Shown: piece by piece, positions 1 through 64,000 of the stretch
How the letters are laid out: the number at the start of each line of letters is the position of its first letter
Position numbering within the stretch: position 1 is the stretch's first letter
Virus record (IMG/VR): IMGVR_UViG_2910822364_000002
Coordinates: 1 to 64,000 of that record
DNA from: a virus
Taxonomy: Duplodnaviria > Caudoviricetes
Direction: 5' to 3' (one strand)
Length of the DNA: 64,000 nucleotides
Program-made: the position numbers and the translations under genes
The notes under the pieces: model-generated
The model's input: only the letters and a program-made list of their open reading frames with translations
The model's database searches: none
What the model was told of the DNA's origin: nothing

Positions 1-1242
1 TTATTTTATTTTCATGATCTCGGCCATTAGCCACTCTGGTTTTCGTTTTGTGTAAGTAGCTTCTGTGATATCGTTGATCTTGTGACCCATCATATATTTT
101 AATGCATATTCATCTACTTTATCTCTTTTTGCCATCGTGGAAAACTGAATCCTTGGATCATGAGCTCTGTGATCTGGATTGAGCTCTAATTTCTTAACAA
201 TCTTTTCGAATCGATGTCTATATTTATCATACGTCATTTTTAAGCTACTTCGGTGTGTTTTTGTATCAGTGCAGTTGATTAAATAATCACTTCCAAGATT
301 TATTGCTTCCTGGTATCGATGCTTGACTAGATCACGAATCCGTGGATGGATTGGAACCAAGCGATCTTTACCTGCGTCAGTCTTCATACCGCCGATAAAA
401 AACCAATTTTCCAGATCTACATTTTTTAATTCAATTAGACCCAATTCTTGTGGTCGCCATCCAGAGTAGCATTGGATCAGAATCACATCCACATAATCAG
501 TATCATACAAATGATCCCATAATTTTTTTATTTCTTCATCCGTAAAATCAATATGGTCCTTCTTCGCTTCTTTAACATCTTTAATAACATCATCAGACAA
601 ATTAAAGGTCCTTGCATAATTCTTGTCTACTAATTCATACTCTAGCGCATAATCCAACATTAAGTTGAATAGAGATTTTATCTTTGTCTTTGTAGTAGGA
701 GATGCGTGTTTTTCTTTACCATCGACTACATACGTTCCATCTTCCATACAACCTTTAATATGTCGGGCACGTAAATCTTTTGCACGCATATCATAAACAG
801 CAGAGCAGTAGTTCCAGGCAGATTTAATTGTACGTTCACTTGAAGGACTTGACAGGGATTCAAAATATTTATCAGTCCACTTTTCGTATAATTGCTCGAC
901 TGTCAGATCAGAGTCAAGATCATACGGATTTTTATGATATTCAAGTAATGCAGCGTAAGCATCATTATAGGTTTTGAAATATGTTTCTGGTTTCAATGAT
1001 TTATAAATAGGTTTTCCATAAAAATTTTTTCCAACACAGACTAATGCACGAAAAGGCTTTCTAAGATTTTGATTTTTTAATTCGGATATAGTGCCAAATC
1101 CATTTGGAAGACGTTTTCGTTTATTAGTTTTTCTTTGTTGTTGTTTAATAACTTTTGTATCTAGAGGATAACCGCAGTGAGGACAAGTTATTGCCTTATC
1201 ACTTACCTGCAATTGACATTCTGGACATTTGATCAGTGCCAT
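1..1242 (-). CDS. int: Tyrosine recombinase (prophage 1 integrase) with N-terminal zinc ribbon
   Basis: Catalytic R (GWRPQE), K (GMKTDAG), HxxR (HDPR), MGH and Y (ATYTK). N-terminal CPEC...CPHC. RBS AGAAAGGAA upstream on the minus strand. Confidence 0.92.
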   Translation of the reverse strand: MALIKCPECQLQVSDKAITCPHCGYPLDTKVIKQQQRKTNKRKRLPNGFGTISELKNQNLRKPFRALVCVGKNFYGKPIYKSLKPETYFKTYNDAYAALLEYHKNPYDLDSDLTVEQLYEKWTDKYFESLSSPSSERTIKSAWNYCSAVYDMRAKDLRARHIKGCMEDGTYVVDGKEKHASPTTKTKIKSLFNLMLDYALEYELVDKNYARTFNLSDDVIKDVKEAKKDHIDFTDEEIKKLWDHLYDTDYVDVILIQCYSGWRPQELGLIELKNVDLENWFFIGGMKTDAGKDRLVPIHPRIRDLVKHRYQEAINLGSDYLINCTDTKTHRSSLKMTYDKYRHRFEKIVKKLELNPDHRAHDPRIQFSTMAKRDKVDEYALKYMMGHKINDITEATYTKRKPEWLMAEIMKIK

Positions 1243-1293
1243 ATATCATCATTCCTTTCTAAAAAAGGGTACAAAAAATACACCCTTATCAAT

Positions 1294-1322
1294 TTGTAAT
1301 TTTGCAGGATGTATGATATAAT
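1294..1322 (+). promoter_or_regulatory. SigA-type promoter, antisense to the int operon
   Basis: TTGTAA-17nt-TATAAT with extended -10 (TGaTATAAT); the layout is conserved at 39310-39338. Confidence 0.75.
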
Positions 1323-1328
1323 TCTGGT

Positions 1329-1408
1329 GTTCAGGCAGAGATTACATCAATCACCCATGATTGATAATTTCTGAAATTCCGTCCAGTTGGTAGCTGGGCG
1401 GTTTTCTT
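1329..1408 (+). ncRNA. Candidate cis-antisense sRNA (about 80 nt, two hairpins)
   Basis: Promoter upstream; stem CAGAGATT/AATTTCTG with inner ATCAATC/GATTGAT; terminator CCGTCCAG-TTGGTAG-CTGGGCGG-TTTT; G-U pairs favour the + strand. Confidence 0.6.
1379..1408 (+). terminator. Intrinsic terminator of the antisense RNA
   Basis: 8-bp GC-rich stem, TTGGTAG loop, T-rich tail. Confidence 0.75.
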
Positions 1409-2095
1409 TTATTGTAAATTACTTACATTATCAAATAATTTCCAGATATAGTTAGAATATTTTTGATACGGAAAATAATAATTACTTTTTGGAGTAGGAG
1501 TTCCGTTTTTGTCAAGGATATTCTTCAGTCGAACAGTTTCAGCGTCAAGCTTTTCCCAAGTCTTTTTGAATTTAGAATAATGTTTACCTTGTACAGAATA
1601 AACAAATTTATTCCAAGAATTTCTTTTTTTATAATTTTTATTTAAGTCGGAAATGGTTTTATCAATATTTAATTTGTTTCCGCAAGAGTCGGTTCCATCT
1701 TCTATATAGTGATATATATCACAGTATCCATTGTTCCAAATATCTTCACACTGCCAGTCATAAGCATCCCATAATTTATTAGTTATTGATTTATGACTAC
1801 GAACAGATACTTCACATTTTAATGTTTGACCATTAACTTTTGCAGTAATATAAGCAGTTCCAGATTTTTTAGCAATAACCTTTCCAGACTTTGTAACTGC
1901 TACAACTTTCTTTTTACTAGAACTCCATTTAACTTTCTTTTTCGTTCCTTTAATTTTTAGCGTATAGCTATTTTTCTTTGGTAAAGTTATGAATGTTTTA
2001 TTTATTGTTGTATTCTGTTTTGCGTGTATCGGTACAGCAGGTAATAGCATCATTGCAGACAATGCAACGCATAAAAACTTTTTTTTCATACGCAT
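1409..2095 (-). CDS. Secreted protein with Ig-like (Big_2) domain
   Basis: Signal peptide (MKKKFLCVALSAMMLLPAVPIHA); Big_2-type motif KVKWSSSKKKVVAVTKSGKVIAKKSGTAYITAK. Confidence 0.8.
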   Translation of the reverse strand: MRMKKKFLCVALSAMMLLPAVPIHAKQNTTINKTFITLPKKNSYTLKIKGTKKKVKWSSSKKKVVAVTKSGKVIAKKSGTAYITAKVNGQTLKCEVSVRSHKSITNKLWDAYDWQCEDIWNNGYCDIYHYIEDGTDSCGNKLNIDKTISDLNKNYKKRNSWNKFVYSVQGKHYSKFKKTWEKLDAETVRLKNILDKNGTPTPKSNYYFPYQKYSNYIWKLFDNVSNLQ

Positions 2096-2163
2096 TTCTC
2101 CTTCTTTATTTTAATAATAAAAACGACAATTCGAGATTATATCCCATTAAGTCATTTAGATAA

Positions 2164-2766
2164 TTATTTCACAGTAGTTTTTGAAACATTTAGATAATCA
2201 ATAATGTAACCATCTGATGCCCAGATACTAAAAACACCTGCGAAAGAAGTACATTCAGGATTTTTAATTTTAGCTTTTAAAATAAAATTTCTAGTGTCTT
2301 TTGAAGCAATATACGGAGAAGTGGTCATTTCATCTGGTTCGTAATCCGTATCGTTCAATTTAAAATATTCACAGTCAAACTTAAATAAGGAATCTGTTTT
2401 ATTATATACTGAAAACGCAATTTCAGAAGAAGTTGTATATGCCAACTTTATCTGAAGTTTATCGTTATCCAAAATAATTCTATTATATGTATAATTTTTA
2501 ACAGTAGGAGCTGAAGGGGTTTTAACAACTTTCTTTTTGATAGTCATTTTGCTCCGATAAGTCTTTTTACCGATCTTAGCTTTTATATAAGCTGATCCAA
2601 CTTTCAGCCCTTTGATAGTTGCATATTTGTTATTTTTGTTCACTATTCTTATTTTATTATTAGATACTGTCCATTTTACTTTAGTTTTATTGTTCTGTAA
2701 ATTAATTTTACAAGTCTGGTTAATATAAATAGTCTTTTTTAATGGTGTAATACTTACTTTAGATTT
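2164..2766 (-). pseudogene. 5'-truncated Big_2-domain secreted protein
   Basis: KVKWTVSNNKI...GSAYIKAKIG Big_2 motif. The coding character starts abruptly at KSKVSITPL; the upstream part of the 309-aa ORF is the antisense of parA/parB/intron DNA. Confidence 0.75.
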
Positions 2767-2771
2767 TATCC

Positions 2772-2924
2772 ATGATTGAAGTATTTGAAAATGTGATCCC
2801 GATGTCTGTAAAAGCTGCTGAGACCAGTGCAGAGGGAAAAAGCATCTACATGCATTGTCCGAAAGGAAAGGTTGCAGAGGCCTATATGAACTTAACACAG
2901 GAGGTTTTGAAGAATGAAAAATAG
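2772..2924 (+). pseudogene. parA: ParA/Soj ATPase C-terminal fragment
   Basis: IEVFENVIPMSVKAAETSAEGKSIYMHCPKGKVAEAYMNLTQEVLKNEK*, a typical ParA C-terminus; the 5' part is missing. Confidence 0.8.
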
Positions 2925-3030
2925 AAGTGGCGAAAAGATTAAACTGGCAAGCATTGATGAACTGCTTGGTGTGGTAAATGAAGAATCTGCAATGGAGATA
3001 GAAATTAGTAAGATCCATCCGTTTAAAATT
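2914..3030 (+). pseudogene. parB: ParB N-terminal fragment
   Basis: RBS AGGAGG; MKNRSGEKIKLASIDELLGVVNEESAMEIEISKIHPFK, which ends exactly at the intron GTGCG. Confidence 0.75.
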
Positions 3031-3122
3031 GTGCGCCCAGATAAGGGCGAGTAGTCTAGCAGGTGGAATGCCTGTCTGGTAAGGTCTAACCAACCGCCAG
3101 TAGCGAGTCTTGGGTCTTCCAT
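3031..3122 (+). mobile_element. Group II intron 5' fragment (start of domain I only)
   Basis: Begins GTGCG; CGCCC/GGGCG stem, GGTGGAATGCC element, GTAAGG and TAGCGAGTCTTGG as in bacterial group II intron 5' ends. No RT ORF or domains V/VI in the window. Confidence 0.75.
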
Positions 3123-3166
3123 AGTCTGCGTCATACCAGCGTTTATGAAGAAAAAATCAAAGGCTC

Positions 3167-3197
3167 TTGACTTGGAGTTAACTTCAAGTAGTATACT
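3167..3197 (+). promoter_or_regulatory. MerR-type promoter/operator
   Basis: TTGACT-19nt-TATACT with dyad CTTGGAGTT/AACTTCAAG across the spacer. Confidence 0.8.
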
Positions 3198-3219
3198 AAT
3201 CGAAACAGGAGGTAAAAAG

Positions 3220-3483
3220 ATGAAGAAATTACTGATTATATATTATTCATGGTCAAATGGAAACACGGAAAGAATTGCAAAAATGCTGCAGAGTGAGACT
3301 GATAGCGATATTCTAAAAATAGATACCGTAGTTCCATATTCTGGCAGTTATGATGATGTGGTAAATCAGGGACAGAATGAAGTGCAGCGCGGATACGAAC
3401 CTGAAATTAAACCGCTGGATATCAATATTGCAGATTATGATGTCATCGCAGTTGGGACACCTAAAATGGAGTACAGTTTATAG
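3220..3483 (+). pseudogene. Flavodoxin, 3'-truncated
   Basis: RBS AGGAGG; YYSWSNGNTERIA FMN loop; breaks off after AVGTP. Confidence 0.8.
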
Positions 3484-3703
3484 TAGTGTATAGCGTGTAC
3501 CAAGTTATAATTATGGGGTTGAAAATAACAGTATACACAGATAATGTGGAAAAATGTGTATGACGTTTATATAGAAAATAACATTGAAAAAGAAATTCAA
3601 GAATGGGTAAATTCATTAAATTTAAAATAGAATAATAATTACATGAGTGACAGAAGATAAGAATCTGAATTCCCTGTCACTTTTATATTATTTGATAAGA
3701 AAA

Positions 3704-3750
3704 AAGAACTGGTTTATATCCGATAAGAATATAGACTGGTTCTTATTTTT
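3704..3750 (+). terminator. Long G-U-containing hairpin with T tail
   Basis: AAGAACTGGTTTATAT/ATATAGACTGGTTCTT (16 bp, 3 G-U) followed by ATTTTT. Confidence 0.5.
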
Positions 3751-3790
3751 AATATGCTATTATATACACAGGGAGTCGGGGAATGTCGAA

Positions 3791-4027
3791 CTATAGCAAG
3801 CCGGAAAAGAAAGCATTGATATCGGTATGAAAGAGTTTTGCAAGTGCAACTAATTCAGATGCCTTAATGTTCATGCGATTTGTTTCCAGTTTGGCATAGG
3901 TACTTTTGGTGATGGAGATACCCATAAGATTTAATTTTGCAACTACTTGGTCTTGAGTCATATTGTTTTTATATCGAATTGCTTGGATATTTTTACCAAT
4001 ATCCATATCTGGTCTAATCTTTTGCAT
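3791..4027 (-). CDS. XRE-family HTH regulator
   Basis: IGKNIQAIR...MTQDQVVAKL...STYAKLE HTH_3 pattern. Confidence 0.85.
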   Translation of the reverse strand: MQKIRPDMDIGKNIQAIRYKNNMTQDQVVAKLNLMGISITKSTYAKLETNRMNIKASELVALAKLFHTDINAFFSGLL

Positions 4028-4156
4028 AATGATGAACTCCCCTTATAAAATAAAAAGATTCGTAATACAGAAATATATATATTGATTCTAAAGAATTTAA
4101 ATTTTATAATGTTTCGTAATAAGGAATTATTTTTAACAGGAAGAGGTAAAAGTATA

Positions 4157-4549
4157 ATGGATGTGGAGATGGAAAAGAGAAAATTTTTAAATCTATGTGG
4201 CAAAAGAGATCGAGCATTATTGTCAGGTGAAAAAAGAATGACATTGGGGGATATGGAACGATTGACATATCTGACAGAATTTTTTGAACTGGAGAACTAT
4301 GGAATCGCCTTATGGAAAGAATTTGGTGATGATGTAAAAGAGCCATTTGAAGCGATGATGAAAATGTTAGATGAGCCGGAGTGCATAGAAGATCGATGGC
4401 TTGATGACGAAGCAAAAGGGGAAAAGTGGTTGTTAGAATTTCAGGAACTGGCATTAACGGAAGAATACAGGGAATGGATTCGAAATTATATCGATAAAAA
4501 ATATGAAGAAAGAGGATTACCATATCCGACAGGAGCAGACTTCGATTAA
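4157..4549 (+). CDS. Hypothetical protein
   Basis: RBS AGAGGT before ATG 4157 (ORF track starts at 4082); acidic, no recognised domain. Confidence 0.65.
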   Translation: MDVEMEKRKFLNLCGKRDRALLSGEKRMTLGDMERLTYLTEFFELENYGIALWKEFGDDVKEPFEAMMKMLDEPECIEDRWLDDEAKGEKWLLEFQELALTEEYREWIRNYIDKKYEERGLPYPTGADFD

Positions 4550-4589
4550 GAGGTCTGCTTTTTTCTGGTCTTTTGGGAGGTGATAAGAG

Positions 4590-4922
4590 GTGGAAGTAAG
4601 TATTTATGAACTCTTGGCGGCAGCAAGAGAATCGGCTAAATCTGATTATATAAAAGGGGACAGCATTTTGTGTGAGAAGAGATTTCATCCAGATACCCAT
4701 TACATGGTAGAAATAGAACTGCTGAAAAATGATAACAAGCTGGGAAAAAAGGGCAATTATATACGGAAGTTTTTGACAGAACCGGAGTATCTTCCCATTT
4801 TACAAAAGCAGGAAAAACATCTCATAAAAATAAAAAGACAGGCAATTGTTCAAAAAGGAAACTTGCGATATATCCCTCCCCCGGACAGGCTGGACCGCCG
4901 CCGGGAGAGGGATCTTTTATAA
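4590..4922 (+). CDS. Hypothetical protein
   Basis: RBS GGGAGGTG, GTG start. Confidence 0.65.
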   Translation: MEVSIYELLAAARESAKSDYIKGDSILCEKRFHPDTHYMVEIELLKNDNKLGKKGNYIRKFLTEPEYLPILQKQEKHLIKIKRQAIVQKGNLRYIPPPDRLDRRRERDLL

Positions 4923-5100
4923 CCGGCTGGGAAGGAACAGTAGTGTTCCTCTGGCGATAGTGGTATAAAAAAACCAGATTTTCCGCAGGTTTTGGGACGC
5001 TGGAACATAGAAAAGTGTTCACGAATGGCACTTTTGCAACGATCCGTTGCAGCAGTGACAACATTTTTGACCTTACGTTAAACAGAAAAAATGAAAGGAT

Positions 5101-6018
5101 GTGATTGCGATAATCATAGGAATTGATCATGGCTATTATGCCATTAAAACAAGACAAGTGTCTTTCCCAAGTGGAATTATTGGGTATGATTACGAGCCGT
5201 ATACCATGCAGAATGTTCTGCAATATCAAGGAAAGTATTATGTCTGCGGTACGGGAAGACAGACGCTGGTAAAAAATAAAACGTCCAATGATAATTATTA
5301 TCTGCTGACGTTGGCAGCCATTGCAGAAGAAATCAAGCATCGGAAAGCGGAACGAAAGACAGAGGTAATTCTGGCTGTTGGACTTCCGCTTTCAAGTTTT
5401 GGAAGAGAGAAACAGGGATTCAGGGAGTATCTGTTGCGGAAAGAGCAGCCAGTGCGATTTTTATATGAAAGTGAGTTATATGAGATAACAATAAAAGATG
5501 TGAAACTGTTCCCACAGGGATACTCTGCGCTTGCTCTGCATCCAGAGTATCTGAAGAATGAACCGTCTGTTCTGCTTGTTGATATTGGTGGCTGGACCGT
5601 TGACCTTATGAGGCTGGACAATGCTGTTCCGAATGCAGCAACGTGCAGAAGTCTGGAACTTGGAGTAATCCGATGTATTGATGAGACAGCAGAACAAGTG
5701 CGTAGAAATACCGGACTGTCTGTGACAGAAACTCAAATTGAGCGTGTGCTTCGGAGGGAATCTTGCAGTATGGCAGAGGAGGCCAGACGGATCATACAGG
5801 AAAACGGACGGAAATATATAGAAAGAATACTGTCTGCGGTGACAGAATCCGGGTTTGATCTCCGGGCAGTACCCACCGTATTTATGGGGGGAGGCTCCGC
5901 AATTTTAAAACGCCACGTGACCGCACAGGACGCGATTTGCCGCCCCGTTTTTATAGAGGACGTCCATGCCAACGCAACAGGGTATGAACGGATTGTAGAG
6001 CAGATGTGGACGAGATGA
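5101..6018 (+). CDS. parM: ParM/StbA-family actin-like ATPase
   Basis: IGIDHGYYAIK, VGLP, FPQG, LVDIGGWTVD, MGGGS actin-fold motifs. Confidence 0.88.
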   Translation: MIAIIIGIDHGYYAIKTRQVSFPSGIIGYDYEPYTMQNVLQYQGKYYVCGTGRQTLVKNKTSNDNYYLLTLAAIAEEIKHRKAERKTEVILAVGLPLSSFGREKQGFREYLLRKEQPVRFLYESELYEITIKDVKLFPQGYSALALHPEYLKNEPSVLLVDIGGWTVDLMRLDNAVPNAATCRSLELGVIRCIDETAEQVRRNTGLSVTETQIERVLRRESCSMAEEARRIIQENGRKYIERILSAVTESGFDLRAVPTVFMGGGSAILKRHVTAQDAICRPVFIEDVHANATGYERIVEQMWTR

Positions 6019-6305
6019 CACGCCCGGTATATTCGTTCCGCCCGAACCTGAAAAATCCAGAACACCAGAGGGCATGGGAGAAATTTCAAAGTGTTCCAGA
6101 AGGGCAGAAAAGCCAGTATCTGGTTCAGGCAATTCTGGAAAAAGAGGATCGGAAATGGATGGAAGAAGTCATTCAAAAGACGATAAAAGAAAGTGTTCGG
6201 GAATTAGGAATATGTGGCACTACGGAACAATTGAAAACGAAACCATCATCGGAAGAAATACCAGATCAGATGATGGATTTTCTATCTCAAATGGAAAATT
6301 TGTAA
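6015..6305 (+). CDS. Probable ParR-like adaptor
   Basis: Small gene overlapping the parM stop (ATGA); position typical of type II partition systems. Confidence 0.6.
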   Translation: MTRPVYSFRPNLKNPEHQRAWEKFQSVPEGQKSQYLVQAILEKEDRKWMEEVIQKTIKESVRELGICGTTEQLKTKPSSEEIPDQMMDFLSQMENL

Positions 6306-6459
6306 AGGGGGTGAGGCCTATGATTGCACGATACATACATTGTTGGATCTGCTAGGGGTAAGGCAAGAAATGCATCGATATCTTTGGTGGGTATTGTGAA
6401 TAGCTTTCCATGCGGCTTTGGAGTATGTTGTGTGTAGCAAAAGTGAAAGGAGAAAGGTT

Positions 6460-7011
6460 ATGGCAGAGATGAAAAATATCTGCGGAAAGATCCCGATGGA
6501 CTTACATGAGAAAGTAAGAGAAGAGATTGAACTCACAGAAAGCAGCACACAAAAATTTTTACAACAGGTCATTGAAGAACATTTCAACAGAGTGGAAGGA
6601 AAAGGAGAAATAAGCATGGGAGCAGTAAGAACAGTAGCAGTACAGGTATCAGAGGAATTATTCCAGAGATTAAAAGTAGTCATCGGAAAGAAACACATGA
6701 AACAGAAAGACTTCTTAATTCAGATTATAGAAGAAGCACTGGAAAAGGTAGAGGTCGAATGGCAAAGCAAAGAGCAGCCTGAAGAATCCGAACAGACAAC
6801 TGGAGAATTGGGAACAGAAGAAACTCAACCGGAAGAAAGAACTGAGCCGGAAAGGGAAAGTGAACCAGAAGAGGAAGCCGAACCGGATGGAGAAAGTGAA
6901 CCGAAAGAGGAAAACAAACCAGAAGGGGAAAGTGAACCGGAAGAGGAAACTGAACCAGAAGGAGAGACTGATCCGGAAGAATCCAAAGCAGAAGAACCAA
7001 CAGAATGGTAA
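6460..7011 (+). CDS. Ribbon-helix-helix-like protein with acidic Glu/Pro repeat tail
   Basis: RBS AGGAGAAAGG; two RHH-like segments (ICGKIPMDLHEKV; VAVQVSEELFQRL); EPEEE repeats. Confidence 0.6.
   Translation: MAEMKNICGKIPMDLHEKVREEIELTESSTQKFLQQVIEEHFNRVEGKGEISMGAVRTVAVQVSEELFQRLKVVIGKKHMKQKDFLIQIIEEALEKVEVEWQSKEQPEESEQTTGELGTEETQPEERTEPERESEPEEEAEPDGESEPKEENKPEGESEPEEETEPEGETDPEESKAEEPTEW
6862..6990 (+). repeat. Degenerate 18-bp (36-bp higher-order) tandem coding repeat
   Basis: gaacc(a/g)gaa.. units encoding EPEEEA/EPDGES/EPKEEN/KPEGES/EPEEET/EPEGET. Confidence 0.8.
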
Positions 7012-7034
7012 CCAATTGATACAGAATAACGAAG

Positions 7035-7065
7035 GGCGGTATGAGAGATCATGCCGCCTGTTTTT
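7035..7065 (+). terminator. Intrinsic terminator before the methyltransferase
   Basis: GGCGGTATG/CATGCCGCC stem followed by TGTTTTT. Confidence 0.7.
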
Positions 7066-7081
7066 ATCAGCAAAAAGGAGG

Positions 7082-8377
7082 TTGATAGCCGCAACCATTC
7101 AATTTTTTGATCTCTTTAGCGGAATCGGGGGATTTCGTGAAGGCTTAAGACGGGCAGGAAACTTTGTCTGTGTCGGACATTGCGAGGTGGATACTTATGC
7201 GGATAAGAACTACCGATTGCTGTTTGATACGGAAGGGGAGTGGTATTGTAATGACGCAAGAACAATCGAACCAGAACGAATGCCAGATTTTGATTTACTC
7301 TGTGCAGGATTTCCTTGCCAGGCATTCTCTATCGCCGGAAAGCGAGAAGGATTTGCAGATGCAAGAGGAACTCTCTTTTTTGAAATTGCCCGGATTCTTG
7401 AAGCTAAAAGACCCTCGTATTTTATCCTTGAAAATGTTCCCGGTTTGTTATCGCATGACAAAGGCCGGACGTTTTGCACCATCCTCAGTACGCTTTCTGA
7501 ACTGGGGTACCATGTCGAATGGAAAGTGCTTAACAGCAAGGATTTCGGAGTCCCCCAAGCAAGAAAACGGGTGTATATTGTCGGATATTTTGATTTCCGA
7601 TGTGCCGGAAAAGTATTACCTGAACCAGAAACAAATGGAGCAGCTCTTGTTCAAGTCCGGGCAGGAAGTCAGGGGAAAAGAGTCTACAGTCCCAAAGGAC
7701 TAAGCTGTACCCTGACATCACAGGCAGGTGGAATGGGCGGCAAGACAGGATTATATGATGTAGGTGTTCCAATCAAAGAGAATACAAAGCTCGGCTACAA
7801 ACTTGCAAGAGAAGGGGACAGCATCGATCTGGGTTATGCGAATCTCAACAGCAGGAGAGGAAGAGTCGGACACCAGATCGCACATACCCTGACAACAGGT
7901 GTTCAACAGGGAACGCTGCACTTTGTCGATCTTTCACCTCCGCCGGTGGTAACGGAAGAATGCAGAAGCCTGAATACCAGACAATGCGGTGTCCACAAAT
8001 ACAAAGGAGAATGTTCTGGTGTATTAGCAGAGGATGGAGCAAGAGCAGTCTTAACACCAGCAAAAGAGAATGTTCGTCAGAACGGCAGACGTATGAAAGA
8101 ACCCGAAGAACCGATGTTTACAATTACTGCAACCGATCGTCATGGCATCTTGTATCACGGCAGAATAAGAAGGTTAGTTCCGAGGGAATGTCTGCGACTG
8201 CAGGGTTATTACGACTGGCAGATTGATAAGATCATAGACAGCACTTCTGACGCACAGCTTTATAAACAGGCTGGAAACGGAGTAACTGTCAATGTTATCG
8301 AGGCAATTGGCAGATTGTTACAAAAGGCAGACTCCGAACTTAACACACAGAAAGTGTCTGAGAAAGGAATCCATTAG
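7082..8377 (+). CDS. C5 cytosine DNA methyltransferase (main frame; start uncertain)
   Basis: Motifs I FDLFSGIGG, IV AGFPCQAFS, VI ENV, VIII PQARKRVYIVG, IX RRLVPRECLRLQG, X YKQAGNGV. RBS GGAGG at 7077-7081; the 6860 start in the track is spurious. Confidence 0.92.
   Translation: MIAATIQFFDLFSGIGGFREGLRRAGNFVCVGHCEVDTYADKNYRLLFDTEGEWYCNDARTIEPERMPDFDLLCAGFPCQAFSIAGKREGFADARGTLFFEIARILEAKRPSYFILENVPGLLSHDKGRTFCTILSTLSELGYHVEWKVLNSKDFGVPQARKRVYIVGYFDFRCAGKVLPEPETNGAALVQVRAGSQGKRVYSPKGLSCTLTSQAGGMGGKTGLYDVGVPIKENTKLGYKLAREGDSIDLGYANLNSRRGRVGHQIAHTLTTGVQQGTLHFVDLSPPPVVTEECRSLNTRQCGVHKYKGECSGVLAEDGARAVLTPAKENVRQNGRRMKEPEEPMFTITATDRHGILYHGRIRRLVPRECLRLQGYYDWQIDKIIDSTSDAQLYKQAGNGVTVNVIEAIGRLLQKADSELNTQKVSEKGIH
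7251..7703 (+). CDS. Overlapping alternative-frame polypeptide inside the MTase gene (M.EcoHK31I beta-like)
   Basis: Open for 179 codons in another frame; own RBS GGAAGGGGAG before ATG 7251; SLKMFP.C...SSVR...LSDIL..DVPEKYYL. Confidence 0.65.
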   Translation: MTQEQSNQNECQILIYSVQDFLARHSLSPESEKDLQMQEELSFLKLPGFLKLKDPRILSLKMFPVCYRMTKAGRFAPSSVRFLNWGTMSNGKCLTARISESPKQENGCILSDILISDVPEKYYLNQKQMEQLLFKSGQEVRGKESTVPKD

Positions 8378-8379
8378 GC

Positions 8380-9336
8380 ATGATCGGAATAAAAGACCAA
8401 TACTTTGGCACAGAAATCGAAATGACAGGGATTACCAGACAACGTGCTGCAGAAGTTGTTGCTGAAATGTTTGGAACAGAAGCATATTATGACGGCACTA
8501 CTTATGGAGTCTGGTCAGTGATAGATCTGGAAGGAAAAAAGTGGAAATTTATGTCTGATGGGAGCATTTATACACAACGGAAAGTATACGGTCGAATTGT
8601 AGACGCAGGTGGAGAATATTCAACAGAAATGGTATCACCGAAATTATCCTATGATGAAATGGGAAAGTTACAGGAAGTAGTACGATGTCTGCGACAGCAT
8701 GGAGGTTTTGTAAATGAGTCCTGTGGTCAGCATGTTCATGTAGATGCATCGAATCATACACCGCAGAGTCTGAAAAATGCACTGACAATTATGTATGCAA
8801 AGGAAGATATCCTGTTCAAAGCACTGAAAGTGCAGGAGAGAAGAGCAAATAGTTATTGTCAGAGGGTGCGACCGGAGGTATTGGAGAAAATCCGAAAAAT
8901 ACCAAATAAATCAATCACAATGGACCGAGTAAGAAATGTCTGGTATGGAGGCAGGGATGGAAGTCATACCCATTATGATTATACCCGTTATTATGCTCTG
9001 AATCTTCATGCTGTGTTTTCCAAGGGAACTTTGGAATGGCGTTGTTTTGAAAGCACACTACATGCAGGAAAGGTGAGAGCAAATATTACACTGGCATTAG
9101 CCATTTCCGCACAGGCAATCAATCAGAGATCGACACAGATGAAAAAGACACTGATATCAGAAAACCCGGCATTTACATTTCGTACATTTTTATTGAGACT
9201 TGGGTTAATTGGAGACGAATATAAAAATGTTCGAAAACATCTGCTGGCAAATCTGGATGGTGATCTTGCGTGGAGATATGATAAAAGCACGTATGAGTGT
9301 CTGAAGAAAAATCAAAGGACAGAAGGAGTCAGATAG
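8380..9336 (+). CDS. Amidoligase family protein (COOH-NH2 ligase type)
   Basis: FGTEIEM, DGSI, EMVSPKL, SCGQHVHV, RYYALN, GTLEWR motifs. Confidence 0.88.
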   Translation: MIGIKDQYFGTEIEMTGITRQRAAEVVAEMFGTEAYYDGTTYGVWSVIDLEGKKWKFMSDGSIYTQRKVYGRIVDAGGEYSTEMVSPKLSYDEMGKLQEVVRCLRQHGGFVNESCGQHVHVDASNHTPQSLKNALTIMYAKEDILFKALKVQERRANSYCQRVRPEVLEKIRKIPNKSITMDRVRNVWYGGRDGSHTHYDYTRYYALNLHAVFSKGTLEWRCFESTLHAGKVRANITLALAISAQAINQRSTQMKKTLISENPAFTFRTFLLRLGLIGDEYKNVRKHLLANLDGDLAWRYDKSTYECLKKNQRTEGVR

Positions 9337-9348
9337 AGGTGAGAAAAA

Positions 9349-9831
9349 ATGAAAGATAGATATTACTTCGCTTATGGCAGCAACATGAATCTGGAGCAGA
9401 TGAAGTACAGGTGTCCGGCTGCGGAAGTTGTGGAAAACGTCCGGCTTGAAAATTATCGGCTGGCATTTCGGGGAAGGGCTCCGGGCAATGGGGTAGCAAC
9501 GGTTCTGCCGGAAAAAGGAAGCTATGTCGAAGGAGTCTTATGGAAAATCACAGAAGCGTGTGAGAAGAGTCTGGATTTTTATGAAGGATTCCCAAGTTTT
9601 TATGGGAAAGAATCGATTCGGGTAAAAAATCAGGATGGTGTGGAGAAAGAAGTGTTTGTATATATGATGAACGCTCCGCACAAAGATGTTCCGGCAAAGC
9701 CATCGAAATTTTATCTGGATGGAATTCTGGAAGGATGTAAGGATAACCAGATTCCAACGGAGTCTGTCATGGAAGCGGTAAAACGTACCAGACAGGAAGT
9801 AAAAAAAGAAAAAAATCGATATGCAAGATAA
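9349..9831 (+). CDS. Gamma-glutamylcyclotransferase (AIG2-like)
   Basis: YFAYGSNMN, VEGVLW, LDFYEG motifs. Confidence 0.88.
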   Translation: MKDRYYFAYGSNMNLEQMKYRCPAAEVVENVRLENYRLAFRGRAPGNGVATVLPEKGSYVEGVLWKITEACEKSLDFYEGFPSFYGKESIRVKNQDGVEKEVFVYMMNAPHKDVPAKPSKFYLDGILEGCKDNQIPTESVMEAVKRTRQEVKKEKNRYAR

Positions 9832-9904
9832 AACGTACCGCAGAGGAAACATCTTCTGCGGTATTTTACTGAAAAAATCTATTTATAATAGGAAGGAAAA
9901 GCAC

Positions 9905-12900
9905 ATGAAGGTTAGAAAATTAAAGACCAGAATTGCTGCTTTTGGACTGGCTGTCCTGATGGGCATCAGTACCTTGAGCAGTGCGAATGCGTTTGCGGCC
10001 GAACAGACAGGCTCGGAACAGCAGACGGAAGTACAGGCATCTGAACAGGCGGTAACAAGCCAGAAAGATACATCAGTTACAGCAGATGATATCACAAAAG
10101 CAGTTTCAGATGATACATTTGCAGTGGAAACCAGTATGGAAGGAATCCATTATGATGCAGAAAAAGAAGATGTTACGCTTGTAAGTATCAAAGATGAGAA
10201 TGGTGGAGAGTATCATTCAGACAAAGCAGGAACATATATTGCCACTTATATGGTCGTTCCAAAAGATAAGAGTGACAGCTATACCATCACCCGTAAAGTG
10301 ACTCTGACGGATACCGAAGGACAGGCACATTCCGAAGAAAATGGTGGAGAGAAACAGAAGTCAGATACAGAATCTGAAGATGATTCGGATTCGCCTGTGC
10401 AGAACTACACAGATGTAGAAATTGAAACATCCGAAGAAGATGCATCTGCACAGGCAATCAAAGAACTGAAAGAGGACATCGAAGAGGGAAATGTGATGGT
10501 ATTGTCTGCGGCTGAAAGAGCTACAAGCAGCGGTTCCACAGTTACATTGACAAAGGGGAGAACTATTTATTATCCAAGTTATATTGGAAATTATCTTACT
10601 TGCCTGTTTACAGTCAATGGAAAAATTGCATACTGCCTTCAGTCCCAGAAAGCATCCCCACCGAGTGGAAGTTATGTAGCACAGGTACTGGACAGCAATA
10701 AAAATCTGCAGAAAGTCCTTTATTATGGTTATGGCGGGGCAGGAGATCTGACAGGAAGTTATCTGTCTGGAAAAACGGAAGATGAAAAGTATGTGTATAC
10801 ACACATTGCAGCCAGCTATGCTTATGCAGGAGAAGCCGGATTTACAGGGTGTAATTATAATGACCTTGTAAATGCAGGGGTTATCGCATATATCAATTAT
10901 CTGTTTGGACAGGAAGAACCGCCAAAAGGTGAACTGAGCCTTTCAAGCACAAAGCTGAATGCAGTACGGGATGGAAACATCCAGAAAACACCAAATATCA
11001 CACTGTCTGGAGATCACAGAAACTATGTGACACTGAGTGTACCAGAAAATGTGACAGCACATAATCTTTCCAAAGGAACAAGTGTTACAAATGGAAAAAT
11101 CCAGATTTATGGTGGAGATACATTCTATCTGTCCGCAGATTTATTACTGACAGGCAGTTATGCTTCCGGCAACTTATATGGTTCTGTCGGAAAGACATGG
11201 AGAACACTGGTGTTGACAACCGGAGATTCCAAGCAGGATATCGGTGTATTTGAAAGCGAAACAGCAGCGCCGGTAAGCTTCAGTGTACAGTGGCTGAATA
11301 TGACACGCATTGAACTTATGAAGAAAGATGTCAATACACAGAATCCACTGTCAGGAGCAGTTTATGGTATTTATACTGATAAGAAGTGTGAAAATCTGCT
11401 GATGACAATGTCAGCAACCGGAACAGACGGAAAAGCAGTCAGCGATTATTTTGATTCTGCACTGAAAACAGTGTACGTGAAAGAGATCACTGCTCCGACA
11501 GGATACAAACTGAATACAGAAGTATATAAAGTGGCTGTTACTGCCGGAAAGACAATGACTGTAACAGCAACAGATGAGAGAGTCACCGGAAAGGTGAAAA
11601 TCGCAAAGATCGATAAAGAAACACTTGCATTTAAAGCGCAGGGGGACAGTGTTCTTCGTGGTGCTGTGTATGGTCTGTATGCAAAAGAGGACATCGTGCA
11701 TCCGGATGGCACAACAGGGGTTCTGTATAAACAGGACAGCCTGATTGCACAGGGAGTCATCGGAGATGACGGAACACTGGAATTTTCAGAATTATACCTT
11801 GGAGAAATGTATGTAAAAGAGATCACTCCACCGGAAGGATATACACTGGATACTACCAAATACGAGGTATCAGTAACTTATGAAGGTCAGGATGTTGCCG
11901 AAGTGACAAGAGACCTTACGGTAAAAGAGCAGGTAAAGAAACAGGCATTCCAGTTAATCAAAATCAGTGAAGATGGAGAGCAGACAGAAACAGACCTGGT
12001 TGCAGGAGCAGGATTTAAGGTATATCTGATCAGCGACCTGACACAGGTAAAAAATGGAAAACTGAAGCCAGCCAATGGAGAAAGCTATACAGCAAGCGAT
12101 TTCAAAAATTATGACTTCAGCAAAGAGCAGGTTGCAGTTACTTACGAGAATGGAACAGCCGTACCAGTACCAGAACTGATCACTGATACAAAAGGATATG
12201 CAGTCAGCCCGGAACTGCCGTATGGAAGTTATGTTGTAGTGGAAAGTACTACCCCTGAGAATTTGAAAACCATTGATCCATTTGTTGTAAATGTGGAAAA
12301 TGACAGCAGAGAGCCAATGCAGTGGAGAGTATTTGATGACCGCCCGTTTGAATTTTTGCTGAAAATTGTAAAGAAGGATGCACAGACTGGAAATACTGTT
12401 TTAAAGGCTGGTGCTTCTTATAAGATTTACGATGTGACAAATAAGAAATATGTGGAACAGGTTGTTCAGTATCCGAAGAAAGAAAAGATCAGTGTATTCG
12501 AAACAAACGAGGAAGGATATCTGATCACACCGCAGGAACTGAAGTGCTCTACCTACCGAATCGAAGAAGTGAAAGCACCGGAAGGATTTGTAAGACAGGG
12601 AAGCGAGGAGTCCCTGTATGATGGAACAACGATTATTTCACCATTAGAACAGACTACAAAAGGAACATATAAAGAAAATCCACAGAGTGGTATTGTAATT
12701 ACAGTATCCTCAAACACTGCACATCAGATTGATCCAGATACAGGAGCTGCGATTGTAGAGGTAGAACAGAAAAACGATGAACAGGTAGGAAGCCTGCTCC
12801 TGACGAAAAAGGGAGAACAGCTTACCGAAGTAACCGGAGATTCTGTTCTGGCAAAAGTAAAAGCACTGGTTTCAAAAGTAAGAAATGCCGTATCTGGAAA

Positions 12901-14281
12901 AGAAGAAACAGGTATTTATAAAGGCTTTAAATATGAAGAAACCGGAGTAGAAGGCGCTGAATTCGAAATATATGCCAAAGATACCATCTATTCACCGGAC
13001 GGAGCAAAGGACGAAGCAGGAAATCCAGTTGTCCGATATGAGAAAGATGACCTGGTAGCCAAACTGACTACAGATGAAAATGGAACAGCAGTTATCAACA
13101 ATCTGCCACTGGGAACGTATTATCTGAAAGAAGTTGTAGCAGGAGAGAATTTTGTCCTAAATACAGAACAGAAAGAATTTACCCTGACAGCAGAGGATGA
13201 TACACAGGCAGTTGTTTATGAAGGCGTTACCTATAAAAATGAAAGACAGAAAGTTTTCGTATCAGTAGAAAAGAAAGATTCTGTCACAGGCGAAAAGCTG
13301 GAAGGTGTTATTTTTGGACTGTATGCTGCAGAAGATATTCTTTCTAATCAGGGAGAGGTTCTCGTAGAGAAAGATACCTTGCTGGAAAAGAAAGCAACGG
13401 ATGCAAAGGGAACACTTACTTTCGACAGTGATCTTCCACATGGAAAATACTATGTCAAAGAGGAAGTCAGAAAAGCTGGATATCTTCCAAATGAGGAAGT
13501 ATGGAATGTAGATGCAACTTACGAAAATCAGAATCTTGCAAAGATTGAACTGAACAAAGAAGTTGAGAATCAGCCGACAGAAACACGCATTACAAAAACA
13601 GATGCAACTACCGGAAATGAGCTGGAAGGAGCCAAACTGCAGGTCATTGATAAAGACGGAAATGTTGTGGAAGAATGGGTAAGCAGTAAGGAAGAACATG
13701 TCATTTACGGACTGCCGGAAGGAAGTTATACCTTACATGAGGAACTGGCTCCTTATGAAGATGGCTATGTGTCTGCCAGCGATGTGATGTTTGAAGTCAA
13801 AGAAGATGGCAGTGTGACAAAGGTTGAGATGAAAGATGAATATTCCAAAGTGGAAATTTCAAAAACAGACCTTACAACCGGAAAAGAACTGGAAGGGGCA
13901 AAGCTTCAGATTATCCGCAAAGACGGAACTGTTCTGGAAGAGTGGATTACAGATGGAAAACCACATTCCGTTGAAAAACTCCCAGTCAATGAAGAACTTA
14001 CTCTGCGTGAGATCACAGCACCGGATGGTTACGAGATTGCGGAAGATGTCACATTTACATTGAAAGATACAATGGAAGTCCAGAAAGTAGAAATGAAAGA
14101 TGCCAGAACACCGGAGAAAACAACAGAAAAAACAAATGCACCAAAAACAGGTGATAACCAGAAAATATGGGCGTTTGTTCTGCTTGCACTGGCATCTGCT
14201 GGAACAGCTACAGGAGTGACTGTATACCGCAGAAAGAAGTCAAAAATGACAGACAACAAAAAAGAAACAGAAGAAAAATAA
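9905..14281 (+). CDS. Cell-wall-anchored SpaA/Cna-B repeat adhesin
   Basis: Signal peptide, repeated K.D..TG..L.GA..G/YxLxE..AP.GY domains, C-terminal APKTG + TM + basic tail; RBS before ATG 9905. Confidence 0.9.
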   Translation: MKVRKLKTRIAAFGLAVLMGISTLSSANAFAAEQTGSEQQTEVQASEQAVTSQKDTSVTADDITKAVSDDTFAVETSMEGIHYDAEKEDVTLVSIKDENGGEYHSDKAGTYIATYMVVPKDKSDSYTITRKVTLTDTEGQAHSEENGGEKQKSDTESEDDSDSPVQNYTDVEIETSEEDASAQAIKELKEDIEEGNVMVLSAAERATSSGSTVTLTKGRTIYYPSYIGNYLTCLFTVNGKIAYCLQSQKASPPSGSYVAQVLDSNKNLQKVLYYGYGGAGDLTGSYLSGKTEDEKYVYTHIAASYAYAGEAGFTGCNYNDLVNAGVIAYINYLFGQEEPPKGELSLSSTKLNAVRDGNIQKTPNITLSGDHRNYVTLSVPENVTAHNLSKGTSVTNGKIQIYGGDTFYLSADLLLTGSYASGNLYGSVGKTWRTLVLTTGDSKQDIGVFESETAAPVSFSVQWLNMTRIELMKKDVNTQNPLSGAVYGIYTDKKCENLLMTMSATGTDGKAVSDYFDSALKTVYVKEITAPTGYKLNTEVYKVAVTAGKTMTVTATDERVTGKVKIAKIDKETLAFKAQGDSVLRGAVYGLYAKEDIVHPDGTTGVLYKQDSLIAQGVIGDDGTLEFSELYLGEMYVKEITPPEGYTLDTTKYEVSVTYEGQDVAEVTRDLTVKEQVKKQAFQLIKISEDGEQTETDLVAGAGFKVYLISDLTQVKNGKLKPANGESYTASDFKNYDFSKEQVAVTYENGTAVPVPELITDTKGYAVSPELPYGSYVVVESTTPENLKTIDPFVVNVENDSREPMQWRVFDDRPFEFLLKIVKKDAQTGNTVLKAGASYKIYDVTNKKYVEQVVQYPKKEKISVFETNEEGYLITPQELKCSTYRIEEVKAPEGFVRQGSEESLYDGTTIISPLEQTTKGTYKENPQSGIVITVSSNTAHQIDPDTGAAIVEVEQKNDEQVGSLLLTKKGEQLTEVTGDSVLAKVKALVSKVRNAVSGKEETGIYKGFKYEETGVEGAEFEIYAKDTIYSPDGAKDEAGNPVVRYEKDDLVAKLTTDENGTAVINNLPLGTYYLKEVVAGENFVLNTEQKEFTLTAEDDTQAVVYEGVTYKNERQKVFVSVEKKDSVTGEKLEGVIFGLYAAEDILSNQGEVLVEKDTLLEKKATDAKGTLTFDSDLPHGKYYVKEEVRKAGYLPNEEVWNVDATYENQNLAKIELNKEVENQPTETRITKTDATTGNELEGAKLQVIDKDGNVVEEWVSSKEEHVIYGLPEGSYTLHEELAPYEDGYVSASDVMFEVKEDGSVTKVEMKDEYSKVEISKTDLTTGKELEGAKLQIIRKDGTVLEEWITDGKPHSVEKLPVNEELTLREITAPDGYEIAEDVTFTLKDTMEVQKVEMKDARTPEKTTEKTNAPKTGDNQKIWAFVLLALASAGTATGVTVYRRKKSKMTDNKKETEEK

Positions 14282-14366
14282 AATAAGAATTACAGGATAA
14301 ACCAATCTGACAGGGCAGGAGATGTGCATAAAGCAGCTTCTGCCCTGTCTGTATATAAGGAGAAGA

Positions 14367-15530
14367 ATGATGAGACGTTTTTATACAGCAGAATCAGTAA
14401 CAGAAGGACACCCAGACAAAGTATGCGATCAGATAGCAGATGCAATCTTAGATGAATGTCTGCGTTACGATCCATCTTCGAGAGTGGCGTGTGAAGTCCT
14501 TGCTACAAGAGGAAATGTGTTTGTAGCAGGAGAAATCACCAGCGGATATGAACCACCAGTGTTTGATGTGATCCGAAAAGTTTTAGAAGAGTGTGGATAT
14601 TGTACAGATGGGATAGAAATGGATACGTTTGTACACCAGCAGAGTCCAGATATTGCGAAAGCAGTGAGTGTGTCGAAAGAATTTCGGGATAATATCGGCG
14701 CAAAATTAAGAGATAGAAGCAGGGGAGCTGGAGATCAGGGTGTTATGGTCGGATATGCGTGTGATGATACTCCGCAGCTTATGCCAATGCCGACTGTTCT
14801 GGCACACCGGATCACACGTGAACTTTCGGCTTGCAGAAGAAGCGGATATATCAAAGATATCTTTTCGGATGGAAAAGCACAGGTAACCGTAGAATATGAA
14901 GATGGAAAGCCAGTGAGACTGGAAAGTGTTGTTGTTTCCTGCCAGCATGGTGCAGAAAAGAGCCTGAAGAAGTTAGATGCCGAAATCAGAGAGAAAGTGC
15001 TTCGCTCAGCACTCAGATTACTGCCGCCGGATGAGGATACGAAGATTCTGATCAATCCGTCAGGAAAATTTGTGTGTGGAGGGTTTGATGCAGATACCGG
15101 ACTGACCGGAAGAAAGCTGATGGTGGATACTTATGGAAGTATGGTTCCGCATGGCGGCGGTGCATTTTCAGGAAAGGACTGTTCGAAAGTAGACCGTTCG
15201 GCAGCTTATATGGCAAGGTATATCGCAAAAAATATAGTAGCTGCTGAGTTTGCAAGCAAGTGTCAGGTGTCTCTGGCTTATGCAATCGGAGTAGCAGAGC
15301 CGGTTATGATTGAGGTGGATACCTTTGATACAGGGAAAGTGTGTGCGGATGATTGTCTGGCGGCAGCAATCCCACTGGTGTTTGGAGTGACACCTGTTCA
15401 GATCATGGAATCCCTTCGACTGAACCGTCCGATTTTCCGGCAGACGGCAGTTTTTGGTCATTTTGGAAGAAAGGAGTTTCCTTGGGAGCGGACGGATAAG
15501 GTACTGGATCTTCAGGATGCAATTCTGTAA
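14367..15530 (+). CDS. metK: S-adenosylmethionine synthetase
   Basis: ESVTEGHPDK, GAGDQG, DGKAQV, GGFDADTGLTGRK, GGGAFSGKD. Confidence 0.95.
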   Translation: MMRRFYTAESVTEGHPDKVCDQIADAILDECLRYDPSSRVACEVLATRGNVFVAGEITSGYEPPVFDVIRKVLEECGYCTDGIEMDTFVHQQSPDIAKAVSVSKEFRDNIGAKLRDRSRGAGDQGVMVGYACDDTPQLMPMPTVLAHRITRELSACRRSGYIKDIFSDGKAQVTVEYEDGKPVRLESVVVSCQHGAEKSLKKLDAEIREKVLRSALRLLPPDEDTKILINPSGKFVCGGFDADTGLTGRKLMVDTYGSMVPHGGGAFSGKDCSKVDRSAAYMARYIAKNIVAAEFASKCQVSLAYAIGVAEPVMIEVDTFDTGKVCADDCLAAAIPLVFGVTPVQIMESLRLNRPIFRQTAVFGHFGRKEFPWERTDKVLDLQDAIL

Positions 15531-16507
15531 TGCCCTGGGTAACGGAAGAAGAGATTCAGGCAGCAAAAAATATGACTGCGTATGAGTATTTGCGGACGCA
15601 TCAGGCACAGCGGTTGCAAAAGACAAGAACCAGAAATGAATGGCAGTTGACGGACCATGACAGTTTTAAAATCAATGAACTGTCCAGCAAATGGCATTGG
15701 AAATCCAGAGATATCGGTGGCGTGTCCGCACTGCGGTTCCTGATTGAAGTAGATGGAATGAAATTTACAGATGCCGTAAAACTGTTGTGCGAAGAGAGTC
15801 CGTCTTTTATTCCGACACAGTCTGCGAAAAAGGAAAAACCACCCTTTAAGCTGCCGGAGAGATATTGTAATTGCAGACGAATCAGGGCTTATTTAAACCA
15901 CAGAGGAATCAGCGATGAAGTGATCACGTATTGCATTTCGCATGAAATCCTTTATGAAAGTGTCCCGTACCATAACGCTGTTTTTGTTGGAAAAGATGAA
16001 TCCGGAAAAGCAAGATATGCATTCCTGCGAGGAATCTATGAAAAAAACGGGAAAGGATTCAAGATGGAGCAGACCGGGAGTGAAAAAAAGTACAGCTTTT
16101 GTATTCCACCTGAAAGAGAAACAAAACGAGTTGTCGTATATGAAGCGTGTATTGATGCACTGGCCCACATGACACTGGAAGAAGGAAAGAGGGATAAATA
16201 TCGTCTTTCCCTTGGAGGAATCGCTGCTCCGAAAGAAAACACACAGATACAGAGTGAACGTTTTAAAAAGCTGCCGGATGCACTGGAAGAGTTTCTGAAG
16301 AACCATCCGGAAATCAAAGAAATTGAAATCTGCACCGATAATGACTTTGCCGGGAGATGGGCGAAAGAACAGATGAAAAAACATTACGAGGGAACGTATC
16401 AGATTATTTGCAATCTGCCGGAAAAAGAAGGGGCAGATTATGCAGACCTTGCGAAAGAAAAAAAGCAGACAAATAAATGCAGGGACAGACCATTAGAAAG
16501 AAGGTGA
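15530..16507 (+). CDS. DUF3991 + TOPRIM primase-like protein
   Basis: DHDS, YL..RGI, NAVFVG, YEACIDAL, ICTDNDFAGR. Confidence 0.8.
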   Translation: MPWVTEEEIQAAKNMTAYEYLRTHQAQRLQKTRTRNEWQLTDHDSFKINELSSKWHWKSRDIGGVSALRFLIEVDGMKFTDAVKLLCEESPSFIPTQSAKKEKPPFKLPERYCNCRRIRAYLNHRGISDEVITYCISHEILYESVPYHNAVFVGKDESGKARYAFLRGIYEKNGKGFKMEQTGSEKKYSFCIPPERETKRVVVYEACIDALAHMTLEEGKRDKYRLSLGGIAAPKENTQIQSERFKKLPDALEEFLKNHPEIKEIEICTDNDFAGRWAKEQMKKHYEGTYQIICNLPEKEGADYADLAKEKKQTNKCRDRPLERR

Positions 16508-16513
16508 TAGAGA

Positions 16514-17260
16514 ATGGAAGAAAAAGGAACGATGCACGTACATCTGTTGACGGAGCTGACTGGAAATCTTTATTCAGAAGAATCCGAATGGGAAGAAGAG
16601 TGGTCGGAGAGTGATGAATATGGAATGCCATTAGATGGAACAGAACTTGCCGATTATGAAGAAGTCATCCGAGAAGAACTGGAACGCTATGGGGAAGATG
16701 ATCTCATGCAGTATTTTGACGGAAGTGAGTCCATTCAGGAAAAGATACAAAGTGCAGTTGTTACGATAGAAAACAAAGACGGAATCCTGTACGGCTGTAC
16801 CAAACTGGAATTAAATGAATTTTTAAGTCAGGAAGAACTACAGGAATTCACCGAATACATTACAGGGCAGTACAGTGACGGGTGGGGTGAAGGATTTGAA
16901 CAGAGGGATATCAAGGTAGATGGTGGAACGATGAATGTGCATTTTTGGCATCCTAATATGGAACAGCCGAAAATGTATGAAAAGAAAACAGAGCAGATTC
17001 CGACAAAGCCTGAGAAACAACGTCCCAAGTTACAGCTCCTTGGACATGATGGGAATATTTTTTCCATTATGGGCGATGCCTCAACTCTTTTGAAAAAGAA
17101 TAAACAGACAGCAGAAGCAAAAGAAATGCGTAAAAGGGTATTGGAAAGTGGGGACTATTACAAAGCACTTTTGATTATCAGCGAATATGTAGAAACTGAG
17201 TTGAGTCCGCCGCCCAAAGAAAATAAAAAGACAAAGAAGAAAAATCAGCCGGAACGCTGA
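16514..17260 (+). CDS. Conserved ICE hypothetical protein
   Basis: GQYSDGWGEG and LLGHDGNIFSI motifs seen in conjugative-element proteins. Confidence 0.7.
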   Translation: MEEKGTMHVHLLTELTGNLYSEESEWEEEWSESDEYGMPLDGTELADYEEVIREELERYGEDDLMQYFDGSESIQEKIQSAVVTIENKDGILYGCTKLELNEFLSQEELQEFTEYITGQYSDGWGEGFEQRDIKVDGGTMNVHFWHPNMEQPKMYEKKTEQIPTKPEKQRPKLQLLGHDGNIFSIMGDASTLLKKNKQTAEAKEMRKRVLESGDYYKALLIISEYVETELSPPPKENKKTKKKNQPER

Positions 17261-17271
17261 GAAAAGAAAGG

Positions 17272-18084
17272 ATGATGCCTATGACAAATGGCCTGAGTTT
17301 GGAAGAACTTATGAAAGAGGGAACATACCCGGAGGAATATACTGAAGGGGAAAACTGGAAAATATTACATGGAGATACATTAAAACTGGTCAAAGCATTC
17401 CAGCCGGGAATCTTTGATGCAGTTATTACCGATCCGCCGTATGCATCCGGTGGAACAAAACAGAATGAAAGAAATCGTACTACAAATCAGAAATACAGCA
17501 GTATGAGTGCTGCCAATGCACTTCCGGATTTCGATGGGGATAACAAAGACCAGAGATCTTGGACGCACTGGATGGCTGAATGGCTCTATGATGTGCGGAA
17601 AGCCTGCAAGAAAGGTGCTCCGATCTGTCTGTTCATTGACTGGCGTCAGTATCCATCGATTACCGATGCATTGCAGTGGGCAGGATGGATCTGGCGAGGA
17701 ACAGCGGTGTGGGATAAGGGAAACTCCCGTCCACAGAAAGGCCGTTTCCGCCAGCAGGCTGAATATATTGTGTGGGGCAGTAACGGACCGATGCCGATCA
17801 ACCGTCCGGTATCTTGTCTGCCGGGCGTCTTCCGATATGGCAATCCGCAGAACCGGATTCATGTGACAGAGAAACCGTTGCAGCTTATGAAAGATGTTAT
17901 CCAGATTTGTGAACCGAGAGGGCTGATCCTGGACCCGTTTGTCGGAGCAGGAACAACTGTCCTTGCAGCGGTTATGACAGGTTATCGTGCAGTGGGAATT
18001 GAGGTAACAGATGCCTACTACAAACTGGGAAGTGACAGAGTGAAAATTGCATTAGAAGCAGAGCAGAAAGAGGATGAAAAGTAG
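17272..18084 (+). CDS. N6-adenine/N4-cytosine DNA methyltransferase (beta class)
   Basis: DPPY catalytic motif precedes the ILDPFVGAGTT SAM-binding motif. Confidence 0.9.
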   Translation: MMPMTNGLSLEELMKEGTYPEEYTEGENWKILHGDTLKLVKAFQPGIFDAVITDPPYASGGTKQNERNRTTNQKYSSMSAANALPDFDGDNKDQRSWTHWMAEWLYDVRKACKKGAPICLFIDWRQYPSITDALQWAGWIWRGTAVWDKGNSRPQKGRFRQQAEYIVWGSNGPMPINRPVSCLPGVFRYGNPQNRIHVTEKPLQLMKDVIQICEPRGLILDPFVGAGTTVLAAVMTGYRAVGIEVTDAYYKLGSDRVKIALEAEQKEDEK

Positions 18085-18086
18085 CC

Positions 18087-18115
18087 GGGATGTCCAATTG
18101 GACATCTTGTTTTTT
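18087..18115 (+). terminator. Intrinsic terminator
   Basis: GATGTCC-AATT-GGACATC followed by TTGTTTTTT. Confidence 0.7.
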
Positions 18116-18156
18116 ATAGAGAAAATGAGTGGCATCCAACTGGATGCAGGAAGGAG

Positions 18157-18489
18157 ATGGAGCGTATGGAACAGGCGCTGGCTTATGTGTGCTGTTCAGC
18201 AGAAGAAAGCCGGGTAAAAGTGCAGAAATATTGCAGAAAAATCTATGAACTTGGGTATGTACCAATCTGTCCGAGATTTGTATTCTCACCATTCTTGGAA
18301 GAGTCCGATGCAGAAGATATGCAGGGATATGGAAGAATGTCACATATCCTTTTGCGGAGATGCCGGATGGTAGTCGTATGTGGAAAAGAAGTGACAGGAA
18401 CAATGAATACCGAAATCAGTATGGCAGACAGACTCCATATCATTTGTACGACACTCGATGGACTGGTACAGATAAAAGAATCAAAATAA
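18157..18489 (+). CDS. DUF4406/nucleoside deoxyribosyltransferase-like protein
   Basis: YVCCS...YCRKIYELGYVPICP...VVVCG...TMNTEI pattern. Confidence 0.6.
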   Translation: MERMEQALAYVCCSAEESRVKVQKYCRKIYELGYVPICPRFVFSPFLEESDAEDMQGYGRMSHILLRRCRMVVVCGKEVTGTMNTEISMADRLHIICTTLDGLVQIKESK

Positions 18490-18547
18490 ATCAGAATCGA
18501 GTCAATCCAGTGCTACAGAAACTGGCGGTACTCGTATTGCAAGCATA

Positions 18548-18586
18548 GCGTTTGGATATCCAAACGCACTTTGGGGAGAACCCCAA
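18548..18586. promoter_or_regulatory. Candidate oriT region
   Basis: Perfect 20-bp palindrome GCGTTTGGATATCCAAACGC plus TTGGGG/CCCCAA IR about 200 bp upstream of mobC; nic site not identified. Confidence 0.45.
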
Positions 18587-18627
18587 TCCCCCAGACACAG
18601 ACGGAAATGGAAAGGAAGGATCAAGTC

Positions 18628-18804
18628 ATGTTAAGAAACGGAGTAATAATCGTAATCGCATTGATGAGCGGAGGATTTATAGGAGTGGTAGTGACCTGTT
18701 GCATGGTTGCAGCGAAAAAATCCGATGAGGATCTTGGCGGTATGATGAAAGAGGAAGAGAAAAAAGAAGGGACGGTGATGCAATGCGAAAACGAAACCAT
18801 GTGA
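18628..18804 (+). CDS. Small hydrophobic DUF3789-like protein
   Basis: RBS AAGGAAGG; GGFIGVVVTCCMVAA. Confidence 0.55.
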   Translation: MLRNGVIIVIALMSGGFIGVVVTCCMVAAKKSDEDLGGMMKEEEKKEGTVMQCENETM

Positions 18805-19091
18805 TCCCGGTACGGCTTAACGCAAGGGAAGTCAGGGAACTGAATGAGCAGGTCGAAAGAAGCGGTCTGAGCCGGGAAGAGTTTATGCGTTCGTTGATTT
18901 TAGGAGCACAGGTACATGCGAAACCCTGTGAGCATCACCCAGAATTGCTCCGAAAAATTGCAGGCTTATGCAACAATGCCAATCAGCTCGCCCATGTTGC
19001 CAATGCTTCTGGAATGGCAAGTGAGCAGAGCATTCAGGAAATGCTGCGTCTTACCAAAGAAACATGGCATCTGGTAAAGGAAGAGTGGTAA
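18783..19091 (+). CDS. mobC: Plasmid mobilisation relaxosome protein MobC
   Basis: RHH start (VRLNAREV), IAGLCNNANQLAHVAN; directly upstream of the relaxase. Confidence 0.85.
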   Translation: MRKRNHVIPVRLNAREVRELNEQVERSGLSREEFMRSLILGAQVHAKPCEHHPELLRKIAGLCNNANQLAHVANASGMASEQSIQEMLRLTKETWHLVKEEW

Positions 19092-19097
19092 TGCCGG

Positions 19098-20387
19098 ATG
19101 GCTTATACAAGTGTTATCCCCGTCCACCGCCTGGACCGTTCTATCGAATATGTGAAAGACAAAGAAAAGACCACACAGAAAGCAGACTCTCTGGAGGCTG
19201 CCATCGATTATGCAATGAATCGGACCAAGACAGAACAGGCGGTTTTTGAAGATACCATCGGATGTACCAATGAAAATGCGTATGAAGATATGGTGGCAAC
19301 GAAAAGGAGATTCCATAAGATGGGCGGTGTAGAAGGATATCATCTGGTACAGAGTTTTGCAGAAGGTGAAGTGACACCGGAACTGGCACATCTCATCGGG
19401 CAGGAACTGGCAGACCGGCTCTTAAAAGGACAATTTGAAGTAGTCATAACGACACATCTTAATACCAGACACTATCATAATCATATTGTCTGGAATTCTG
19501 TAAGCATGGTGGATGGACATAAGTACCATAGTAATGCCAAGAGTTATTATACGGAGATCCGCAAGATTTCCGATGACCTGTGCAGAAAATATGGTCTGTC
19601 TATCATTGAATCCAATCAGAAAAAATCAATCCCTTATGTACAGTGGAAAGCAGAACAGGAAGGAAAGCCGACATGGAGAACGGCGATCCGTTTGGATATC
19701 AGGGAATCGGTACAGGAAAGCTACTCCTGGTCACAATTCCTAAAAGAGATGGAAAAGCGGGGATATACATGGAAACTGAACCGGAAATACATCTCTTTAA
19801 AAGCTCCGGGAATGGAACGGTATATCCGTCTGCGTTCTCTTGGAAAAAACTATTCCGAAGAGGAAATACGTGGGCAGATACTACAGCCCAAGGTGAAACG
19901 AGTCTATCAAAAGGCAGTACAGATTCATCCCAAAAAGAAACTGACCGGGATTCAGGCACTGTATTATTCCTATTTATATCAAATGGGGGTACTGCCAAAA
20001 AGACCGAAAAGGAGTCCATACGCTGTCAGAGAGGATATCCGGAAACTGGACCGCAGGATTGAACAGATTGAATTTCTAATGAAACATGACATCATAACCA
20101 GAGAGCAGCTTGCCGCATACCGAGAGCCATTGCAAAAGCAGATTGCGGAACTTATGAAAGAACGCAGAAGATTGTATCGGAATGGGGGCAGGGAGACTGG
20201 GGAAGAACGATTGTCCGAAATCAATGAGGAATTGAAGCGACTCCGTAAGGAAGTTCGTATGACCGTTCAGATTGAGAAACATTCCTTGGAAATCGAAGCG
20301 AAACTTCAGAAAGCAGAAGAACAGAGCCAGAATGAAAAACGTGTGGAAGATAAAGAAAGAATGCAGAAGAGTCAGGAGGTGAGATAA
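19098..20387 (+). CDS. Relaxase (MobA/VirD2 family)
   Basis: GYHLVQSF, motif III THLNTRHYHNHIVWNS. Confidence 0.92.
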   Translation: MAYTSVIPVHRLDRSIEYVKDKEKTTQKADSLEAAIDYAMNRTKTEQAVFEDTIGCTNENAYEDMVATKRRFHKMGGVEGYHLVQSFAEGEVTPELAHLIGQELADRLLKGQFEVVITTHLNTRHYHNHIVWNSVSMVDGHKYHSNAKSYYTEIRKISDDLCRKYGLSIIESNQKKSIPYVQWKAEQEGKPTWRTAIRLDIRESVQESYSWSQFLKEMEKRGYTWKLNRKYISLKAPGMERYIRLRSLGKNYSEEEIRGQILQPKVKRVYQKAVQIHPKKKLTGIQALYYSYLYQMGVLPKRPKRSPYAVREDIRKLDRRIEQIEFLMKHDIITREQLAAYREPLQKQIAELMKERRRLYRNGGRETGEERLSEINEELKRLRKEVRMTVQIEKHSLEIEAKLQKAEEQSQNEKRVEDKERMQKSQEVR

Positions 20388-20389
20388 GT

Positions 20390-21196
20390 ATGAATTATGG
20401 AGCAGAACCGGCTGATCAGGTGGTGCGGTACAGTCTGGAAGGAATGGAATACTCTTTGAAGATTACCGGAAATGTGGCAAAGCACGTGGCAATCTTTATT
20501 GCGGCCGCATTAAAGGATCAGAAAAAGACAAGAGGGAAAACAAGGCTTACCAGAATGTTAAAGGAACAGCGCCCGATGAAATTTTTTACCGTTCCGGGTG
20601 ACCGTTTAAAAGAATTTGCAAAAGAAGCCAAGGCGAGAGGTATCTTATATGTAGTTATCAAAGATAAGGTGAATCCGGACCAGACAGAAGTCATGGTATT
20701 TGCAGATGATGCAGCGAAGATGAACCGGGTATTAGACCGGATGAATTTGGATTTTGTAAAAGCAGAATCAGGCTCTATGGTTACGGAAGCAGTGGAAAAA
20801 GAGAATGCACCGGAAAAGGCAGAAAACCAGATGGAAAAAGAAACCGGGGAGAATGTACGGACAGAGACTGTTGTCCTGCCGGAAGGCAAGATAGAATTTG
20901 AACTGGACGATGCGGAAGAAATGTTCCAGATCGGGGATGAGGCTTTTCCGGAAGGAAATTTTACACAGGCGCAGGAGGGGGAAGAAAAGAATCCATCCGA
21001 ACCTTTCTCGCGCAACAGAAATACTTCTTCCGGTCGGAAAACTAGCTGGGAAGAAAAGAATGAAAAACCATCTGTGCGGAAGGAACTCGGAGATATCCGC
21101 AAGGAACAGGAAGAGAAACGTAAACGTCCGGACAGACGGAAAAATGCCAGAGAGAGCCGGAAGAAACGTAAGAATATGAAAACGAAAGGCAGGTAA
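20390..21196 (+). CDS. PcfB-family protein
   Basis: GAEPADQVVR...KGKTRL, FAKEAKARGILYVVI, DDAAKMNR. Confidence 0.75.
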   Translation: MNYGAEPADQVVRYSLEGMEYSLKITGNVAKHVAIFIAAALKDQKKTRGKTRLTRMLKEQRPMKFFTVPGDRLKEFAKEAKARGILYVVIKDKVNPDQTEVMVFADDAAKMNRVLDRMNLDFVKAESGSMVTEAVEKENAPEKAENQMEKETGENVRTETVVLPEGKIEFELDDAEEMFQIGDEAFPEGNFTQAQEGEEKNPSEPFSRNRNTSSGRKTSWEEKNEKPSVRKELGDIRKEQEEKRKRPDRRKNARESRKKRKNMKTKGR

Positions 21197-22176
21197 TGTA
21201 TATGGATTTAACAGATATGATTTCAGGTGGAACGGAAGAACAGCAGGTTCCAGAACAGAAGTTGACCAAGGAAGAATATGCAGCCAAGAAACAACAGGAA
21301 AGAGAAGAGGTATGGGCTGAAGTAGATTCACAGGCACAGGGAGTTTTTCAGGATGGAGAAAAACTGAAAGGCTTTCTGGATTTTATGGCAGAGTGTAATA
21401 CCCAGAGAACACCGAATCTGCTTTTGATCTATGGACAGCATCCGGATTTTAAGGTGGTAAGGTCTTATGAACGATGGAGAGAAGAACACCGTTCAGTAAA
21501 AGCAGGGGAGCATGGCATTACTTATATGATTTCCACTGAATATGAAAAAGATGGAGAAATGCGGAGAGGGTATACGATCGGAAAAGGATTTGACATTAGC
21601 CAGATGACAGGGAAGCCATTGGAAGAACGCCCTCAGCGAAGTCTGACAGAACTGATAGGAACTGTCTTAAAAGACCAGTCGGTACGTGTGCAGATTGAGG
21701 ATGATCTGCCAGACAAAGTGCAGGCTCAGTACAATCCGAGATACCGTACCATTTATATCCGCAACGGAATGAGTGAAGTAACGACATTCCATGCACTGAA
21801 CAGAGAACTGGCGTGTGTAGCGATGGATCAGCATACCGGAACCTACAGCCGACAGAAAGTCAGCGCACAGGCTTATTGTGCTGCCTATGTGATTGCAAAA
21901 CGTTATGGTGTGGATGTCACCGGATTCAATCTGGAGTATATTGCACAGAGGAATGAATGCGGAAAGAAAGATCCGCAGGAACTGAGAGACTTTTTAAATG
22001 ATGTCCGTCAGGCTTCCTACAGTATCCGAAACCATATCGAACGCAATTTTGGTGCAAAGGAACAGGAGTATGTAACCGATGAGTTCGCAATCGGAGACCC
22101 TGTAAAAACACCGGAAACCAAGGATGAAAAAGCATCTGGAAAAGAGAAAAAAGCAAAGAACCAGCCGGAACGATAA
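21196..22176 (+). CDS. ArdC/LtrC-like ssDNA-binding (antirestriction) protein
   Basis: FLDFMA...NLLLIYGQ.P...SYERW...VKAGE, followed by a peptidase-like domain with AYCAAYVI. Confidence 0.6.
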   Translation: MYMDLTDMISGGTEEQQVPEQKLTKEEYAAKKQQEREEVWAEVDSQAQGVFQDGEKLKGFLDFMAECNTQRTPNLLLIYGQHPDFKVVRSYERWREEHRSVKAGEHGITYMISTEYEKDGEMRRGYTIGKGFDISQMTGKPLEERPQRSLTELIGTVLKDQSVRVQIEDDLPDKVQAQYNPRYRTIYIRNGMSEVTTFHALNRELACVAMDQHTGTYSRQKVSAQAYCAAYVIAKRYGVDVTGFNLEYIAQRNECGKKDPQELRDFLNDVRQASYSIRNHIERNFGAKEQEYVTDEFAIGDPVKTPETKDEKASGKEKKAKNQPER

Positions 22177-22250
22177 AAGTTGGACGGTTGGAGTAGCTAT
22201 TACGGAGGTCTTGTGATATGGTTGGTGTAACAAAAAAGGAGGTCAGCCAG

Positions 22251-22562
22251 ATGACAAAATACTATTTGAAGATGGATAATATTATGAAAAATATGTTCGT
22301 GGTGGCACTGAATGATGAGCTGCAGGCACAGAATGAGCAGGACGAATGTTTGGAAGAAACGAAAGCCCTTCTGAAAAAAGTAAGTGAATACGACCTCGCC
22401 CAGAAACGGCTGCAGATTACAGCCGGGGAGCAAAGGCAGATCCGTAAGGCACTGAACAGACTCAGAAGTAAATATCTTGCAGCCGGAAGATACAGTGATG
22501 GAATAGATAAAGTCATCCTTCAGGTTGCAAAACCGAATACCACCAGACACATGTTCTGGTAG
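22251..22562 (+). CDS. Hypothetical protein
   Basis: RBS AAGGAGG before ATG 22251. Confidence 0.65.
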   Translation: MTKYYLKMDNIMKNMFVVALNDELQAQNEQDECLEETKALLKKVSEYDLAQKRLQITAGEQRQIRKALNRLRSKYLAAGRYSDGIDKVILQVAKPNTTRHMFW

Positions 22563-22578
22563 AGAAAGGAGTGGTTGA

Positions 22579-22857
22579 TTGGTCATTTATTCAAGAGAAA
22601 AAGTGGCACGACTTAGAGAACAGTATCCGGCAGGAACAAGAATCTGTCTGGATTCGATGGACGGAGAAGCGGGTATGCCGCAGGGACTGGAAGGAACTGT
22701 GCAGTATGTGGATGATGCAGGTCAGCTCGGCATCAGTTGGGACAACGGCAGAAGTCTCTCACTGATACCGGGAGTGGATTCCTTTCATAAGAAAGAAGGA
22801 CAGGGACATCCAGAAGAAAAGCCACGAAAGAAAAGAGAATCTGACTTGCAGAGATAA
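22579..22857 (+). CDS. DUF4314-family protein
   Basis: LREQYPAGTRI.L..M...GTVQYVDDAGQL..SWDNG.SL.L. Confidence 0.8.
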   Translation: MVIYSREKVARLREQYPAGTRICLDSMDGEAGMPQGLEGTVQYVDDAGQLGISWDNGRSLSLIPGVDSFHKKEGQGHPEEKPRKKRESDLQR

Positions 22858-22874
22858 GTATAAAAAAGCAGGAC

Positions 22875-24605
22875 TTGGTTCTGTATCTTGTCTTTCTGCC
22901 ATTTGTCTGGTGGGCGGCAGCGATTACCGCTTGTGCCATTGCACCGGATAAGAATTTTATTCAAATCTTAGAAACGCTGAGCGAAAAACTCGAACAGCCG
23001 TTTTTTATCACGTATACACCGTATACGTTCAAATGTATTCTGATATTCACAGCAGCCTATTTCTTAGGCATTGGTATTTATGAATCCCAAAAAAGAAATT
23101 ATAGAAGAGGTGTGGAACATGGTTCCGCAAAATGGGGCAACGTGTCCGAAATCTGCAGACATTACTGCGAAAAACAGTATACGCAAAATTTGCTTTTAAC
23201 ACAGCATTTTCGTATGGGACTGGACGGTTATAAGCACAAACGAAATCTAAATGTGCTGGTAGTCGGAGGTTCAGGAGCAGGAAAGAGCCGGACGTATGCA
23301 ATCCCAAACATCATGCAGTGCAACTGTTCGATGGTAATTACTGATCCCAAGGCAGAACTTTTGCGTAAAACCGGAGGTGTTCTGGAACGGAATGGATATG
23401 AAGTCCGGGTTTTTGATTTGATCAATCCGGAGACTTCCTGGTGTTATAATCCGTTTGCGTATGTCCGGGATGATAAGGATGTACTGAAGCTGATCAATAA
23501 CCTGATCCGCAACACAACACCGAAAGGAGCGCAGAGCTCAGACCCGTTTTGGGAGAAGTCTGAGACTGCACTTTTACAGGCACTTATGCTGTATTTATTG
23601 CATGAAGCTCCACCGGAAGAACAGAACTTCCCGATGATCATGGAAATGCTTGGAAGCGCACAGGTCAAAGAAGATGATGAGGATTACCAGTCCCCATTGG
23701 ACATTTTGTTTGAAAGACTGGAAATGCGGGACCCGGAGAGTATTGCGGTCAAGCAGTATGCCATTTATAAGCAGGCAGCCGGAAAGACTGCAAAGTCTAT
23801 TTTGATCTCGGTTGGTGTCCGTCTGGCAGCTTTTAACCTGAAACAGATCGCCAATCTGACCTGTACAGACGAACTGGACTTATACAGTATCGGGGAGAAA
23901 AAAGTAGCACTGTTTTGCTGTATTCCGGATGCCGACACCAGCATGAATTATCTGGTCGGCATGATTTACAGTAATCTGTTTCAGACACTGTATTATGTGG
24001 CAGACCGAAAGTACGGAGGAAGGCTTCCGATTCCGGTACACTGCATTATGGATGAATGGCCAAACGTAGCCTTGCCGGATGATTTTGACAAGATTCTGGC
24101 AACCATGCGTTCCAGAGGGATTTCCTGCAGTATCATCATCCAGAACATCGCACAGATGAAAGCCTTATTTAAAGACTCGTATGAGAGTCTGATCGGCAAC
24201 TGCGATGAATTTTTATATCTGGGTGGAAATGAAAAAGAAGGACATAAGTATGTCTCGGAATTATTGGGAAAAGAGACATTGGATACCAATACCTACGGAC
24301 AGACAAAAGGGCGTAGCGGCAGCTATTCGGTGAATTATCAGCAGACTGGAAGGGAACTTTTAACACCGGATGAAATACGGCTTTTAGATAACCGCAAAGC
24401 GATTTTGTTTATTCGTGGGGAGCGTCCGATTATGGACGATAAATATGATTTAAAAAAGCATGTGAATTTCAGATACACAGAGGACGGTGGTGCATCGCCT
24501 TATGATTATGCGAAAACACCACTGGCTCACGACGACCTAAAGATTGACATTAACAGATTAGACGACTACGAACTGCTGTCTACCGAGGACATCCTTGGTG
24601 AATAG
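22875..24605 (+). CDS. virD4: Type IV coupling protein VirD4/TraG
   Basis: Walker A GGSGAGKS, DPKAE, Walker B MDEW, N-terminal TM. Confidence 0.93.
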   Translation: MVLYLVFLPFVWWAAAITACAIAPDKNFIQILETLSEKLEQPFFITYTPYTFKCILIFTAAYFLGIGIYESQKRNYRRGVEHGSAKWGNVSEICRHYCEKQYTQNLLLTQHFRMGLDGYKHKRNLNVLVVGGSGAGKSRTYAIPNIMQCNCSMVITDPKAELLRKTGGVLERNGYEVRVFDLINPETSWCYNPFAYVRDDKDVLKLINNLIRNTTPKGAQSSDPFWEKSETALLQALMLYLLHEAPPEEQNFPMIMEMLGSAQVKEDDEDYQSPLDILFERLEMRDPESIAVKQYAIYKQAAGKTAKSILISVGVRLAAFNLKQIANLTCTDELDLYSIGEKKVALFCCIPDADTSMNYLVGMIYSNLFQTLYYVADRKYGGRLPIPVHCIMDEWPNVALPDDFDKILATMRSRGISCSIIIQNIAQMKALFKDSYESLIGNCDEFLYLGGNEKEGHKYVSELLGKETLDTNTYGQTKGRSGSYSVNYQQTGRELLTPDEIRLLDNRKAILFIRGERPIMDDKYDLKKHVNFRYTEDGGASPYDYAKTPLAHDDLKIDINRLDDYELLSTEDILGE

Positions 24606-24635
24606 CAGTTTTTTGATGGATTGGAGTGATGTGTA

Positions 24636-25010
24636 TTGAAGAAATTTCTCACAGGAGAAAAGAATAGAACAAAAAAGAATACAACTGAAAAAATGACAAC
24701 CCCGATGCCGATGGAGAGAAAACAGAAAAAGTGGATGAGCCTTTATATGGCGCTGGTACTGACCGTAACGGTTGGAGCAACGACCGCATTCGCAGCCGGT
24801 GATCCGTTGTCCGTTATCAATAACCTGTCTACTTTTATTTTTTCCCTGATTCGTGCAATCGGTTTGATTTTGCTTGGATTTGGTGTTGTACAGGTTGGCC
24901 TGTCTTTAAAAAGCCATGATCCAAGCCAGAGAGCCAATGGATTCCTGACACTGGCCGGAGGGGTCATCATTACGTTTGCTAAAGAAATCCTGGATCTGAT
25001 TATGGCGTAA
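24636..25010 (+). CDS. Maff2-family/VirB2-like membrane protein
   Basis: Two TM segments; LKSHDPSQRANG. Confidence 0.75.
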   Translation: MKKFLTGEKNRTKKNTTEKMTTPMPMERKQKKWMSLYMALVLTVTVGATTAFAAGDPLSVINNLSTFIFSLIRAIGLILLGFGVVQVGLSLKSHDPSQRANGFLTLAGGVIITFAKEILDLIMA

Positions 25011-25097
25011 GCCTCTTTGGAAAAGTATATCAGGAAACAGCAGGAGTGCCGGAAGGTACTCCTGCATTCAAAAGTATGTTCAGGGAGGTGAAAGTTT

Positions 25098-25940
25098 TTG
25101 AGCGATAACTGGATTGTACAGAATCTAAACTCTGCGTTGTCTACATGGAGTGAAAAGATGGCAGAACTGTGGACTCTGCTTACTGAAAATCCGGCAACTT
25201 TTAAAGGCGGCGGCATCTGGCGGATTATGACCAATATCAATGATGCACTGACAGCCATTGCCTATGGATTACTGGTGTTGTTTTTTGCAGCCGGAATCAT
25301 TAAAACGTGTGGCAGTTTTACAGATCTGAAAAAGCCGGAACATGTATTGAAAGCATTTATCCGGTTTGCACTTGCTCAGGGAGCAATCACGTATGGAATG
25401 GAACTTATGCAGGCATTGTTTTCCATTGTGCAGGGAATCGTGACAACCGTAATGAGCGGCTCCAGTATGGCAGGAAGCGTGACAGAACTGCCAACGGAGA
25501 TTGTAGATAAGATTGAGAGCGTGGGAATGCTGGAATCCATTCCGTTGTGGATTGTTACACTGCTTGGCAGTCTGCTGATCACTGTATTGTCATTTGTAAT
25601 GATCCTGACAGTGTATGGCAGAATGTTCAAAATCTATATGTATACGGCAATCGCCCCGATTCCGATTTCCTCATTTGCAGGAGAACCCACGCAGTCCATT
25701 GGAAAGAACTTTATCCGTTCTTATGTAGGCGTATGTCTGGAAGGGGCAATTATTGCACTGGCATGTATTATCTTTTCTGCTTATGCAGCAAGCCCTCCGG
25801 CTGTCGGAGATACGGAGTTGAGTGCAGTTACAATCGTGTGGAACTATGTCGGAGAACTGGTATTTAATTTACTGGTGCTGGTTGGAGCAATTAAGGCATC
25901 TGACCGTATTGTCAGAGAAATGATGGGACTTGGAGGTTAA
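25098..25940 (+). CDS. VirB6/TrbL-like conjugation membrane protein
   Basis: Multi-TM; YGRMFKIYMYTAIAPIP; GKNFIRSY. Confidence 0.85.
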   Translation: MSDNWIVQNLNSALSTWSEKMAELWTLLTENPATFKGGGIWRIMTNINDALTAIAYGLLVLFFAAGIIKTCGSFTDLKKPEHVLKAFIRFALAQGAITYGMELMQALFSIVQGIVTTVMSGSSMAGSVTELPTEIVDKIESVGMLESIPLWIVTLLGSLLITVLSFVMILTVYGRMFKIYMYTAIAPIPISSFAGEPTQSIGKNFIRSYVGVCLEGAIIALACIIFSAYAASPPAVGDTELSAVTIVWNYVGELVFNLLVLVGAIKASDRIVREMMGLGG

Positions 25941-25944
25941 AAAT

Positions 25945-26376
25945 ATGGATATAAAGAAAACATTAAGATATAACTGGGAATTTGGACGTGAGACAGTAGC
26001 AATACGAGTGAGCTCTTATCGGAACAATGGAAATTTATATGTAGGACTCTGCCATAAGGAAGGGAGAGAATGGGAAGATTTTGGAGATGTAACCATTAAT
26101 CTGCCCTATCAGTTCTTAGAGCCAAATGAGGCTTTTATAACAGGAGATTTTACCAAGGATATGCTTCATTTTATCAAGGAACATAAACTAGGAAAAGTGT
26201 TGAATGAAACAGGAAGATCAGGATATGCAACCTATCAGAAGGTAGCGTTTGATCTAGCAAGACTTGCGGAATTTGATCCGGAAGGCGTTGCAGAACACTG
26301 TAGATTTGCCGGGATAGAAGTACCGAAAGAAAAACCACAGAAAACGAAGAAACAAAGCAGAGGAAAGGAGCGATAA
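25945..26376 (+). CDS. DUF4313-like protein
   Basis: SYRNNGNLYVGL...DVTINL...SGYATY. Confidence 0.7.
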   Translation: MDIKKTLRYNWEFGRETVAIRVSSYRNNGNLYVGLCHKEGREWEDFGDVTINLPYQFLEPNEAFITGDFTKDMLHFIKEHKLGKVLNETGRSGYATYQKVAFDLARLAEFDPEGVAEHCRFAGIEVPKEKPQKTKKQSRGKER

Positions 26377-26379
26377 GTT

Positions 26380-26820
26380 ATGGAAGTCAAGATGAATAAA
26401 GAAATCCGGGACTATCAGGAATCCATGTTTATGGGACTGGACCTGAGACAATGTGTGTGTTCTGTTCTTGCGATTCTTACAGCAATCGGAATTTACTTTG
26501 GAATGCGTGAAATTACCGGACAGGAAATAACCGGATGGCTGTGTGTGCTTGGTGCTACTCCATTTGCTGCCTGTGGCTTTTTCAAATATCATGGTATGAC
26601 AGCCGAACAGTTTTTATGGGCAGTGATCAAATCCGAATTGCTGTATCCGAAGAAACTGGTGTTTCAGTCGGAAGATATCCACTACTCCTGCATGCAGGAG
26701 ACCATCTCGCTGGGAGAAAAGAATCAAAAGGATGGAGCGGAAATCATAAAAGAGCGGGAGCAAAGAGCAGAAGCAAAACAGAGAAAGAAACGCAAGGGAA
26801 GGAGTGATGCCTTTGATTAA
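26380..26820 (+). CDS. PrgI-family protein (VirB3-like)
   Basis: MNKEIRDYQESMFMGL.LRQ; two TM; before virB4. Confidence 0.85.
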   Translation: MEVKMNKEIRDYQESMFMGLDLRQCVCSVLAILTAIGIYFGMREITGQEITGWLCVLGATPFAACGFFKYHGMTAEQFLWAVIKSELLYPKKLVFQSEDIHYSCMQETISLGEKNQKDGAEIIKEREQRAEAKQRKKRKGRSDAFD

Positions 26821-29143
26821 AACCTTAAGTCAGGCACTTCGGATGGATAAGGAACGCTTCAAAGTTCCGAAATCAGTCCAACAGGCAATTCCCATCCAGC
26901 GAATCTGGCCGGATGGAATTTTTCAACAGGGAACGAAATTCTCAAAAACATATCGTTTTACAGATATCAACTATTATATTGCGAGTAAGGACAATAAGAC
27001 AGAAATGTTTCTGGATTATTCCGAACTCTTAAATTCACTGGATTCCGGCATTTCTGCCAAAATTACCATCAATAACCGGAGAATCAATAAAGAAGAATTT
27101 GAAAAATCAATCCTGCTTCCAATGAAGGAAGATGGACTGGACCACTATCGGGAAGAATACAACGAAATGCTCCTGTCTAAGATTACAGGAACAAACAACA
27201 GCATCTATCAGGAACGGTATCTGACTGTCAGTGTACATAAAAGATCGATTGACGATGCAAGAACCTATTTTGCACGTATCGGAACAGACATCGTAACACA
27301 TCTGGCAAAGTTATCGTCCACAGCAGAAGGACTGGACGCAGAGAGCCGGCTCCAGATTTTCAGGGACTTCTTCAAGGGAGATGTCCCACAGGCATTTCCG
27401 TTTGATCTGAAACAATTTGCCAAGAAGGGAACAAGTTTCAAGGACTGGATGTGTCCGGATTCTATGGAATTTGAACGTGACCATTTTAAAATCGGTGACA
27501 GGTACGGAAGAGTCCTGTATATGCAGGATTATGCAAGTTATGTTAAAGATGACATGATTTCAGAACTGTGTGACTTCAGCCGGAATCTGATATTGTCGAT
27601 TGATATCCTGCCAGTCCCTACGGATGAAGCGGTAAGGGAAATCCAGAACCGACTGCTTGGTGTGGAAACCAACGTGACCAACTGGCAGAGAAGGCAGAAC
27701 GCTAATAATAACTTCTCGGCAATCGTACCATACGATATGGAACTTCAGAGAAAAGAAACCAAGGAAATGCTCGATGATCTGACAACCAGAGACCAGCGTA
27801 TGATGTTCGGAATTTTGACAATGGTACATCTGGCAGACAGTAAAAAACAGTTGGATTCCGATACGGAATTATTATTGTCGATAGCAAGAAAGCATCTGTG
27901 CCAGATGGCAACATTAAAGTGGCAGCAAGTGGACGGACTCAATACAGTGCTTCCTTACGGACTGCGAAAGATCAATGCCCTGCGTACATTGACAACGGAA
28001 TCAACGGCTGTTTTAATCCCGTTCCATACACAGGAAATCCTGCAGCCGGGCGGTATCTATTATGGGCAGAATGCAGTCAGCAAGAACCTTCTGGTAGCCG
28101 ACCGGAAGAAACTGATGAATGGAAACAGTTTCCGGTTGGGCGTCAGTGGATCAGGAAAGAGCTTTTCGGCAAAAGAAGAGATTGTGCATCTGGCATTGAG
28201 TACCGATGACGATATCCTGATTCTTGATCCGGAGTCCGAATTCACAAAATTAGTAGAGGCTCTGGGTGGACAGGTTGTAAAAGTATCTGCGACATCAGAC
28301 AATCACCTGAATGCAATGGATATGGACGCAGCCTACGGCAATGAAAAGAATCCACTGATTGAAAAATCGGAGTTTATTCTGTCTGTATTTGAACAGTTGG
28401 TTGGAGCAGGAAACCTGTCAGCAAAAGAAAAGTCAATCCTGGACCGCTGTGCTGCAGATGTGTACCGGGATTATATCCGAAGTGGTTATACCGGAGAAGT
28501 TCCGACATTGAAAGATATGTACCGACAGTTGATGTTACAGCCGGAAGAAGAGGCAAGGGGACTTGCACTGTCATCCGAACTTTTTATCAATGGAAGCCTG
28601 AACACCTTTGCACAGCCGACCAATGTGAATAAGAAGAACAGGATCATGGATTATGATATCCGGGAACTGGGGGAACAGCTTATGCCACTGGGAATGCTGG
28701 TTACCTTAGACAGTATTTTCAACAGGGTAATTCAGAACTGGAAAGAAGGAAAAACGACATGGATATTTGCCGATGAGTTCTATCTGTTATTCCGCTATGA
28801 ATACAGTGCAAATTTCTTCTACCGACTGTACAAGAGAATCAGAAAATACAATGGATTCGTGACAGGTTTAACCCAAAATGTTGAGGAACTTCTGAAATCG
28901 GACACTGCAAGACTGATGTTGGCAAACAGTGAGTTTTTGATTCTTTTGAATCAGGCAAGTACAGACAGGGAAGAATTGGCAGCTCTTTTGAATATTTCCG
29001 AAAACCAACTGTCCTATATTACAAATGTATCGGTTGGCAGTGGCCTAATCCGTTGCTCTGGGAATATCGTACCATTTGAGAATACGTTCCCAAAGAATAC
29101 AGACCTTTATAAACTAATGACAACAAAACCGGGAGAATCATAA
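26804..29143 (+). CDS. virB4: VirB4-like conjugal transfer ATPase
   Basis: Walker A GVSGSGKS, LDPESEF, Walker B FADEF. Confidence 0.93.
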   Translation: MMPLIKTLSQALRMDKERFKVPKSVQQAIPIQRIWPDGIFQQGTKFSKTYRFTDINYYIASKDNKTEMFLDYSELLNSLDSGISAKITINNRRINKEEFEKSILLPMKEDGLDHYREEYNEMLLSKITGTNNSIYQERYLTVSVHKRSIDDARTYFARIGTDIVTHLAKLSSTAEGLDAESRLQIFRDFFKGDVPQAFPFDLKQFAKKGTSFKDWMCPDSMEFERDHFKIGDRYGRVLYMQDYASYVKDDMISELCDFSRNLILSIDILPVPTDEAVREIQNRLLGVETNVTNWQRRQNANNNFSAIVPYDMELQRKETKEMLDDLTTRDQRMMFGILTMVHLADSKKQLDSDTELLLSIARKHLCQMATLKWQQVDGLNTVLPYGLRKINALRTLTTESTAVLIPFHTQEILQPGGIYYGQNAVSKNLLVADRKKLMNGNSFRLGVSGSGKSFSAKEEIVHLALSTDDDILILDPESEFTKLVEALGGQVVKVSATSDNHLNAMDMDAAYGNEKNPLIEKSEFILSVFEQLVGAGNLSAKEKSILDRCAADVYRDYIRSGYTGEVPTLKDMYRQLMLQPEEEARGLALSSELFINGSLNTFAQPTNVNKKNRIMDYDIRELGEQLMPLGMLVTLDSIFNRVIQNWKEGKTTWIFADEFYLLFRYEYSANFFYRLYKRIRKYNGFVTGLTQNVEELLKSDTARLMLANSEFLILLNQASTDREELAALLNISENQLSYITNVSVGSGLIRCSGNIVPFENTFPKNTDLYKLMTTKPGES

Positions 29144-29493
29144 TGAAGAAAAAAGAAGAAGTAACGATAACTTTTTATGCTGCAGAGTGCGGTGAGTTCC
29201 ATGATTTAGGAGAATATACAAAATGCAGAACGCTGGAAGAGGCATATAAAAAGTACCAGAAATATTGTAGAACATCTGCCAATATGTGTCCGGCTATTGA
29301 GTTTTCTATTCATGATCCAGAATCAATTTATTCAGACATGGAATATCCATTACCGTTGTCATCAAAAGACAGGGGAGACTTGGAACTTGTGCCATATTAC
29401 AACGAACATCCACTGGTAAATGAGGCAATCAGACAGGTGGAGCAGTTGCAGAAACAGCAGGAAAAAAAGAAACATCGGGATGTTGCCCGATGA
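29143..29493 (+). CDS. Hypothetical protein
   Basis: TAATG coupling to virB4; FYAAECGEFH motif. Confidence 0.7.
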   Translation: MKKKEEVTITFYAAECGEFHDLGEYTKCRTLEEAYKKYQKYCRTSANMCPAIEFSIHDPESIYSDMEYPLPLSSKDRGDLELVPYYNEHPLVNEAIRQVEQLQKQQEKKKHRDVAR

Positions 29494-29522
29494 GATAAGA
29501 GATACGGAAAGAGGGTGACCGG

Positions 29523-31214
29523 ATGAAAGATATCAAGGAACGGGTAAGGGATAAGAATCCGAAGATTCGAAATCCGGCTGCCCGACTTCCGAAAGAACTG
29601 GTTCGCTCAGCGGTTCTGGAAGCAAAAGAAAAGCCAAGGGAACTACATGAAAAAAGCAGTGGGCAGTCAGAATCCCCAACACAGTATGGAACTGAAAAAA
29701 TAGAATCCGTACAGTACAGAGCGGCGAGTGTGGCAGGAAAAAGTATAGGGAAAACCACATATCAAGGTGGAAAAAAACTTGCTGGAGTGACCTACAGGAA
29801 GATAAAGGAAAGAAAAAGCAGACAGGAAGAAGCGAAAGCTGCCGAAGAAGCAATGGAGCAGGGGGCAGAAAGCGGAAAGAAATTAATCAAGTTGAAACCG
29901 GAGCAGGCAGCACTTGCCAAGGAGAATGGTAAACGGCAGGTGAAAGCAGCACCGAGAGTGGTAAAAGTATCCGGTCTGTCTCAAGAAAAAATAAAGACAC
30001 AGGCATCCATGCAGAAACAGCAGATGGAAAAAAGTCTTCAGGCGATGCAGAAAGCAAGAGCAGCCCAGATGGCAAGAAAGTCAGCACAGGCATCGGCAGA
30101 AAGTGGAAAAGCAGTCCTTCAGGTAACTGGAAAGGGTTCAAAGTTATCCGTACAGGGAATTACAGCAGCGATTCAAAAAGGGGTAGTAGCTCTTGAAAAA
30201 ATGGGAAAATGGATTGCTGCCGGAGGTAGTGCATTTCTTCTGGTATTTATTCTGATTGTGGGAATCATTGCAGGAGCAGCTTTCAGCAGTAATTCGGAAA
30301 GCTCCGAATCCCTAAGTGAAGAAGTGCTTGCGTATACTTCTGTGATACAGCAGTATGCATCCCAATACGGCATTCCGGAATATGTGTCTGCGATACAGGC
30401 CATCATGATGCAGGAATCTGGAGGCAGGGGAACAGACCCGATGCAGTGTTCGGAAAGTCCATATAATACAAGATTCCCACACACTCCTGGTTCTATTACT
30501 GATCCGGATTATTCGATAGAGGTTGGAGTACAGACCTTTGCAGACTGTATCAGACAGGCAGGATGCAGCAGTCCACAGGATCTGGACAAGCTGAAACTTG
30601 CATGGCAGGGATATAACTATGGAAATGGCTACATAGGATGGGCATTGCAAAGAGGCGGTTATACAGAAGCCAATGCATTGCAGTTTTCACAGGAACAGGC
30701 AGCTTCGCATGGATGGAGCAGTTACGGAGATCCCCAATACGTTCCCCATGTGATGCGGTATTATTCCGGTGGCAGCCTGTTTGCTGGTTTGTTTGGTAAT
30801 CAGCAGATTGTGTCGGTTGCAATGGGGCAGCTTGGAAACAGTGGCGGTCAGAAGTTCTGGAGCTGGTACGGATTTGACAGTCGGGTAGAATGGTGTGCCT
30901 GTTTTGTAAGCTGGTGTGCGGATCAGAGCGGTCTGATTGCAAGTGGGAATGTTCCTAAATTCTCATTGTGCAGTGATGGAGTGTCCTGGTTTCAGGGAAA
31001 GAATAAGTGGCAGAGTGGCGGAACAACTCCGACAGCTGGAATGATCATCTTTTTTGACTGGGATCATGATGGAACATCGGATCATGTAGGAATAGTAGAA
31101 AAGTGTGAAGGTGGAAGAGTTTACACGATTGAGGGAAATTCCAGTGATCAGGTACGGCAGAGAAATTATGCAGTAGATTACAGTTCTATAATGGGATATG
31201 GGGTGATAAATTGA
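29523..31214 (+). CDS. Conjugation peptidoglycan hydrolase (lysozyme-like + CHAP; VirB1-like)
   Basis: IMMQESGG..DPMQ.SE lysozyme motif; WCACFVSW, HVGIV, IEGN CHAP motifs. Confidence 0.9.
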   Translation: MKDIKERVRDKNPKIRNPAARLPKELVRSAVLEAKEKPRELHEKSSGQSESPTQYGTEKIESVQYRAASVAGKSIGKTTYQGGKKLAGVTYRKIKERKSRQEEAKAAEEAMEQGAESGKKLIKLKPEQAALAKENGKRQVKAAPRVVKVSGLSQEKIKTQASMQKQQMEKSLQAMQKARAAQMARKSAQASAESGKAVLQVTGKGSKLSVQGITAAIQKGVVALEKMGKWIAAGGSAFLLVFILIVGIIAGAAFSSNSESSESLSEEVLAYTSVIQQYASQYGIPEYVSAIQAIMMQESGGRGTDPMQCSESPYNTRFPHTPGSITDPDYSIEVGVQTFADCIRQAGCSSPQDLDKLKLAWQGYNYGNGYIGWALQRGGYTEANALQFSQEQAASHGWSSYGDPQYVPHVMRYYSGGSLFAGLFGNQQIVSVAMGQLGNSGGQKFWSWYGFDSRVEWCACFVSWCADQSGLIASGNVPKFSLCSDGVSWFQGKNKWQSGGTTPTAGMIIFFDWDHDGTSDHVGIVEKCEGGRVYTIEGNSSDQVRQRNYAVDYSSIMGYGVIN

Positions 31215-31384
31215 TGGTTTCTTTCATAATTTGTTAAGGATTTTATAAGGGAGTTAATGAATCCTTTGGAAAATAGTCACAAAATAGACACAGTTGATTG
31301 ATAAATTGTTATTGTAACTTTTAGTGATAGACATATAAAGAGTTAGAAATCTTTATAATTGACTTGAATTAGGAGGTAGTGAAT

Positions 31385-33646
31385 ATGAGTGATCAGAATG
31401 TAAAAGCAGCACAAAAATATTTAAATGCGATGTTTGGTGGACATAAGGATTGAGTAAAACTGGATGAAGATGGAAAGACCGGAACAGCCGTGATGCAGGG
31501 AATCATTCGTGCATTTCAGATTCAGAATGGAATCTCAACGATTACAGGAACGGTTGGACCACTTACTATTAATACCATGAAGAAGTTAGCCATTATTACA
31601 AAAATGGATCCGAATGATACTCCGCAGGTTAATGTATGCTTGATTCAGTGTGCTCTGTTTTGCAAAGGATATGCTGCTGGAGGAATTACTGGAATTTATT
31701 ATACATCAGGAGTAAATGCAGTTAAAAAGATGCAGGAAAATGCAGGACTGGAAGTTACGGGCAAAATTGATTGGAAAGTTTGGTCTGGATTGTTATCCCT
31801 AAACTGGTTTACAAAGGTTTCTGGTGGGGATTCCAATATTGTTCTTATTCAACAGCAATTAAATAGTGACTGGTCAGATGTTATTGGTGTTGGACCTTGT
31901 GATGGAATTGCCTCAAGACAGACAATTTTGTCTTTAGTTGGTGCATTGCAGGCGGCTGAAGGAGTTACAACTGAATTAATTACAGATTTGAATTCAGTTA
32001 ATTTTGGCGATGCAACAACAAATGCGTTTCCGGGTACATTACAGAACGGACAGAACTCGACGAAATATGTTCCATTTAATAAGATTGCTCAATACGGACT
32101 ATATTTTAACGGATATAATCCGGGAAGATTCGATGGCGTGTTTGATTCGACTACAGAGTCAAAGGTGTCAGAATTTCAGGAGTTTTATGGTCTGACAGGA
32201 ATTGGACTTGTAACAAAAGGAAAAGTAAATGTTTCTACTATGAAATCATTGCTTACGAGTAAAGGCGATACAAACAGGGCAGCAAAAGCGTGTGACTGTG
32301 CAACAGTATTAAATAAACAACAGGCATTAGATATAAAAAATGCAGGGTATACTCATGTAGGACGTTATCTGACAGGTTCTGTTGGAAAAGAACATACACC
32401 GAAATATTTGACATCAACAGAAGTGAAAAACATTGAAAATGCAGGATTATCGGTATTCCCGATATATCAGGATGGAGGATATGAATTAAACTATTTTAAG
32501 GATCCGTCCCAGGGAAGTGTTGATGCACAGACAGCAATTTTAGCAGCCGAGAGAATCGGTATACCAAGTGGAACGACTATATACTTTGCAGTGGATTTTG
32601 ATTGTTATTCATATCAGATTGATACATTTATTATACCTTATTTTGAACAGATTCACATGATCTTTTTCAGTTCGACAAATGATAAAAATTATAAAGTCGG
32701 CATTTATGCACCAAGATATGTATGTACTAAAGTTTATGAAGCAGGATTGGCAAGTAAATCATTTGTGGCAGATATGTCAACTGGATTTAGCTGTAATTTG
32801 GGATATTCGATGCCGAAGAACTGGGCATTTGATCAATTTTGTGAGTTGAACTCATTTTCTTCATCACCTTCGTTCCCACTGGATAAAGATGCATATTCAG
32901 GGAGAGATACTGGATTTAAAAAGTTCGATGCCGTATCGACAAAAACAGATGAGGAAATAGCGCAAGAAAATCTTCGGGCAAAGGTAAAAATAGCACGAAA
33001 TCAATATGTCTATAATGTAATGGAGCCGCTTGGTTATCTGAATAAAATTATGGATGTGGGTGTGGAGTATGATAAGGAAATTTCACTGGGAACAATGATG
33101 AGTCCTCAAGGAGCAATTGATATTTCTACTAAAATATCCACATCGCTTGAAAGTTCAACTGGTAAAATTTATAATATAAAAGTGGATATAGGAAATGATG
33201 GAGAATTGACACAAACTTGCAAAAATCAAATTATGGAGATTTCATCAAATTTATCAGATACAGGTATAGAGGGAGCAGATAACTTTGGAAATACGATAGA
33301 AAAAATTGCTTTATCGGTTAAATCTGGTAATATTGCTTTTGAAATAAATAATGTTTTTGCCAATAGTGTAGAGTTTTCCATTGTATTTAGTACATCAGAT
33401 TTGCTGCCAGAAGAGGAAAAAGAGTGGACAATATCGGTTGCTTTGATTTTTACAATGACATTAAATTCTAATAGTGGTCTTGAATTTAATGTTGTAGAAT
33501 TCACAAAAGAGCATAGTAATATACTGGCAGGAGCCGTAATATTAGTTCTTGCGGGTGCATTAGTTGTAAATGCAATTCCGTCAATTATTGCTTTATTTTC
33601 AGCTGGAGCAGGTACTGTTTTTGGTTTGTTGATTCAAGCGCTGTAA
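31385..33646 (+). pseudogene. PG-binding + DUF1906 (GH25-like) hydrolase with C-terminal TM; in-frame TGA at codon 23
   Basis: RBS AGGAGG + ATG 31385; TGA at 31451-31453 in HKD*VKLDEDG; the frame continues (GTG 31490) through GRYL, FPIYQ, IYFAVDFD, WAFDQF. Confidence 0.75.
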
Positions 33647-33726
33647 ATTGTAAAAGAATAAAAGAGACAATGGCCAGAGGTTCGATTTTATAAAGAGGAC
33701 CTCTGGCAAAAGGGGGATTAAGAAGA

Positions 33727-34287
33727 ATGCATATTAAATCAATTGTGTCAGATGAGGATAGGGAAGAATTAGAAAGAATGCTTTCGCTTGGGTTTATAAT
33801 TCCTAATCAATTATTTAAAACAAGACAGAAAAGTAGAATGATTATCTATATTTTTACACCTGTAGAATTTTTACTGTCGATTAATTGTTATCTGTCGGAA
33901 AGTTATTTGATGTTTGGAATAGGGATTGGAACTTGTGTGGCTTGTGTGGCTTGGATTATTTGGTATCAAATGATTGGTAAAAATTTTGAAAAAAATGTTC
34001 ATGAATTTGTCTGGGGTAGATCAGGATATGAAACGGTGGATATCGATGAAAACGCAATTAAAATAGATGAAGATCAAATTTATGAATTTAAAAATATTGA
34101 TAGAATGTTCTTATATAAAAACTTCTTTTTTTTCATAACAAATGAAAAGAAAATATTTATATTTAAAACGACAGATATGGAGTCGGATGAACTTATAAAA
34201 ATTATTAAAACAACAGGGATTTTATTTGAAAAAAAAGAAAAACCATTTAATATTTATAAGTATTGTAAAAAAGGAAAAAGTTTTTAA
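33727..34287 (+). CDS. YcxB-like membrane protein
   Basis: Two TM helices followed by a beta-rich soluble domain; AT-rich. Confidence 0.6.
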   Translation: MHIKSIVSDEDREELERMLSLGFIIPNQLFKTRQKSRMIIYIFTPVEFLLSINCYLSESYLMFGIGIGTCVACVAWIIWYQMIGKNFEKNVHEFVWGRSGYETVDIDENAIKIDEDQIYEFKNIDRMFLYKNFFFFITNEKKIFIFKTTDMESDELIKIIKTTGILFEKKEKPFNIYKYCKKGKSF

Positions 34288-34690
34288 AAATAAGCAGAGG
34301 ATGGTGGATTTATCATCCTTTTAGAGAAGAGCATGTATTTTAAAGGGAATCTGGTTTTGCAGGTTCCCTTTTTGCCATCAAAAACGTTGATGTTTTATCA
34401 AATGACGCTAAAAATAAAAAGAATAATGCAGGGGGTGACATTATTAGTTATCGCTGTAATATTTGGATAAAATATAAATAAAACATAAAAAATATAAATA
34501 AATTATAAAATGGCGACAGTTTTTTCTTGTTCAAGTGTTTATTATATAGAGGACAAAATAAGACAGCAAAGGAAGTGGTGCTGTTGCATCGGAAAAATGA
34601 CACAAAATTAGTGATGTCCATTCGGGAAAAGAATTGAAGGGGATTCTTTTCCCCATTTGTCGTGTTACGAAAGACTGAGGGTAAGAAAAT

Positions 34691-35404
34691 ATGCTAGAAC
34701 TTGCAATCTGTGATGATGACATCATCCTATGTAATTGGTTAGAACAGAAGCTGCTCCATTATGGGAAAGCGAATGACTGTCAGATATCTATAGAAATATA
34801 CTATTCTGCGGAGCAGCTTCTTAACAGGCTGGAAGAAGAATCCTACGATATGTTATTCCTTGATATTTGTCTGGAACATGAGAATGGAATTGATATCGGA
34901 ACGGAGATACGAAAGAAAAATTATGGAAAAGAACTGCGGATTACCTATATTTCAACATATCAGGAATATGCTATGAAATTATTCCGTATTCATCCATTTG
35001 ATTTTCTTGTAAAGCCAATCCGAGAGGAAGAACTTTTCCGGGTGATAGGTGAATTACGGGAACTGTTAAAAGAACGGAAGAAAATATTTGAATATACGGA
35101 TACAAAAGGAATCCACAAGATTTCTTATGACAAGATCCTGTATTTTTATAGTCTGGGAAAAAGAGTACATATCGTGACATCGGAAAAAGAATATGAATAT
35201 CGAGGAAAATTAAAGGATGTAGCGGATGTAACAGAAGAATATTTCTTACTGATTCACAAGTCCTATCTCATCAATATGGAACACGTGGAGCATTACGAAT
35301 ATGACAACGTGGTTATGAAAGACAAGACACGTCTCAGTATCAGTAAAGCAAATCGCAAGAAGGTCAGGGAAAGACTATTACAAACGGAGAAGAAAAGATT
35401 ATGA
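34691..35404 (+). CDS. LytTR-family response regulator (AgrA-like)
   Basis: AICDDD, LFLDI, HPFDFLVKP, IHKSYLINM. Confidence 0.93.
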   Translation: MLELAICDDDIILCNWLEQKLLHYGKANDCQISIEIYYSAEQLLNRLEEESYDMLFLDICLEHENGIDIGTEIRKKNYGKELRITYISTYQEYAMKLFRIHPFDFLVKPIREEELFRVIGELRELLKERKKIFEYTDTKGIHKISYDKILYFYSLGKRVHIVTSEKEYEYRGKLKDVADVTEEYFLLIHKSYLINMEHVEHYEYDNVVMKDKTRLSISKANRKKVRERLLQTEKKRL

Positions 35405-36675
35405 ATATCCATTTGATCACTTATCTGACAAGTAAATTATTCTGGATTTATACTGTGTTCCGTTACAATACCATCCTGTATCCAAAAAATGAGGATACAC
35501 AAAAGCTATTTGCATATTTTTGTGCATATCTGCTTTCATGCTGGGGAAGCATGCAGTGGGGAACGATGTACGGAGATCTGATCTTTGAGCTGATAGCTCT
35601 GTTAATTATAACAGTGGCATATCAGGCAGACTGGCAACATCATGTCTGGAATACACTTATGGTATATATTATGGGAATTTTATGTGATGGGATTCCAATC
35701 GTGTTCTTTCAACGGTATGCGGTAGCAAGAAATCCGGTGCATCATCACATGGGACCGGGAACTATTGTAATGGGAAATTTTATATTCTTTTTACTGGAAG
35801 TCATTATTGAAAGAAAAGTAGGTGTAAAGAGAAGTTATTATATAAAGAACCGTCATTGGCTTGCTATGCTTTCTGTCCCGGTGATCAGCATTATAGTCTG
35901 TATCAGGATATTGCTGCCAGACAGAAGAGGTGTGCGGTCTACGATTGTATTATTCTTACTGTTTATCAATGTGTTTATTTTCTATCTGCACGATGAGGTT
36001 CAGAAAAGTTATATTGAAACAGCAAAACAGGAAGAGATGAAAATTCAGATGAGCCAGTATGCAAAAGAACTGGAGATGATGATGAAATCACAGGACAGGC
36101 TGAATAAGATACATCATGATTACAAGCACCATCTTACAACAATAGGGGCAATGGCAAAAACGGGAGGAAATGAAGAGATTCTATCGTATCTGAAACAAAT
36201 GGAGAATATAGCCGGAACAGCCTTATGTCATCATTTATATACAGAAAACCGTAATATGAATAATCTGCTGAATTATATTTTGGAAGATTCGAAATCAGTA
36301 ATTGAAAATCCGGAGATTTCTGTAGAAATACCGAATCATATAGGGGAAGAATTATTTGATATAAGTATAATAGTGGGAAATCTTATGGATAATGCTATTC
36401 GTGGGACAGCAGCTTCAGATGAAAGGAGATTATCGTTTCAGATGTATTATGGAAAAGGAATCATGAATATCCAGATTGAGAATAGCATAAAAGATACACC
36501 AAAAGTGCGGAATGGAATTTATCTGACAACGAAAAGCAGGAAAGAAGGACATGGAATAGGATTACAAAATGTGAAACTCGTAGTAGAAAAATATCATGGT
36601 CAGATGGAGATCTGCCATACGGAGAAATCCTTTCAAGTGAAAATATTATTATATATGAAATTAGATGAAAAATAG
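35401..36675 (+). CDS. GHKL sensor histidine kinase (AgrC-like)
   Basis: About 6 TM; HDYKHH, GNLMDNAI, HGIGLQNV. Confidence 0.92.
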   Translation: MNIHLITYLTSKLFWIYTVFRYNTILYPKNEDTQKLFAYFCAYLLSCWGSMQWGTMYGDLIFELIALLIITVAYQADWQHHVWNTLMVYIMGILCDGIPIVFFQRYAVARNPVHHHMGPGTIVMGNFIFFLLEVIIERKVGVKRSYYIKNRHWLAMLSVPVISIIVCIRILLPDRRGVRSTIVLFLLFINVFIFYLHDEVQKSYIETAKQEEMKIQMSQYAKELEMMMKSQDRLNKIHHDYKHHLTTIGAMAKTGGNEEILSYLKQMENIAGTALCHHLYTENRNMNNLLNYILEDSKSVIENPEISVEIPNHIGEELFDISIIVGNLMDNAIRGTAASDERRLSFQMYYGKGIMNIQIENSIKDTPKVRNGIYLTTKSRKEGHGIGLQNVKLVVEKYHGQMEICHTEKSFQVKILLYMKLDEK

Positions 36676-36703
36676 TAAGGCGATGGTGTCTTACTATTTT
36701 TTT
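36668..36703. terminator. Bidirectional terminator after the kinase
   Basis: AAAAATAGTAAGG/TCTTACTATTTTT. Confidence 0.65.
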
Positions 36704-36723
36704 CGACCGATTTCGTCTATTTT

Positions 36724-36783
36724 TGCCACCTCAAGGGGCATTTTTACCATTTATGAAAATTTTGTGATTTTTTAGATTATAGT
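36724..36783 (+). promoter_or_regulatory. Possible LytTR-box promoter
   Basis: TGCCACCTC and TACCATTTA spaced 21 bp apart, upstream of TATAGT. Confidence 0.35.
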
Positions 36784-36866
36784 AGTGCCAAAGTCAGAAA
36801 AAAGGAGGGTAGCGGTTATTTTGTAAAGGAATTATAGAAAAAGATTACAAGAGGGAGAAAGAGACT

Positions 36867-38156
36867 ATGAAGAGATTTCGAAAGTCGGCTATAGCCTTAG
36901 TACTTGCACTCCTGATGGCACTACAGGGAACAGAGCCTATTTTTGTACAGGCAAAAGAGGCCATTGAGGATGTACAGAAGAATGCAGATTTCTCCAGACC
37001 AGAGGCTTTGACGGAAGAGGAAGCAGGGATTACAGATTCCACATCTGGAGAACAAGATAAGAGTCAGCAGTCTGATGCGGACGTACAAAATGAAACGACG
37101 CCATCAGAAGATACAGAGACGCAGGAAGAACAGACAACTCCAGCGGAAGAAACAGAAGAAAATCCGCAGGAAAAAGAAGTGGAGTTGAAAGAACCACAGG
37201 ATTACTATCCGATTCCAGAAGAACCGGAAGGTGAACTGATTGATTATGATGCCATTTCCAAGACTTATAAGACAGGGGACAAGCAGTATACAACCGTTTA
37301 TGGAGGTTATGTCGGAACTTATAAGAATGAGGATGGAGATACCGAGCTGGTTGATAATACACTTGTAAAACCAGAAGAAGCAGATACTCCGGCATCCGAA
37401 GAAGCACAGGAAGCCAGCAGTGTAGTGGCAACTGAAGAAAAGGAAGAGAAAACAGAAGTTTATCAGAACAAGGCAAACGATTATGCTATCCTTCTTCCGG
37501 AACAGATGTCAGAAGAGAATGGTGTAACGATTGAAAATGGAAAGACCAGAATCGGGATCATTCCGGTAGATGGAGATTATACACATTCCGTTATTAAAGA
37601 CAATGCGATCCTTTATAATGAAGTTTACGAGGGCGCAGATGTTCAGTATACAGTACTGGATTCCAGCATTAAGGAAGATATCGTACTTCAGCAGCCAACA
37701 GACAGGGAAGTCTATGAATACGAGCTGCAGATTCCGGGGTATCAGGCAGAAGTAAAAGACAATCAGGTCTATATCTATCCGGAAGGGAAGACAATCAAAG
37801 ATGCGAAGTATCTTCTGGAGACGCCATCAATGGAAGATGCTGCCGGGGAAATCAGTTTCCTGATCACATTGGAACTTCGGGAAGAAGATGGAAAAACAAT
37901 CCTGACCGTAAAACCAGATAGGGATTGGCTTTCGGCAGAAGAACGTCAGTATCCGGTCAGGATCGATCCGACACCAGTAGAGATTCAGAAGAGTTCCTTT
38001 AACATGATCGGTGTGGAAGAGGGAAGTCCTACCAGTCAGATTGGTGACAACAATTATCCGTATGTCGGATTTGATGATGGTATTAAGTCTGGGAACCTTG
38101 CAGGATTTGGTACTGCACACCAGAACTGCCGGACTTATATGGATATATTTTTGTAG
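36867..38156 (+). pseudogene. N-terminal part of a WapA/RHS-like (DNRLRE-type) secreted protein, truncated
   Basis: Signal peptide, acidic linker, SIKEDIVL and ERQYPVRIDP motifs; the frame ends abruptly (CRTYMDIFL*) at the prophage boundary. Confidence 0.72.
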
Positions 38157-38216
38157 CATGAGAGAATGTCCATTTTAAGCCATTCTCTCATTTATTTGTT
38201 ACTAATCTGTTACTTG
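38131..38216. other. Candidate attL of prophage 2
   Basis: Gene break near 38138; ATGAGAGAATG/CATTCTCTCAT IR (38158-38191); tandem TGTTACT repeats (38197, 38208) resembling arm sites, just beyond the int stop. Confidence 0.55.
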
Positions 38217-38231
38217 TTGAATATAAAATTA

Positions 38232-39257
38232 TTATTTCAACAAAAGAATTGTCTCTCTTAATTGTTTTACTGTTTTATGATTATAAACTCTGTTTCCGAT
38301 ATCTTTAGATTTATGTCCCATCAGCATATCAATGCATTTTCTATTACCGCCTGCATTATCCAAAAATGTTTCAAAAGTATGCCTTGCCTCATGAGGCGTT
38401 TTCTTTTTCTTTGTTATATAGGCAATAACAACCTTCCATTCTTCATAAAAATCCCATTTTTTAAACTTGGAACCTTCATCATTTTCTAAAAAATATTCAT
38501 TACTTTTCTCTAACCGTTTTTTTACAAACGGCATGATACGAGGATGAATTGGAACAATTCTGTTTTTTCCAGAATCAGATTTACTTCCACCTTTAAAGTA
38601 TTGTTCTTCTAGGTTTACTTGATCACATGTCATATCTAATAATTCCATTAATCGGAATCCCGTATAAATATAGATTAAAACAATATCAACATTTTTTTGA
38701 TCAGATATTTTCCATAGAGCTTCAACTTCTTTTTCGGTAAATGGTGCGCGTTTTGACTCTTCCTGCTTGGCACTTACAGACGTTAATTGTGAATACATTT
38801 TATCTATGATATCTAATTCAAACGCAAAACTGTCTAAATGTCCCCATAGAACTTTGATATGAGCTTGCGTGGCATAACTGCGTTCACAGTTATCTATAGT
38901 TTCTTGCATTTGATAAGCTTTTATTTGTCTGTATTTCATTCCGTAGAGTTTTTGACAATGTTTATAAGCTGATTTGAGTGAGCTTAAACGAGAGGTTCCA
39001 AGTTTGGGACCTTTTATTTCAAGCCATCTCGTATATAAATCTGCAAGCGTCACTCGGTTACGATCAATGTTCCACGGATTGTCGTTGTACTTGGCCAAAA
39101 TGATGTTTGCTTCTTCACGAGTAGCAGCATAGTCCACTGGGACCTGTCTTCCGTGTCCGTCTTCATCATATGTAGTAACTTTTACAACGTATGGGCGTGA
39201 TCGGTTGCCTTTCAATTTAGTTACACTTCCATATCCGTTTGGATTTCTTCTTGTCAT
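38232..39257 (-). CDS. int: Tyrosine integrase of prophage 2
   Basis: GFR, GSK, HEARH, LMGH, VY catalytic set; N-terminal RRNPNGYGSV arm-binding motif. Confidence 0.93.
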   Translation of the reverse strand: MTRRNPNGYGSVTKLKGNRSRPYVVKVTTYDEDGHGRQVPVDYAATREEANIILAKYNDNPWNIDRNRVTLADLYTRWLEIKGPKLGTSRLSSLKSAYKHCQKLYGMKYRQIKAYQMQETIDNCERSYATQAHIKVLWGHLDSFAFELDIIDKMYSQLTSVSAKQEESKRAPFTEKEVEALWKISDQKNVDIVLIYIYTGFRLMELLDMTCDQVNLEEQYFKGGSKSDSGKNRIVPIHPRIMPFVKKRLEKSNEYFLENDEGSKFKKWDFYEEWKVVIAYITKKKKTPHEARHTFETFLDNAGGNRKCIDMLMGHKSKDIGNRVYNHKTVKQLRETILLLK

Positions 39258-39309
39258 ATACCATCATTCCTTTCCTAAAAAAGGGTACAAAAAATACACC
39301 CTTATCAAA

Positions 39310-39338
39310 TTGTGTTTTTGCAGGATGTATGATATAAT
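39310..39338 (+). promoter_or_regulatory. Antisense promoter (copy 2)
   Basis: TTGTGT-17nt-TATAAT with TGaTATAAT; spacer identical to copy 1. Confidence 0.72.
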
Positions 39339-39344
39339 TCTCTT

Positions 39345-39428
39345 GTCTAGGGAGAAGTAATATCATATGCTGCAAAGTGGTTGATAAACTTCTGAGATTC
39401 CGTCCAGTTGGTAGCTGGGCGGTTTTTT
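39345..39428 (+). ncRNA. Candidate cis-antisense sRNA (copy 2)
   Basis: AGAAGT/ACTTCT + TATCA/TGATA stem, followed by a terminator hairpin identical to copy 1. Confidence 0.6.
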
Positions 39429-39429
39429 G

Positions 39430-40353
39430 TTATTTATAAGCTTTATTTGCTCCGTATTTAGCTTGACTATTGGTAAATCCTTCGTATTCCAATTGTTTTA
39501 TGAGACCAGATTTTGAAAAAGATTGACTTTCTAAATAAGATGTTGCTTTTTTGTAGGCCTGATCTTTCCAATTAGCGTTGCAATTATTTGCAGCATATTT
39601 GGCTTCTTTAGTTGTAAATCCCTCATATTTAAGCTGTTTTATTAATCCGGACTTAGAAAATGCATCATAATCAAGATAGTCGAAAGCTTTATTTAGAGCA
39701 TTTTCTTCTCCCGTTGTAGGCGCGTAAGCCTCTGTAGTTTTTTCTGTAGTTGCTTCAGTTGTAACCTCTGTGGTTGTTGGTTCTTCTGTAGTTGCTTCAG
39801 TTGTATCATAAGCAGATGTGATTTCTATAGATTCAAAGATCTTATCAAACTCCGAAGAATAATCATTTTCGGGCGAGCTCATTGCACAAACTACAAAATA
39901 TCCGCTTTTTACAGGAAATACGAGCATTTCATTTTTATAAGTTTTTCCATCAATAGATTTATTATAATATAACTTCTCTACATCAATACTATTTATTTGT
40001 GCATATTCGCCTTTTAAATCATCTTTATAATCTTGAGATTTTTTAATACTATCCTTTACCTTTTCAACATTTTTAGAATCCAGTACATTACCATTGAATT
40101 TATGATAAACTACACTCAATAATCCATCATTATCTCCGAGCTCATTCTTATAATAAAGGGATGTATCATCTGAGTTGGAATCGGCAGCGATCCATGATTT
40201 TGGAATTTTATATTTTATCCCATATGAACTTTCTGTTTGCTCGAAATCTTTATATGGATCATCAGCTGTATCATCCTTTTTTGATGCACAAGCAATTAAA
40301 AAAATACAAATTAGTGATAATATTATCCCTAATGATATAAATCTTTTTTTCAT
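39430..40353 (-). CDS. ltp: Ltp-family host-surface lipoprotein (superinfection exclusion)
   Basis: Lipobox LIAC; Thr/Glu linker; two repeats A..KA..YL....FSKSGLIKQL.YEGFT. Confidence 0.88.
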   Translation of the reverse strand: MKKRFISLGIILSLICIFLIACASKKDDTADDPYKDFEQTESSYGIKYKIPKSWIAADSNSDDTSLYYKNELGDNDGLLSVVYHKFNGNVLDSKNVEKVKDSIKKSQDYKDDLKGEYAQINSIDVEKLYYNKSIDGKTYKNEMLVFPVKSGYFVVCAMSSPENDYSSEFDKIFESIEITSAYDTTEATTEEPTTTEVTTEATTEKTTEAYAPTTGEENALNKAFDYLDYDAFSKSGLIKQLKYEGFTTKEAKYAANNCNANWKDQAYKKATSYLESQSFSKSGLIKQLEYEGFTNSQAKYGANKAYK

Positions 40354-40393
40354 AAATTTTCCTCCTGATATAAAAATATGTTATAATCAATTT

Positions 40394-40459
40394 GTATAGT
40401 TTACATATTTTATACACTAGAGGTAGCGGTGGCTTATTGCAGTAGGTCATCGCTATTTT
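40394..40459 (+). ncRNA. Candidate antisense sRNA between immA and ltp
   Basis: Extended -10 TGtTATAAT (40379-40387); 13-bp hairpin with 3 G-U pairs, loop TTGCAG, then TTTT. Confidence 0.45.
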
Positions 40460-40875
40460 AATCTTAGTTTAATCAACTCTTCATTATATCCGAGTGCATG
40501 CGCGATCTGATCGGTAGTAAATTCTTGAAATTCAAGAAAAACTTCGTCGTCAATTAGAAGCTCAGTTGCAAACTTATCTGCTTCGATTTCCATTTTACTT
40601 ACAAGAAGTCCAGTTCGTTTTCTTAAAAATGGAGTATTAGCATCAGGATGCATAATTGCATGACCTAATTCATGTGCACATGTAAATAGCTGATCGTGAT
40701 CAGAAAGATCATGATTTATATGTATTTGCTTCATACGAAGCTGTTTATTGTAGTATCCACTAATGGATCCCAATGGTTCAAATATAACCTTTATCCCTAA
40801 ATACTTAGCAATGTCAAAAGGATTATCCGTACCATATCTTTTCTTTAGTGAGTTTGTTTTTTTACGAATATCCAA
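40453..40875 (-). CDS. ImmA/IrrE-family metallopeptidase
   Basis: HELGH, EIEADKFA; probable TTG start at 40875 after AAGGAAGTG (track starts 40929). Confidence 0.9.
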   Translation of the reverse strand: MDIRKKTNSLKKRYGTDNPFDIAKYLGIKVIFEPLGSISGYYNKQLRMKQIHINHDLSDHDQLFTCAHELGHAIMHPDANTPFLRKRTGLLVSKMEIEADKFATELLIDDEVFLEFQEFTTDQIAHALGYNEELIKLRLK

Positions 40876-40888
40876 TGAATCACTTCCT

Positions 40889-41329
40889 TTATTTTCTGTA
40901 TTTCTTTGGTGTGAATTTTTGCTTAGCATTTATTTTTGCGATGGTTATACTGTTTTGGAGACTCGCTTTTAATAATTCTCTTGTTTCATCATCTAAAGGT
41001 TCTCCGGAGAACATCAGTCCATCTTGATCGGATTCTAACTGATCAAGGGTTTGTTCTAATCGTTTTGCGATATCTTTTTCATCTTTCTTAGTTAGCTCAA
41101 TGGCTTGATCGGATTTTTCTTCTATTAAATCAGATTTTCCAATTCCAAAATAATCAGCGAGAGCTTGTACGCTTCCCATTCTAGGAATGGATTGTCCCGT
41201 ACACCAAGTATTAAATGTTTGTGGAATAACTCCAATAGCTTTAGCCACCTCTTTTTGGCTTTTTCCTGATTTCTCTAAATAGAAAGATAGATTTTTAGAG
41301 AATATTTTCTTTTGCTTTTCATCTGACAT
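40889..41329 (-). CDS. CI/ImmR-like phage repressor
   Basis: N-terminal HTH_3; paired with ImmA; divergent from cro. Confidence 0.9.
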   Translation of the reverse strand: MSDEKQKKIFSKNLSFYLEKSGKSQKEVAKAIGVIPQTFNTWCTGQSIPRMGSVQALADYFGIGKSDLIEEKSDQAIELTKKDEKDIAKRLEQTLDQLESDQDGLMFSGEPLDDETRELLKASLQNSITIAKINAKQKFTPKKYRK

Positions 41330-41354
41330 TAAATCACCTCACTTCGTTATTAAT

Positions 41355-41383
41355 ATAGTACAATAAAAATTGATTTTTTGCAA
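41355..41383 (-). promoter_or_regulatory. Lysogenic promoter (PL)
   Basis: TTGCAA-17nt-TACTAT on the minus strand. Confidence 0.65.
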
Positions 41384-41413
41384 CTAAAAGTCAAAAATAA
41401 ATTGATTTTAGTA

Positions 41414-41442
41414 TTGACATCCATTTAAAATGGATTTATAAT
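41414..41442 (+). promoter_or_regulatory. Lytic promoter (PR) with operator in the spacer
   Basis: Perfect TTGACA-17nt-TATAAT; palindrome ATCCATTT-A-AAATGGAT (41419-41435). Confidence 0.9.
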
Positions 41443-41474
41443 AAATACAGAAATTAAAGAAAGGCGGTGATGAC

Positions 41475-41708
41475 GTGACAAAGATGAACGAAGGTAAAGC
41501 AGTACCATTTCAAATTTCTTTAGCTTCAGCACGAGTTAATGCAGAAATGACACAAGAAGAGGTCGCAAAACATATGCATGTTGGAAAACAGACTATCGTT
41601 AGCTGGGAAAAAGGGACTTCTGAACCGAAAATGTCGCAAGGAAGAGAACTTAGTAAATTATATGGTATTCCAATTGACTATATTTTTTTACCTAAGAAAT
41701 CCAATTAA
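41475..41708 (+). CDS. Cro-like HTH protein
   Basis: ISLASARVNAEMTQEEVAK...TIVSWEKG. Confidence 0.88.
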   Translation: MTKMNEGKAVPFQISLASARVNAEMTQEEVAKHMHVGKQTIVSWEKGTSEPKMSQGRELSKLYGIPIDYIFLPKKSN

Positions 41709-41715
41709 AATGGAT
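41699..41715. promoter_or_regulatory. Second operator copy at the cro stop codon
   Basis: ATCCAATTAAAATGGAT, one mismatch to the PR operator. Confidence 0.7.
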
Positions 41716-41739
41716 TTAAATAACCAGGAGGTGAGAAAG

Positions 41740-42039
41740 ACGAAAGTATTGAAAGATATACAGCCCGATGAAAAATTAGCAGAGGAAATCCAAAGTAATC
41801 TAGATAAGCAGTTAAAAGAAAAACAGCTAGAAGAATCAGAAGAGTTAAAAACTATTCTGCATGGAGTAACAGGTAAAGAAATGAGATGGGCGATCTATTC
41901 TGCGATTTCTAAGCAAAAAGAAAAACAGCGTTGCCAGGAACAAAAAATATCATCCCTGCAAATAGCTGTTATATTGCAGGGAATAGCTGTAATTATTTTA
42001 GGCATTGGTGGAATCATTTTAAAAAAATATCTACCATGA
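41740..42039 (+). CDS. Small protein with C-terminal TM (start uncertain; ACG after RBS)
   Basis: RBS AGGAGGTG 6 nt before an in-frame ACG; hydrophobic IAVILQGIAVIILGIGG. Confidence 0.5.
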   Translation, partial: TKVLKDIQPDEKLAEEIQSNLDKQLKEKQLEESEELKTILHGVTGKEMRWAIYSAISKQKEKQRCQEQKISSLQIAVILQGIAVIILGIGGIILKKYLP

Positions 42040-42421
42040 CAGAGGCTGTTGCAACAATCAAAGAAAGAATAGAAATAGTTTTAGAGAGTTTTGAATCCGC
42101 CTCTGCAGATAATGCATTTTGTTTGGCGGTCTCTGCAATAGATGTAATGGCATCTATTTGCTGTTGATATTTTGCTTCTCGTTCCTTTTCTATTTTTCGT
42201 TGAAGCTCAAATTCAGCCAAATGAGCGCGGCCTAATTCAGTGATAGAAACTTCATCAGATTCGTTTATGGATACGAGATTTGCATTTAAAAACATTTCTA
42301 CATATCCATCAATAGACGGAAAATCGAAAAAGAAATCACCAGGATTTTGCCCAGGACATTCTAATATTGCCGTTAGAATTTCATATTGATATTCGGTAAG
42401 TTTAAATAACAAATTTTCCAT
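42014..42421 (-). CDS. Counter-oriented moron, membrane-anchored hypothetical protein
   Basis: RBS GAGGAG; own promoter TTGTCT-17-TATACT (42472-42500, minus strand); winged-helix-like N-terminus, C-terminal TM. Confidence 0.75.
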   Translation of the reverse strand: MENLLFKLTEYQYEILTAILECPGQNPGDFFFDFPSIDGYVEMFLNANLVSINESDEVSITELGRAHLAEFELQRKIEKEREAKYQQQIDAITSIAETAKQNALSAEADSKLSKTISILSLIVATASVMVDIFLK

Positions 42422-42511
42422 TAAGAATACTCCTCTCTTAAGACTCGGACATGGCAGTGTCCTGTGAATTAAGTATAGGAGATATATGAAAGAAAGACAA
42501 CAGAATAATAG

Positions 42512-42615
42512 CAGATGGCTTAATTCCCTGCCCGATGCACAGAATCCTGAAATCCTACCTAAATTGGTTAATTAAAAATAGCACTCAATCGTCGGGCAGG
42601 GAATTAAGCCATCTG
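42512..42615 (+). repeat. Long inverted repeat A (26-bp arms, 52-nt loop)
   Basis: CAGATGGCTTAATTCCCTGCCCGATG / CGTCGGGCAGGGAATTAAGCCATCTG; the single mismatch is G-U. Confidence 0.9.
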
Positions 42616-42626
42616 AAGAAAGGTAG

Positions 42627-43022
42627 GTGATGAAAGTGTTCAAGGACAGGCTTAAAAAAGTAATGGTAGATCAAAATATCAACCAAGTAGAGTTGTCCAG
42701 GATCTGCGGTGTGAGTAGGTCAACCGTTAGCAAATGGATGTCTGGAGATTCAGAACCGACAAAAGCAAGAAGAAATGAGATTGCAGAAGCATTTGATCTT
42801 CCAGAGAATTACTTTGAAGAGATAGTAATTCCTAAAAAGAGAATAGAGACATTAACCCCGAAAGAAGTTGCGTATTTGATGGGAATGGGTGTTTCAACAA
42901 TCGAAAAAGGACTGATTCAAGGAACTTTTCCATGGGGATATGCAATCCGGACAAGTGAAAATACGCATAGATATTTCATAAATGCAAAAAAGTTTTTTGT
43001 GACTGAAATGATAAGCGTATGA
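42627..43022 (+). CDS. Two-domain DNA-binding protein (HTH_3 + excisionase-like)
   Basis: N-terminal XRE HTH; LTPKEVAYLMGMGVSTI...FPWGYAI. Confidence 0.75.
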   Translation: MMKVFKDRLKKVMVDQNINQVELSRICGVSRSTVSKWMSGDSEPTKARRNEIAEAFDLPENYFEEIVIPKKRIETLTPKEVAYLMGMGVSTIEKGLIQGTFPWGYAIRTSENTHRYFINAKKFFVTEMISV

Positions 43023-43037
43023 GAAAGGAGCATAAAG

Positions 43038-43172
43038 ATGCACACAGAAACAAAAGCGATGATCTGCACAGCAGCAGTGCTGATCGCAATGGGAATCTTT
43101 AAAGAGTTAGCTGCGGTATGTTTGATCACAGCAGTAGTATTTGAGGAAGGAGTGAAGAAATTTGATAAATAA
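43038..43172 (+). CDS. 44-aa hydrophobic peptide (below track cut-off)
   Basis: RBS AAAGGAG; MHTETKAMICTAAVLIAMGIFKELAAVCLITAVVFEEGVKKFDK. Confidence 0.6.
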   Translation: MHTETKAMICTAAVLIAMGIFKELAAVCLITAVVFEEGVKKFDK

Positions 43173-43566
43173 GAAAGAAAAAAGTGCCCACGGAGCGGCA
43201 ACTCCATTAGGCACATTGCTAAACAAGCAAGATCAGTATAACACAGATCGTCAGAAAAGTGAAATCAGAAAAATAGCAACTGAGATCTTTGATCTATCTC
43301 TGCAGCTGCAAGAAATGACAGATGGAACTATAGACTGGATAGATTGGCGAGAGCCAGGTGTTCCGTGCGTATACGTTGAATATCATGGAGCCACCGCAGT
43401 GCTAAGCGTTAAGATCTGGGAAAATGGATTTAGTGCAGAACAGCGACCTGATTACAGTACAATGCTGTTTCTCGACAATCCGAACTGTATGATCGAAGCA
43501 GGGTATCTTAAAGAAAAATTGATGGGATTATTAGAAGAAAGAAGAGGAAGCGACAATGAAGAGTGA
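43162..43566 (+). CDS. Phage hypothetical protein
   Basis: ORF track; RBS upstream. Confidence 0.65.
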   Translation: MINKKEKSAHGAATPLGTLLNKQDQYNTDRQKSEIRKIATEIFDLSLQLQEMTDGTIDWIDWREPGVPCVYVEYHGATAVLSVKIWENGFSAEQRPDYSTMLFLDNPNCMIEAGYLKEKLMGLLEERRGSDNEE

Positions 43567-43861
43567 AACAACGAAGAAAGTAACAGAAGGAATCGTAAGA
43601 GGTCATGTTTTAGATACAGCAGGATGCACAGACAAGGCAGCTGATGAACTAGAAAAAGTGTTGGAAACCATTTTGTTCGAAATTAGTGATTGCGTAAATC
43701 CGGTTCCAGAAATTGCAAGTGATCTTACAGTGGGCGTTCTTAGATTTATTGCAGACACTTTAGAAAAGAATCTGGATGATAAAGAAAAAGAAACTGCAGA
43801 ACTTGCAAGAGACACTTTACGAATGAAATATAAGACGTTAGTAGTGAGAGCAAAAGCTTAA
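43556..43861 (+). CDS. Phage hypothetical protein
   Basis: RBS AGAGG; coupled to the previous gene. Confidence 0.7.
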   Translation: MKSETTKKVTEGIVRGHVLDTAGCTDKAADELEKVLETILFEISDCVNPVPEIASDLTVGVLRFIADTLEKNLDDKEKETAELARDTLRMKYKTLVVRAKA

Positions 43862-43876
43862 GAAGGAAGACGGACT

Positions 43877-44548
43877 ATGCAAACAATCGAAATCAGCAAA
43901 GGAATCAAACGGATCCAGTTCGATTCCTTTGATTCCTGGCTAAATGCCAGACATGGAATCGGTGGTTCTGATGCATCTGCAGTATTAGGACTCAATCCAT
44001 ATAAAACTAATACAGAACTGTATTTAGAAAAGACAGGACAGCGAACGGCTCCTGATATTTCAGATAAGGATTATGTGAAGTATGGACATGATGCGGAGCC
44101 ATTACTTCGATCACTGTTTGCACTTGATCATCAAGAATACAAGGTCGAATACTTCGGAGACAACATGATCCGAAACGAAAAATATCAATGGGCACATGCA
44201 TCTTTGGATGGAGAACTAACCGATCAGGATGGTCGCAAAGGAATCTTAGAAATCAAGACAACTAACATCCTACAAAGTATGCAGCGTGAAAAATGGAGAG
44301 ATCAGATTCCAGATAACTATTACATACAGGTGCTACATTACCTGCTAGTTACCGAATATGAGTTTGTGGAGCTAAGGGCACAGCTGAAATCAGTGTGGCA
44401 GAGTCAGATCAGATTAGAGACAAAAGATTATCACATTGAGCAATCAGAGGCAGAAGAAGACATCGAGATATTAAGACAAGCGGAAGAAGAGTTCTGGCAG
44501 AATGTCGTAAAAAGGCAGCAGCCGAACTTGATTCTTCCGGAAATATAA
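43877..44548 (+). CDS. YqaJ-family viral recombinase exonuclease
   Basis: GIGGSDASAVLG.NPY, ASLDG, LEIKT, Y..QV.HY. Confidence 0.92.
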   Translation: MQTIEISKGIKRIQFDSFDSWLNARHGIGGSDASAVLGLNPYKTNTELYLEKTGQRTAPDISDKDYVKYGHDAEPLLRSLFALDHQEYKVEYFGDNMIRNEKYQWAHASLDGELTDQDGRKGILEIKTTNILQSMQREKWRDQIPDNYYIQVLHYLLVTEYEFVELRAQLKSVWQSQIRLETKDYHIEQSEAEEDIEILRQAEEEFWQNVVKRQQPNLILPEI

Positions 44549-44563
44549 AAAGGAGAAATTGTC

Positions 44564-44734
44564 ATGAATCGATACGATGAATATATGAAAGAGGTTCAGG
44601 AAAAGAAAAAAGAAAATCAGGCTATTGTAAATAAAATTGTGGAGATTTTAAAAGGCAATAACCTGACTGTTGAACATATTGAAGTCATCTTAAATATGAC
44701 TCGTGAAGAAGTGATTAAAAAGGCGCACTTATAA
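44564..44734 (+). CDS. 56-aa hypothetical protein (below track cut-off)
   Basis: RBS AAAGGAG; MNRYDEYMKEVQEKK...KKAHL. Confidence 0.6.
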   Translation: MNRYDEYMKEVQEKKKENQAIVNKIVEILKGNNLTVEHIEVILNMTREEVIKKAHL

Positions 44735-44758
44735 CAGAAATCAATAAAGGAGAAATAC

Positions 44759-45649
44759 ATGGAATTTAAGATATACAATCCGCAGGAAGAAGGATTCCTG
44801 AAAGAGATTGACTGGAACTATGAAGAGTTAAAAACAGAGATCCAGGGAAAAGCGAATGATTACATGAATCTGGTTTATACAGCAGATCAGGTAAAAGATG
44901 CCAAAAAAGATCGTGCAAATCTTAATAAATTTGTGGAAGTTTTAGAGAGCAAGCGAAAAGAAATTAAAAAACAGATTACAGAACCATATTCAGCATTCGA
45001 GAAACAAGAGAAAGAACTGGTTGGTATTGTTAATAAAGCGATTGCAAATATTGATACGCAGATCAAAGGATATGAAGAAGCAACAAGACAGGAAAAACTT
45101 GAAAAGGTCAAAGAAATCTATGCAAAAACAATCGGTGGACTTGCTGATGTAGTAACGTTTGACAAAATTTTTAAAGAATCCTGGCTGAATGTATCAACAA
45201 CGTTTAAATCGATCACAAAGGAAATCACAGAAATTCGTGACAAGGTTGACAATGATTTATTTGTGATCAATGCAGACACGAGTTCCTTTGCTTATGAGAT
45301 GAAAGAAGAGTATCTAAAGAACTTTGATCTCACTGCAGCGATTAATAAAAAACAAAAATTAGAAGAGACAGCAAAGCAGAAAGCAATATATGAAGAACAA
45401 CTAAAAGAGGAAGAGGAACAAAGAAAACAACGATCACAAGAAGAAGCAAAGAAGGTAGTATTTGCATGTAAAAGCACAGAAAAGCCAGTAAAAGCACAGG
45501 AGCCAGTGAATACAGGAGAAAAAATATCAACGATCACATTCCGATGTACTGTAAAAGAACATAACTTTAAAGAAGTTAACGCAAGACTCAGTCTAGTACA
45601 AAAAGTATGTGAAGAATTTAAAATCATAGATCCAGAGGAGGAATTATAA
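44759..45649 (+). CDS. DUF1351-family coiled-coil protein
   Basis: IDWNYEELK, AKKDRANLNK. Confidence 0.82.
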   Translation: MEFKIYNPQEEGFLKEIDWNYEELKTEIQGKANDYMNLVYTADQVKDAKKDRANLNKFVEVLESKRKEIKKQITEPYSAFEKQEKELVGIVNKAIANIDTQIKGYEEATRQEKLEKVKEIYAKTIGGLADVVTFDKIFKESWLNVSTTFKSITKEITEIRDKVDNDLFVINADTSSFAYEMKEEYLKNFDLTAAINKKQKLEETAKQKAIYEEQLKEEEEQRKQRSQEEAKKVVFACKSTEKPVKAQEPVNTGEKISTITFRCTVKEHNFKEVNARLSLVQKVCEEFKIIDPEEEL

Positions 45650-45650
45650 A

Positions 45651-46526
45651 ATGGCAGTTGGAAACAGTTTAGCAAACAGACAACAGAAAACAGGATTAAC
45701 GGCATATCTTACAAATGATGCTGTGAAACGTCAGATCAATAATGTAGTGGGTGGCAAAAACGGAGATCGTTTTATTGCCTCTATTGTATCTGCAGTACAG
45801 GTTAATTCAGATTTACAGGAGTGTACAAACCAATCAATTTTAAGTGCTGCATTACTTGGAGAGTCTTTAAAACTTTCTCCATCACCACAGCTTGGACAGT
45901 ATTATATGGTCCCATTCAAAAATAACAAAAAGGGATGCAAAGAAGCACAGTTTCAGCTTGGTTATAAAGGATACATTCAGTTAGCAATCCGTTCAGGACA
46001 GTATAAAAAACTAAACGTTTTGGCAATCAAGGAAGGGGAACTGGTTCGATTTGATCCACTGAATGAAGAAATCGAGGTAAATCTGATCGATGATGAAGAA
46101 GCAAGGGAAGAAGCAAAGACAATCGGATACTATGCAATGTTTGAATATACAAACGGTTTCCGAAAAGCTATGTACTGGTCCAAAAAGAAAATGGAAGCAC
46201 ATGCATTAAAGTATTCCAAAGGGTATGCAGCAAAAAAAGGATATACATTCTGGGAGAAAGATTTTGATGGAATGGCTTATAAGACAATGCTTCGCCAGCT
46301 GATCAGTAAATGGGGAATCATGAGCATTGATATGCAGAATGCAATGGAATCTGATATGGCGGTGATCCATGAAGATGGAACAAAAGATTATGTAGATACA
46401 GTTTCAGAAGAAAATATTGTAGCAGATCAGGATCTGCAGGAAACGGCAGAGGAAACACCTGAACCAGAAAAACAGGAACTACAGGAAGAAACAACAAAAG
46501 AAGAACCACAGCAGTTCTTTAAATAA
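45651..46526 (+). CDS. recT: RecT-family single-strand annealing protein
   Basis: L.ECT..SI, LGQYYMVPF, FQLGYKGYIQLAIRSG, MAYKT. Confidence 0.92.
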   Translation: MAVGNSLANRQQKTGLTAYLTNDAVKRQINNVVGGKNGDRFIASIVSAVQVNSDLQECTNQSILSAALLGESLKLSPSPQLGQYYMVPFKNNKKGCKEAQFQLGYKGYIQLAIRSGQYKKLNVLAIKEGELVRFDPLNEEIEVNLIDDEEAREEAKTIGYYAMFEYTNGFRKAMYWSKKKMEAHALKYSKGYAAKKGYTFWEKDFDGMAYKTMLRQLISKWGIMSIDMQNAMESDMAVIHEDGTKDYVDTVSEENIVADQDLQETAEETPEPEKQELQEETTKEEPQQFFK

Positions 46527-46543
46527 AAGAAAGGAGCAACACG

Positions 46544-46969
46544 ATGAAACATATTAACTTAGAACAGTTTGCAGGAGGGAAACTTTCAGTACAGCTTAAT
46601 AAGGCATTAGAAAAGATCACTGAAAATGTTCAGGATCCGAACACTGATGCGCAGAAGGTCAGAAAGATCAATGTATCAATCAGTTTCCGGCCAAACGATG
46701 AAAGAAACTTTGTGGCAACTACGGTAGAAACAAAGTTAAGTCTTGCACCAGAACTTGGAGCTACAACAGCACTGAGTATGGGCAGAGATCTTCGCACCGG
46801 AGAGGTTGAAGCGGTTGAAATCTTTAACCAGATTCCTGGTCAGATGAATGTTGATGATGTGATCGACCAGGAAGAAGATGAAACACCGAAAGCTTTTGAT
46901 CCGGATACTGGAGAGATCTACGAACCAAGCAACAAAGTGATTGATTTAAGAAAAGCAAAACAGGCATAA
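46544..46969 (+). CDS. Conserved phage hypothetical protein
   Basis: NVQDPNT...RKI; DPDTGEI tail. Confidence 0.75.
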   Translation: MKHINLEQFAGGKLSVQLNKALEKITENVQDPNTDAQKVRKINVSISFRPNDERNFVATTVETKLSLAPELGATTALSMGRDLRTGEVEAVEIFNQIPGQMNVDDVIDQEEDETPKAFDPDTGEIYEPSNKVIDLRKAKQA

Positions 46970-46988
46970 AACAGGAGGATACATAACA

Positions 46989-47735
46989 ATGGATAATACA
47001 TTTTTAAGAGAAGCAATCGAAAAGATCGAAGAATTGACAGACAGTGCAAGAGAGCCACACGTTGTAAAAATCGCAGGAAAGACTTATTGCGATAAATCTA
47101 TGTCACGATATGACAGAGAAGAGTTTGCAGAACCATTGACAGCTACAAGTCTTAATTCTCTGATCGATTATATCAGTGGAAAGAGTGAAGAGTTAAGAGA
47201 ATCTATGATCATTCATGTAGAATCTCCAACAAAAGTAAGATTACTATCTGGTCTTACAAATGAAAGAAATCGAGAAGAATTATTCCGCGTAGGTACAAAT
47301 CCAAATGGTTTTGATTTCGATCATTACTATGATCAGGAAGCGTTTGTAATTAATATGCAGACTGCCTTTAAACAGAGTGATGAAACAGAACTGATTCTTT
47401 CAGTTGCTGGAAACGTAGAAAATAAAACAGTGGCCAACTATGGAGATGATGGAGTCAGCCAGAAAGCTACGATCACAAAAGGTATTGCAGGAAAAGAAGA
47501 TGTGATCGTACCAAATCCAGTAACACTTCGCCCATATCGTACCTTCCTGGAAGTAGAACAGCCAGAAAGCAAGTTTATCTTTCGAATCAGAGAAGGTTCT
47601 GATGGGCAGCCAATGTTTAAATTGGTAGAAGCTGATGGTGGTCTCTGGAAGTATGAAGCTGTAGATGCTATCAAGAAATATTTAACAGAGAATTTACCGG
47701 AAGAACTGTTAAAAGTGATCACGATCATCGGGTAA
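46989..47735 (+). CDS. Conserved phage hypothetical protein
   Basis: DDGVSQ, PNPVTLRPYRTFLEVEQPES.F.FR, EADGG.W. Confidence 0.8.
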   Translation: MDNTFLREAIEKIEELTDSAREPHVVKIAGKTYCDKSMSRYDREEFAEPLTATSLNSLIDYISGKSEELRESMIIHVESPTKVRLLSGLTNERNREELFRVGTNPNGFDFDHYYDQEAFVINMQTAFKQSDETELILSVAGNVENKTVANYGDDGVSQKATITKGIAGKEDVIVPNPVTLRPYRTFLEVEQPESKFIFRIREGSDGQPMFKLVEADGGLWKYEAVDAIKKYLTENLPEELLKVITIIG

Positions 47736-47740
47736 CAGTT

Positions 47741-48169
47741 ATGGAGACAGTTAGATTTACAGTCCCTGGTGAACCGAAAGGAAAAGCCAGGGCAAGAACT
47801 GTCCGTAGTAAAAAAGGTGGAACTTTCTCATATACGCCAGAAGGTACTATGTTGTATGAGAATCTGATCAAGTGCTGTTACAGGCAGGAATCAAACAACA
47901 TCATTTTTAATGACGGACAGCCCTTAAAAGTAACGATCATAGCTTATTATCCGATCGTTAAGAGTACAAGCAAGAAAAAGAAACAACAGATGTTGGAAGA
48001 CCTTATGTTTCCAACGAAGAAACCAGACATTGATAACATTGCAAAAAGCATTCTGGATGCGTTGAATAAATTAGCATACAGGGATGATACGCAGGTTGTA
48101 ACGCTGCATATGGAAAAGCATTATGCAGAGAACCCACGAGTTGAAGTAGAGATAGAAGAAATATTATAG
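47741..48169 (+). CDS. rusA: RusA-family Holliday junction resolvase
   Basis: GEPKGKARAR, KPDIDNIAKSILDALN, DDTQV. Confidence 0.92.
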   Translation: METVRFTVPGEPKGKARARTVRSKKGGTFSYTPEGTMLYENLIKCCYRQESNNIIFNDGQPLKVTIIAYYPIVKSTSKKKKQQMLEDLMFPTKKPDIDNIAKSILDALNKLAYRDDTQVVTLHMEKHYAENPRVEVEIEEIL

Positions 48170-48187
48170 AGGAAAGGCGGTGTTCTA

Positions 48188-49054
48188 ATGGGCCGTAAAC
48201 CCAAAACAGGACTAGATTACTTTCCTAAAGATGTCGATTATTACGACGATTTTAACATCATGGATCTGATGAACGAGTATGGTCCATTAGGGCAGACCAT
48301 CTATGATGTTGTTCTATGCATGATTTATCATGAAGGATATTACCTGGAAGTGCCTAAAATGGAGCAGTTAGCGGTAAAAATAATCAAAACCATTGGTAAC
48401 CGCTGGGTAAAGAAAAAGGACTTTGTGTTACAAGTAATTCATTATTGTGCGGAGATAGGTCTTTTCGATCAAGACCTCCTGAATCAAAATGTTATTACCT
48501 CTGTTGGAGTTCAGCGACGCTATAAAGAAGTGACTGTTAGGAACAAAGTCGATAGAAGTAAATACTGGTTGATTGATGAAAACGGTCAACCTTTATTAAA
48601 TGCACCACAAAATAGCATTTCCGTAACAGAAACAAGCATTTCTGCAACAGAAAAAGATATTTCTGCAACAGAAAAACGACAAAAGGAAAGTAAAGTAAAT
48701 AAAAATATATATTATAGCAATCCAGATCTGAACAGAGAGTTCTGTCTTTACCTTGATATGAGGAATCATACTGGACCAACATTATCTGCAGAACAGATCA
48801 ATGCCTTGAAAGAAGAACTTGATTCTCTGGCTGAGAACGATTCTGATAAGTTGGGTATTGTAAGAAAAGCATTTGGTGGAGGTTATAAGAGCTTCTTCCC
48901 TACATCAAAGAAACGGAAGAAATCAACACCGAAGCCAAAGAAAGAAGAAACTATACACAATTTTACCCAAAGAGAAGTAGCAGATCGTGATTATGAGAAT
49001 CTGGAAAGACAGTTATTAAAGAAACAATTAGGAGGTGACATAACGTATGGATAA
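48188..49054 (+). CDS. Phage replication initiator (DUF4373/Lin1244-type)
   Basis: GLDYFP.DV, YGPLG, EGYY, TS.GVQRRY; internal iterons. Confidence 0.82.
   Translation: MGRKPKTGLDYFPKDVDYYDDFNIMDLMNEYGPLGQTIYDVVLCMIYHEGYYLEVPKMEQLAVKIIKTIGNRWVKKKDFVLQVIHYCAEIGLFDQDLLNQNVITSVGVQRRYKEVTVRNKVDRSKYWLIDENGQPLLNAPQNSISVTETSISATEKDISATEKRQKESKVNKNIYYSNPDLNREFCLYLDMRNHTGPTLSAEQINALKEELDSLAENDSDKLGIVRKAFGGGYKSFFPTSKKRKKSTPKPKKEETIHNFTQREVADRDYENLERQLLKKQLGGDITYG
48617..48674 (+). repeat. Three 16-bp iterons at 21-bp spacing (probable phage origin)
   Basis: ATTTCCGTAACAGAAA, ATTTCTGCAACAGAAA x2 inside the initiator gene. Confidence 0.7.
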
Positions 49055-49778
49055 TTTGATTCCTGTTAACTATGAAACAGAAGAACCAACAGTTTCAGCA
49101 AGAGATTTGCATAAAGCATTGAACATTCAATCCAGATTTAGCAGATGGTTTGAAAATAATAAGAGACTATTTGTTGAAGGTGAGGATTATAACAAATGTA
49201 CATCAAATACAGTTGTTAATAATGGAGCTGTTAGGGAACTAGAAGATTATCAAATAACAATGATAATGGCAAAACATTTGGCTATGATGTCTAGGACAGA
49301 AAAAGGAAAAGAAGTTAGGGATTATCTTATTAATCTTGAAAGAGCTTGGAATAGTCCAGAGCAAGTATTTGCAAGAGCTTTGAAGATGGCAGATAAGACA
49401 ATTGATAAATTAAAATCTGATAATGTAATTTTAATTGAAGACAATGAAAGAATGAAACCAAAAGAAATTTTTGCAGATGCAGTAACAGCAAGTGACACAT
49501 CTATCCTAATCGGAGAACTGGCCAAGATTCTTAGACAGAATGGAGTTCAGACAGGGCAGAATAAACTGTTTGAATGGCTGAGAAATAATGGATATCTGAT
49601 CAAGAGAAAAGGATCAGACTGGAATATGCCAACACAGAAAGCGATGGATATGGATCTGTTTGAAATCAAAGAAACGGTAATCAACAATCCAAACGGATCA
49701 ACAAAAATCAGTAAGACTACAAAGGTCACTGGTAAAGGGCAGCAGTATTTTATTAATAAGTTACTTGCTGCAAGCTAA
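49047..49778 (+). CDS. ant: Antirepressor (AntA/AntB + KilAC/ANT)
   Basis: VSARDLH, MAKHLAM, WNSPEQV.ARAL, PK..FADAV, KVTGKGQQYF. Confidence 0.9.
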   Translation: MDNLIPVNYETEEPTVSARDLHKALNIQSRFSRWFENNKRLFVEGEDYNKCTSNTVVNNGAVRELEDYQITMIMAKHLAMMSRTEKGKEVRDYLINLERAWNSPEQVFARALKMADKTIDKLKSDNVILIEDNERMKPKEIFADAVTASDTSILIGELAKILRQNGVQTGQNKLFEWLRNNGYLIKRKGSDWNMPTQKAMDMDLFEIKETVINNPNGSTKISKTTKVTGKGQQYFINKLLAAS

Positions 49779-49789
49779 GTAAATAAAGG

Positions 49790-49939
49790 CATCCGGTTGA
49801 TCTCTGTCCGTAGCAACCAACAACCAAAGATTGTTGTTAAAAAGTCGTAGTAATAGTCGTGGTAGTTGTGGGTTTCGGGATGATCTTAAGCGACAGGACG
49901 TAAAAAGATGATCACATGCGGACAGAGATCAGCCGGATG
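49790..49939 (+). repeat. Long inverted repeat B (21-bp arms, 108-nt loop)
   Basis: CATCCGGTTGATCTCTGTCCG / CGGACAGAGATCAGCCGGATG; the single mismatch is G-U. Confidence 0.9.
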
Positions 49940-50041
49940 GACTGAATTATATACCACAGTAACTATTAACATGCATAAGAAACAAGCCAATGTATAAGCC
50001 ATGAGCCTGCTGCTTAAGGCAGTGGGCAGAAAGGAGAACTG

Positions 50042-50260
50042 ATGGCAGATTACAGCAAAGGATTTAAAAGACGTGTTGTACAGTTATGGATCCAACATGG
50101 TATGTCCACAAATGAGATCAGCAGAACATCAGGCATCGATCATAAGACATTGATGAAGTGGTATAAGCGTTTCTACCCTGAGTTAACAGGGGGGGGCGAG
50201 ACAAAACACGAAAGTTTGCAGTGGCATTATGTAGGCAATTGTTCCGGATATCATAAGTAA
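50042..50260 (+). CDS. Small HTH protein
   Basis: YSKGFKRRVV...NEISRTSGIDHKTLMKW; RBS GAAAGGAG. Confidence 0.7.
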   Translation: MADYSKGFKRRVVQLWIQHGMSTNEISRTSGIDHKTLMKWYKRFYPELTGGGETKHESLQWHYVGNCSGYHK

Positions 50261-50270
50261 AGGAGTATGA

Positions 50271-50505
50271 TCAGACAGCTTAACTTTCTATCTGATTAAG
50301 ATTTTTCGAGTAACTATTAACGAAGCAAGCAAACGTAAACATATTTTTCAGGTTTTTTGTATTTTTATTTTTCACAAACTAGATTTGGTATTACAATTTT
50401 TCAAATCACAGGAGAAGAATCACGGCAGTTTATATGATCGGGCAAGAAATTATAGAAATGTGATCAGTATAAATGCTGTTTCAGGTAGAAAGTTAAGCTG
50501 TCTGA
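50271..50505 (+). repeat. Long inverted repeat C (25-bp arms, 185-nt loop)
   Basis: TCAGACAGCTTAACTTTCTATCTGA / TCAGGTAGAAAGTTAAGCTGTCTGA; the single mismatch is G-U. Confidence 0.9.
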
Positions 50506-50519
50506 GATAGGTAGATAGT

Positions 50520-50927
50520 ATGAGTAAACAAGATTATATCATGCAGGGCAGAAATGAAGGAATTGCGTTCTGTGACAAAATAGCAAAAGAAAAAGGATTA
50601 GAAGAGCTACAGAGAGTAACAAGACAGAGAAATCTTGCAGGGCTTCGAACACTAATAGATCCAAGAGAACTTGATCAGGATTTTAGAGATGCAACACTAC
50701 AGATTTTAGATACTGTGTTGATCATGAGTCTTATAGTCTTGAAAGATGAATTTGATTTCGGAACTAAGAGATTAGATCGATTCAAAAAAAGATTCAATGA
50801 CAAAACAGAGTGTTTAGAAACAGGAAATGTGACATGGATCGATATGATCGAGCAGGTCAGAGAAGAAAACAACATTAAATTAGATCTTAGAAAGAACGAT
50901 GTAGTGATGGCATGGAGGAGAAAATAA
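50520..50927 (+). CDS. Conserved phage hypothetical protein
   Basis: GRNEG; L.DEFDFG.KRL.RFK. Confidence 0.75.
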   Translation: MSKQDYIMQGRNEGIAFCDKIAKEKGLEELQRVTRQRNLAGLRTLIDPRELDQDFRDATLQILDTVLIMSLIVLKDEFDFGTKRLDRFKKRFNDKTECLETGNVTWIDMIEQVREENNIKLDLRKNDVVMAWRRK

Positions 50928-51079
50928 TGGTAAACAAGAAAGAATTTGAAGGTTACATCTGTGAGATCACCAATAAGCCAATCAGAGAGATGAGATTATG
51001 TCCGGACAAGCAACAGAAGTTAAAGGTTCGGATCAAGTGCGATAAGGGATGTGTCTGGTGTGAAAAGGAAAGGAGATAA
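50927..51079 (+). CDS. 50-aa Cys-containing protein (below track cut-off)
   Basis: TAATG coupling; MVNKKEFEGYICEIT...CDKGCVWCEKERR. Confidence 0.55.
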   Translation: MVNKKEFEGYICEITNKPIREMRLCPDKQQKLKVRIKCDKGCVWCEKERR

Positions 51080-51088
51080 TGGAGATCT

Positions 51089-51328
51089 ATGTTAATACAA
51101 GTCGAAGATAAAACGATTGTAAATATGCAATATGTCAGAAGTATATGGATTTGTGAACATCAATACAAGATAGGAGAAAAGGAGTACAGTGTCGAATGTG
51201 AGATGACAGAACAAACATCTGAAACTGTTAAGAGATGCAAGACAAGAGAAGAAGCTGAAAACGTATTAGAACAGATACTTAATCAGTATGACAGAGGGCA
51301 GAGAGTCATCAAGATCAGCAATTGTTAA
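51089..51328 (+). CDS. Phage hypothetical protein
   Basis: ORF track; RBS AAGGAG. Confidence 0.65.
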   Translation: MLIQVEDKTIVNMQYVRSIWICEHQYKIGEKEYSVECEMTEQTSETVKRCKTREEAENVLEQILNQYDRGQRVIKISNC

Positions 51329-51342
51329 AGAAAGTTAAGGAA

Positions 51343-51398
51343 CAACTAATATATCAACTAATACATCAACTAATAGAACAATACAACAGTTGATGTAT
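51343..51398. repeat. Three CAACTAATA units at 12-bp period plus an 11-bp IR
   Basis: Copies at 51343, 51355, 51367; ATACATCAACT/AGTTGATGTAT. Confidence 0.75.
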
Positions 51399-51419
51399 CA
51401 GCTGGAAGGAGAAGAGAAT

Positions 51420-51818
51420 ATGATTACAAAGGCACAATTCAAGGACGCATGCAAAAAGGCAGCTATTTATACAATTATGAGCCATCCAGAAAGAATCAGC
51501 GATAATTGTATAAACGACGAAGAGGTAGTAGCAATCTTAGTAAGATTTTATGAAAAGATTTTTAGAAAAGTATATAGAGACAAAGAGGAATCAAAAGAAT
51601 GTATAGATATAAATGAGGTAGATGAAATATACGTTATCGCATTTGATTGTCTGTACAAAGATGATGGAATAACACCAAATTATGTAATATATCAAGAAAA
51701 TATGTTGTGTTTAACAAGTATAAATGCTTTATATGAAATTTTAAGAAGCAAAATCGAAGATGATTATTACGAATTAGAAAGAGACATTGACGGCTTATTA
51801 AATATGTGGAGCGACTAA
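51420..51818 (+). CDS. AT-rich hypothetical protein
   Basis: RBS GAAGGAG before ATG 51420. Confidence 0.65.
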
Positions 51819-51846
51819 CAGTATGCGAGAAAGGAGACCAGAGAAT

Positions 51847-52131
51847 ATGGAAAATACAAGAGAAAAAATAGAGGTAGTGGCAAAAATGTTAAATGGAAGA
51901 CACATGCCGAAACCTTACGAAGTGTACAAACACTTTAAAGGGAACTTATATGTTGTCCTTAATGTTGCTCGCCATACAGAGACAAATGAATTGCTTGTAG
52001 TATATGCTGCTACAAAAGAAATGCAAAGAATCTATGCAAGACCATTAGAAATGTTTATGAGTGAAGTAGATCACGAAAAATATCCTGATGCAAAGCAAAA
52101 ATACAGGTTTGAAAATATAATGGAGGGTTAA
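51847..52131 (+). CDS. DUF1653-family protein
   Basis: [21 protein letters not shown]...[16 protein letters not shown]...QKYRFE. Confidence 0.88.
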
Positions 52132-52134
52132 TCT

Positions 52135-52233
52135 ATGATTATTGGATTTATAAGTGGATTATTTATCGGAGCAGTTGCAGGAGTGGCAGTGATGTCACTC
52201 TGTGCTGCAGCGAAAGAGAGGGATGAGTTATGA
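52135..52233 (+). CDS. 32-aa DUF3789-like hydrophobic peptide
   Basis: RBS GGAGG; MIIGFISGLFIGAVAGVAVMSLCAAAKERDEL. Confidence 0.65.
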   Translation: MIIGFISGLFIGAVAGVAVMSLCAAAKERDEL

Positions 52234-52421
52234 CAATAACAGAGAATCTTACAGGTGTCGTGAAAGAAGATCATAAGAGAGTGAAGACAGTAACGGACAT
52301 TCTGGAAGAAGTTAGAACTGAGATGTGCGATGGTTATTGCGTATATCCAAGAACAACGCCGAATGATTATGAAAAATATAAAAGGATATGCGATGAAGAA
52401 TGTCCACTGAACAAATTATAA
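52230..52421 (+). CDS. Small Cys-rich phage protein
   Basis: EMCDGYC.YP...CDEECPL. Confidence 0.65.
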   Translation: MTITENLTGVVKEDHKRVKTVTDILEEVRTEMCDGYCVYPRTTPNDYEKYKRICDEECPLNKL

Positions 52422-52435
52422 GGAGTGATACATAA

Positions 52436-52660
52436 ATGGGATATCAAGATTGTCCATGTTTCAAGTGTGATCATGGCAAAGAAAGAGAAAAGCGAGTTGA
52501 ATGTCGAAGAAAATGCACTGAATTTACTGCATGGAAGTTAAGTATGCAGGCAATAAGACAAAAGAAAAAAGAAGATAAAGACAAATACTATTCGACAACC
52601 AAAGGGAAGTTTTACAAAAGAAACCTGATGAAGCAAAAAGGTGGAAGAAAGATATGGTAG
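52436..52660 (+). CDS. Small Cys-rich phage protein
   Basis: CPCFKC...C...CTEF..W. Confidence 0.65.
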   Translation: MGYQDCPCFKCDHGKEREKRVECRRKCTEFTAWKLSMQAIRQKKKEDKDKYYSTTKGKFYKRNLMKQKGGRKIW

Positions 52661-52792
52661 ATCCATGCAAAGCCTGTGCAGAGATAATCTGCATGGGCAT
52701 TTGTGCCGATCGGGCGCAATACAAGCAAGAGTACCAGGAGATGACAGATCGGATAAGGCAGCAGATAATAAATCGTAACAGGAGGGGAGAAC

Positions 52793-53248
52793 GTGGACAA
52801 GAACGTACTGATCCAATACGCAGACATGATTGAAGAAGTAAAAGATATAAGAAAACGAATCCTACAGACAGAGAAGCAGATCAGCAGGATTGAGGAAGAA
52901 GGAACTGTAAAAGACACAGTAAGCGGCGGCATGGGTGGAATCCAGCATTTTGTAGTGGAGGGTATGCCAGTACCAGAGTTAAGACGAAAGAAGCTGCTGC
53001 TTAATAAACGAAAAGCAATGCTGATTGAGAAAGAAAACGAGCTCTTGGAACTTATGAATCAGGTAGAAGAGTACATAAATAGCATTGAGAAGAGCGAACT
53101 AAGAATGATGTTTAGATTTTATTACATTGATGGCATGACGTGGCTGCAGGTAGCACATAAGATGAATCAGTTACACCCTAAAAGGCGAGTAGCTTATACA
53201 GAAGACAGCTGCAGAATGAGAAATACAAGATTTTTTCAAGAAAATTAG
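52793..53248 (+). CDS. Late-gene transcriptional regulator (ArpU/DUF1492-like)
   Basis: Last early gene before packaging; ELRMMFRFYYIDGMTWLQVAHKM sigma-4-like HTH. Confidence 0.7.
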   Translation: MDKNVLIQYADMIEEVKDIRKRILQTEKQISRIEEEGTVKDTVSGGMGGIQHFVVEGMPVPELRRKKLLLNKRKAMLIEKENELLELMNQVEEYINSIEKSELRMMFRFYYIDGMTWLQVAHKMNQLHPKRRVAYTEDSCRMRNTRFFQEN

Positions 53249-53349
53249 AAAATGTTCGGTCACGTTCGCAAAAAATAGGCTAATATATAGGCTAGAGCGA
53301 TTAGATGAAGCGATACTTCATAAATGTTCCTTTTTCTTGCTAATAAAAA

Positions 53350-53403
53350 TACGTACAAAATACGCATAAAATTATTGACTTATACGCATTTTGTACGTAT
53401 AAT
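53350..53403 (+). promoter_or_regulatory. hicAB promoter with operator IR
   Basis: TTGACT-17nt-TATAAT (53375-53403); ATACGTACAAAAT/ATTTTGTACGTAT inverted repeat. Confidence 0.85.
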
Positions 53404-53435
53404 GAACATATAAATTAAAAAAAGGAGAGTTTTTC

Positions 53436-53606
53436 ATGAAGAGAAGAGATTTGATTAAACTCCTTGAAAAAAATGGATGGTATTTAAAACGGAATGGTGG
53501 GAACCATGATCTATATACAGATGGTAACAGAATTGAGCCAATTCCAAGACATCCAGAGATTAAGGAGCGATTAGCTAAATCTATTATCAAGAAACTGGGG
53601 CTTTAA
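53436..53606 (+). CDS. hicA: HicA toxin (56 aa, missed by the ORF track)
   Basis: MKRRDLIKLLEKNGWYLKRNGGNHDLY...IPRHPEIKERLAKSIIKKLGL; RBS AAGGAG. Confidence 0.92.
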   Translation: MKRRDLIKLLEKNGWYLKRNGGNHDLYTDGNRIEPIPRHPEIKERLAKSIIKKLGL

Positions 53607-53683
53607 GCCCCAGACTTGGTGGATTCATGAAAAACAAAAATGAAAAAAGGATCAAACGGCAAGATTTTAGGAGGAACGGAAAC

Positions 53684-54091
53684 ATGGCAAAGAAAGTAGC
53701 GTATCCGGTTATTTTAAAACCGGATCAAGAAGGGTATTATGTAGAAATCCCTGATTTTGATATCGCTACAGAAGGCGATACAATAGCAGAGGCTATGGAA
53801 ATGGCCAGAGATGCTATTGGATTGATGGGGATTGATATGGAAGATGAGAAAAAAAGTCTTCCAGAACCAAATTCAAAAGCTCAAAATGTAGAAGCAGGAG
53901 ACACAGTAACACTTGTAGATGTAGACTTTACAGAGTACAGAAAGAGAGTGGATAATAAAGCAGTTAAGAAAAACTGTACAATTCCATATTGGATGAGTGT
54001 AGAAGCCGATAAAGCGGGAATTAATTATTCACGAGTATTACAAGATGCAATTTCTAATATATTAGGAGTTGCGCGTACAACAAAAGGTTAA
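53684..54091 (+). CDS. hicB: HicB antitoxin
   Basis: YPVIL, VEIPDF..ATEG.T..EA.EMARDA, VKKNCTIP.W RHH; RBS AGGAGG. Confidence 0.92.
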   Translation: MAKKVAYPVILKPDQEGYYVEIPDFDIATEGDTIAEAMEMARDAIGLMGIDMEDEKKSLPEPNSKAQNVEAGDTVTLVDVDFTEYRKRVDNKAVKKNCTIPYWMSVEADKAGINYSRVLQDAISNILGVARTTKG

Positions 54092-54115
54092 TCAAATCTC
54101 AAAATATATTGAATT

Positions 54116-54137
54116 AAGCACCTTCGGGTGCTTTTTT
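54116..54137 (+). terminator. hicAB terminator
   Basis: AAGCACC-TTCG-GGTGCTT followed by TTTT. Confidence 0.85.
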
Positions 54138-54152
54138 CGTGCATAAATTTAA

Positions 54153-54226
54153 GGACCTCTAGCTCAGCAGGTCAGAGCAGTCGGCTCATAACCGATCGGT
54201 CCAGGGTTCGAGTCCCTGGTGGTCCA
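54153..54226 (+). tRNA. tRNA with CAT anticodon, probably tRNA-Ile2 (lysidine) rather than Met; CCA not encoded
   Basis: Full cloverleaf; anticodon CAT 54187-54189; TTCGAGT T-loop; GGACC acceptor start, C4-G69/C5-G68, A73. Confidence 0.9.
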
Positions 54227-54250
54227 TTTGAAATATAGGAGGGAAAACAT

Positions 54251-54433
54251 ATGATCAGATTACAAGCAGAAGATTACTGCCAGAACTGTGAAGAGCTCAA
54301 ACCAGAAACACAGGTTATGAGCAGAGGATATGTAGGGACTGGTTGTAAAGTGGATACAACAATTCGATGCAGTGATGCTCAGAAATGTGAAAGACTATGC
54401 GAGTACCTGAAGAAGGAGGGCGGTAATGTGTGA
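54251..54433 (+). CDS. Small Cys-containing protein
   Basis: CQNC, CSDAQKC; RBS GGAGG. Confidence 0.6.
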   Translation: MIRLQAEDYCQNCEELKPETQVMSRGYVGTGCKVDTTIRCSDAQKCERLCEYLKKEGGNV

Positions 54434-55308
54434 ATGAAGAAAAAAACTACATATTGGCAGAATCCGATTACGTGGCCGGAATGAAGTATAAAGACATTGC
54501 TGCCAAGTATGAAGTTTCGATAAATACTGTGAAATCGTGGAAGAAACGATACGCATGGTCGAGGAACAAAAAGACAGGATGCATCCAAAAGGGGTGCACA
54601 CAAAATAAAAAGGGTGCACACAAAAAAGAAGCCGTTGCGGAGGATGTAAGTCAGGTCGTGATCAACGATGAACTTACCGATCAGCAGCAGCTTTTTTGTT
54701 TGTACCAATCCAGAATGTTTAATTATACGAAAGCTTACATGAAAGCTTATCCAGGATGTACTTATGCATCTGCTGCCGTATTAGGAAGCAGGCTTATGAA
54801 GAATCCAGTGATCAGAAAAGAGATTGAACAGCTAAAGCAGAATCATATGAACAGGGAACTGTTAAAGCAGGAAGATATCTTTCAAAAGTACATGGATATT
54901 GCGTTTGCAGATGTGACAGATTATGTATCGTTTGGGCGAGAAAATATTCAAGTTATGGGTGCTTTTGGTCCAGTAATGGTAGAAAACAAAGAAACTGGAA
55001 AAAAAGAAGTTCTCGAAAAAGAAGTCAATACTGTGAAATTCAAACAATCTGAAGATGTTGATGGAACGTTGATTATGGAAGTGAAGCAAGGAAAAGACGG
55101 AGCGAGTATTAAGCTGGTTGATAAGATGAAAGCTTTACAATGGCTTGCAGATCATATGGATATTGCTACAGTTGAACAGAAAGCTAAGATTGAGCAGATC
55201 AGAGCTAAGACAGCGATCATGTCCGGAACATCCGAAGAAGAGACAGAAGACGATGGATTCATCGAAGCCTTAAAAGGTGAGGTGGCAGATGTATGGGAAG
55301 AAGAATAA
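54430..55308 (+). CDS. terS: Terminase small subunit
   Basis: N-terminal HTH (YKDIAAKYEVSINTVKSWK.RY.W); LTDQQQLFC...TKAY..AY; DKMKAL. Confidence 0.88.
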   Translation: MNEEKNYILAESDYVAGMKYKDIAAKYEVSINTVKSWKKRYAWSRNKKTGCIQKGCTQNKKGAHKKEAVAEDVSQVVINDELTDQQQLFCLYQSRMFNYTKAYMKAYPGCTYASAAVLGSRLMKNPVIRKEIEQLKQNHMNRELLKQEDIFQKYMDIAFADVTDYVSFGRENIQVMGAFGPVMVENKETGKKEVLEKEVNTVKFKQSEDVDGTLIMEVKQGKDGASIKLVDKMKALQWLADHMDIATVEQKAKIEQIRAKTAIMSGTSEEETEDDGFIEALKGEVADVWEEE

Positions 55309-56558
55309 AGAAAGCTGTCTTTAAGTTTCGGCCGTTCTCTAAGAAGCAGAAAAAGATACTTACCTGGTGGCTGCCAAATTCTCCAGTACATGATCAGGAT
55401 GGAATCATAGCAGATGGAGCAATCCGATCGGGAAAGACAGTTTCTATGTGCTTATCTTTTGCAATGTGGGCAATGGAAACATTCAACGGCCAAAACTTCG
55501 GTATGTGTGGGAAAACGATCGGTTCTTTCCAGAGAAACGTACTTTTTTGGTTAAAGCTTATGCTTAAGAGTCGAGGATACCACGTTGAAGATCACAGAGC
55601 TGATAACTTAGTTGTTATCCGAAGAGGTGGCAAAGAGAACTATTTCTATATCTTCGGTGGAAAAGACGAGCGATCACAGGATTTGATACAGGGTATTACT
55701 TTAGCAGGAGTCTTTTTTGATGAAGTTGCATTGATGCCTGAATCTTTTGTCAACCAGGCAACAGGACGTTGTTCCGTTGATGGATCAAAATATTGGTTTA
55801 ACTGTAACCCAGATGGACCTTATCACTGGTTTAAGACTAATTGGATTGATCGTGCAGATGAAAAGAAACTTGTCTATCTACATTTCACAATGGACGACAA
55901 TCTGAGTCTATCTGAGCGAATTAAAGCAAGATATCGGGCGATGTATACCGGAGTGTTTTACAAGCGCTATATCCTAGGTCTGTGGGCCGTAGCCGAGGGA
56001 ATTATTTACGATATGTTCAATACAGAAAAGCATGTTGTAAAAGACCAGCAATCAGTAGTAGGCAGTAAATACGTCAGTGTCGATTATGGTACACAGAATG
56101 CGACAGTATATCTTCTGTGGGAAAAGAATCACAAGGGACAGTGGGTTGCTACAAAAGAATATTACTATTCTGGCCGAGATGAGACCACGCAGAAGACCGA
56201 TGGAGAGTATGCAGATGACATGGAAGAGTTCCTGGAAGGAATCAATGTTGAATCAATCATTGTCGATCCGGCAGCCGCATCCTTTATCGCAGAACTTAAG
56301 AAACGAGGATTTAAGGTTAAGAAAGCAAAGAATGATGTACTTGATGGTATTCGATTTGTCGGAAATCTGTTAAATCTAAGTGTATTACAGTTCTCTGAAT
56401 GTTGTAAAGAAACAATCAAAGAGTTCGGTTCTTATATCTGGGATGACAAGGCATTGGAACGTGGAGAAGATAAACCAATTAAGCAGCATGATCATTGCAT
56501 GGATGCGGTAAGATATTTCGCTTACACAATTGTGCGACGTGAACGAAAATGGAGTTGA
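55293..56558 (+). CDS. terL: Terminase large subunit (PBSX family)
   Basis: GAIRSGKT, FFDEVA, CNPDGPYHWFK, VDYG, DHCMDAVRY. Confidence 0.95.
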   Translation: MGRRIKKAVFKFRPFSKKQKKILTWWLPNSPVHDQDGIIADGAIRSGKTVSMCLSFAMWAMETFNGQNFGMCGKTIGSFQRNVLFWLKLMLKSRGYHVEDHRADNLVVIRRGGKENYFYIFGGKDERSQDLIQGITLAGVFFDEVALMPESFVNQATGRCSVDGSKYWFNCNPDGPYHWFKTNWIDRADEKKLVYLHFTMDDNLSLSERIKARYRAMYTGVFYKRYILGLWAVAEGIIYDMFNTEKHVVKDQQSVVGSKYVSVDYGTQNATVYLLWEKNHKGQWVATKEYYYSGRDETTQKTDGEYADDMEEFLEGINVESIIVDPAAASFIAELKKRGFKVKKAKNDVLDGIRFVGNLLNLSVLQFSECCKETIKEFGSYIWDDKALERGEDKPIKQHDHCMDAVRYFAYTIVRRERKWS

Positions 56559-56563
56559 TATAA

Positions 56564-57958
56564 ATGATAAAAGAAATTATTGAGCGAATAAGGCAGGTGA
56601 TAAGAAAAATGCTTGGAAAAGAAAATATCAGGGATGCGATCGGAGTTGATGTTGCCGTATCAGACAAGATGGCAAGAGAAATTGATCTCTGGTCGAAGAT
56701 GTATAAAAATCAACCGCCGTGGAAAAGAAAAGAACTGAAACTTTGCGGATTACCTGCAGCTATTGCCGGAGAATTTGCAAGGCTTGTCACACTGGAATTA
56801 AAAACAGAGATCACAGGGAATAAGTTTCTCAACGATGAATACCAAACTGTGATTGATAATATACGAACCTATACGGAATATGCCTGTGCAAAGGGTGGAC
56901 TTGCAATGAAGCCTTACGTGTCGGATGGGCATATAGAAGTGGACATGGTTCAGGCCGATCGGTTCTTTCCTGTAAAATTTAATTCCAGAGGAGAAGTTAT
57001 TGCAGCAGTATTTATGGAAACTGTCACGATAGGAAAACAGGTATATACAAGACTGGAATATCATCGACACGATGAAAAGACGGCTACATACTACATTATC
57101 AACAAAGCTTTTGTAAGGCAGGACCTTGATAACGTTGAGGTGTTAGGAAAAGAAGTACCGCTTAGTGCTGTACCGGAGTGGGCCGATCTTGAAGAAACTG
57201 TCACAATCATAAATGTGAAGAAGCCGTTATTTGCATATTTCAAGATTCCGAATGCAAATAACGTTGATGATTCATCTCCGTTGGGAGTATCTGTATATTC
57301 CAGAGCGGTAGATGACATCAAAGAAGCGGATTATCAATGGACGAGGATATTATGGGAATTTGAGGGATCTGAATTAGCAATTGATGGAGACGTTAGCTTA
57401 TTTAAGCGAAAAGAAAACGGAGAATTTGACCTTCCAAAAGGAAAAGAAAGACTTTTCCGAATGATGGATTTTGACGATGATAAGGAGCAGTACAAGGTAT
57501 TTGCACCGCCGATCCGTGATAAGAGCCTTATCAATGGATTTAATGCGATTCTTCGTAGGGTAGAGTTTAATTCTGGATTGGCATATGGAACTCTGAGCGA
57601 TCTGAACACAGTTGATAAGACTGCAGAAGAGATTAAGACAAGTAAACAACGATCATACAGCACAGTATCTGATATTCAAAAAGCTTTGCAGAAAGCATTA
57701 GAACAATTGATCTATGCAATGGATGTGATCGCACAACTTTCAAATCTAAATGGCGGTAAGAAGTATGAGGTCAGTTTTGACTGGGATGATTCGATTGTGA
57801 TCGACAAAGAACAGGAACTGCAGAGTATGCAGCAGGATGCAACAGCAGGACTGATCCGAAAAGAAATATACATTGCGGCCAAGTATGGCGTATCTGAGGA
57901 AGAAGCATTGAAAATGATGCCGGTACAGGATGATCGTTTTACCATCCAGGAAGAGTAG
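56564..57958 (+). CDS. Portal protein (SPP1/A118-type)
   Basis: After terL; SPLGVSVY, KTAEEI, FDWDDS. Confidence 0.9.
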   Translation: MIKEIIERIRQVIRKMLGKENIRDAIGVDVAVSDKMAREIDLWSKMYKNQPPWKRKELKLCGLPAAIAGEFARLVTLELKTEITGNKFLNDEYQTVIDNIRTYTEYACAKGGLAMKPYVSDGHIEVDMVQADRFFPVKFNSRGEVIAAVFMETVTIGKQVYTRLEYHRHDEKTATYYIINKAFVRQDLDNVEVLGKEVPLSAVPEWADLEETVTIINVKKPLFAYFKIPNANNVDDSSPLGVSVYSRAVDDIKEADYQWTRILWEFEGSELAIDGDVSLFKRKENGEFDLPKGKERLFRMMDFDDDKEQYKVFAPPIRDKSLINGFNAILRRVEFNSGLAYGTLSDLNTVDKTAEEIKTSKQRSYSTVSDIQKALQKALEQLIYAMDVIAQLSNLNGGKKYEVSFDWDDSIVIDKEQELQSMQQDATAGLIRKEIYIAAKYGVSEEEALKMMPVQDDRFTIQEE

Positions 57959-57968
57959 GTGATCACAG

Positions 57969-59732
57969 ATGCTTGATCCGAAGTATTTGGAAAAGTTCTC
58001 CGATCAGTTACTTGGCATCATTGACACTCTGACAATAGCGATCATATCTGATATGGCAAAAAGAATCGTAAAGATGGGAAATGTATCAGAGTCAACAAAA
58101 CATCAGGCTGAAGTTTTACAGAATGCAGGTCTTGTTTATAAAGATACGATCAAGCGAGTAAGTCAGGTATCGGGGTACCAGAATCGAGAAGTTGAGCGGA
58201 TGTACCAGGAAGCAGGAGTCAGAAACTTAAAAAATGAAGCTGTCTATTACAAACAGGCAGGGAAAGAAGCCATTGTTAAACTTGAACAGTCAAATGGTAT
58301 GCAAAGGATTCTGCAGGCAAACGTCAGAAAGACATGCCAGGAATTAGATAACCTGACAATGACAACAGCTGTTAAAACACAATCTGCTTTTATCCAGGCA
58401 TGCAATAAGGCACAGATGAAAGTAAGTACCGGAGCGTTTAGTTATGACAAAGCCATTGCAGATGCGATCAAAGAGGCAGCAGTGCAGGGAACAGAAGTCT
58501 TATATCCGTCACAGCATGTCGATAAATTAGATGTCGCAGTAAGAAGAGCTGTACTTACCGGAGTAAACCAGACTGCAGCAGAAATGAACTTGCAATACGC
58601 AAAAGATCAGAATTGTGATTATGTTGAAACAACTGCACATGAAGGAGCAAGACCGGAACATGCCGTATGGCAAGGGAAGGTCTTTTGTTTATCTGGGACT
58701 GATCCGAAGTATGAAAACTTCTATGAAGCAACAGGATATGGAACAGGGCCAGGTTTATGTGGTTGGAATTGCCGCCATAACTTCCATGCATTTTTCCCAG
58801 GAATATCGACGCTAGCATATACGCAAGAGATGTTAGATGATTATTCTGCAAAGAATGTTGAATACAATGGAAAGCAATTTACAGAGTATGAAGCGGGTCA
58901 GATGCAGAGAGGTCATGAACGACAGATCAGAGAGACAAAGAGGAAACTTGCTGGATATAATTCAGCGATCAGTGAAGCGAAAGATGATTTAAAAAATACT
59001 TTACAGAATCGGTTTAATGAAGAATCTGTGAGATTAAAGAAACAGGAAGCAGCATTAAAAGTTTTCTGCAAAGAAACAGGAAGGCGATATGAGTCTGCAA
59101 GAGTTCAGATCCATGCGGTGAAGAACAAAGCAGGAGATATCGTTGGATTCAACCGAAGTGTAGCACAGAAGGCTGTATGGCAAGATCGAAAGAATATCTT
59201 TAAGAATCAAATGTCTAAACAGTTAGAAAAACTGGCAGAAGAAGAAAAGAAGGCAATCTGGCGATATACTGGTAATGCAGCGAACCGAGTGAACAGTGCA
59301 ATATATTCTGGAAAACAGCAAAGAATTGATCAGGAAAAAGGATTTATGGATCTGTTGGATTCTGCATTAAGTAAAGGTACTGCAGAACATAAAATGGTAG
59401 TTCATCGTGATACGATTCCAGAATATTTAAATGCATTTCCAAAAGGTTTTCAATATTCCGAAGAGGATATAAAAAGAATGAATGGAATGACCTTAACGAA
59501 TAAAGGTTATACATCTACATCTTTTCATGACATAATGTATCAGGGGAGAAATGTTCATCTTGAAATTGAGATCCCTAAAGGGTATAAAGGCTGTTTATAT
59601 ATAAAAGATGTCGCAACTGAAAAATACAAAAATCAAGAAGAAGTGTTGTTTAAACGAGGATTTCAGTATAAAATAAAAAGTGTAAATAAAGAAAAGGACA
59701 GATACTATATCAAAGCGGAGGCTGTTTTATGA
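57969..59732 (+). CDS. Minor capsid protein (MuF/Phage_min_cap2) fused to an ADP-ribosyltransferase domain
   Basis: RRAVLTG..Q, HEGARPEH, GLCGWNCRH; C-terminal YTG..., VVHR, YTSTS, QEE. Confidence 0.88.
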   Translation: MLDPKYLEKFSDQLLGIIDTLTIAIISDMAKRIVKMGNVSESTKHQAEVLQNAGLVYKDTIKRVSQVSGYQNREVERMYQEAGVRNLKNEAVYYKQAGKEAIVKLEQSNGMQRILQANVRKTCQELDNLTMTTAVKTQSAFIQACNKAQMKVSTGAFSYDKAIADAIKEAAVQGTEVLYPSQHVDKLDVAVRRAVLTGVNQTAAEMNLQYAKDQNCDYVETTAHEGARPEHAVWQGKVFCLSGTDPKYENFYEATGYGTGPGLCGWNCRHNFHAFFPGISTLAYTQEMLDDYSAKNVEYNGKQFTEYEAGQMQRGHERQIRETKRKLAGYNSAISEAKDDLKNTLQNRFNEESVRLKKQEAALKVFCKETGRRYESARVQIHAVKNKAGDIVGFNRSVAQKAVWQDRKNIFKNQMSKQLEKLAEEEKKAIWRYTGNAANRVNSAIYSGKQQRIDQEKGFMDLLDSALSKGTAEHKMVVHRDTIPEYLNAFPKGFQYSEEDIKRMNGMTLTNKGYTSTSFHDIMYQGRNVHLEIEIPKGYKGCLYIKDVATEKYKNQEEVLFKRGFQYKIKSVNKEKDRYYIKAEAVL

Positions 59733-60034
59733 GTGGAATAGGATATTATTATGATGAAAATGGTGTGAAACAAGAAATGGAAATAGGTCCGAGTTTTGAT
59801 GACTTTCCTGGAATGGCAAAAGTGACAAGTCCTATACCAATATGCCATGCATGCAGAAAAGCAGATTTTGATGAAAAAGGTTACGAAACTTTATGTAAAG
59901 TGTATGGTAAGATACCAAGCAAACATTTAAAAGCAAAAGATTATAATTGCCCATATTTTGATAACGAAAATAATGGGTGGTATCAGTTGATAAAAGATAA
60001 AGTAGAAAAAGCAAAGGGTGAGAACAATGGATAA
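59729..60034 (+). CDS. Small Cys-containing protein, candidate ART immunity protein
   Basis: ATGA overlap with the toxin stop; CHAC..C..Y..IP...C.YF. Confidence 0.6.
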   Translation: MSGIGYYYDENGVKQEMEIGPSFDDFPGMAKVTSPIPICHACRKADFDEKGYETLCKVYGKIPSKHLKAKDYNCPYFDNENNGWYQLIKDKVEKAKGENNG

Positions 60035-60347
60035 CTTTAAAGCAGTATATAAAATCTTATCAGCATTGGAAAAAGCAATGGATTATCCAGAATTTGATAT
60101 CAACGATGTTGGATCAGAAGCATTAGGAGTTTCTGAAGAACGTTGGGCACGATATATAGAGATGATGGTTGATGTCGGATATATTAAGGGTGTAAGTATA
60201 AAACGTGATATCACAGGAGCAACAAGGATTAATGCAAGCGATGTCAGAATTACGTTAAAGGGTCTTGAGTATCTGCAGGAAAATTCAATGATGAAGAAAG
60301 TATATAATGCCGTAAAAGGAATCAAGGATATAACACCAGGTTTATAA
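60027..60347 (+). CDS. YjcQ-family winged-helix protein
   Basis: MDNFKAVYKILSALEKAMD, ITLKGLEYLQENSMMKK. Confidence 0.85.
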   Translation: MDNFKAVYKILSALEKAMDYPEFDINDVGSEALGVSEERWARYIEMMVDVGYIKGVSIKRDITGATRINASDVRITLKGLEYLQENSMMKKVYNAVKGIKDITPGL

Positions 60348-60352
60348 ATATG

Positions 60353-60383
60353 TACCATCTGATCGACGTCAGGTGGTATTTTT
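60353..60383 (+). terminator. Intrinsic terminator
   Basis: TACCATCTGA/TCAGGTGGTA followed by TTTTT. Confidence 0.75.
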
Positions 60384-60529
60384 ATACGAAATTTTAAGAA
60401 AGGAGCAGCGAAACATGAAGTCAACAGAATAGAAAGGACGGTAATCCAAATATCTCCCGGCAGCAGGGTTAAGCTGCAGAAGACACGCAGAGAGATCTGG
60501 GTGTTATTTTTATGCAAAGAAATAACATT

Positions 60530-60591
60530 GGTCAGCTGATCAGACCTTAAACAGTCGGTTCGTGGCGGTCGGTTACACGCCTAAAACAACC
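60530..60591 (+). ncRNA. Structured leader upstream of the scaffold gene (candidate GP20-type motif)
   Basis: Two stem-TAAA units: GGTC..GACC-TTAAA and GGTT..GGCG..CGCC-TAAAA..AACC. Confidence 0.45.
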
Positions 60592-60615
60592 TAATACGAA
60601 AGGAGAACGAGCAAC

Positions 60616-61212
60616 ATGAAAACAGAATTTTTAAAAGAGCTAGGACTTACCCAGGAAGTGATCGATAAGATCATGGCCGAAAACGGGAAAGACATCGCAG
60701 CAGAACAGAAGAAATCAGAAAAGATCACTCAGGAGCGAGACAGCTACAAGCTGAAATCAGAAAGTCTTGAAACTCAGGTAAACGATGCAAATGAAGAAAT
60801 TCAGAAGTTTAGGGACATGGACATTGACGGCATCAAGCAGGCAGCAGATGACTGGAAAGAGAAAGCTGAGAAAGCAAAGAGTGATGCAGATGCCCAGATT
60901 TCAGAATTGAAATTTGATTATGCATTATCTGCAGCATTGACAGGAGCGAGAGCTAGAAATAGCAAAGCGGTCAAGGCATTACTTGATATGGATGGACTGA
61001 AATTAAACGATGGAAAGATCATCGGTTTAGATGAACAGCTGTCACAGATCAAGGAAGAAAACGGCTTTTTGTTCGAAAGTGATGAACCTGCACCAACGAT
61101 CGTTAAAGGAACAAATGGTGGTTCTGGCGGTATTGGTGGAAAGAAACCAAGTGAAATGACATATTCGGAACTCTGTGACTATATGGAACAGAATCCCGGA
61201 GCAGAGATTTAA
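60616..61212 (+). CDS. Capsid scaffolding protein (Phage GP20 family)
   Basis: MKTEFLKELGL...IMAENGKDI; KAVKALLD; GLDEQL..IKE...FLF. Confidence 0.9.
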   Translation: MKTEFLKELGLTQEVIDKIMAENGKDIAAEQKKSEKITQERDSYKLKSESLETQVNDANEEIQKFRDMDIDGIKQAADDWKEKAEKAKSDADAQISELKFDYALSAALTGARARNSKAVKALLDMDGLKLNDGKIIGLDEQLSQIKEENGFLFESDEPAPTIVKGTNGGSGGIGGKKPSEMTYSELCDYMEQNPGAEI

Positions 61213-61227
61213 ATAAAGGAGTAAAAA

Positions 61228-62355
61228 ATGGCAGGAGAAAAATTTGATTCTAAATCATTCAATCCTCAGGCATTCGGTGCCTACACAGAGAGGATTCCAA
61301 ATTTAAAAAAGAACGAGCTGATCAAGTCCAGAGCCCTAAAAGGTAATCAGGATATCAAAAACACGTTCAGTTCTCAGACAGGAACAGTATATGCAGTATT
61401 GCCAATGCATGGTCTGATCGGTGGAGCAGCACAGAACTATGATGGTGAGACAGATCTTAAGTCTGAAAACACAGACACATTTGAAAGAGGTGTTGTTGTA
61501 GTTGGTCGTATGAAAGGATGGACTGAGCGAGACTTTTCAGAAGATGTTACAGGTGGTGTAAGTTTTATGGACAATGTTGCAGCACAGGTCAATGATTACA
61601 AAGCTGATCTTGATCAGACAACATTAGTAAAGATTCTGGATGGTGTCTTTGCAATGACCGGAAAAGAAAACAAAGTCTTTGTTGATAAACATACATCTGA
61701 TATCACAGAAGTAACAGCAACTGACAAAGATGGAAACGTAAAGAACGTTGTACAGGCTGACACGTTAAATACAGCTTTACAGAAAGCAGCAGGAGATAAT
61801 AAGTCTAAGTTTACGATCGCGATCATGCACAGTGCGGTAGCAACAAACCTTGAAAATCTGAAGCTGTTAAAATACATGACACAGACAGATGCAAATGGAG
61901 TTGAAAGAGACTTAACTCTTGCGACATGGAATGGTCGTCTGGTTCTGATCGATGATTCCATGCCAGCAGAAGAAGTTGCTGCAGTAGAAGAAAGTGGAAC
62001 AAAGGGAGAGTCTGGTTATGTTGCAGCACAGGAAGCTTACACAAAATATACAACTTATGTATTAGGTGATGGGGCTTTTGACTATGAAGATATCGGCGCA
62101 AAGGTGCCATATGAAATGCATCGTGATCCAAAAACACATGGTGGAGAAGATACTCTGTATATGAGACAGAGAAAAGTATTTGCACCATACGGAATTTCGT
62201 TTACTAGAAAATCTATGGCTGCAAAATCCCCAACAGATGCAGAACTTGCTGATGGATCTAACTGGACACTGGTTGATAACGGAAAAACAAATTCCGATAA
62301 GAAAGTGATCGATCACAAAGCAATTCCAATCGCAAGAATCATTTCCAGAGGGTAG
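61228..62355 (+). CDS. Major capsid protein
   Basis: After scaffold; FDSKSFNPQAFG, NYDGETD, AIMHSAVAT, APYGISF. Confidence 0.88.
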   Translation: MAGEKFDSKSFNPQAFGAYTERIPNLKKNELIKSRALKGNQDIKNTFSSQTGTVYAVLPMHGLIGGAAQNYDGETDLKSENTDTFERGVVVVGRMKGWTERDFSEDVTGGVSFMDNVAAQVNDYKADLDQTTLVKILDGVFAMTGKENKVFVDKHTSDITEVTATDKDGNVKNVVQADTLNTALQKAAGDNKSKFTIAIMHSAVATNLENLKLLKYMTQTDANGVERDLTLATWNGRLVLIDDSMPAEEVAAVEESGTKGESGYVAAQEAYTKYTTYVLGDGAFDYEDIGAKVPYEMHRDPKTHGGEDTLYMRQRKVFAPYGISFTRKSMAAKSPTDAELADGSNWTLVDNGKTNSDKKVIDHKAIPIARIISRG

Positions 62356-62368
62356 GCGGTGATCCGGT

Positions 62369-62776
62369 ATGGTGGAATATGCAGACAGGGATTTTTATGA
62401 AAATACATTTCATGGCGAGATCATACCGGAGAAAGCTTTCCCTAGTATGATCTTAAAGGCGAGTATCTTTGTGAAGTTTCTTACTTTTTCCAGAGTCGAT
62501 GATATGACAGAGATTCCAGAAGAGGTAAGCTTGGCCACATGTGCGATAGCAGATGTGATGTATCAGGATGGAATGAGAAAAGATGATGCAGGAAGGGAGA
62601 TTGCAAGTGAGAACAACGATGGATACAGCGTAAGTTTTGTGACGAGTCAGAGCAAAACAACAGGCACTGTGGAGCATCGTTGTAAGAAAGCAGCATATCC
62701 TTATCTTGCACATACGGGACTCTTGTACAGGGGGTGTGGACCATATGATGACAAATGCAGATCTGACGATCTATAA
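62369..62776 (+). CDS. Head-tail connector protein
   Basis: YAD..FY; SENNDGYSVSF; YLAHTGLLYRG. Confidence 0.8.
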   Translation: MVEYADRDFYENTFHGEIIPEKAFPSMILKASIFVKFLTFSRVDDMTEIPEEVSLATCAIADVMYQDGMRKDDAGREIASENNDGYSVSFVTSQSKTTGTVEHRCKKAAYPYLAHTGLLYRGCGPYDDKCRSDDL

Positions 62777-63155
62777 CAATCGTGGAGTTGATAAAAAGAC
62801 AGCACGAAAGCTTTATTTAAAGACTCAGATCAAAGGTGTCAGTTTTTACACAAAGCAGCAGACAACTGTTACCGATCAGGGACTTAGTTCTGCAGATATG
62901 TATCAGATCCGCATTCCTTTATCTGCAGATACGGAAGGGAAAGAATACATTGATGCTGATAAGTATCGGGAATTATCTGCAGAAGAAGCAGAAAAATACT
63001 GGACGATCAATAACGGAGATCTGTTTGGAAAAGGATTGTTAGAAGATTTTGAGAAAGAATCAGAATTTTTAAAGCAGCAGCACACAGGAAAAGTATTATC
63101 GTTTTCGGATAACCGGAGAGGAAGTTTGCCACATTGGAGAATCGGAGGTGCTTAA
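62745..63155 (+). CDS. Head-closure/virion protein
   Basis: MTNADLTIYN...HWRIGG; position in head-tail module. Confidence 0.7.
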   Translation: MMTNADLTIYNNRGVDKKTARKLYLKTQIKGVSFYTKQQTTVTDQGLSSADMYQIRIPLSADTEGKEYIDADKYRELSAEEAEKYWTINNGDLFGKGLLEDFEKESEFLKQQHTGKVLSFSDNRRGSLPHWRIGGA

Positions 63156-63157
63156 AT

Positions 63158-63487
63158 ATGGGAACACAAGTTAAAGTCGAACTTTCGCCCGATCAGATCT
63201 TAAAGACAAGAGGTCTTCAAGTTGGTGGACCCGCACAAAGATTTTTTACCGGAGAGTTCCGAAGAAAGATGGATCCATATGTTCCATTTTTAACCGGAGT
63301 ATTAAAAGATACTGCAATAGAAAATGTGGACTCAATCCAGTTTGTAACTCCATATGCACAAAAGCAATATCACGAGAACAAAGGGAATGGACTTCGTGGC
63401 AAAGAATGGGATCAAAGATGTTGGGCAGACAATGGAGATCAGATTGTTCAGTCTGTTGCAGATTTTGTAGGAGGTAAAGCAGAATGA
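63158..63487 (+). CDS. Minor capsid/tail-completion protein
   Basis: MDPYVPF.TG.L; TPYA..QY; RGKEWDQR. Confidence 0.78.
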   Translation: MGTQVKVELSPDQILKTRGLQVGGPAQRFFTGEFRRKMDPYVPFLTGVLKDTAIENVDSIQFVTPYAQKQYHENKGNGLRGKEWDQRCWADNGDQIVQSVADFVGGKAE

Positions 63488-63921
63488 GTGTGATCGCAAG
63501 TGTGAGAGCATTTATCCAGGACTATCCAGGATTATCAGCATTCGATGATCTGGTGGGCGTGGAACATCTTCCGGAGGATACAAAAAGTTATGCGATTGAA
63601 GCATCTGTAACATCACAGCCAATCAAAAGGCGGTATATTAACGGTGACACAGAACGCCGTTTTAATTTTGTCCTGGCAAGCCGTGAGTACTTCGGGGCAG
63701 ACGTTGCAGAGAATATTGACGTAGCAGAGTTTTACGAAGATTTCTCAGACTGGTTGGAACGATGCACAATCAATAACGAACTTCCGGAAATGGATAAAGG
63801 AAAAAGAGCAATTAAAATACAGGCACTGACAAATGGCTATGTGTTTAACGCAGATGCGACTAAAGCACAGTATCAGATTCAGTGCCAATTAATTTATTAT
63901 CAGAAATTAGGAGGAATATAA
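63484..63921 (+). CDS. Probable tail terminator protein
   Basis: Before major tail; YQIQCQLIYY. Confidence 0.7.
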   Translation: MSVIASVRAFIQDYPGLSAFDDLVGVEHLPEDTKSYAIEASVTSQPIKRRYINGDTERRFNFVLASREYFGADVAENIDVAEFYEDFSDWLERCTINNELPEMDKGKRAIKIQALTNGYVFNADATKAQYQIQCQLIYYQKLGGI

Positions 63922-63922
63922 A

Positions 63923-64000
63923 ATGGCAGAAACAGCAAGCAAAACAGTAAAACAGCGTTATCAGGAAGCATCTTATTTAAAGGTGTCTGAAGCGTTTGAA
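63923..64000 (+). CDS. Probable major tail protein, 5' end only
   Basis: RBS AGGAGG; MAETASKTVKQRYQEASYLKVSEAFE runs off the window. Confidence 0.55.
   Translation, partial: MAETASKTVKQRYQEASYLKVSEAFE

What the first reader, a model, noticed from the sequence alone, without database searches (positions are those of the whole stretch)
39258..39429. Second integrase carries the same cassette with compensatory stem changes
Seen: although the two integrases differ markedly (413 vs 341 aa), their leaders share the RBS, an AAGGGT/ACCCTT hairpin, the 17-nt promoter spacer, TATAAT and the whole terminator hairpin. The middle stem differs in sequence (CAGAGATT/AATTTCTG vs AGAAGT/ACTTCT; ATCAATC/GATTGAT vs TATCA/TGATA) yet still pairs. 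Inference: selection on RNA structure, i.e. a family-wide regulatory RNA rather than recent duplication.
Basis: partly seen in the sequence, partly recalled or inferred. Interest (0 to 1): 0.7.

Follow-up and report, generated by a model that had tools for sequence, protein, structure and literature searches.

The report
Small antisense RNA cassette guarding integrases
A conserved ~170-bp cassette in front of the integrase genes of gut Anaerostipes phages and conjugative elements encodes an ~80-nt structured RNA on the opposite strand. It most likely keeps integrase production low; expression has not been shown.

Summary
The gaps upstream of the two integrases (1243-1408 and 39258-39429) are 84-87% identical although the flanking genes are unrelated, and the middle stem differs but still pairs.

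The structured RNA lies on the + strand, opposite to int. It has an extended -10 promoter (TGATATAAT), a variable hairpin and an intrinsic terminator, giving about 84 nt. Forty-one distinct variants keep 97% of pairs, and 12 of 23 pairs show double changes. Read on the other strand, pairing falls to 83%.

A covariance model found the RNA in 15 of 20 Anaerostipes species genomes and in a few other Lachnospiraceae. It always sits just upstream of a recombinase, either a tyrosine integrase or a large serine recombinase.

Element 1 of the window is a conjugative element, not a phage.

Three related segments in the int-sense leader can form two exclusive helices, one of which hides the int ribosome site. 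The RNA is antisense to the segment that would keep the site open. I therefore read it as a countertranscript-type OFF switch for int, which is inference only.

No Rfam family matches. The closest precedent is the antisense sRNAs seen upstream of int in Streptococcus pyogenes prophages. No RNA data were available.

The parts
38232..39257 (-). Tyrosine integrase (341 aa) of the prophage. It is the gene the cassette precedes.
   Evidence: ORF. PF00589 at E 3.8e-18.
39255..39276 (-). int translation initiation region ('TIR'): SD AGGAAAGGA, then AUGAUGGUAU, then AUG. It resembles the sRNA promoter sequence read on the other strand.
   Evidence: Sequence. The duplex with the anti-TIR segment is about -13 kcal/mol for the common type, against -7.5 +/- 2.5 for shuffles.
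39277..39303 (-). Small hairpin GGGUGUA-U5-UGUACCC followed by U6, about 20 nt before the int start. It is a weak terminator or leader hairpin of the int-sense transcript.
   Evidence: dG -8.0 kcal/mol. Across 13 sequence variants, 103 of 117 cells pair on the minus strand against 80 of 117 on the plus strand. The U run is missing in some distant copies.
39310..39338 (+). sRNA promoter: TTGTGT, 17 nt, TG-extended TATAAT (-10 at 39333-39338). Segment 'A' (GGATGTATGATATAAT) is 39323-39338. Its antisense is the 'anti-TIR' of the int-sense leader.
   Evidence: Sequence. TGnTAnnnT is kept in every family member, including distant ones.
39345..39428 (+). Predicted ~84-nt sRNA: short 5' tail, hairpin 1 (39353-39393), spacer, terminator hairpin (39400-39422) and T run (39423-39428).
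   Evidence: Fold -31.9 kcal/mol, z -4.15, against -16.2 for the reverse complement. RNAalifold and pair counts. Covariance model R1 scores 87.9 bits. The TSS is predicted only.
39357..39377 (+). Segment 'B' (5' arm and loop of hairpin 1). It is an inverted repeat of the promoter segment A and the bases just upstream of it. Its antisense, rc(B), is a mimic of the TIR in the int-sense leader.
   Evidence: Cognate rc(B):rc(A) duplexes average -16.2 against -13.7 kcal/mol for non-cognate pairs, with 0 of 5000 permutations as low. Examples.
39430..40353 (-). Upstream co-oriented gene (Ltp-type lipoprotein, 307 aa). Its stop codon abuts the sRNA terminator, so its transcript must read through the antisense of the sRNA gene.
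   Evidence: PF07553. A minus-strand ORF ends within 30 nt of the T run in 31 of 52 distinct contexts and within 150 nt in 42 of 52.
1..1242 (-). Tyrosine integrase (413 aa, Zn ribbon) at the end of an integrative conjugative element.
   Evidence: PF00589 and Zn_Ribbon. ICE genes (relaxase, VirD4, VirB4-like, ArdC, Toprim).
1243..1408 (+). First copy of the cassette: hairpin 1265-1287 (int-sense strand), -10 at 1317-1322, sRNA about 1329-1405, hairpin 1 at 1336-1373, terminator 1379-1401.
   Evidence: R1 scores 89.3 bits.

Best explanation
The intergenic cassette is a portable integrase-control module. It has two RNA elements on opposite strands.

**(1) Shown at sequence level.** A TG-extended -10 promoter faces away from int. 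It drives a self-terminated, two-hairpin RNA of about 80-85 nt, and the T tail abuts the stop codon of the co-oriented upstream gene.

**(2) Inferred.** The upstream gene has no terminator of its own. Its transcripts therefore run through the antisense of the sRNA gene, reach a weak hairpin plus U6, and in part continue into int.

**(3) Inferred from covariation and folding.** That int-sense leader holds three related segments:

- rc(B), the antisense of the 5' arm and loop of sRNA hairpin 1;
- rc(A), the antisense of the sRNA promoter;
- the int SD/AUG region (the TIR).

rc(A) can pair either with rc(B), which leaves the ribosome site open, or with the ribosome site, which closes it.

**(4) Inferred.** The sRNA is perfectly complementary to rc(B). 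When it binds the leader, rc(A) is released and closes the int ribosome site. The long duplex would probably also be cut by RNase III. Convergent firing of the strong sRNA promoter would add transcriptional interference.

**Net effect.** Integrase synthesis stays low unless read-through outruns the sRNA.

**My odds.**

- The sRNA gene is real: about 0.85.
- It lowers int expression: about 0.6.
- The specific open/closed helix switch works as described: about 0.4.
For: **sRNA gene**

- The promoter, hairpin and terminator are conserved in about 50 distinct cassettes.
- 98.7% and 97.1% of pair cells are kept, against at most 62% when partners are slid. 22 and 60 cells show double changes, and 0 of 500 shuffles reach the observed values.
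- Read on the minus strand, only 83.2% of cells pair.
- Every variant folds far better on the + strand.

**Link to int**

- Where a left-hand gene could be called, it is a recombinase whose start lies about 50-95 nt from the sRNA model start.
- Of the 10 scanned with Pfam, 5 are tyrosine integrases and 5 are large serine recombinases. Three of the copies had no callable left ORF.
- In the window the carriers are a phage and an ICE.

**Read-through**

- The upstream ORF is co-oriented and ends within 30 nt of the T run in 31 of 52 contexts.

**Int-sense hairpin**

- It pairs better on the minus strand, 103 of 117 cells against 80 of 117.

**Switch**

- Cognate rc(B):rc(A) duplexes average -16.2 against -13.7 kcal/mol for non-cognate pairs, with 0 of 5000 permutations as low.
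- Distant copies have entirely different but complementary distal arms, at -21 to -24 kcal/mol.
- rc(A):TIR averages -10.8 against -10.3 kcal/mol, with 59 of 5000 permutations as low. Parallel changes are seen in L078, L079, L085, L088, L091 and L095.
- The predicted unpaired probability of SD..AUG falls from 0.42 to 0.27 when the sRNA-complementary part is masked, in 42 of 48 leaders.
- The native upstream part opens the site more than shuffled versions do, 0.42 against 0.29, in 43 of 48 leaders.

**Precedent**

- Antisense sRNAs upstream of int have been detected in S. pyogenes prophages (PMC6431027, PMC4829319).
Against: - There is no transcript evidence for either strand.
- The TSSs are predicted only.
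- The strand of the A:B helix cannot be decided from wobble pairs (-16.2 against -16.0 kcal/mol). It could be a DNA-level inverted repeat or operator.
- rc(A):TIR pairing is weak in some variants: -2.7 to -5 kcal/mol in the L042/L047 type and -8 in L084.
- The window's ICE-type copy (the L081 type, equal to copy 1) shows no opening effect, 0.19 against 0.24.
- The variants are related, so the 42 of 48 and 43 of 48 counts are not independent.
- The accessibility shifts are moderate.
- rc(B) looks like a TG-extended -10 promoter on the minus strand in 26 of 39 variants. If int mRNA starts there, it lacks rc(B) and overlaps the sRNA by only about 6 nt.
- The U run after the small hairpin is missing in several distant copies.
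Confidence: 0.55

Rival explanations
1. OOP-like retro-control of the upstream operon. The sRNA's real target would be the 3' UTR of the co-oriented upstream genes (immR-immA-ltp in the phage, cargo genes in the ICE). Duplex formation would trigger RNase III decay of that mRNA, and int would be only a neighbour.
For: - The sRNA is fully complementary to the obligatory 3' UTR of the upstream gene, whose stop is 1-22 nt from the T run in most contexts.
- A similar promoter-hairpin-T-tail unit lies between immA and ltp (40379-40459; -25.2 kcal/mol on the + strand against -7.1 on the minus strand). Such units may therefore cap each gene of the operon.
Against: - The upstream genes vary freely (Ltp, Big_2 and many others), whereas a recombinase start is the constant neighbour at fixed spacing.
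- The RBS and start region of unrelated recombinases is part of the conserved block and co-varies with the promoter segment.
Confidence: 0.15
2. IS10-like face-to-face promoters. The inverted repeat of GGATGnnTGATATAAT would be two convergent promoters whose start sites overlap by about 6 nt. The strong sRNA promoter would occlude a weaker int promoter, and the RNA itself would matter little beyond being terminated.
For: - 26 of 39 distinct variants carry a TG-extended or perfect -10 on the minus strand, 17-20 bp from the + strand -10. Distant copies L078, L080, L084 and L088 are among them.
Against: - The minus-strand -10 is degraded in both window copies (TGATGTAAT and TGATATTAC) and in others, while hairpin pairing is kept.
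- The inverted repeat extends well beyond promoter elements, with covarying distal arms. This fits an RNA helix better.
- Compensatory changes in the base stem of hairpin 1 cannot be explained by a promoter.
Confidence: 0.12
3. A trans-acting sRNA. It would have targets elsewhere in the host or in other mobile elements (for example cross-repression of incoming related elements), and its position next to int would be incidental or serve only co-inheritance.
For: - Many hairpin 1 loops are C-rich (AUCC, ACCC, CACACC), as in Gram-positive sRNAs that pair with SD sequences.
- Several copies can coexist in one genome: up to 4, and two different variants in this window.
Against: - Co-folding the sRNA with the cognate int TIR is no better than with shuffled TIRs.
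- Loop sequences vary between close relatives without any conserved seed.
- Co-resident copies can be almost identical (L073 and L075; L097 and L099), so there is no sign of specificity classes.
Confidence: 0.1
4. Not an RNA gene. The block would be a DNA-level module boundary (a bidirectional terminator plus a recombination hot spot) spread by recent exchange, and the apparent structure would be just two terminators.
For: - The RBS-to-promoter part is almost invariant among A. hadrus elements.
- It behaves as an assembly-graph node joining different integrases in a metagenome (tables 7 and 8).
- The same terminator is reused in another cassette.
Against: - An invariant TG-extended -10 lies at a fixed distance upstream of a non-terminator hairpin that shows compensatory changes.
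- Diverged copies in other species and genera keep the whole architecture with different sequences.
Confidence: 0.06

Closest known systems
Antisense sRNAs upstream of prophage integrase genes in Streptococcus pyogenes (SP119_SR034/071/086/106, Rosinski-Chupin et al. 2019, PMC6431027; Spy_sRNA779816 beside int3, Le Rhun et al. 2016, PMC4829319)
   Same: - The position and orientation match: the intergenic gap just upstream of int, on the opposite strand.
- Those authors also propose silencing of integrase during lysogeny.
- The equivalent gap of S. pyogenes phage 315.3 shows the same build: TGTTAAAAT next to the int RBS, two hairpins, and a terminator abutting the upstream stop.
   Different: - No sequence homology was found. 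Blastn against phage records found nothing, and R1 scores only 13.8 bits on 315.3.
- The host clade differs (Lachnospiraceae).
- Here the cassette also serves serine recombinases and an ICE.
- The three-segment alternative pairing with the int ribosome site has not been described for the streptococcal RNAs.
- Those RNAs were detected experimentally; this one was not.
Countertranscript control of plasmid rep genes (pT181 RNAI/II, pIP501 RNAIII, pAMbeta1). This comparison rests on my own knowledge of the literature.
   Same: - A small, constitutively made, multi-hairpin antisense RNA is encoded inside the leader of the controlled gene.
- A hairpin plus U run lies just 5' of the RBS.
- Antisense binding is proposed to redirect alternative pairing in the leader toward the OFF form.
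   Different: - The controlled gene is a recombinase, not a replication initiator.
- The alternative pairing found here closes the ribosome site (translation). I found no conserved anti-terminator for the small hairpin.
- The leader would be a read-through 3' UTR of an upstream operon.
IS10/Tn10 RNA-OUT and RNA-IN. This comparison rests on my own knowledge.
   Same: - A stable stem-loop antisense RNA from a strong outward promoter controls a recombinase gene of a mobile element.
- Face-to-face promoter geometry is possible in 26 of 39 variants.
   Different: - RNA-OUT covers the transposase start codon. Here the sRNA gene ends about 90 nt from the int start and shows no favourable direct pairing with it.
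Lambda OOP RNA (pO-oop-tO). This comparison rests on my own knowledge. Another agent of this scan named it for a similar cassette (e1-5272747).
   Same: - A short, self-terminated antisense RNA of about 77-85 nt in a temperate phage.
- It converges on the 3' end of a lysogeny-side gene.
   Different: - OOP overlaps the cII coding end. Here the RNA abuts the upstream gene but rarely overlaps it.
- The constant partner here is the downstream integrase.

Membership tests
Any curated Rfam family (release 15) | A match at or above the family's gathering score | tested here: not met
   The whole-window scan finds only a tRNA and GP20-b elsewhere. The permissive scan of 39100-39600 gives only sub-threshold hits: trpB 30.7 against 59 bits, L10_leader 22.6 against 44.
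Prophage int-upstream antisense sRNAs (S. pyogenes type) | Lies in the intergenic region directly upstream of int, on the opposite strand, with its own promoter and terminator | tested here: met
   (terminator 39400-39422 on the + strand). The same layout is seen in phage 315.3.
Prophage int-upstream antisense sRNAs (S. pyogenes type) | A discrete transcript is detected (dRNA-seq or Northern) | not testable with these tools
Prophage int-upstream antisense sRNAs (S. pyogenes type) | Sequence or structure homology to the streptococcal RNAs | tested here: inconclusive
   R1's best hit on the 315.3 locus is the equivalent gap, but at only 13.8 bits, E 0.016. Blastn against phage records found nothing.
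Countertranscript-driven attenuation (pT181/pIP501 type) | A terminator hairpin plus U run immediately 5' of the controlled gene's RBS | tested here: inconclusive
   The hairpin is present (dG -8.0 kcal/mol, U6) and pairs better on the int-sense strand. It is weak, its loop is sequence-conserved, and the U run is absent in L079, L080, L082 and L085.
Countertranscript-driven attenuation (pT181/pIP501 type) | A leader segment inside the antisense target that competes with the terminator (preemptor) | tested here: not met
   No conserved complement to the hairpin arm was found; the ACACC/GGUGU match occurs only in some variants. Alternative pairing was found instead for the ribosome site.
IS10 RNA-OUT/RNA-IN type | The antisense RNA overlaps the 5' end and start codon of the recombinase mRNA | tested here: not met
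   The sRNA start is about 90 nt from the int AUG. Direct co-folding with the TIR is no better than shuffles.
Type I toxin-antitoxin | A conserved small hydrophobic peptide ORF with an RBS opposite or beside the sRNA | tested here: not met
   The two window copies share no ORF: copy 1 reads ATG GGT GAT TGA, and copy 2 has a 52-codon frame without an RBS. A different cassette that reuses the same terminator does carry a 27-aa peptide.

The most novel reading that the evidence does not exclude
The cassette is a self-contained, portable riboregulator that any recombinase gene can be placed behind. A countertranscript flips a three-segment leader between an open and a closed ribosome site.

Int would then be made only when read-through from the element's maintenance operon outruns the sRNA. 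Because the sRNA is diffusible and largely conserved, co-resident phages and ICEs of one cell would cross-repress each other's integrases, giving RNA-based integration and excision cross-talk between element classes.
Probability: 0.22. Interest if true: 0.8.

Novelty: new variant of a known kind. Interest (0 to 1): 0.62.

Why it matters
**Open question.** How temperate phages and conjugative elements of gut commensals keep integrase and excision in check is largely unknown outside model systems.

**What is found here.** A single ~170-bp RNA module is shared by two unrelated recombinase families and by two classes of mobile element in an abundant butyrate producer. This points to a general, transferable control device and not an element-specific regulator.

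**What can be tested.** The module gives a concrete model (sRNA, rc(B), rc(A), ribosome site) that can be tested with compensatory mutations. It also gives the streptococcal int-upstream sRNAs, which were seen in transcriptomes but never explained, a candidate mechanism to test.

**Practical uses.**
- The covariance model marks integrase-proximal ends of mobile elements in Anaerostipes genomes.
- The module could serve as a compact, tunable OFF switch for recombinases in Firmicutes engineering.

Tried and rejected
- **RNA evidence.** No RNA holder was listed for 38700-40000. Laying three RNA runs of the same species label gave no contigs on the stretch. This is not evidence either way.
- **Phage records.** Blastn ('distant') of the cassette against 50,697 phage records found no match.
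- **Rfam.** Nothing reached threshold.
- **Direct pairing of the sRNA with the int ribosome site.** The 5' arm and loop are formally complementary to the TIR, but co-fold ddG (-1 to -5 kcal/mol) was no better than with shuffled TIRs in most of 55 pairs. Rejected as the main mechanism.
- **pT181-type anti-terminator for the small hairpin.** Only a 5-bp ACACC/GGUGU match in some variants, not conserved. Rejected.
- **Type I toxin.** There is no conserved small ORF in the cassette. Rejected.
- **LexA (Cheo) box or other known operator in the TGTTCAGG region between the two -10 elements.** None recognised by eye. Left open.
- **Specificity classes, as in plasmid incompatibility.** Co-resident copies can be nearly identical. 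Not supported.
- **Strand of the A:B helix from wobble pairs.** No preference. Undecided.
- **Wider distribution.** R1 found nothing in 150 sampled Clostridia genomes other than the centre genome, and 5 of 151 in sampled Lachnospiraceae. The strict filters may miss weak copies.

Full report
**1. What is at the coordinates**

The window comes from an 80.8-kb IMG/VR provirus record. Exact-pattern hits in genome contigs place the cassette in Anaerostipes hadrus and its relatives.

Two tyrosine integrases lie on the minus strand: 1..1242 (413 aa, with an N-terminal zinc ribbon) and 38232..39257 (341 aa).

The gaps upstream of them, 1243-1408 and 39258-39429, align at 87% column identity. They are the only two copies in the record, at 84% identity and E 4.8e-48. 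The coding sequences on both sides are unrelated: Ltp lipoprotein against a Big_2 protein, and different int N-termini.

**2. Anatomy and strand**

On the + strand, away from int, the elements run in this order:

- a -35-like TTGTGT or TTGTAA;
- a 17-nt spacer;
- a TG-extended TATAAT (39330-39338);
- a short tail;
- a long hairpin (39353-39393);
- a 10-bp GC-rich hairpin with a T run (39400-39428).

The pattern scan also calls that last hairpin as a + strand terminator.

The predicted ~84-nt RNA folds at -31.9 kcal/mol (z -4.15). Its reverse complement folds at -16.2. Copy 1 gives -30.3 against -19.9. The RNA is therefore a separate small gene, antisense to whatever is transcribed toward int. 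It is not a structure of the int mRNA.

The AAGGGT/ACCCTT hairpin belongs to the other strand. As int-sense RNA it reads GGGUGUA-U5-UGUACCC plus U6, with dG -8.0 kcal/mol.

**3. Family and covariation**

Two exact-pattern scans of IMG/VR returned 36 and 53 loci. These gave 27 distinct sRNA sequences.

On a MAFFT alignment of 23 of them, RNAalifold predicts the two hairpins. The pair counts are:

- 98.7% of 529 pair cells are standard pairs, against 35-54% when partners are slid.
- 22 cells carry double changes.
- 0 of 500 shuffles reach the observed pairing or covariation score.

Eighty-four cells are G-U. Read on the opposite strand, only 83.2% would pair.

A covariance model (R1) found the RNA in these samples:

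| Sample | Genomes with a hit |
|---|---|
| Anaerostipes species genomes | 15 of 20, up to four copies each |
| Sampled Lachnospiraceae | 5 of 151 |
| Sampled Clostridia | 0 of 150 besides the centre genome |

With these added there are 41 distinct sequences. They keep 97.1% of cells paired, and 12 of 23 pairs show double changes, with 0 of 500 shuffles as high. That alignment is model-fitted, so it leans toward the structure.

That is clearly not what is seen.

**4. What it travels with**

In the oriented loci where a left-hand gene could be called, it is a recombinase. Its start lies about 50-95 nt from the sRNA model start.

Of the 10 left-hand genes scanned with Pfam, 5 are tyrosine integrases of several unrelated N-terminal types. 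The other 5 are large serine recombinases (Resolvase + Recombinase + Zn_ribbon_recom).

The gene on the other side varies freely, but it is co-oriented with int. It ends within 30 nt of the sRNA T run in 31 of 52 distinct contexts, and within 150 nt in 42 of 52.

Element 1 of the window carries the following and no phage structural genes:

- a relaxase;
- a VirD4 coupling protein;
- a VirB4-like ATPase;
- ArdC;
- a Toprim primase;
- a SpaA/thioester adhesin.

It is therefore an integrative conjugative element, not a phage.

Element 2 is a prophage with the gene order immR-like, immA-like (M78 peptidase), ltp, int.

**5. A second layer: three related segments in the int-sense leader**

The motif GGATG-nn-TGATATAAT occurs three times:

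- as the sRNA promoter, on the + strand (segment A);
- inverted, inside the 5' arm and loop of sRNA hairpin 1 (segment B);
- on the minus strand, in a looser form, as the int SD-to-AUG region (GGAAUGAUGAUAUAUG).

In an int-sense transcript, the antisense of the promoter, rc(A), can therefore pair with rc(B) or with the int ribosome site (the TIR). It cannot pair with both.

*Evidence for rc(B):rc(A).*

- Cognate duplexes average -16.2 kcal/mol against -13.7 for non-cognate pairs among 41 distinct pairs, with 0 of 5000 permutations as low.
- In distant copies the distal arms have completely different but complementary sequences: L088 -24.2, L095 -21.5 and L079 -21.4 kcal/mol.

*Evidence for rc(A):TIR.*

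- The common type gives -13.0 kcal/mol against -7.5 +/- 2.5 for shuffles.
- Cognate against non-cognate is -10.8 against -10.3, with 59 of 5000 permutations as low.
- Parallel changes of the promoter-upstream bases and the TIR are seen in L078, L079, L085, L088, L091 and L095.

*Folding the whole leader.*

| Leader version | Mean unpaired probability of SD..AUG |
|---|---|
| Free read-through leader | 0.42 |
| sRNA-complementary part masked | 0.27 |
| Leader starting just downstream of rc(B) | 0.26 |
| Shuffled upstream part | 0.29 |

The drop on masking occurs in 42 of 48 leaders. The native upstream part opens the site more than shuffled versions in 43 of 48 leaders.

*Caveats.*

- The sequences are related, so these counts are not independent.
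- The effects are moderate.
- The ICE-type copy (L081, equal to copy 1) does not show the opening effect.
- Wobble pairs do not reveal the strand of the A:B helix.

**6. Proposed mechanism**

*Shown from sequence.* There is a conserved, structured, self-terminated small RNA gene opposite to int. The upstream gene has no terminator before the sRNA gene. An int-sense hairpin pairs better on that strand, 103 of 117 cells against 80 of 117.

*Inferred.* Read-through transcripts carry rc(B), rc(A), the small hairpin and the TIR in that order.

- Without the sRNA, rc(B) holds rc(A) and int can be translated.
- The sRNA, being perfectly antisense to rc(B), releases rc(A), which closes the ribosome site.
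- The roughly 80-bp duplex is also a likely RNase III substrate.
- The convergent strong promoter and the weak terminator would further cut read-through.

This is the logic of plasmid countertranscripts, applied to a recombinase and acting on translation.

*A complication.* rc(B) necessarily looks like a promoter. In 26 of 39 variants it is a TG-extended or perfect -10, lying 17-20 bp from the + strand -10. An IS10-like face-to-face int promoter therefore remains a rival or an added layer.

**7. Comparison with what is known**

No Rfam family matches.

The nearest precedent is positional. Transcriptome studies of S. pyogenes report antisense sRNAs in the gap upstream of prophage integrase genes. 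The authors suggest that these silence int in lysogens (PMC6431027). One such RNA beside int3 was confirmed by Northern blot (PMC4829319).

The equivalent gap of S. pyogenes phage 315.3 has the same build: an extended -10 beside the int RBS, two hairpins, and a terminator abutting the upstream stop. No sequence homology is detectable; R1 scores 13.8 bits.

Three features are new here:

- a defined sequence and structure family in Lachnospiraceae, supported by covariation;
- its use by both tyrosine and serine recombinases, and by both a phage and an ICE;
- the three-segment alternative pairing that links the sRNA to the int ribosome site.

I file it as a new variant of a known kind.

**8. Verdict**

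The function is inferred only. Interest is moderate to high: 0.62.

Noticed in passing
L076:1508-1700, L089:1400-1548, L027:10706-11134 (two tandem copies), L036:1500-1653: The same terminator (CCGTCCAGTTGGTA[A/G]CTGGGCGG) ends a shorter sRNA: TATACT promoter plus hairpin UUGCGAUGUCGCAA. About 94 nt away lies a 27-aa hydrophobic peptide gene with a strong SD (MSTYEEFMIIINVALLIIAILNYTHKK or MTTYEELTLIVNAALLIVAILTYTHKK). The layout looks like a type I toxin-antitoxin. The sRNA's CGCAAUG is complementary to CAUUGCG just 5' of the peptide's SD.
   Followed up: partly
window 40379-40459 (+): A third unit with the same architecture but a different sequence lies between the immA-like stop and the ltp start. 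It has TGTTATAAT, then an 18-bp hairpin with G-U pairs and a T tail. It folds at -25.2 kcal/mol (z -6.3) on the + strand against -7.1 on the minus strand. Counter-transcripts may cap each gene of the lysogeny operon.
   Followed up: partly
window 1-38150: The first 'prophage' is an integrative conjugative element. It carries a C5 methylase, amidoligase, a 1486-aa SpaA/thioester adhesin, SAM synthetase, a DUF3991-Toprim primase, relaxase, ArdC-like protein, VirD4 and a VirB4-like ATPase. It lies directly next to the prophage that starts at 38232.
   Followed up: yes
window 39272-39305, in run X1: In a metagenome assembly the invariant core of the cassette is a graph node. Contigs leading to at least three different integrase N-termini end there (tables 7-8). 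This shows how the conserved block breaks assemblies and joins mosaic elements.
   Followed up: no
window 39400-39422, and the terminators of distant copies (L077, L078, L079): The terminator loop and its closing bases (GUUGGUAGC) are conserved even where the stem sequence has changed by compensatory substitutions. Three copies (L090, L097, L099) replace the whole terminator with an unrelated one. The reason for the loop conservation is unknown.
   Followed up: no
window 39339-39352 and 1323-1335: The 13-14 nt between the + strand -10 and hairpin 1 (TCTnnTGTTcAGG) are conserved even in the most distant copies (L078, L079, L088, L095). No known operator was recognised. This may be an initial-transcribed-sequence constraint or a protein site.
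   Followed up: no

Follow-up and report, generated by a model that had tools for sequence, protein, structure and literature searches.

The early (rightward) operon of a temperate Anaerostipes prophage of the human gut carries three elements, E1, E2, and E3, which on balance probably constitute one family of sense-strand RNA cassettes, each closed by a long stem (P1) that would act as a processing or stability signal of the RNase III type. Substitution patterns in related phages show that the E1–E3 structures are under selection on the + (sense) strand; we further infer transcription through the elements, cleavage by RNase III, and a role for the loop RNAs. All three elements lie in the window, i.e., the whole stretch of 64,000 nucleotides that was analysed, which corresponds to positions 1–64,000 of the record IMGVR_UViG_2910822364_000002 (80,848 bases in full).

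A preliminary description of three inverted repeats with arms of 26, 21, and 25 bp, loops of 52, 108, and 185 nt, and one mismatch each holds in every detail, including the statement that each of these mismatches is a G·U pair on the + strand, the strand to which all coordinates given here refer. In E1, two 26-nt P1 arms (42512–42537 and 42590–42615) flank a 52-nt loop (42538–42589) and form a 26-bp stem whose sole mismatch is a U·G at 42536/42591; the 5′ arm is kept with compensatory changes in relatives. Directly 3′ of E1 lies an RBS-like GAAAGGTAGG, followed by the start of a Cro-like HTH_3 gene (42627/42630), and stem and RBS behave as one travelling unit that is found ahead of differing genes in relatives. 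E2 starts 11 nt past the stop codon of an antirepressor gene (49047–49778). Its arms (49790–49812 and 49917–49939) enclose a strongly conserved, G/U-rich loop (49813–49916) with two AGTCGTRGTA direct repeats and TGATC motifs; the 21-bp version of the stem (49790–49810 paired with 49919–49939) contains one U·G and closes a 108-nt loop, and extension to 23 bp adds another U·G. The 25-bp P1 of E3 (50271–50295 and 50481–50505), again with one U·G, encloses 185 nt. Within this loop, a second helix, P2, is formed by 50300–50307 and 50414–50421—with compensated changes in the L034 and E5 sequence types—and is followed by the P3/P4 hairpin (50422–50479), which comprises ~18 bp and carries a purine-rich apical loop of 20 nt. 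The next gene starts with an ATG at 50520. Between E2 and E3 resides a 72-aa HTH_Tnp_1-like ORF (50042–50260), a relative of which adjoins E3 or E5 in other phages and is missing in some. Both elements lie just 3′ of the replication genes and come after a replication organiser gene; direct repeats, clustered GATC sites, and one T-rich tract are found in them. The earlier observation that two elements stop 2–3 nt ahead of an RBS applies to the 3′ arms of E1 and E3, both of which precede a purine-rich RBS-like sequence, and a T tail is indeed absent after the 3′ arms of E1, E2, and E3. Intrinsic terminators were considered and rejected: no U tract follows any 3′ arm, and the promoter/terminator scan, whose yield stayed below shuffle expectation, returned no terminator at the element positions. 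The same scan placed one weak promoter-like site inside the E3 loop (50369–50397).

E1, E2, and E3 are the only inverted repeats of such quality in the 80,848-base record. Repeats of at least 21 bp with at most one mismatch occurred in 0 of 40 locally shuffled windows, and 152 of the 158 long repeats in 872 kb of related phage DNA turned out to be E1, E2, or E3. Some 100 contigs of related gut phages and Anaerostipes genomes carry the elements, always with one copy per site and, in host genomes, confined to prophage. A search of sequencing runs returned four runs of DNA type from a single study, containing 40% of the words of the stretch, and none of RNA type. An arm-pattern search for E1 and E3 in four host genomes returned 0–2 elements per genome, none of them outside a single prophage region: three genomes carry the arms in prophage only, as single E1/E3 copies or none, and the fourth yielded no match. 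In 580 kb around RecT genes of 74–89% identity, the stems were detected only in the nearest members (RecT at least 86% identical), in a scan that required a 9-nt exact seed and that divergent G·U-rich stems could escape. A megablast comparison with GenBank phages gave a 65-nt RecT segment of Listeria phages as its sole match; the phage group is without a deposited relative among GenBank phages, and a literature search on inverted repeats of Anaerostipes prophages found nothing relevant.

Evidence for pairing comes from compensatory double changes, which are present in all three stems. In E3, 99.1% of cells are paired and 12 pairs have changed on both sides, a level of pairing that was reached in 0 of 500 shuffles and compares with 32–46% in slid controls; the E2 and E1 stems are paired in 95.6% and 94.9% of cells, respectively, with five double-change pairs each. 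Distinct one-sided events on the + strand comprise 19 G·U, 5 A·C, and 1 other (binomial p = 0.003), so that the outcome named beforehand as contrary to an RNA-level system, A-C mismatches as frequent as G-U in homologues, is not what the relatives display. E1 chimeras combining a variant left arm with a window-type right arm, and hence a U·G, exist; reciprocal chimeras with C·A were seen in none of the relatives' copies. A C·A mismatch is retained in 9 of 17 E1 copies. The minimum free energy is lower on the + strand in 37/37 E2 copies and 41/44 E3 copies (78/81 together), and for E1 neither strand is favoured by folding energy. The U is in the 5′ arm for 15 of the 19 G·U events, and part of the G·U excess could result from a bias towards C-to-T mutation on the + strand. 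Since single-stranded DNA, too, tolerates G·T better than any other mismatch, strand asymmetry alone does not distinguish an RNA from a hairpin in + strand single-stranded DNA. Orientation of the loci by RecT alone put every loop on the + strand (16/16, 24/24, and 28/28), all 68 copies running with the direction of the early operon. In the comparison with ~100 related phage loci, compensatory changes, the G·U excess, + strand folding of E2 and E3, and strict orientation give good support to the original proposal of an RNA-level system.

The enclosed RNAs are themselves conserved. Folding predicts E3 and E5 as a four-helix structured RNA of ~235–280 nt: P1, P2, and the P3/P4 hairpin were recovered by independent folding of at least six sequence types with compensated helices, the P3/P4 hairpin in every sequence type and with compensatory changes, and the purine-rich apical loop is invariant in length. 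Most E3 copies are preceded, at a distance of 5–7 nt, by an SD-like AAAGGAG without a conserved ORF. Covariation inside the E2 loop is slight, and the loop of E1—~40–95 nt in relatives—has a conserved 3′ half and a 5′ half of variable length. One check suggested at the outset was whether homologous phages keep the arms while swapping the loops; the E2 and E3 loops are conserved to the same degree as the arms, and E3 itself is a multi-helix RNA, so these loops are not swappable cargo. Loop words of at least 12 nt that are complementary to or repeated in other parts of the 80.8-kb record were not found beyond chance, except for a GTAACTATTAAC repeat. In agreement with the initial impression that the elements belong to no described family, they match no Rfam entry: a search with the Rfam 15 covariance models at permissive E-values returned sub-threshold chance hits only, namely miRNA-precursor models on the bare hairpin (both strands) and SgrS at 17 bits versus a threshold of 37.

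The arms, first taken to be unrelated in sequence, proved to be kin. Those of E1 and E3 are the same at 16 of 24 positions, all differences being transitions, and variant E1 arms of relatives have an inner CTCTGTCCG in common with E2. Two further families in related phages, E4 and E5, have an outer-stem motif, CAGAYRRCTTAA, in common, through which they bridge the arms of the window. Across the five families (E1–E5), P1 measures 21–28 bp with differing loops, the outer sequence common to the helices being CAGAYRRCUUAA paired with its own complement, and the enclosed conserved non-coding segment spans ~50–230 nt. E1 and E4 are situated in the operon leader, distant from the replication genes. 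Homology breakpoints between phages fall 0–14 nt from element ends, and one relative, L096, has E2 and E3 in reverse order, with E3 placed between an RBS and its start codon.

How such cassettes might function can be outlined from their structure. The polycistronic early transcript would fold the P1 helices, and these may be cut by the host RNase III, as proposed because they span two turns of near-pure Watson–Crick and G·U pairing. RNase III is a plausible agent, judged from sequence: the stems provide the at least 20 bp (~two turns) without large internal loops that characterise its substrates, with G·U pairs as the only exceptions, and host Anaerostipes genomes encode an RNase III that scores above the curated cut-off. 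Cutting would divide the operon mRNA into segments, leave each downstream cistron with a 5′ end close in front of its ribosome-binding site, and release or define structured loop RNAs; helices left uncut could serve as barriers to exonucleases. As a secondary consequence, the conserved cassettes might provide homology patches for the exchange of neighbouring genes and thus act as recombination linkers. One point against a generic RNase III signal is the sequence common to the outer stems: it suggests that a particular sequence is recognised, something that generic RNase III can do without. A more speculative and rather unlikely extension is a portable system of stem-bounded ncRNAs, in which the outer helix (CAGAYRRCUUAA plus complement) would be recognised by a dedicated processing or binding factor that excises the G/U-rich E2 and four-helix E3/E5 loop RNAs as stable trans-acting molecules, for instance in the lysis–lysogeny decision or in the control of the antirepressor or of host defence, the same helix also being the point where phages swap cargo RNAs and neighbouring genes.

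A related reading, possible but of clearly lower probability than RNase III-type processing, holds that the elements, most clearly E2 and E3/E5, are discrete stable ncRNAs whose loops act by protein binding or in trans and for which P1 is just a closing and protective helix. Equal conservation of loops and arms, the covarying four-helix architecture of E3/E5 with its length-invariant apical loop, the repeated adjacency of the small HTH_Tnp_1-like gene to E3/E5, and the SD-like AAAGGAG lacking a conserved ORF are all in its favour; yet the loops show no above-chance complementarity to the rest of the record, those of E1 differ in length and sequence, internal covariation in E2 is slight, and a perfect 25-bp closing helix would be unusual and would still draw RNase III. 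That ribosomes translating short leader ORFs open the stems and thereby control downstream genes, as the preliminary description had offered for choice, is very unlikely. A 29-codon ORF (ATG at 42486) does run over the 5′ arm of E1 and a 10-codon ORF (ATG at 50267) over that of E3, but in several relatives a 1-nt deletion throws the former out of frame, relatives with a different left flank lack it altogether, and the start codon of the latter is ACG or otherwise lost in more than half of the copies. The downstream RBSs are located outside the stems and are therefore not sequestered, which together with the lack of conservation of the small ORFs speaks against a translation-gated switch.

Two further interpretations place the function of the repeats in DNA. 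The elements might be MITE-like or hairpin-recombination cassettes circulating within the phage lineage, or hairpins in single-stranded DNA or origin elements used in replication, an interpretation that we consider improbable. It draws on terminal inverted repeats that are present and related across five families, on sharp module boundaries, on the E3 copy of L096, whose position between RBS and start codon resembles an insertion, and on the ORF resembling a transposase N-terminal HTH next to E3. An argument of this kind against an RNA reading is the location of E2 and E3 after the replication organiser gene, together with their direct repeats, GATC sites, and T-rich tract, all features of phage origins; E1 and E4, however, belong to the operon leader, at a great distance from the replication genes. 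Mobility at the DNA level is further contradicted by the absence of a consistent target-site duplication, noted early on for E1, E2, and E3 and extending to the flanks of many copies, by the absence of a catalytic transposase, by the prophage-only occurrence of the arms in three host genomes and their lack in the fourth, which is not the pattern of dispersed MITE copies, and by the co-orientation of 68/68 checked copies with the operon. Terminal repeats bound by protein would likewise not be expected to have compensatory changes, a surplus of G·U, or internal helices that covary. Inverted repeats of 21–26 bp around 50–230 bp, together with the weak promoter-like site in the E3 loop, could also be read as invertons, DNA segments that flip a promoter between repeats. 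This highly improbable reading is rejected because no inverted copy was found, neither among the 68 RecT-oriented copies in assembled contigs nor in flank-anchored alignments; moreover, no invertase is adjacent, and covariation and G·U bias indicate pairing rather than recombinase sites.

If the stems are processed, the early operon would constitute a clean natural case, from a gut Firmicute, of an operon cut by related long-range RNA duplexes. Detailed knowledge of such cutting has so far come chiefly from T7 in E. coli and, where chromosomal mRNAs are concerned, from B. subtilis. The cassettes also add at least two structured motifs that Rfam lacks, the four-helix E3/E5 RNA and the G/U-rich E2 RNA, both with covariation support. 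That RNA cassettes coincide with the mosaic joints of phage genomes ties RNA function to the modular way in which genomes evolve in the phages of an abundant commensal of the human gut.

Among known systems, the RNase III signals of the T7 early region are hairpins of ~50–60 nt with an internal loop, most of which are cut once, whereas the stems found here are perfect helices of 21–26 bp closing loops of 52–227 nt. Both are intercistronic in an early polycistronic transcript and form sequence-related sites between cistrons (for context, see PMC4858673, PMC3867540). The PeSL cassettes of T4-type phages are likewise conserved, intergenic, and bordered by genes that are gained, lost, or swapped among related phages, but consist of an early promoter and a short terminator-like stem-loop (PMC2839356, PMC4122927); the present cassettes have long closing helices and neither a T tail nor a conserved promoter. 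Correia elements of Neisseria (CREE/NEMIS) form hairpins to which RNase III binds, with cleavage or protection as the outcome, and they resemble the phage elements as hairpin-forming units of ~100–150 nt with ~26-bp inverted repeats at their ends in transcribed intergenic DNA (PMC2649163). They are, however, MITEs with a TA duplication and hundreds of dispersed copies in both orientations (PMC2649163), while the phage elements lack a duplication, occur once per site and only in phages, are always in sense orientation, and have compensated stems. In B. subtilis, RNase III cleaves both strands of long-range intramolecular mRNA duplexes in which U-G is enriched in the distal box, another case of Firmicute mRNA in which distant segments pair and loop out tens to hundreds of nucleotides (PMC11780869). 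Those duplexes are scattered over chromosomal sites, usually imperfect, and without a sequence family (PMC11780869), whereas the phage stems, as known here from sequence, are near-perfect, share sequence with one another, occur three to four per operon, and enclose conserved structured RNA.

Three long inverted repeats, E1 to E3, each consisting of a closing stem and its loop, lie in the early operon of the window. E1 pairs 42512-42537 with 42590-42615 (26 bp, one U·G, 52-nt loop), E2 pairs 49790-49810 with 49919-49939 (21 bp, one U·G, 108-nt loop; extendable to 23 bp through a second U·G), and E3 pairs 50271-50295 with 50481-50505 (25 bp, one U·G, 185-nt loop). Stem lengths, the single U·G, and loop sizes were all recovered as the preliminary description had them; as it also held, no T tail follows any of the three stems, and their flanks show no consistent target-site duplication. 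No Rfam family matches any of the elements. Repeats of such quality occur nowhere else in the 80,848-b record, none of at least 21 bp arose in 40 locally shuffled windows, and folding z-scores against shuffles are −11 (E1), −8.5 (E2), and −5.8 (E3).

The record is an IMG/VR provirus, and the window is its first 64 kb; from ~38 kb onward the sequence is a temperate siphovirus-type prophage. Its − strand lysogeny genes include an ImmA-like Peptidase_M78 gene (40453-40929) and a 135-aa gene (42014-42421); the early operon on the + strand comprises a Cro-like HTH_3 gene (42627-43022), YqaJ exonuclease, DUF1351, RecT, and RusA genes, a Lin1244_N replication organiser (48188-49054), and an AntA/KilAC antirepressor (49047-49778). 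Upstream of E1, between the divergent genes, lies the near-palindrome GGACATGGCAGTGTCC (42440-42480); it is kept in relatives together with flanking promoter-like sequence and is probably the immunity operator. A HicB-like antitoxin family ORF (53627-54091; phrog_497, E = 3e-36) lies downstream of the operon.

Exact-arm scans of IMG/VR returned 34, 41, and 63 contigs for the three elements, and further relatives were added through protein-anchored and motif scans. In 872 kb of relatives' DNA, 152 of the 158 long inverted repeats are E1, E2, or E3. The E1/E3 arm pattern is present in three of four host genomes—as single copies confined to one prophage region—and has no match in the remaining one; a scan seeded on 9-nt exact matches also found no such stem in 580 kb surrounding RecT genes of lower identity (74-82%). 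From this distribution, the elements are read as a lineage-specific phage feature and not as a dispersed host repeat. In an exact-motif scan with one genome per species, the E2 core was confined to Anaerostipes hadrus, A. amylophilus, and unnamed Clostridiales/Eubacteriaceae gut MAGs, and the host is therefore Anaerostipes (Lachnospiraceae).

Pairing is maintained across these relatives. In 27 E3 sequences, 99.1% of cells are paired and 12 pairs have changed on both sides, values reached by none of 500 shuffles, while slid controls paired at 32-46%; the E2 and E1 stems are 95.6% and 94.9% paired, each with five double-change pairs. At E1 stem position 14 (42525/42602), a C·A mismatch is retained in 9 of 17 E1 copies of relatives, including copies compensated at other positions. 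The arms, previously described as unrelated, are in fact related: those of E1 and E3 are identical at 16/24 positions, all eight differences being transitions, and the inner CTCTGTCCG is common to E2 and to E1 variants of relatives. Two further stem families occur in related phages. E4 (L149:3756-3925, L151:4072-4240, L209:8311-8479) closes a 121-nt loop with a 24-bp stem that contains one U·G; an E1 variant lies ~230 nt upstream of E4, and the RBS that follows E4 resembles the one after E1. E5 (L199:385-663, L200:11082-11360; 26-bp stem, 227-nt loop) is a divergent E3 whose inner helices P2 and P3 are fully compensated. The outer motif CAGAYRRCTTAA is common to E1, E3, E4, and E5, and such sharing in the outer stems hints at specific recognition, which counts against the RNase III reading favoured below.

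Inside its 25-bp closing stem (P1), E3 forms the helix P2 between 50300-50307 and 50414-50421 and, at 50422-50479, a P3/P4 hairpin whose 20-nt loop is purine-rich; it also contains an A/U-rich region of ~105 nt in which blocks of sequence are invariant. Independent MFE folding of at least six sequence types, divergent E5 included, gave the same helices, and compensatory changes are found in P2, P3, and P4 of E3/E5 sequence types. The 104-nt E2 loop is ~90% identical across the group; the E1 loop ranges from ~40 to ~95 nt among relatives, with conservation limited to its 3′ half. Homologues thus keep the E2 loop and the E3 architecture and do not swap them; as judged by conservation, the loops are not arbitrary, E1 differing. 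In most sequence types, an SD-like AAAGGAG, without a conserved ORF, stands 5-7 nt ahead of the 5′ arm of E3 (window 50261-50270), an arrangement that recalls the STAB-SD elements which stabilise mRNAs in Bacillus. An exact 12-nt direct repeat, GTAACTATTAAC, with ~30 nt of homologous context, occurs 20 nt after E2 (49959-49970) and inside the E3 loop (50310-50321); both copies are kept in the related loci L096 and L199, and it may be a candidate binding site for the adjoining HTH protein.

As read from the alignments, the strand under selection is the + strand. When one-sided departures were counted as distinct site-and-type events over all distinct arm pairs, 19 were G·U, 5 A·C, and 1 other on this strand (binomial p = 0.003); equal frequency of A-C and G-U, listed by the preliminary description among the outcomes that would refute its RNA-level reading, is thus not what homologues show. 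E1 chimeras with a variant left arm and a right arm of the window type are common, with U·G as the resulting pair, and the reciprocal chimera, which would give C·A, was not seen among the E1 copies compared. Folding energy is lower for the + strand in 37/37 E2 and 41/44 E3 copies, with no strand preference for E1, and when loci are oriented by RecT alone, the asymmetric loops share the strand of RecT in 16/16, 24/24, and 28/28 cases. A rival reading is a role at the DNA level, as ssDNA hairpins or, for E2 and E3, origin elements. E2 and E3 resemble origins in carrying direct repeats, GATC clusters, and a T-rich tract and in following the replication genes; ssDNA hairpins likewise tolerate G·T; and C-to-T pressure with strand bias could have raised the number of G·U events, of which 15 out of 19 carry U in the 5′ arm. 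Weighed together, the data most likely fit RNA structures forming in the early polycistronic transcript, and selection on sense-strand RNA structure is considered highly probable. A translation-gated switch acting through a leader peptide, also suggested earlier, finds no backing, since leader ORFs are not conserved and RBSs are not sequestered. The MITE reading does not agree with the lack of a consistent target duplication, the copy number, or the orientation, and the inverton reading does not agree with the orientation, all 68 RecT-oriented copies in assembled contigs lying the same way round.

In all five families the stem stays within 21-28 bp despite very different loops. About two helical turns is the size class required by RNase III (cf. 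PMC3867540). A canonical RNase III is encoded in all three host genomes tested. The B. subtilis enzyme was recently shown to act mainly on long-range intramolecular mRNA duplexes, and the distal box of its substrates is enriched in U-G wobbles (PMC11780869). The narrow range of stem length, host RNase III, and this precedent together favour RNase III-type signals, and the predicted cleavage of the stems is given an even chance. As processing or stability signals of this type, the stems would segment the operon, define the 5′ ends of downstream cistrons beside their RBSs, and bracket structured loop RNAs.

The elements also coincide with mosaic joints. BLAST comparisons including flanks place the beginning or end of inter-phage homology 0-14 nt from element ends. 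With E1, the downstream RBS is constant, yet the downstream genes differ and the left flank varies. E2 and E3 stand in the opposite order in L096, with E3 between an RBS and the start of an HTH gene, and the 72-aa HTH ORF between E2 and E3 in the window (50042-50260) is precisely missing in L060, L062, and L079. Chimeric arms show crossovers inside loops as well, and the breakpoint pattern suggests that the elements may serve as recombination linkers. A small HTH_Tnp_1-like (transposase N-terminal-like) ORF directly adjoins E3/E5, upstream in the window (50042-50260) and L199 (46-375) and downstream in L096 (1067-1468, − strand).

Excised stable loop RNAs, if they exist, would raise the significance of the family, which has not been described previously. 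Long RNA duplexes serving RNase III in phage or Firmicute operons are already known, as are conserved intergenic cassettes at mosaic joints; what distinguishes E1-E5 is the use of closing helices that are perfect and related to one another, with three to four of them in each operon, the conserved structured cargo, and the restriction to Anaerostipes phages.
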